This document shows positions 1 to 21,274 of a stretch of 21,274 nt of DNA, in pieces (position 1 is the stretch's first letter; each line of letters opens with the position of its first letter). This DNA is from Candidatus Oleincola secundus (GTDB lineage Bacteria > Atribacterota > Phoenicimicrobiia > Phoenicimicrobiales > Stramentimicrobiaceae). Both the position numbers and the translations under genes were made by a program. The stretch covers positions 1 through 21,274 of the forward strand of contig JAGYLS010000027.1 of NCBI GenBank assembly GCA_018400815.1, in the 5' to 3' direction. The notes under the pieces are model-generated. The model was not told where the DNA came from, made no database searches, and saw nothing but the letters and a program-made list of their open reading frames with translations.

Positions 1-4
1 AGAA

Positions 5-46
5 TTTATTAAACCATGAACAATTTCTTAGAAGGTGGTTATGGTT
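5..46. repeat. Degenerate copy of the palindromic element at 17628-17678
   Basis: Ungapped manual alignment of 5-46 with 17629-17670 gives 33/42 identities. The outer AACCAT...ATGGTT arms and GAAGGTGGT are retained. Confidence 0.6.
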
Positions 47-96
47 CAGAACAAAAAGGTACCAAGAAAAGGTTAAATCTGTTTTAGGGGGTCTTA

Positions 97-117
97 AAGC
101 CACCCGCTAGGTGGGTG
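97..117. other. GC-rich hairpin, possibly an IS200/IS605-type end remnant or a terminator
   Basis: AAAGC followed by CACCCGC-TAG-GTGGGTG, a 7-bp stem with one G-T pair. The resemblance to IS200-like subterminal hairpins is from recall only. Confidence 0.35.
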
Positions 118-238
118 CGATATTTACTAGTGCACAATAATAATGATGGAAATGATAAATTGATAGTTTTGTTATATTGATAATTAAAAAAGTATGAATT
201 ATTCAGATTTTATATGAAATAGAGGAGGCAACTATTTA

Positions 239-892
239 ATGTTTGAACTATTTAACAAGGGCGGTTTCTTGATGTATCCGATTTTTTTCAGTTCTTTGCT
301 GGCAATTGCCATCTTTTTCGAAAGGATGTTTTATTTAAAAAGCATTAAAACGTCTACCCGTAAGTTTGGCAACCGGATTAGCGATTTAATCCGAAAAGGC
401 AACATCAATTTTGCTATCTCTGCCTGTAGAAAAAATATTTCACCCATATCTCAAATTATTTTAGCAGCTTTATTGAAGCATGGTAGTTCAAGAGATGAAA
501 TAAAAGAAGTAATTGAAGATACTGCCCGACAGGAAGTTACTATTTTAGAAAGGAATTTACCAATCCTGGCCACTATTGCTAATATTGCACCTCTGCTGGG
601 TCTTTTAGGTACAGTTTTTGGTATGATTAAAGCATTTCAGGTTGTTTCCGTCGTTGGCGTAGGAAACCCTGAAGCATTAGCTGGAGGGATATCTGAGGCA
701 TTGCTGACGACTGCCTTTGGCCTTTCGGTGGCTATTCCCACTATTGTTGCCTATAATTATTTAGCACATCGCGTAGATAGACAGATTAAAGAGATGGAAT
801 CTACCAGTGTAGAAATATTAGAATTATTAACTATTAAAGAGGATGCTAAAGAGGAGGGTGTGAAAATAGATGAAATTTCATCACATCAATAA
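239..892 (+). CDS. exbB: MotA/TolQ/ExbB proton-channel protein
   Basis: Motifs APLLGLLGTVFGMIKAF and LAGGISEALLTTAFGLSVAIP; N-terminal GGFLMYPI...ERM; RBS GAGGAGG upstream. Confidence 0.92.
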   Translation: MFELFNKGGFLMYPIFFSSLLAIAIFFERMFYLKSIKTSTRKFGNRISDLIRKGNINFAISACRKNISPISQIILAALLKHGSSRDEIKEVIEDTARQEVTILERNLPILATIANIAPLLGLLGTVFGMIKAFQVVSVVGVGNPEALAGGISEALLTTAFGLSVAIPTIVAYNYLAHRVDRQIKEMESTSVEILELLTIKEDAKEEGVKIDEISSHQ

Positions 893-1283
893 AAAAACTA
901 TCGGGTTTGATTTGACGCCCCTGATTGATGTGGTCTTTTTGTTGCTTATATTTTTTATGCTGACCACTACCTTCATAAATGTTGAAAGTGGCGTAAAAGT
1001 GGATTTGCCTAGTGGTGATTTTGCAGAAGTAACTGAAAGGCAAAATGTAGTGGTTTCAATTACCGAAAACAATGTTTTATATATGAATAATAAATTGATT
1101 GATCCTGACAAACTATCTGAGAGTATCAGAGAAGAGATTGGAAAAAACATTGATTCCTTAGTTGTTTTAGAAGCGGATCAGAATATATCTCATGGGAAAG
1201 TAGTACGAGTAATGGATTTAATAAAGAAAGGTGGAGCAGAGAGGATTGCTATTGCTACAAAACCGAGTGGAGAGAGTCAATAA
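870..1283 (+). CDS. exbD: ExbD/TolR biopolymer transport protein
   Basis: DLTPLIDVVFLLLIFFM transmembrane motif with the essential Asp; VDLP; ADQNISHGKVVRVMD; overlaps the exbB 3' end; RBS GGAGG. Confidence 0.93.
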   Translation: MKFHHINKKTIGFDLTPLIDVVFLLLIFFMLTTTFINVESGVKVDLPSGDFAEVTERQNVVVSITENNVLYMNNKLIDPDKLSESIREEIGKNIDSLVVLEADQNISHGKVVRVMDLIKKGGAERIAIATKPSGESQ

Positions 1284-1292
1284 GGTGATTAA

Positions 1293-2792
1293 TTGAAAAA
1301 AACTATTGGATATAGAGCAAAAAGAAGAAAAATACGTTCTAAGAGTTTCTTAGGCCGTTCTTTTTTAATATCACTAATAATTAATATTTTATTTATATTT
1401 GCCTTTAGTAATTTAACTTCCTTTGATCTTCTCAATATACCAGAGGAAGATGAAATAATTATGGTTACTATGGTAGAATTGCCTACTACTAAAAACCCTG
1501 TTACCGCACGACCTGAAATTGAAACAGAAGAACCTGTAGCAGAGTTAAGTACAATGCCAAGAGTAGAGCCAGAACTACCTGAACCTGCTAGAATTCAGGA
1601 AACAGAAACCCAAGCAACACTAGAAAACGAAGATGAATTGGCGGAAATTGCTAGTAGGCCAAAGGCTGAAGTAAAGATTCCGGAGATTGAAATACCAGCC
1701 AGCGAAGAAATGTCAGCTGTGCAAGAAGAGGCTCCGGTAAGGCAAGATGTTCAAGTAGCCGCTAGGTCGCTAGCTCCTTCAATTACAAGCAGGAGAGATA
1801 TCGAGGGAGAAGTGCTAGAGCCGGGACAATTTGAAATTCAGGCAAGTTTAGGTCAAGAAGGAAGAGAGCGAATCGAATCTACTTATGGAAATACTGTAAC
1901 CCCTGGTCAAATAAGTGATTTACCTCGAAATATAGAAAAAGAATCTCCATTTGGGGATAGACCTCTAGCTGTTACAATTGATAATGCCAATGATTCCCGT
2001 CCTCAAAGTGGTTTAAATAAAGCAAACATTGTTTATGAAGTATTAGCAGAGGGGGGAATTACTCGTTTTTTAGCGATATATGCTGCAGAAGAATCTGATA
2101 AATTAGGTCCTGTACGTAGTGCCAGACCTTATTTTATTACAAAAGCCCTGGAGCATAATGCTATCTATGTTCATGCTGGAGAAAGTCCCGATGCTGCAAT
2201 CTTTATTAAAGAAGAAAAAGTTGATGATATAAATGAGTTGATTCACTATCAGCCGTTTTGGAGGTCCCAAGATCGGAGACCACCTCACAACCTTTACACC
2301 TCAACTGAACAGTTAAGAGAAGAAGCTAAAAATATTGGTTATATTGAAATGATTAATAAGGAAAGCTTCCAATTTGAAGTAGATGCAGATCAAATACTTA
2401 CTGGAAGAGATATAGCAAGAATAGATATAAGGTACAATGTTAATTATTCAGTAAGCTATCAATATAACCCGGAAATCCAAAGATATATTAGATTTATTAA
2501 TGGTGAGCCACATATTGATGCTGAAACTGGTGTACAGCTTCAAGCAAAAAATATTATTATCCAGCGTAGTGAGAGAAAAGTATTAGATAGTGAGGGAAGA
2601 TTGGCTATTGATTTGATTGGCAGCGGAGATGGCCTTATTATTTTTAATGGAAAATCAGAAGAGATTACTTGGGAAAAAGAGGGGTTAGCATCCAAAACAT
2701 ACTTCTACAACAAAAACGGAGATAGGCTGGCTATACAGCCCGGGAATGTTTGGATTCAAATAACTCATCCTGATACAGAAATTAGCTATTAA
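1293..2792 (+). CDS. TonB-like N-terminal anchor and Pro/Glu-rich linker fused to a C-terminal DUF3048 (YerB-like) domain
   Basis: TTG start with RBS AAGGTG. Basic N-terminus, then one TM helix (SFLISLIINILFIFAF) and an acidic Pro-rich linker (VEPELPEP, KIPEIEIP). From about residue 223: RPLAVTIDN..RPQSGL..VYE..EGGITRF..GPVRSARPYF..PHNLY..G(N)VWIQI, typical of DUF3048. Confidence 0.8.
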   Translation: MKKTIGYRAKRRKIRSKSFLGRSFLISLIINILFIFAFSNLTSFDLLNIPEEDEIIMVTMVELPTTKNPVTARPEIETEEPVAELSTMPRVEPELPEPARIQETETQATLENEDELAEIASRPKAEVKIPEIEIPASEEMSAVQEEAPVRQDVQVAARSLAPSITSRRDIEGEVLEPGQFEIQASLGQEGRERIESTYGNTVTPGQISDLPRNIEKESPFGDRPLAVTIDNANDSRPQSGLNKANIVYEVLAEGGITRFLAIYAAEESDKLGPVRSARPYFITKALEHNAIYVHAGESPDAAIFIKEEKVDDINELIHYQPFWRSQDRRPPHNLYTSTEQLREEAKNIGYIEMINKESFQFEVDADQILTGRDIARIDIRYNVNYSVSYQYNPEIQRYIRFINGEPHIDAETGVQLQAKNIIIQRSERKVLDSEGRLAIDLIGSGDGLIIFNGKSEEITWEKEGLASKTYFYNKNGDRLAIQPGNVWIQITHPDTEISY

Positions 2793-2865
2793 AATAGTAT
2801 CGCGTATCGAGTTTAAAGATAAATAAAAGTTTCAAGTTTCAAGATAAGAAATAAATACAAATATA

Positions 2866-2914
2866 AAGTTACGAGTTGCAAGTTGCAAGTTTCGAGTTTC
2901 GAGTTTTAAGTTAA
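2866..2914 (+). repeat. Heptamer tandem array, RAGTTNN x7
   Basis: AAGTTAC GAGTTGC AAGTTGC AAGTTTC GAGTTTC GAGTTTT AAGTTAA. Further clusters occur near 2827, 3042, 3084, 4486 and 4689. Confidence 0.9.
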
Positions 2915-2990
2915 GAAATAAAGGCAAAATAAGAAAAATGCAAATTACAAGGTGCAATTTAAACACAGCAAATACAAAATATAACAAACA

Positions 2991-3027
2991 AATTAACCAA
3001 TGAACTAATTAACTAATTAACTAATTA
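2991..3027 (+). repeat. Octamer tandem array, AATTAACY x4.5
   Basis: AATTAACC AATGAACT AATTAACT AATTAACT AATTA. A shorter version starts near 4602. Confidence 0.85.
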
Positions 3028-3389
3028 TAAAAATACTTCTAGGTTGTCGGTTTTCGGTTTTCAGTTGAAATACAAAGAATAAAAAGTTGCAAGTTACAAG
3101 TTTCAAGTCATGGAGTTTTAAATAAAGAAATAAACACAAAGTAAGAGGCAAGATGTAAGTTAATATAATTTACTAGTGTGCCCATTTAGCAATTAAAACC
3201 GTATAGAAAATTCTGTATAACGTGGAGAAAGAATCAGTTGAAAGGTAAAATATATAATCTAACCACAAAAAAGATAAAGACATTTTTCAGTTATCAGTTT
3301 ACAGTTAATAAATCATGATACAAGATACAAGTTGAAAAACAAGTTTTTTGAAAATTTCTCTCACCCCTCAGTGGATATTCGAAAACTTT

Positions 3390-3426
3390 CCTCTCCCCTC
3401 GGAGGGAGAGGGTCAGGGTGAGGGGG
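3390..3426 (+). repeat. BoxC-like GC-rich palindromic element with a G-quadruplex-forming tail
   Basis: Stem CCTCTCCC (3390-3397) pairs with GGGAGAGG (3404-3411), followed by GTCAGGGTGAGGGGG. Resembles the enterobacterial BoxC pattern. Confidence 0.65.
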
Positions 3427-3544
3427 AGGAAAAAAGATAGTTTTCAGTTTAAAAAGACAAAGATAAAAAGATACAATCAGTGCAATAGCTGTTAGAAGCA
3501 GGATGTAGCAATTATTTCTAATTAACCAAATATAGGGTTTGTAT

Positions 3545-4424
3545 ATGGAACCATCAACAGGAATTAATTGAATATTTTTTGGATTATCTGTCTCTGAAAG
3601 AGGCTTGGCTTATAATACAATTGTTTCTTACCGCTATGATTTATCTAAATATTACGAATTTATTGCTCAAAAAGATATTAATTTTCAAACAGTAAATCAC
3701 AAAGTTATTGATGAATATTATCATTATTTAGGAAATATTAATCTTGGGTTAATTCTATTTTTCGAAATTTAGTAGCATTAAAGATGTTTTATCGTTTTTA
3801 CTTACTGAGGGTTTTATTAAAAATGACTTAACCCATTTTATTGAATTCTCCCAGACTAAGAAAACCCCAGGCGCTCAATTTAAAAGAACTAGATAAAATA
3901 TTATCAGAAGAAAATTTTAAAGGTTTGTTAGGGGAAAAGAGATCAGGCAATCATGGAACTTTGTATGCTACTGGAATGAGAGTTACAGAATTGATAAGCC
4001 TGAGAAGAAATGATATAAAATTAGAACACTGACTTTTAATGCAATTGAAAAGGAAACAAAGAAAGATGGATACCTTTACTGATAGAGCACACAATATTTT
4101 AAATGAGTATATACAGTCTATTAGGGCCACGATTAATAAAAAGAAAGATACGAATTTATTATTTTTAAATAATCACGGAAATCCCATTTTCGACAGGGAG
4201 TTTTTATCTGATAAAAACTATGCCAAAATATCAGGAATAAAAAAGAATGTAACTCCACATACTTTTTAGGCACACTGGCAACACATCTAATTGAAAATGG
4301 GGCAGATCTAAGGTCGGTACAGGAAATGCTAGGACATTCCGATATTTCTACTACACAGATATATACCCATGTTAGTAGAAAATGGGTTAAGGAAGAATAT
4401 TTTAAGGCATTTCCAAGAGTGTAG
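3545..4424 (+). pseudogene. xerD: XerD-like tyrosine recombinase broken by at least ten small indels (pseudogene or consensus errors)
   Basis: Stitching frames gives: [120 protein letters not shown]...FPRV stop (4422-4424). ORFs 3841-4032 and 4039-4269 are fragments of this gene. Confidence 0.88.
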
Positions 4425-4447
4425 AAACCAATAGTCCTGGTATAACG

Positions 4448-4779
4448 TTAAAATAGTATCGAGTATCGAGTTTAAAGATAAATAAAAGTTGCAAGTTACA
4501 AGTTGCAAGTTCGAGTCTTAAGTTAAGAAATAAAGGCAAAATAAGAAAATGCAAATTACAAGGTGCAATTTAAACACAGCAAATACAAAATATAACAAAC
4601 AAATTAACCAATGAACTAAGTAACCAATTAATTATAAAAATACTTCTAGGTTGTCGGTTTTGGTTTTCAGTTGAAATACAAAGAATAAAAGTTGCAAGTT
4701 TCAAGAAAGTTATAGAGTTTTAAATAAAGAAATAAACACAAAGTAAGAGGCAAGATGTAAATTAATATAATTTACCAGT
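4448..4779. repeat. Long direct repeat, copy 2 (332 bp)
   Basis: Colinear with 2789-3177. It lacks one heptamer-plus-spacer module and some repeat units, and has several substitutions. Confidence 0.95.
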
Positions 4780-4845
4780 TGACCAATTAAAAATAAAAGA
4801 TTTAATATGAAAATCAAAAATAATAAATCTGAAACTGGGGGAATA

Positions 4846-5672
4846 ATGGAACAATATTAGCTAAAATTGAAAAAAGCATTCAATCAATTCAAGAATATAG
4901 TAAAGTAAAACCAGAAATTGCCATTATCTTAGGGACTGGACTTGGAGAATTAGCTGAAGACATTGAAGACAAGGTGAGTATACCTTATCAAAAAATCAGC
5001 AATTTTCCAGTTTCTACCGTGCATGGACATAGTGGTAACCTTGTGTTGGGTAAAATAGAAGGTAAAAATGTTGTTGCAATGCAAGGGAGATTCCATTTCT
5101 ATGAAGGATACAGTATGAAGGAAATTACTTTTCCTGTCAGGGTGATGAAAAAATTAGGTGCTAATATTATCATTATTTCCAATGCTGCCGGCGGTATGAA
5201 TCGTTTTTTTAAAAGAGGAGATTTAATGTTGATTCATGACCACATTAATCTTATGGGAAGTAATCCTTTGATTGGTCCGAATGAGGAAAAGTTGGGTCCC
5301 CGTTTTCCCGATATGTCCCAGGCGTATGATCTAGAGTTGATTAAGTTGACTCAAAAAGTTGCCCTTGAAGAGGGAATTCTAATGCATAAAGGAATCTATG
5401 CAGGATTAACCGGGCCCATGCTGGAAACCCCGGCAGAGTATCGTTATCTAATAAAAATGGGCGCTGATGTCGTAGGAATGTCTACTGTTCCAGAAGTAAT
5501 TGTTGCTAATCATATGGGTATGCGAGTACTGGGAATATCATGCATTACTGATTTAGCTATTGATGGTGTAGTGGAGAAAGTCCAATTTGGGGAAATACTC
5601 AAAGCAGCAGCTAAATCTGAGCCAATCATGACTCGGATTGTAAGAAAGGTAATTAGAAATATTGATTATTAA
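4846..5672 (+). CDS. punA: Purine nucleoside phosphorylase (trimeric PNP/MTAP family) with an apparent 1-nt frameshift just after the start codon
   Basis: Motifs STVHGHSG, MQGRFHFYEGY, NAAGG, GPRFPDMS, GPMLETPAE, VGMSTVPE. The frame stays open upstream of the 4974 GTG (ILAKIEK...PEIAIILGTGLG). The ATG at 4846, preceded by GGGGGA, is one base out of frame. Confidence 0.9.
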
Positions 5673-6123
5673 TCTTATTAAAGTATTTTTATTATCAACT
5701 TTACCGGTATTGGAGTTAAGAGGTGCTATACCTATTGCAATAAGTTATTACAAATTACCGGTTATACCTAGTTATTTATTTTCAGTGATGGGAAATCTCG
5801 TTCCCGCAGTTTTTTTGTTACTATACCTTAAGCCATTTTCAGATTTCTTGCGAAAATGGTATTTTTTTGATATATTCTTTTCTTGGTTGTTTAAAAGGAC
5901 CAGAAGACATGAAAAAAAATACGAAAAATATGGTGCATTATTTTTATTATTTTTCGTTGCTGTACCTTTGCCTATTACAGGAGTATGGACTGGTTCTGTA
6001 GCAGCGTTTTTGTTTGGTATTCGATTCTGGTATGCTTTTCCGATGATGGCTGGTGGTGTACTAATTGCTGGAATGATTGTTACAGGTACTAATTTGGGTA
6101 TTATTAATTTAATTGCCCATTAG
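5662..6123 (+). CDS. COG2426 / putative small multi-drug export family membrane protein
   Basis: LPVLELRGAIP and FVAVPLPITGVWTG motifs; hydrophobic; overlaps the punA stop codon. Confidence 0.8.
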   Translation: MIINLIKVFLLSTLPVLELRGAIPIAISYYKLPVIPSYLFSVMGNLVPAVFLLLYLKPFSDFLRKWYFFDIFFSWLFKRTRRHEKKYEKYGALFLLFFVAVPLPITGVWTGSVAAFLFGIRFWYAFPMMAGGVLIAGMIVTGTNLGIINLIAH

Positions 6124-6196
6124 GATAAAATTTTATGTTTATCATAAATGAGTGATAATATTAATGGAAAAATATTAGGAGTAACAATAATTTTTT

Positions 6197-7234
6197 ATGA
6201 GAAGAACTATAGAATGGAAAGAAAACAAAGTAATCATGATAGATCAGAGAAAACTGCCCCATAATTTAGAAATAATAACTTGCAAAAATCATCATGAAGT
6301 AGCCGATGCAATTAAGAAGATGGCTATTAGAGGTGCTCCTGCTATTGGTGCTGCAGCGGCATATGGAATGGCACTTGCTGCAATAAATATTAATTCAGAT
6401 AATATGTCAGAATTTCTTCAAGAATTAGAAAAAGCGAGCAATGAATTATCTCTTACCAGGCCTACTGCTGTTAATTTATTTTGGGCTATAAAAGAGATCT
6501 GGAGTATTATTGAGAGGGAAAAATATTCGGTGAGTGAAATTCGTGCTAATATTTTATTAAAAGCCGAGCAAATAGCACAACAGGATATTCAAACCAATTA
6601 TATGATAGGTAACAATGGTGTTGAATTATTTGACGATGGGGATAATATTTTAACTCATTGTAATGCAGGTTCACTGGCAACTGTATTTTATGGGACAGCT
6701 TTGGGAGTTATTAGATCAGTTTTTAAAAAGAAAGTTAATATTAAGGTTTTTGCGGATGAAACCAGACCAGTTTTACAGGGTGCCAGATTAACTGCCTGGG
6801 AGTTGAAGTCTGAAAAAATACCTATAACTCTTATCTGTGATTCTGTTGCTGGTTTTTTAATGTTTGAGAAAAAAATCAATAAAGTAATAGTTGGCGCAGA
6901 TAGAATAGCATCAAACGGTGATGTTGCTAATAAGATAGGTACTTATAGCCTTTCAGTGCTGGCAAAGGAACATAAAATACCTTTTTATGTAGCAGCTCCA
7001 ATATCAACCATTGATTTTTCAATCAAAAGAGGAAACGAAATACCAATCGAAGAGCGAGACAAAGAGGAAGTTACAAATATAATGGGACAATCGATTGCTC
7101 CTATTGGTATTGACGTATATAACCCGGCTTTTGATGTTACACCAAACAAAAATGTATCTGCAATAATCACAGAAAAAGGAATAATAAAGCCCCCTTTTTT
7201 AACCAATCTTAAAAAGGTAAATAAAAATAATTGA
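6197..7234 (+). CDS. mtnA: S-methyl-5-thioribose-1-phosphate isomerase
   Basis: IDQRKLP, IRGAPAIG, RPTAVNL, LTHCNAGSLAT, DETRPVLQGARLTAWEL, GDVANKIGTY, NPAFDVTP. Confidence 0.96.
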   Translation: MRRTIEWKENKVIMIDQRKLPHNLEIITCKNHHEVADAIKKMAIRGAPAIGAAAAYGMALAAININSDNMSEFLQELEKASNELSLTRPTAVNLFWAIKEIWSIIEREKYSVSEIRANILLKAEQIAQQDIQTNYMIGNNGVELFDDGDNILTHCNAGSLATVFYGTALGVIRSVFKKKVNIKVFADETRPVLQGARLTAWELKSEKIPITLICDSVAGFLMFEKKINKVIVGADRIASNGDVANKIGTYSLSVLAKEHKIPFYVAAPISTIDFSIKRGNEIPIEERDKEEVTNIMGQSIAPIGIDVYNPAFDVTPNKNVSAIITEKGIIKPPFLTNLKKVNKNN

Positions 7235-7257
7235 ATGCAATAGATTGAGGTGAAAAA

Positions 7258-8517
7258 ATGCAAAATCCGGATAAATTTTTAATTACCGGTGGTAAGCCGC
7301 TAAAGGGAACAGTTGTAATTGATGGTGCTAAAAATTCTGCTTTATCTATTATGGCTGCCTGTCTTTTGTCACGAGAGGTTAGCATTTTAGAAAATGTTCC
7401 CAGGTTAAAAGATGTATACAGTATGATTGAAGTAATTAAAATACTGGGAGTAAATGTGGAATGGATAGATAATAATACACTTTCTATAGATCCCGATGAT
7501 TTCAATAACTATGAAGCACCTTATGAGTTGGTGAAAACAATGAGAGCTTCTTTTTTGGTTATGGGACCATTATTAGCTAGGCTTAAAAAAGCCAAGATAT
7601 CATTACCAGGAGGATGTGCAATTGGTGCCAGACCTGTTGATTTTCACTTAAAAGGTTTTCGTGCCCTGGGTGCTAATATAACTACCGAAAAAGGATACAT
7701 TAAAGCAGAGGTAAAAGAATTAAAAGGAAATGATATTTATATTGATTTTCCTAGTCTTGGTGCGACTGAAAATATAATGATGGCGGCTTCATTAGCAGAA
7801 GGCACTACTATGATAGAGAATGCAGCAAAAGATCCTGAGGTTATTGAATTAGGAAATTTCCTAAATAAGATGGGAGCTAAAATTGATGGATTGGGTAATG
7901 ACATTGTTACTATTACCGGAGTAAAAAGCTTAAAAGGTGTAAAGTATAGAATTATTCCTGATCGAATAGAGGGTGGAACATACATGATTGCCGCTGCAAT
8001 TACTAGAGGAAATGTAGAAATAAAGAATGTCAATCCTTATTATTTAAAATCATGTATTGTAAAACTTGAAGAATCTGGTTTGAGAGTAAGTACCAAAGAT
8101 GATAGTATATTTATTAGTGACCCGGAAGGAATCAAATCAGTTGATATCAAAACTATGCCATTTCCTGGTTTTCCTACTGATATGCAAGCACAATTTATGG
8201 CTTTGATGACTATTGCTAATGGAACTAGCATTATTACTGAGAATGTTTTTGAAAATCGCTTTGCGCATGCAGGCGATTTGAGAAGAATGGGTGCTGATAT
8301 CAAAATAGAAGGAAGGAATAGTATCATTAAAGGAGTTAAAAAGCTTAGTGCTGCACCTGTTATGGCTTCTGATTTAAGAGGAGGTGCTGCCCTCGTATTA
8401 GGGGCATTAGTTGCAGAAGGAACAACAGAAATCAGCAGGATTTATCATATTGATAGAGGCTATGTTAGGTTAGAGGAAAAATTGAGGTCATTAGGTGCTA
8501 ACGTTAGAAGAGAATAA
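7258..8517 (+). CDS. murA: UDP-N-acetylglucosamine 1-carboxyvinyltransferase
   Basis: GAKN, MRAS, LPGGCAIGARPVDFH (catalytic Cys present), PGFPTDMQAQ, FENRF, DLRGGA, HIDRGY. Confidence 0.97.
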   Translation: MQNPDKFLITGGKPLKGTVVIDGAKNSALSIMAACLLSREVSILENVPRLKDVYSMIEVIKILGVNVEWIDNNTLSIDPDDFNNYEAPYELVKTMRASFLVMGPLLARLKKAKISLPGGCAIGARPVDFHLKGFRALGANITTEKGYIKAEVKELKGNDIYIDFPSLGATENIMMAASLAEGTTMIENAAKDPEVIELGNFLNKMGAKIDGLGNDIVTITGVKSLKGVKYRIIPDRIEGGTYMIAAAITRGNVEIKNVNPYYLKSCIVKLEESGLRVSTKDDSIFISDPEGIKSVDIKTMPFPGFPTDMQAQFMALMTIANGTSIITENVFENRFAHAGDLRRMGADIKIEGRNSIIKGVKKLSAAPVMASDLRGGAALVLGALVAEGTTEISRIYHIDRGYVRLEEKLRSLGANVRRE

Positions 8518-8642
8518 AAAAGAACAATGTAATAGAAAAATATGTTTCATATGATACAATATTAATTAATCTGTTTTTTTATGGTATAAAAATATTTTAA
8601 GACAAATAATGATTAGGGATGTTTGAGGAGGTAGCTTTCAAT

Positions 8643-9662
8643 ATGCTTGGGATGGATAAAAGTTTAGGAATAGATTTAGGAACTGTAAGTGTATTAATAT
8701 TTCAAAAAGGAGTAGGGATAGTTTTACAAGAGCCTTCTGTGGTTTCTATTTATAAGGATACCGGAAAAGTTTTTGCAGTTGGAAAAGATGCTAAAGAAAT
8801 GTTAGGGAAAACACCCGGAAACATTATTGCTCTTGAACCAATGAAGGCAGGGGTTATTGCTGATTATGATGTAACAGAAAAAATGTTGACCTATTTTATA
8901 AAAAAAGTATCTTCTAATTCCAAATTATTTCGGCCACAGGTGGTTATATGTGTACCAGCAGGTGGTACGGAAGTAGAAAAAAGAGCAGCTCTGGAAGCAG
9001 CTGTGCAAGCAGGTGCCAAAAAAGCCTATTTAGTTGAAGAATCGATTGCTGCTGCAATTGGTGCCGGTTTAGATATTAGTGAACCTTATGGAAATATGGT
9101 AGTGGATGTAGGAGGAGGGACTACTGATATTGCAGTTATTTCACTGGGAGGAATTGTCGAAAGTGAATCTTTACGAGTTGCCGGAAATAATTTTGATGAA
9201 AATATTATTAAATATATTAAAAGCAAATATAATCTCATGATAGGTGAAAAAACTGCAGAAAATTTAAAAAAAGAAATTGGCTCAGCTATGGAGCAGGAAC
9301 AGGAGAGTTTTGCAGAGATTAGGGGAAGAGACCTTGTTTCTGGTTTGCCTAAAAGTATTGAAGTTGGTTCTTCAGAGGTTCTAGAGGCTATTTCGAAAAC
9401 TTTAGAATCAATATTGGATGGCATTAGAATGGTTCTGGAAAGGACACCTCCTGAACTATCAGCTGATATAGCGGATAAAGGAATGGTACTTACCGGAGGC
9501 GGAGCCTTACTAAGGAATTTTGATGTATTATTAACCAAAGTTAATAAAATACCTGCTTATGTTGCTGAAAATCCAATATCGTGTGTTGCTTTGGGAGCTG
9601 GAAAGGTATTAGATCAAATTCATTTATTAAAACAGGGATTAATCAGCAGTACACAAAGATAA
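8643..9662 (+). CDS. mreB: MreB/Mbl actin-like rod-shape protein
   Basis: GIDLGT, EPSVV, GVIADY, VDVGGGTTDIAVISLGG, LERTPPELSADI, LTGGGALL. Start placed at ATG 8643 after GAGGAGG (ORF track starts at 8619). Its position after murA, with no mreC/mreD, suggests an Mbl-type paralogue. Confidence 0.92.
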   Translation: MLGMDKSLGIDLGTVSVLIFQKGVGIVLQEPSVVSIYKDTGKVFAVGKDAKEMLGKTPGNIIALEPMKAGVIADYDVTEKMLTYFIKKVSSNSKLFRPQVVICVPAGGTEVEKRAALEAAVQAGAKKAYLVEESIAAAIGAGLDISEPYGNMVVDVGGGTTDIAVISLGGIVESESLRVAGNNFDENIIKYIKSKYNLMIGEKTAENLKKEIGSAMEQEQESFAEIRGRDLVSGLPKSIEVGSSEVLEAISKTLESILDGIRMVLERTPPELSADIADKGMVLTGGGALLRNFDVLLTKVNKIPAYVAENPISCVALGAGKVLDQIHLLKQGLISSTQR

Positions 9663-9701
9663 TAGATATATTTTAGGAGAATTTTAGATATTTTTAACAT
9701 A

Positions 9702-11582
9702 ATGATATCATTAAAAATAAGTAAGATAAAAAAAGAGTTAAATAAGATAATAATATTTTCTTTTTTCTCGATACTATGCTTATTATTATTACAGTCGGTC
9801 ATTTGTGCCCAAGAAGAGTTTATGCCTATTGATGAAATATGTTCTGGCATGAAAGGTATCGGAAAAACTGTCTTTTCAGGAATAGATATTGAAGAATTTG
9901 ATGTTGATGTAATTGACATTATTTCGGGTACGGGAATTAATAATAGTTATTTATTGGTTAAATTAAGTGGGGATAAAATTGATGAAAATGGTGGTATTTC
10001 TGCCGGAATGAGTGGAAGCCCTGTTTATATTGATGGAAAATTAGTAGGGGCTATATCACATGCCTGGGAAATGAGCGAACATAACCTATGCCTTGTTACA
10101 CCAATAGATAGGATGATAAAATTACTTGATTATACTACTGAAAATAATCAAAAAATAATTTCTGATGTCATAGACAACCATACAGTTTCTGTTTCTTTGG
10201 ATAATGACTTGCGAAAAAATATAGTAAGAAACATTCCGGAATATGAGAATGTTATTAATTTTTCTGAACAATTAGAAAAAAATATTTCTTCACTTGATTT
10301 TAGATATATCCAATCACCTTTATTGATTAGTGGGTTTGATGGACGGGCACATAAATTAATTAAAAGTAATCTTCTTAAAAAGGGTGCCACATCCGTTAAA
10401 AATATCTCTGAATTGCAAAATATTAATACAGAATTGGACATTGAAGCGGAAGTAAGGGAATTAGAATCTGGCTCTGCAGTTGGTGTACAATTATCTACTG
10501 GAGATGCAAGTGTCCTAACTATTGGGACAGCAACCTATCGCAATGATAATTTTGTTTTAGCATTTGGTCATCCTTTTATGCATCTTGGTAATGTATCTTA
10601 CCTTTTTTCTGCGGTTTATATATACTATAGTTTCCCCAGTATTGTTATGCCTTTTAAGGTAGGGTTTCCTTATTGTTTGGTAGGGGAAGTAACACAAGAT
10701 AGAGATGCGGGTATTTTGGCAAATTTGAATCGTTTTCCGCAGATTGTATCATGTAAAGTGAAAGTTTACGATATAGATAAGAGTGTAAACATTCAAAGTG
10801 GCTCAAAAATTGTGCCACAAAACGATATTGTACAAAGTATAACCAGTGCGCTGCTGATACAATCAATAGACCACGCAATTGATAGAATAGGGCAAGGGAC
10901 AGCCACTGTTAGTATAGAATTACGAGCTGAAAAATCAGGAGAAATGCTAATATATGAAAATATGTTTTTTAGCAAAGACGATATTGCTATACAATGTACT
11001 AAGGATTTTGAAGAAATAATTGATTTGATGATTAACAACTATGGTGAAAAAATAGCATTAAGTGAGATTAAAGTTGATATTAGCATAAGGGAGCAAAATC
11101 AAAGCGCTATTATAAAAGAAGTAAAATTGAGTGAAGAAGAATTTCTACCTGGTGATACTATAGATGTAGAAGTTAAAATTAAGCCATTTCGGAAACCTGA
11201 AGAAATCAAAATATCAAGAATAGAATTGCCTGATGATCTGGAACCAGGAGAGGCAGTATTGATTGTTAGAGGAGGTTCATCGACGGAAATAATAAGTGAT
11301 AAAGCAAATTTTGAAGACAAAGATAAATACTTATTAGATGGATGGGAAGAAATCAAAACACATTTTCAGAAGAAGATAAAAAATAATCAAATTGTTGCCG
11401 AGTTAATTCCCATAAATGAACGAGAAAGATTATCCTTAATAAATCAAGAAGAAAATGTAAAAATAGATGAAAATGAATTAAGAACAATTATGGAAACTGA
11501 TTTAATTGTGGAAGGATATCAGGAAATGTACTTGAATATCAAGAATGAAGAAAACAAAAGCAAGGACAGGAATCATGAGTAA
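9702..11582 (+). CDS. Exported SpoIVB-like peptidase S55 domain protein
   Basis: N-terminal hydrophobic signal; GMKGIGKTVFSG; GISAGMSGSPVYIDGKLVGAISHA; IGTATY...LAFGHPF. Start codon uncertain. Confidence 0.82.
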   Translation: MISLKISKIKKELNKIIIFSFFSILCLLLLQSVICAQEEFMPIDEICSGMKGIGKTVFSGIDIEEFDVDVIDIISGTGINNSYLLVKLSGDKIDENGGISAGMSGSPVYIDGKLVGAISHAWEMSEHNLCLVTPIDRMIKLLDYTTENNQKIISDVIDNHTVSVSLDNDLRKNIVRNIPEYENVINFSEQLEKNISSLDFRYIQSPLLISGFDGRAHKLIKSNLLKKGATSVKNISELQNINTELDIEAEVRELESGSAVGVQLSTGDASVLTIGTATYRNDNFVLAFGHPFMHLGNVSYLFSAVYIYYSFPSIVMPFKVGFPYCLVGEVTQDRDAGILANLNRFPQIVSCKVKVYDIDKSVNIQSGSKIVPQNDIVQSITSALLIQSIDHAIDRIGQGTATVSIELRAEKSGEMLIYENMFFSKDDIAIQCTKDFEEIIDLMINNYGEKIALSEIKVDISIREQNQSAIIKEVKLSEEEFLPGDTIDVEVKIKPFRKPEEIKISRIELPDDLEPGEAVLIVRGGSSTEIISDKANFEDKDKYLLDGWEEIKTHFQKKIKNNQIVAELIPINERERLSLINQEENVKIDENELRTIMETDLIVEGYQEMYLNIKNEENKSKDRNHE

Positions 11583-12270
11583 TATAGCTGTCATCGCTGC
11601 CGCCGGAAACGGAGAAAGACTTAATTGCCATATAAGTAAAATGTTGGCAAAAATATTAGACAAGCCAGTACTTTCTTATACCCTGGATCAATTTGAAAAG
11701 TCAAAAAAAATTGATGAAATCGTGTTAGTTGTTCATCCAAAGGATTTGAAATGTATTGAAGAGGAGATTGTAAAAAAGTATAAATATAATAAGCTAAGTG
11801 CCATAGTTTTGGGCGGACTGACCAGGCAGGAGTCTGTATATCGTGGGTTGCAATCTATCAAGAAAACCGATGGTATTGCTTGTATCCATGATGGTGCGAG
11901 GCCATTGGTTGAAGGATGGATGATTGAAGAGACTATAAAAATAACTGATTCTTATGATGGAGCAATTATGGCGGTACCGGTAGTTGAAACAATAAAGAAA
12001 GCATTATTACAGGAAGGGTTAGTTGAAAAAACAGTCAATCGTGATGAATTTTGGATTATTCAAACACCCCAGACTTTTAAGTTAAAGTATATTAGGGAAT
12101 TATATAAGAAAGCAAAAGAAGAAGGACTAAAAGCCACCGATGATTCTTCAATAGTAGAGCATTATGGAGGAAGTGTAAAAATTGTAGAAAGTTCAAGAGA
12201 AAACATTAAGATAACTACATCTGTAGATATGGTATTAGCAGAAATATTAATGAAGAATCGAATTAAATAA
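11575..12270 (+). CDS. ispD: 2-C-methyl-D-erythritol 4-phosphate cytidylyltransferase
   Basis: AAAGNGERL, GGLTRQESV, IHDGARP, QTPQTF, TDDSS, NIKITT. Start set at the second Met (11575), after AGGA and overlapping the upstream stop codon. Confidence 0.94.
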   Translation: MSNIAVIAAAGNGERLNCHISKMLAKILDKPVLSYTLDQFEKSKKIDEIVLVVHPKDLKCIEEEIVKKYKYNKLSAIVLGGLTRQESVYRGLQSIKKTDGIACIHDGARPLVEGWMIEETIKITDSYDGAIMAVPVVETIKKALLQEGLVEKTVNRDEFWIIQTPQTFKLKYIRELYKKAKEEGLKATDDSSIVEHYGGSVKIVESSRENIKITTSVDMVLAEILMKNRIK

Positions 12271-12271
12271 G

Positions 12272-13159
12272 ATGATTAAACTAAGGAGTTATGCAAAATT
12301 AAACCTATATTTAGATATTGGCGAAAAATTGGATAATGGTTATCATAACATTGAAACTATATTCCAAACAATTAATCTATTTGATGAAATAAAAATTGAA
12401 AAATTGAATGAACCTACCTATTACATAGTTTGTAATAATGATGAAGTGCCTGTCGGGAAAGAAAGCATAGTCTATCGAGCGATAGAGATAATAATGAAAG
12501 GCAAAAATAAGGGTGTTGCTGTATCAATTGATAAGAAAATTCCTCTTGCCTCAGGATTAGGTGGCGGTTCCTCAAATGTTGCATCTATATTACTAGGTAT
12601 TTGTAAGTTATTTCAAATAAAAGTAAGTACCTCACAATTAATTGCTATTGCTACCAGTCTGGGAATGGACATACCCTTTTTTATTGAAAGAGGAACAGTT
12701 TATGCCAGAGGAAGGGGTGAAATCCTTTTTCCGCTTACTTTAGAAGATCGGCCGATTCATTTGATATTAGTAAACCCGGGGATTGCGATATCAACAAAGT
12801 GGGCTTATCAAGCTTTTGACGAAGATAAAAAAGAGGATTTCAATAAACCAATTTTAGATATTATTAGATATATAAACCAAAAAGATGTGATTAACATATC
12901 TAAGATTAGAAAATATATCTATAATAGGTTTGATTCTATTATATGCAAAAAATATCCCCTAATAAGTGAAATTAAAAGTCAACTAATAGAATTTGGGGCT
13001 TTATCTGCTACAATATCCGGTAGTGGGCCAACTGTATATGGAGTTATGGAAAATAAACAAAAAGCGGATGAAGTTTACAAAAAATTAAAAAATCAATATC
13101 CATTTGTATATAGAGCAATGACTATAAGGGCAAAAAATATATTTATAAATAATGATTGA
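12272..13159 (+). CDS. ispE: 4-diphosphocytidyl-2-C-methyl-D-erythritol kinase
   Basis: AKLNLYLDI, GYHNIETIF, KKIPLASGLGGGSSN (GHMP kinase loop), GRGE, SGSGPTV. Confidence 0.93.
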   Translation: MIKLRSYAKLNLYLDIGEKLDNGYHNIETIFQTINLFDEIKIEKLNEPTYYIVCNNDEVPVGKESIVYRAIEIIMKGKNKGVAVSIDKKIPLASGLGGGSSNVASILLGICKLFQIKVSTSQLIAIATSLGMDIPFFIERGTVYARGRGEILFPLTLEDRPIHLILVNPGIAISTKWAYQAFDEDKKEDFNKPILDIIRYINQKDVINISKIRKYIYNRFDSIICKKYPLISEIKSQLIEFGALSATISGSGPTVYGVMENKQKADEVYKKLKNQYPFVYRAMTIRAKNIFINND

Positions 13160-13198
13160 TTTTTTATAGTATAAAATTATCAAGAGGATAACAAAAAA

Positions 13199-13675
13199 AT
13201 GAAAGTAGGATTTGGTTATGATGTTCATCGCCTCAAAATAGGAGAAGCATTAATTTTAGGTGGGGAGAAGATAGTTTATGAGAAAGGATTAGTAGGTCAT
13301 TCTGATGCCGATGTAGTAATTCATGCTGTTATGGATGCTTTGTTAGGGGCATCCGGTCAAGGAGATATTGGGGTACATTTTCCGGACAGTGACCCAGGAT
13401 TTAAAGATATTTCAAGTTTGTATTTACTGGAAAAGGTAAAAAAATTGTTAGATAAAAAAAGGTTTACAGTATCTAACATAGATTTAACTGTAGTGATCGA
13501 AAAACCGAAATTATCCGTTTATTACGATAAAATGAAAAAAAATATTGCGGTGGTATTAAAAATACCTAAAGATAATATTAATATTAAAGCCACAACAAAT
13601 GAGGGCATTGGATTTATTGGTCAAGAAGAGGGTATTGCTACCTTTTGTGTTGCTTTGTTAGAAAAAATCACCTAA
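13199..13675 (+). CDS. ispF: 2-C-methyl-D-erythritol 2,4-cyclodiphosphate synthase
   Basis: GFGYDVH, GHSDADV, DALLGA, GDIGVHFPD, NIKATTNE. Confidence 0.96.
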   Translation: MKVGFGYDVHRLKIGEALILGGEKIVYEKGLVGHSDADVVIHAVMDALLGASGQGDIGVHFPDSDPGFKDISSLYLLEKVKKLLDKKRFTVSNIDLTVVIEKPKLSVYYDKMKKNIAVVLKIPKDNINIKATTNEGIGFIGQEEGIATFCVALLEKIT

Positions 13676-13799
13676 TATATTAAAATTATACTGTATTTAT
13701 TATATAATGAGGTATGTTTGATTGACAGTACTTTTTAGCAAGAAAATAGAGAGTCATGGTAATATGACTAAGTAATTTTTAAATAAAGGAGAAGTAAAA

Positions 13800-14156
13800 A
13801 TGGATAAAAAAAACCAGGAAAATAATGAAAAGCAAGAAAATGTAAATAATAATGAGAATCAAAAATTATATCCACACCAGTTGCCATTATCAACATTGTT
13901 TACTTGGTTTATTGGTATTCTTAATGGTAAAGCATGGGAATATTTGGGTTTGATGATGAATCCTGAAACAAAAGAAGTGAATCAGGATTTGGGAAAGGCC
14001 AGAATTTCCATCGATAGTATCGAATTTTTATTTGAAAAGATAAAGGATGAGCTTGGAGGAGAAGAAAAAGTACAATTAGAAAATCTTTTGGCAAATTTGC
14101 AGATGAATTATGTTGAGAAAAGCAAAGAAAATAAAGATGATAAGTCTAAAAAATAG
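13800..14156 (+). CDS. DUF1844 family protein
   Basis: AWEYLGLMMNPET...DLGKARISID...L...LQMNYV pattern; RBS AAGGAG. Confidence 0.75.
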   Translation: MDKKNQENNEKQENVNNNENQKLYPHQLPLSTLFTWFIGILNGKAWEYLGLMMNPETKEVNQDLGKARISIDSIEFLFEKIKDELGGEEKVQLENLLANLQMNYVEKSKENKDDKSKK

Positions 14157-14201
14157 TTAAGATATATTTATATTGAAAGATAGATGGGAAGAGGTGCAGG
14201 T

Positions 14202-15209
14202 ATGACTAGAGCAAAGTTAAATACAAGATTGATTTACAATGTGGTATTTATTATTTTTATTTGTTTCATTTGTATTGAAGTTTCTGTCATGGCACAAGAT
14301 GCTCAGTCTTTTTATCAAAAAGGATATCAATATTTTACCCAGGGTGATTATCAAAAAGCAGAGGAGAATTATCAAAAGTCTATCGATTTAGACCAAAATA
14401 TTGAAGATGCTCATTATTGGTTAGGAAAAGTGTATCGACAAATTGGACAATATGATAAAGCTATTCCACAATGGATTGAAGTTTTAAGAATTAATCCCAG
14501 AAATCCTTATGCATTTAGATATTTAAACGAAAGTTTCCGTAGTACACCAAGAGTACAAAATGGAAGTGCTGATGATTATTTTAATAAAGGCCTTGAAATG
14601 CTTGGAGTTGCAGATGAAGTATTTATAAATAAGAACCAATATAGCAATCTGATCTTGCTTCAGGTTATACCATATTTTAAAAAGGCAATTGAGTTAAAAG
14701 AAGATATGATTGCTGCCCATTATTGGTTAGCAGAAGTTTATCATGCTCTATCAGAAAAAATAAGCTGGCAATATACTTCTATGGCTATCAGTAGTTTTGA
14801 AAAAGCAATTCAAAATGAAGAAAAGAACAACCCTAATACTTTCCAGAGACCGCCTGAATACTGGTATTCATATCAAGAATTAATACTTATTTTTCAATCA
14901 TTAGGTTTAAATGAAAGAAAAGAAAACCTGTTGCTAAAAATGCGAGAGATAAAAGAAAAGCCCTATGAAGAGGTTTTAAACGAAGCAGGATATAATGGTT
15001 TTGGTTACCCGGACAAGATTGAAATTATAAAACAAAATGAAGAAGATGTGATTGAGCTGTGGAAATATGTTGAGAAAGAAAAAATATTTAGAGTTGTGAA
15101 TAAGGAGATAGTGGGTGAAGAGACAACCTATGATCAACATCCACAAGAAGAATCTATGATAGAAGATGTTATTGAGAAGGAAATTGTGGATGATGAAGAT
15201 GCATTATAG
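14202..15209 (+). CDS. Exported tetratricopeptide-repeat protein
   Basis: Signal-peptide-like N-terminus ending VMA-Q; TPR motifs (YQKG..YF.QGDYQKAEENYQKSIDLD, AHYWLGKVY...AI, AHYWLAEVY); acidic tail. Start set after GAGGTG (ORF track starts at 14184). Confidence 0.8.
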   Translation: MTRAKLNTRLIYNVVFIIFICFICIEVSVMAQDAQSFYQKGYQYFTQGDYQKAEENYQKSIDLDQNIEDAHYWLGKVYRQIGQYDKAIPQWIEVLRINPRNPYAFRYLNESFRSTPRVQNGSADDYFNKGLEMLGVADEVFINKNQYSNLILLQVIPYFKKAIELKEDMIAAHYWLAEVYHALSEKISWQYTSMAISSFEKAIQNEEKNNPNTFQRPPEYWYSYQELILIFQSLGLNERKENLLLKMREIKEKPYEEVLNEAGYNGFGYPDKIEIIKQNEEDVIELWKYVEKEKIFRVVNKEIVGEETTYDQHPQEESMIEDVIEKEIVDDEDAL

Positions 15210-15852
15210 AGATAAAAAAGAAAATGAGCAAAATAAGAATAATGTTCGAATCGGCATTATGGGTGGGGTTTTTGACCCAATCCATATAGGTCATTTGTTT
15301 ACAGCTGAGGAAGCTAGAATTAAATATTATTTGGATAAAGTAATATTTGTACCTTGTCTTAACCCCACACATAAAAGAAATGGCCAGGTAACAGATATTA
15401 AGCATCGTTTGAAGATGTCTTATTTGGCAACTGATAATAATCCTTATTTTGAAGTATCAAAAATTGAAATTAATCGCTCAGGGCCTTCGTATACCATTGA
15501 CACCATAAGAGAGTTCCGTAATATTTATGGCTGGGATGCGGGGATATTTTTTATTACCGGAGCTGATGCTTTTCTGGAAATCGAAACATGGTATAAAAAG
15601 GAAGAATTATTAAAAATGTGTCAGTTTGTGGCAGCTACAAGGCCTGGTTATGACCTAAACAAATTACATCAGAATTTTAAAGAAGTATTAAAGATTATGG
15701 AAATACCATTATTAGCCATATCATCTACTGACATAAGAAATAGGATTAGGACTGGTTTGAGTATTAGATATATTGTTTTAGAAGAAGTAAGGGAGTACAT
15801 TTACAAACATAAATTGTATTCCTTGAAAAGGCTGGAGAATATTGGGAAGTAA
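15190..15852 (+). CDS. nadD: Nicotinate-nucleotide adenylyltransferase
   Basis: GIMGGVFDPIHIGH, SYTIDT, FITGAD, ISSTDIR. Start uncertain (15166, 15190, 15193 or 15199). Confidence 0.94.
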   Translation: MMKMHYRDKKENEQNKNNVRIGIMGGVFDPIHIGHLFTAEEARIKYYLDKVIFVPCLNPTHKRNGQVTDIKHRLKMSYLATDNNPYFEVSKIEINRSGPSYTIDTIREFRNIYGWDAGIFFITGADAFLEIETWYKKEELLKMCQFVAATRPGYDLNKLHQNFKEVLKIMEIPLLAISSTDIRNRIRTGLSIRYIVLEEVREYIYKHKLYSLKRLENIGK

Positions 15853-16456
15853 AACAACTGACTTGATGTCAATAGATTTCAATTATATTTATTCTTATCT
15901 AAAGAAAAATATGAGCGAAGAACGTTATAAACATTCTTGCCAAGTAAGCAAGGTTGCGGAAAATATTGCCAGACATTATGGAATTTCTACTGATAAAGCA
16001 AAGGTCTTAGGATTAATTCATGATTGCGCAAAAGATTATTCTATAATCGAATTAAGAGGTTTAATTAAAAAATATAATATTAAAATTAGCGAAATTGAAA
16101 AAAATATACCAGGTTTGTGGCATGCCTATGTGGGGGCTGAATTGGCACGGGATATTTTTAATATTAGAGATCAAGAAATGTTAGATGCAATAAGGTATCA
16201 TAGTACTGCTTCTAGAAAAATAGGTCTTCTAGGTAAAATTATCTATATTTCCGATAAAATTGAACCGGATAGAAAAACAGAACAACTGAATAAGGTAAGA
16301 AAATTAGTATGGCAAGATATTGACTTGGCAATGTTAGAATTACTTAATCAAGGAATAAAAAGCCTGATTTACAGGAATTTAATTATACATCCTGAAACTT
16401 TACATACCAGAAATAATATTATATACGAAAAAAAGGAAAGTTTGGTTAATGAGTAG
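15842..16456 (+). CDS. yqeK: HD-domain Ap4A hydrolase, YqeK family
   Basis: RYKHS, IHDCAK, WHAYVGA, AIRYHST, YISDKIEPDR; directly follows nadD. Confidence 0.88.
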   Translation: MGSKTTDLMSIDFNYIYSYLKKNMSEERYKHSCQVSKVAENIARHYGISTDKAKVLGLIHDCAKDYSIIELRGLIKKYNIKISEIEKNIPGLWHAYVGAELARDIFNIRDQEMLDAIRYHSTASRKIGLLGKIIYISDKIEPDRKTEQLNKVRKLVWQDIDLAMLELLNQGIKSLIYRNLIIHPETLHTRNNIIYEKKESLVNE

Positions 16457-17609
16457 GGCGGAAAGACAAAATAAAATTCAGAAAAAAGGTAGAAAAAAAT
16501 ATTTACAGATTACAATATTTGTTTTATTGTTAGTTGTGTGTTTTGCATTTTTATATTTCTTTAATATTTTTCCTTTTGGTTCAGATATCTTGGCTCATGA
16601 TAGATTAAATGTACTAGTTGTAGGAACTGATAGTGTAGAAAGTAAAGGGAGAGCTGATACAATATTTGTATTAAGTCTATCGCCTAAGACCAAGGACACT
16701 ATACTATTTTCCATCCCGAGAGATACAAGAGTAATGATCCCTGGTAAAGGAATGGATAAAATTAACCATGCTTTTGCTTATGGAGGCATTGAATTATTAG
16801 AAGAAACCATCGAAAATCTTATGGGATTACCTATTCATTATTATGGAGTAATGGATTTTGAAGGATTTCAATATATAATTGATGCTTTGGGCGGTATCAG
16901 TATCAATGTGGAAAAAGACATGTACTATGTTGACCAAGCAGGGTCGTTAAAGATTAATTTACATAGTGGACAACAAATATTAGACGGGGAAAAAGCGTTG
17001 GATTATGTAAGGTTTAGATTTGATCCATTAGGTGATTTGGGGAGGATACAGAGACAGCAAAAATTAGTAAATGCAGTTATCAATAAACTCATGAACATTG
17101 ATAGTATGATAAAAATTCCAAATATTGTCACCAGTTTAACAGAATATATAAAAACTAATATGAGTCCAAATGAAATAATTTCTTTGGCCAAATTAATGAA
17201 GGATATTGACAGGGACAAAATATGGGTTGAGACAATACAGGGAGAACCTCAATATATTGATCGGGTAAGCTATCTTGTAGTTGATGCACAGGAAGTCGAG
17301 AGACGGGTACAATATTTAATCGAAAATAAACATAGAGGACTTAATATTGAAGTGTTGAATGGAAACCAAATTCCCGGCATGGCTCATCATGTAGCAAGCA
17401 AATTGAAAGAATTGGGATTTAATGTTGTCAATGTTGATAATGCTGATCGTTTTGATTATCAGAAAACACTATTGATTATATATTCCAAAGAAATAAAGTT
17501 AGATGAATATATAAAGCAATATTTTGGTGAAGTGGAAGTTATCAGGAGAGAGCGACCACAAAACGAGATGGATATGACTATAATAATAGGTAAAAATATG
17601 CTATACTAA
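16449..17609 (+). CDS. LCP (LytR-CpsA-Psr) family protein with a C-terminal LytR_C domain
   Basis: N-terminal TM helix; GTD..GRADT, SIPRDT, KINHA, YVRFR..GDLGRIQRQ; C-terminal IEVLNG...G.A...L...GF...NAD...IIIG. Confidence 0.9.
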   Translation: MSRAERQNKIQKKGRKKYLQITIFVLLLVVCFAFLYFFNIFPFGSDILAHDRLNVLVVGTDSVESKGRADTIFVLSLSPKTKDTILFSIPRDTRVMIPGKGMDKINHAFAYGGIELLEETIENLMGLPIHYYGVMDFEGFQYIIDALGGISINVEKDMYYVDQAGSLKINLHSGQQILDGEKALDYVRFRFDPLGDLGRIQRQQKLVNAVINKLMNIDSMIKIPNIVTSLTEYIKTNMSPNEIISLAKLMKDIDRDKIWVETIQGEPQYIDRVSYLVVDAQEVERRVQYLIENKHRGLNIEVLNGNQIPGMAHHVASKLKELGFNVVNVDNADRFDYQKTLLIIYSKEIKLDEYIKQYFGEVEVIRRERPQNEMDMTIIIGKNMLY

Positions 17610-17627
17610 ATCAGACTAATTTCTAAG

Positions 17628-17678
17628 TTTTATTTAACCATTACCACCTTTAAAGAAGGTGGTAATGGTTAAATAAAA
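17628..17678. repeat. Perfect 23-bp inverted repeat (REP-like palindrome or terminator-like hairpin)
   Basis: TTTTATTTAACCATTACCACCTT-TAAAG-AAGGTGGTAATGGTTAAATAAAA, located between the LCP gene and rsfS. Confidence 0.9.
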
Positions 17679-17770
17679 ATAATTAAAATAGGGGAAAGTA
17701 TTTCAGATGATATTTACCCATGAAGATTAAGTTTAAATGATATTTAGAATTTATAGAAGGAGCGGTATGT

Positions 17771-18118
17771 TTGAATAATAATACAAAAGATATCTCAATC
17801 TTTTTTGCCAAAGAATTAGACGAGAAAAAAGCTAAAGATACTATTATTTTGGATATCAAAAAGATTTCATTTATTGCTGATTATTTTATAATTTCCACTG
17901 CACAATCTCCTACCCATCTCAAAGCACTTTCTAAAAATATTATTGAAAAATTAAAAGAAAAAAATATAAACAGAAATATAAAATGCGAAGGGAATCCCCA
18001 AACAGGATGGGTATTACTTGATTGTGGTGATATTGTGATTCATTTATTCTCTGGAGAAAAAAGAGATTTTTATCATTTGGAATATATTTGGCAAGAAGCA
18101 AAAAAAGTTTCATTTTAA
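17771..18118 (+). CDS. rsfS: Ribosome silencing factor
   Basis: EKKAKD...ADYFII, EG...WVLLDCGDIVIHLF...RDFYHLE.IW; TTG start with AAGGAG; conserved nadD-yqeK-rsfS context. Confidence 0.93.
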   Translation: MNNNTKDISIFFAKELDEKKAKDTIILDIKKISFIADYFIISTAQSPTHLKALSKNIIEKLKEKNINRNIKCEGNPQTGWVLLDCGDIVIHLFSGEKRDFYHLEYIWQEAKKVSF

Positions 18119-18188
18119 TTTTTTATAGTATGAATATAAAATTGATAAAAAATGGTTTGAACCATAAAAATTATGGAGGGAATAAGTT

Positions 18189-18590
18189 ATGAATGTTGTT
18201 AGTAGAAAATCTGGTCAATGGTTTTTTGGATTAATTATTCTCATTATTGGTATTATATTTTTACTGGAAAATATATTTGGAATTGAGATATGGGAAAGTA
18301 CATGGCTTTTTTGGCCTATTATCTTTATCCTGTGGGGATTAGTTGAATTGCTTCAAAAAAAATCTATCTTTTTTGGTATTATCTTGCTGGTAATTGGGGT
18401 AATTTTTCTGGCAAAAAATTTTGAACTTTACCAAATATCTGAATCAGTATGGAAATTCTGGCCTGTTATTATTATTGCTATTGGGGTTGACCAACTCTTT
18501 AGAGGGCAAAATGCAATTCCAGCAAATAGAAGTGCAAAAATTAAAAAAGGAAGGAAAGAAGTGGTTACTCAGGAGGATGAGATTATCTAA
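18189..18590 (+). CDS. LiaF-like/DUF5668-type small membrane protein with two internal repeats
   Basis: Two repeats of FFG.I...IG.IFL..N......ES.W.FWP.I.I..G...L; RBS GGAGG. Confidence 0.7.
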   Translation: MNVVSRKSGQWFFGLIILIIGIIFLLENIFGIEIWESTWLFWPIIFILWGLVELLQKKSIFFGIILLVIGVIFLAKNFELYQISESVWKFWPVIIIAIGVDQLFRGQNAIPANRSAKIKKGRKEVVTQEDEII

Positions 18591-18619
18591 TTGATTTAAC
18601 CATTAATTTGCGGAATAGT

Positions 18620-19303
18620 ATGATTGGAACAATTGTGAACAGCCTGGCTATTGTTTTTGGTTGTATTATAGGATTGATCTTGAAAGATCATTTTCCTAAA
18701 AGAGTTAGTGTTATTCTTTTTCAGGGTATAGGGTTAACTACTTTGATGATAGGAATCCAGATGGCAATACAGGGGACTGAAGTTTTATTGATTATTCTAT
18801 CAATGGTTATTGGTGGGATGATCGGAGAAATAATAGATATTGAGAAGAGACTAGACCATCTAGGTAACAGAATTAAAAAACTTTTCAATAAACAGGAAGG
18901 AAAAGAGAGATTTACAGAAGGTTTTATTGCTGCTAGTTTGCTTTATTGCGTGGGTTCTATGGCAGTGATGGGAGCTATCGAGGAGGGCATAAATGGTAAT
19001 CCGGATATTTTATTAGCAAAATCTGCCTTGGATGGTATTTCATCAATTATTTTTAGTTCATCATTGGGTGTTGGGGTTTTATTTTCTGCTATCCCGGTTT
19101 TCTTATATCAAGGGACTATTACCCAAATCGCACACTTAGCTAAAAACTTGATTACTAATGATATGATAAATGAAATGACTGCTGTAGGTGGTATATTGAT
19201 TATCGGACTAGCCTTGGGAATACTGGAGATAAAAAAAATAAAAGTGGCAAATTTATTACCATCCTTATTGATTATTCTTATTTTTACAGCGATAAGGATT
19301 TAG
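18620..19303 (+). CDS. DUF554 family membrane protein
   Basis: MIGTIVN, GFIAASLLYCVGSMAVMGAI.EG, LAKSALDG, YQG.IT, IKVANLLP. Start set at ATG 18620 (ORF track starts at 18608). Confidence 0.88.
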   Translation: MIGTIVNSLAIVFGCIIGLILKDHFPKRVSVILFQGIGLTTLMIGIQMAIQGTEVLLIILSMVIGGMIGEIIDIEKRLDHLGNRIKKLFNKQEGKERFTEGFIAASLLYCVGSMAVMGAIEEGINGNPDILLAKSALDGISSIIFSSSLGVGVLFSAIPVFLYQGTITQIAHLAKNLITNDMINEMTAVGGILIIGLALGILEIKKIKVANLLPSLLIILIFTAIRI

Positions 19304-19407
19304 CCTGTAACATTTATATCATTATCATTGAAAAATATATGTAATTAAAAAAGCACAATATAAAAAATAAATTAAAAACAAAGAAATATTATGAAGGAGA
19401 AACAGAA

Positions 19408-20616
19408 ATGGCAAAATATGAAACATTGTCCTGCTTGAGAGATATAAGGGCTAAAGAACTTGAAAACAAGAAAGTTTTGGTTAGAGTCGATTTCAATGTT
19501 CCACTAGATGATAATTTACAAGTAAGGGATGATACCAGAATTGTTGCGGCACTAGATACAATAAAATACCTATTATCTTCGAATTGTACCATAATCCTTA
19601 TGAGCCATTTAGGAAGACCAAAAGGGGAAATAGTTGACAAGCTGAGGTTAGATCCTGTTGCAAGATATTTAGAAAAATTATTACAGATAAAGATAACAAA
19701 ACTCAACGATTGCGTAGGAGAGGCAGTAGAAAAGACTGTATCGGAATCTAAGCCCGGAGAGGTTATCTTATTAGAAAATTTACGATTTCATGAAGAAGAA
19801 GAAAAAAATAATATTGATTTTGCAAAAAAAATTGCTGCATTAGCAGATATTTATATAAATGATGCATTTGGAGCAGCCCATAGGGCACATGCATCTACGG
19901 CTGGGGTTACTGAATATTTACCATCATATGCCGGTTTGCTAATTGAAAAAGAAGTAAATTCTCTTGATAAATTGCTTCTAGATCCTGAAAAACCATTTAT
20001 ATCCATAATTGGAGGTGCAAAGGTATCAGGGAAAATAGAAGTATTAGAAAAGTTAGTAAAAATTTGTGATGTATTATTGATTGGTGGAGGAATGGCTTAT
20101 ACTTTTTTAGCAGCAAAGGGATATGAGGTAGGCAAGTCAATTTTAGAAAAAGATTATATTGAATATGTAAAAAAGATAAACAATGAAGCTGAAGCGAAAA
20201 ACAAAGAAGTTGTAATACCAGTGGATTCTCTTGTAGCCAAAGAATTTAAAGAAGACGCTGAGAGTTTTAATGTACCTGTTGAACAAATTGAACCAGACAT
20301 GATAGGGATGGATATTGGAGAAAATACTATTAACTTGTTTAAAGAAAAAATATCTAATGCCAAGACTATTTTTTGGAATGGCCCGTTAGGGGTATTTGAG
20401 ATGGAAAAATTTTCGCGGGGCACCAACCAAATTGCCCAAAAAATTGCTGATTTAGGCAATAAAAGTTTCTCCGTTGTAGGGGGAGGAGACTCTATAGCTG
20501 CTATTAACAAATTTGGTTTGGCTGATAGAATCTCTCATATATCTACTGGTGGAGGAGCTTCTTTGGAGTATCTGGGAGGTAAAAAACTTCCTGGTTTGGA
20601 AGCACTTAAGAAATAG
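19408..20616 (+). CDS. pgk: Phosphoglycerate kinase
   Basis: RVDFNVP, SHLGRP, LLENLRF, NDAFGAAHRAHAS, GGAKVS.K, WNGPLGVFE, GGGDS, ISTGGGASLE. Confidence 0.98.
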   Translation: MAKYETLSCLRDIRAKELENKKVLVRVDFNVPLDDNLQVRDDTRIVAALDTIKYLLSSNCTIILMSHLGRPKGEIVDKLRLDPVARYLEKLLQIKITKLNDCVGEAVEKTVSESKPGEVILLENLRFHEEEEKNNIDFAKKIAALADIYINDAFGAAHRAHASTAGVTEYLPSYAGLLIEKEVNSLDKLLLDPEKPFISIIGGAKVSGKIEVLEKLVKICDVLLIGGGMAYTFLAAKGYEVGKSILEKDYIEYVKKINNEAEAKNKEVVIPVDSLVAKEFKEDAESFNVPVEQIEPDMIGMDIGENTINLFKEKISNAKTIFWNGPLGVFEMEKFSRGTNQIAQKIADLGNKSFSVVGGGDSIAAINKFGLADRISHISTGGGASLEYLGGKKLPGLEALKK

Positions 20617-20718
20617 CCTTGGAAATCGATTATTCCGTTCAGGATTAACATATATAGTATTTAGCAAGAAAAAATATTTTACAATTTAAAATATATATAT
20701 AGGAAAAAAAGATGAAAA

Positions 20719-20753
20719 GATATTAGGGCAGACATTTTGTCTGCCCTAATATC
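20719..20753. terminator. Perfect 16-bp stem hairpin downstream of pgk, probably a terminator
   Basis: GATATTAGGGCAGACA-TTT-TGTCTGCCCTAATATC. There is no strong U-tract on the + strand and only a 4-U tract on the - strand. Confidence 0.6.
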
Positions 20754-20898
20754 ATATATAAGTAAAAATTAAAAAATCATATGTTAATAGCTTTATTGTT
20801 TCAATATTTTAATAATACTGCAATAGTTACTCAATTAATACCTTAAAAATCACTCCTAAGCTTTAATTATTTTAATATGGGATAATACAGTTAGTATG

Positions 20899-20926
20899 TT
20901 GACAAAAAATAATAATATTGTATAAT
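20899..20926 (+). promoter_or_regulatory. Sigma70/SigA consensus promoter
   Basis: TTGACA (20899-20904), 16-bp spacer, TATAAT (20921-20926). Confidence 0.85.
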
Positions 20927-20930
20927 TTAG

Positions 20931-20947
20931 ATACCCTAGGGGGGTAT
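20931..20947. promoter_or_regulatory. CsoR-family operator
   Basis: ATACCC-TAGGG-GGGTAT pseudo-palindrome with a G-tract, overlapping the expected transcription start just upstream of a CsoR-family gene. Close to the Bacillus subtilis CsoR operator as I recall it (ATACCCTACGGGGGTAT). Confidence 0.85.
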
Positions 20948-20955
20948 ATTATTTT

Positions 20956-21240
20956 ATGTCAAAAAAAGAAAGAATTGATGAAATTAACAAAATAAAAATA
21001 TTGCAGCGCTTAAAGAGGATAGAAGGTCAAATTAGGGGCATTCAAGGAATGATTCTTGACAACCGCTCCTGTGAGGAGATTTTGATGCAAGTTTCGGCAG
21101 TTAAGTCTGCCTTGCATAGGATTAACAAATTGATTCTAGAGGAAAAAGTGAACTCATATTTTAATTGTACAGAAGAAATATTTTTACCGCAAAGTGCACT
21201 TGATGAAATTATTGAACTTATTAATAGATTTTTAAGATAA
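20956..21240 (+). CDS. CsoR/RcnR-family metal- or sulfur-sensitive transcriptional repressor with an atypical ligand set
   Basis: RLKRIEGQIRGIQGMI...CEEILMQVSAVKSAL signature. Confidence 0.9.
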   Translation: MSKKERIDEINKIKILQRLKRIEGQIRGIQGMILDNRSCEEILMQVSAVKSALHRINKLILEEKVNSYFNCTEEIFLPQSALDEIIELINRFLR

Positions 21241-21274
21241 ATTGACATATTTTGATTTTATTTAACCATAAAAA

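Follow-up and report, generated by a model that had tools for sequence, protein, structure and literature searches.

The 21,274-nucleotide stretch of Candidatus Oleincola secundus DNA analysed here (the window) encodes an ExbB/ExbD-type motor followed by a TonB/TolA-like transducer whose output head is DUF3048, and this stalk fusion is present at full length in 73 of 86 Atribacterota genomes. A conserved fourth gene, upstream of exbBD and outside the window, codes for a secreted TolB-N-fold/TPR protein of ~1,200 aa. We give somewhat better than even chances to the view that the three genes and this fourth one form a core envelope machine in which the stalk head docks onto the TolB-N/TPR scaffold and not onto receptors. 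The features of the operon are as follows.

1..238, + strand: intergenic DNA, located in the same-genus genome G001 after the 3' end of the TolB-N/TPR gene (comparison with relatives)
239..892, + strand: exbB/tolQ-like motor A subunit, 217 aa (PF01618, E 2e-36)
870..1283, + strand: exbD/tolR-like motor B subunit, 137 aa (PF02472, E 8e-31)
1293..2792, + strand: TonB/TolA-like transducer ending in DUF3048, 499 aa, TTG start (ORF and Pfam)
1356..1421, + strand: single TM helix, residues 22-43 (hydrophobicity; AF2 helix 22-43)
1422..1940, + strand: Glu/Pro-rich periplasmic linker, residues 43-216, 174 aa (composition, AF2)
1458..1478, + strand: D-box-like strand I56-E62, predicted ExbD-binding site (likeness to E. 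coli TonB 45-51)
1947..2756, + strand: DUF3048 and DUF3048_C head, YerB fold (Pfam, Foldseek)

Motor genes and the stalk protein

The preliminary description had placed a 499-aa gene 9 bp behind exbB and exbD, and the ORFs and Pfam matches bear this out, with a 23-nt overlap between exbB and exbD and a 9-nt gap between exbD and the stalk gene. The adjacent motor genes lie above the Pfam cut-offs for PF01618 and PF02472, and the NCBIfam equivalogs for ExbB, TolQ, ExbD and TolR all fall below theirs, so that profiles do not assign the pair to ExbBD or to TolQR. By-eye alignment indicates that the window ExbB keeps the pore residues Thr125, Thr158 and Pro167, corresponding to Thr148, Thr181 and Pro190 of E. 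coli ExbB (residue roles from part of PMC12215075), and these motifs are kept in 50/50 full-length phylum copies. The proton-path residue of ExbD is Asp20, the strict Asp pattern occurring in 48 of the 53 full-length copies in the phylum. Also by eye, TM1 of the window ExbB has no counterpart of the Trp that touches His20 in E. coli, which counts against coupling; the same Trp is missing from the true Ton ExbB of this genome.

The stalk protein begins with a basic tail (cytoplasmic part ~21 residues) and a single hydrophobic segment, and its TonB-like build thus stands as first described, except that the linker reported as "Pro/Glu-rich" contains more Glu (19%) than Pro (9.8%). The TM helix carries S27-x3-N31, the Asn form of the Ser-x3-His motor-docking motif of TonB and TolA, in an incomplete version (S-N-F-T for S-H-L-S, with Phe and Thr at the Leu and Ser positions). 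Replacing His20 of E. coli TonB by Asn is stated to retain full function (a passage of bioRxiv 2021.12.08.471779, citing its ref. 28). S-x3-[N/H] was present in every one of the 58 Atribacterota loci whose sequence reaches the N-terminus (57 N, 1 H) and in none of 74 stand-alone DUF3048 loci, which mostly have lipoprotein signal peptides and of which about 5 are truncated; the family that diverges most has the His form, as do 12 of 120 long DUF3048 proteins, among them one labelled Trueperaceae. Downstream of the helix, I56-E62 shares 5 of 7 residues with E. coli TonB 45-51 (peptide taken from the relevant part of PMC10907165), a likeness of sequence pattern only. This D-box-like pattern, tuned on the same sequences in which it was counted, was found in 47/58 phylum loci and 0/74 stand-alone controls. 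The linker is mostly modelled at pLDDT <50 (AF2), and residues 161-216 (nt 1773-1940), which make up its distal part, are better conserved within the family than the proximal part (71% versus 58-61% identity).

The reported absence of TonB_C and TolA domain III was upheld by HMM and fold searches. TonB_C, TonB_2 and TolA gave no Pfam match in the stalk protein at E<=0.1, and the NCBIfam TonB (E 8e-4) and TolA (TIGR02794, E 0.015, limited to residues 22-147) models touched only the TM helix and linker, far below their cut-offs. Residues 1-215 had no ESM Atlas match at >=0.9, and the nearest named cluster, TonB_N, scored 0.76 and gives no more than a lead.

The DUF3048 head

The assignment of the C-terminal part to DUF3048/YerB was confirmed by Pfam and by structure: PF11258 (DUF3048) matches residues 219-350 (E 3e-46), PF17479 (DUF3048_C) matches residues 377-488 (E 4e-31), and the sole clear structural match of the AF2 model is B. 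subtilis YerB 2PSB (Foldseek E 1.5e-27; VIA Z 36.2, rmsd 2.0, 273 aligned, 35% identity). The YerB fold covers the whole of residues 216-499. The head shares with YerB/DUF3048 proteins both the two-domain fold and the near-invariant polar residues N231, E249, E253, R258, R275, S276, R278, H294, R324, N333 and R400, which are 92-100% conserved in 145 other cluster representatives. By contrast, typical members of that family, found in Bacillota and others, are lipoproteins of ~330-380 aa or short proteins with a TM anchor, and no motor is encoded near them; the genome of the window itself carries a second, divergent stand-alone DUF3048 copy (contig C137). In a FastTree phylogeny of 167 DUF3048 domains (282 columns, midpoint root, Trueperaceae proteins left out), the heads from Atribacterota group in a single clade (0.99), which also takes in P0006, a short protein without a stalk. 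The parts covered of PMC11658791, PMC12505986, PMC13068155 and PMC10849945 give no DUF3048 function and do not mention the operon.

Such charged and polar residues are typical of a ligand-binding or catalytic site, and the occurrence of DUF3048 without any motor points to a job independent of motor and TPR protein. Among the 120 long proteins, moreover, DUF3048 is fused to LysM (6/120) and in others to PEGA, polysaccharide deacetylase and beta-lactamase-like domains. These observations would fit a motor-coupled stalk whose head acts on wall or glycan as an enzyme or binding module, switched or dragged directly, with the TPR protein binding elsewhere or serving only as an assembly factor. The fold search, where the next match beyond YerB reached a Z of only 4.7 and no known-enzyme fold was matched, may count against this reading, as may the weak complex-prediction support for TPR binding given below. 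We regard it as unlikely, if a serious contender, and it is compatible with docking of the head onto the scaffold, the two not being exclusive.

Linkage of the operon in Atribacterota

Among the 13 genomes without a full-length stalk fusion, seven have partial or broken copies only and six, 60-90% complete, have none. A survey for the order exbB-exbD-[TM-linker-DUF3048], which the preliminary description had proposed, revealed conserved linkage and a phylum-wide fusion: exbB and exbD lie directly upstream of the stalk gene in 48/48 loci with enough flank, and the TPR gene lies upstream of exbBD in 42/42 loci with >=2.5 kb of flank, the loci that failed these tests (12 and 18, respectively) all being ended by a contig edge. 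Neither exbB nor exbD was found in the fetched flanks of the 74 stand-alone DUF3048 loci. These counts span related genomes, so that kin are not independent, and because flanking xerD, pnp, mtnA and obgE are also syntenic, with (lgt)-xerD-pnp downstream of the operon, part of the linkage is plain conservation of genome order. Misassembly and a one-off fusion are ruled out by the phylum-wide copies and by a contig from another study (X3), which reads 1086-2087 and runs through the linker/DUF junction without a single difference; a further contig (X2) shares its study of origin with the best DNA match, and X3 alone therefore counts as independent. Of the outcomes named beforehand as refuting the idea, three (a cryptic TonB_C domain, a one-off or misassembled fusion, and missing linkage to exbBD) were looked for and did not turn up. 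Two metatranscriptome assemblies contain short pieces over the operon, and also intergenic and xerD DNA, mostly from relatives, so that they speak neither for nor against its transcription.

This general conservation of regional gene order, together with the sub-cut-off NCBIfam TonB and TolA matches, would also fit a stalk that is only a membrane-tethered YerB beside an orphan motor and is not energised. P0008, a 696-aa stalk-type protein with both motifs (support for its placement in the tree, 0.39), shows this build on a 3-kb contig that has no exbBD and carries a divergent gene directly upstream of it. However, both motor-coupling motifs are kept phylum-wide and recur in Trueperaceae-type proteins, tonB itself is often distant from its motor (PMC12204202, in part), and the only ExbB-type motor of the closed genome G045 has no TonB_C protein to drive. 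We consider a tethered, unpowered head distinctly improbable.

Ton and Tol components elsewhere bear on whether the operon serves receptors. A check for receptors or a separate tonB, likewise proposed beforehand, uncovered a canonical receptor-tonB-exbBD locus on contig C24 of this genome, with one receptor and one TonB_C protein, whose exbB and exbD are 35% and 30% identical to those of the window. Together with the cross-talk of Ton and Tol motors in E. coli (PMC12215075, in part), that complement might suggest that the stalk is an atypical TonB energising receptors via DUF3048, or that the motor serves an ordinary TonB. By contrast, the TonB and receptor of this genome have their own adjacent exbBD, and the closed genomes G045, G059, G070 and G072 carry the operon but neither the PF00593 receptor barrel nor TonB_C, which supports a role independent of TonB-dependent receptors, as the preliminary description had proposed. 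Across the 86 genomes, receptors occur in only 25 and TonB_C in 21. In G045 the single MotA/ExbB gene is the operon's own; BamA is present, and searches for TonB_C, a receptor barrel and an OmpA/Pal domain found none of them. For receptors of the PF00593 type the atypical-TonB reading is largely refuted, and overall it seems very improbable. TolB was not detected at the TIGR02800 cut-off in any of five genomes tested, and Pfam scans of 12 window ORFs detected no receptor, tolB or pal, in agreement with the first inspection; the remaining window ORFs were assigned by eye on the basis of their translations.

The upstream scaffold, a proposed mechanism and known systems

Window positions 47-1292 are 95% identical to the locus L067. 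Contig C188 ends just past rpmA, neither obgE nor the TPR gene was found in this assembly, and the TPR gene of this genome falls in an assembly gap. A small TPR ORF on contig C90 is 31% like part of the scaffold and is a separate 308-aa paralogue. The model of the scaffold N-domain (pLDDT 94) matches the TolB N-terminal fold (Z 12.8, rmsd 2.5, 124 aligned) in a tie with FlgT and CT253; since this fold is common to LpoB, CsgG, FlgT and PelC, the match does not demonstrate a Tol role. Sequence searches with the N-domain returned CsgG in only 4 of 38 members and no PDB match under E 0.76.

Complex prediction with the N-terminal 577 aa of the TPR protein and 287 aa of DUF3048 from a same-genus genome gave a score of 0.55, against 0.00 for the best of 3 controls; runs agreed in at least 53% of contacts, with partner pLDDT at least 85 and no interface given. 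The score mark is reached by 116/157 solved complexes and 2/215 mismatches, and only 18 of the solved complexes, plus both mismatches, lie at <=0.60, a weak band that is more often wrong than right unless binding is likely beforehand. Binding of the DUF3048 head to the scaffold is thus weakly predicted.

The best reading of these genes is likely a Pal-less, Tol/Agl-Glt-like core envelope machine, its motor binding being predicted from motifs. The motor retains its proton-path residues. The S-x3-N helix would pack on ExbB while the ExbD dimer captures the D-box-like strand, as in Ton and Tol, and the head may bind the N-terminal half of the ~1,200-aa TPR protein, with the conserved distal linker perhaps running along the TPR groove as modelled for GltG on GltD. 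Motor cycles would then pull or release the head together with its scaffold, acting on a ligand of the wall or outer membrane seated in the conserved Arg/Glu/His site of DUF3048. The task would be to maintain the envelope, much as Tol does, in a phylum in which the analysis found no Tol-Pal. As initially proposed, we infer that DUF3048 is moved or activated by the motor. The outer gap of A. laminatus, given as 7 nm in part of PMC7736352, is far smaller than the distance the stalk could bridge, which counts against this explanation.

More tentatively, and somewhat unlikely in all its parts, the operon might be the counterpart of Tol-Pal, without Pal, in diderms of the Terrabacteria type, in which the motor pulls the YerB head along the TolB-N/TPR scaffold and switches a wall-acting DUF3048 site mechanically. 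Atribacterota would then have in it their core energised machine spanning the envelope, to which the stalk-type proteins of Trueperaceae are related, and it would mark the energised one among their three membrane-like layers.

Tol-Pal (TolQ-TolR-TolA-TolB-Pal-CpoB, where CpoB is a TPR protein) shares with the operon the core order motor-motor-transducer and a partner with the TolB N-terminal fold and TPRs. By contrast, the Atribacterota operon lacks TolA domain III and downstream tolB and pal, and in its partner TPRs replace the beta-propeller. With E. coli TonB-ExbB-ExbD (PMC12215075 and PMC10907165, both in part) it shares motor families and residues, the Ser-x3-His(Asn) helix, the D-box-like strand and a long linker, whereas it differs in having no TonB_C, in occurring without a receptor in the four closed genomes and in being core, not patchy, in the phylum. 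The vWA-headed force transducers of PVC bacteria (Williams-Jones et al. 2025, PMC12204202, in part), encoded after a TPR gene and tolQ/tolR-like genes and described there as of unknown function, likewise combine a TM helix with SHLS, a predicted motor box, a disordered linker and a non-TonB head. They have a vWA head and two different tolR-like genes, unlike the DUF3048/YerB head and one exbD found here; the Atribacterota stalk mostly has Asn for His, its ~1,200-aa TPR partner has a TolB-N-fold domain, and no vWA C-terminal domain was present in it by Pfam or fold search. DUF3048/YerB is not named in the portion covered of the PMC12204202 supplement, and that paper is not among the full-text DUF3048 matches. 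Myxococcus Agl-Glt (AglRQS, GltG, GltD; PMC11761067, in part) also has a TolQR-like motor, a TonB-like stalk and a ~1,200-aa periplasmic TPR pillar, and in its AlphaFold model the GltG linker wraps GltD with the GltG head at the GltD N-terminal domain. That system differs in comprising at least 17 proteins, in driving gliding and in the FHA domains and TonB-CTD-like head of GltG; the window stalk has neither a cytoplasmic FHA domain nor such a head, and the likeness is one of build.

The heads described in the surveyed literature on ExbBD/TolQR-driven stalks are TonB_C, TolA III and, recently, vWA. A DUF3048 head is thus a new output for motor-driven stalks and gives a testable context to the YerB family, which has one structure and is seldom named in the literature searched. 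If the scaffold-pulling stalk is right, it would be an undescribed cell-envelope machine. Named cluster members include Thermatribacter velox and Atrimonas thermophila, described as isolates in part of PMC13408713, so that biochemistry is feasible. The phylum, whose three-layer envelope is under debate (parts of PMC7736352 and PMC13408713), carries the operon almost universally, and finding where motor and stalk sit would reveal the energised layer and the identity of the periplasm.

Build and conservation of the stalk protein

The preliminary description had proposed that exbB and exbD are followed after 9 bp by a 499-aa gene whose product joins a single transmembrane (TM) helix and a linker to a DUF3048 C-terminus, and the open reading frames and domains agreed with this proposal.

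Genes of the operon in the window and domains of the stalk protein
239-892: exbB (Pfam MotA_ExbB)
870-1283: exbD (Pfam ExbD)
1293-2792: stalk gene, 499 aa, TTG start, 9 nt past exbD
Stalk residues 219-350: DUF3048 (Pfam)
Stalk residues 377-488: DUF3048_C (Pfam)

AlphaFold2 modelling (22-row alignment) placed the TM helix at residues 22-43, followed by a disordered linker (19% Glu and 9.8% Pro over residues 43-216) and a confidently modelled head, whose sole clear structure match in model comparison was B. subtilis YerB (2PSB). As anticipated from the sequence, no TonB or TolA output domain was recognized: the Pfam scan found no TonB_C in the stalk, and the NCBIfam TonB and TolA models matched the TM helix and linker only, far under cut-off. 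We rejected the possibility that the fusion is an assembly artefact because a contig from a different study covers window positions 1086-2087 with 0 differences. Nor is the fusion a one-off. An uninterrupted match (from residue 23 or earlier to 491 or later) was found in 73 of 86 phylum genomes, with all seven families represented, while seven further genomes carry partial or broken copies and no copy was found in the other six, which are 60-90% complete. The exbB and exbD genes lie immediately upstream of the stalk gene in 48 of 60 Atribacterota loci (L050-L109), the remaining 12 stopping within 480 nt of it, and these counts are non-independent as they include kin genomes and loci. Housekeeping neighbours are likewise syntenic within clades (obgE or pstB upstream; lgt, xerD, pnp and mtnA downstream). 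The stalk system is real and conserved.

One family includes genomes in which a ~1.1-kb exbB-exbD block occurs twice, 99.9-100% identical, once on either side of the giant TPR gene taken up below (L033, 1660-2807 and 6408-7555; L039; L041; L106; and the closed genome G059). Further down the window, an xerD-like recombinase gene (3536-4423) is split over several frames and the pnp start (~4845-4974) is also frame-shifted, both genes being intact in relatives. Contigs from other runs show indels relative to the window at 4137, 4189, 4212, 4267 and 4270, and the breaks may therefore reflect assembly errors in this genome instead of a pseudogene. A pyruvate phosphate dikinase-like gene (by eye) in two overlapping frames on contig C137 (25449-28081) is possibly another such indel error. 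The xerD region is surrounded by an AT-rich direct repeat of ~320-400 nt (2789-3186 and 4448-4788; 91% over 319 nt), composed of short A/T-rich sub-repeats.

Motor-coupling motifs

According to the accessible text of the respective papers, a Ser-x3-His motif in the TM helix is the motor docking route of E. coli TonB and TolA (PMC12215075), the D-box is the ExbD-binding element of TonB (PMC10907165), and TonB keeps full function upon a His20 to Asn exchange (bioRxiv 2021.12.08.471779). The stalk TM helix has S27-x3-N31, and stalk I56-E62 is identical to TonB 45-51 at 5 of 7 residues. S-x3-[N/H] was present in all 58 phylum loci with an N-terminus (57 Asn, 1 His; two further loci are truncated there), and the D-box pattern, which was tuned on these same sequences, matched 47 of them. 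Neither motif turned up in 74 loci, drawn from Bacillota genomes and from metagenomes, where DUF3048 stands alone (mostly lipoproteins, three loci without a DUF match being excluded), nor was exbB or exbD in their fetched flanks, and S-x3-[N/H] occurred in just 4 of 150 DUF3048 cluster representatives, all four stalk-type. Counting against coupling, the Leu and Ser of the TonB/TolA motif are Phe and Thr in the stalk, and the equivalent of E. coli ExbB Trp38 is missing by eye from TM1 of the window ExbB. However, the true Ton ExbB of this genome likewise lacks that Trp. The motor residues Asp20, Thr125, Thr158 and Pro167 are retained. We consider it highly probable that the stalk is motor-coupled, the likeliest reading being a transducer that the motor drives and that carries a novel head.

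Beyond the phylum, 120 DUF3048 proteins longer than 507 aa were among the matches listed, and 12 of these listed proteins have an N-terminal TM helix with S-x3-H, then a beta-type motif, and a linker of 320-510 aa. One type accounts for ten of the 12, including the Trueperaceae-labelled P0393, and two are of another lineage, including P0008, whose 3-kb contig showed no exbBD. A short TM-DUF3048 protein (P0006, 373 aa) falls inside the Atribacterota stalk clade without stalk motifs and is possibly a derived, motor-free copy.

Ton and Tol-Pal components and the putative TPR scaffold

The genome of the window encodes a single TonB_C protein and a single receptor barrel, and both adjoin another exbBD pair, located on contig C24, which answers the question of a separate tonB; the window operon differs from this Ton system. 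The canonical receptor-tonB-exbB-exbD cluster (C24, 14252-21895) lies by an ABC uptake system and is BtuB-like by eye. Receptor barrels were found in 25 and TonB_C in 21 of the 86 phylum genomes, and neither was found in four closed genomes carrying the operon (G045, G059, G070 and G072), which upholds the proposal that the machine does not serve TonB-dependent receptors. In G045 the sole MotA/ExbB gene is the operon's own; BamA was found there and an OmpA/Pal domain was not. No TolB reached the TIGR02800 cut-off across 5 tested genomes, and OmpA-type domains are patchy (33 of 51 phylum genomes), with a copy adjoining flagellar-type motA in three closed genomes. A single ORF on contig C124 (~11480-13063; 1062-aa frame) matches a TolB-like propeller and an Omp85 barrel; it resembles the OMP-TolB-like proteins in the accessible text of PMC12204202 and is a candidate outer-membrane partner.

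All 42 loci whose flank extends 2.5 kb or more encode, upstream of exbB, a protein of ~1,130-1,240 aa (the putative scaffold), which begins with a signal-peptide-like stretch and contains many TPRs. In the genome of the window this gene falls in an assembly gap (contig C188 ends past rpmA, and obgE is missing too), while in the same-genus genome G001 it stands immediately before DNA 95% identical to the window start. The intergenic DNA ahead of exbB holds a short REP- or MITE-like repeat (61-135), which has 74 blastn matches in the genome and a high contig depth in both DNA and RNA runs; it probably caused the contig break. The scaffold N-domain (model pLDDT 94) matched the TolB N-terminal domain with Z 12.8, level with FlgT and CT253, and LpoB and PelC came next; this fold is a superfamily label and says nothing of function. 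For the cognate G001 pair, a complex prediction of the N-terminal 577 aa of the scaffold with the 287-aa DUF3048 head (alignments of 37 rows) scored 0.55 versus 0.00 for the best control. Of 157 solved complexes, 116 pass the mark of this test, as do 2 of 215 mismatches; among those passing with a score of 0.60 or lower are just 18 solved complexes and both mismatches. Runs shared at least 53% of contacts, with pLDDT of at least 85 for the partners, and the output specified no interface. The prediction hints that the head may bind the scaffold N-terminal part. In the AlphaFold model of Myxococcus Agl-Glt (PMC11761067, accessible text), the linker of TonB-like GltG wraps the TPR protein GltD and its head is located at the GltD N-terminal domain; the distal stalk linker (residues 161-216) is conserved and could, by analogy, wrap the scaffold likewise. 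We lean slightly towards the full scaffold-docking, Tol-like model. A 308-aa secreted TPR protein (contig C90, 26299-27225) is like the scaffold's most conserved part (~residues 230-500).

The DUF3048 head and known transducers

Because the head retains N231, E249, E253, R258, R275, S276, R278, H294, R324, N333 and R400, which are 92-100% conserved across 145 other cluster representatives, its sequence suggests that a ligand or catalytic site is kept. Outside stalks, DUF3048 occurs as a lipoprotein or fused to surface modules, among them PEGA and, in 6 of the 120 long proteins, LysM, and these forms point to the wall or surface as a possible source of its ligand. A stand-alone divergent paralogue (contig C137, 32918-33868; 316 aa) has several family-conserved positions changed.

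TonB has TonB_C and receptors as clients, and TolA has TolA III and tolB-pal, whereas the stalk has none of these; it probably works like TonB and TolA yet for this reason belongs to neither. No link of DUF3048/YerB to a motor was found in the openly available literature covered, and one supplement file of PMC12204202 contained no match to either name. The closest class described in the accessible text of that paper is that of vWA-headed transducers by TPR and tolQR-like genes, beside which DUF3048 would represent a new head type on a motor-driven transducer.
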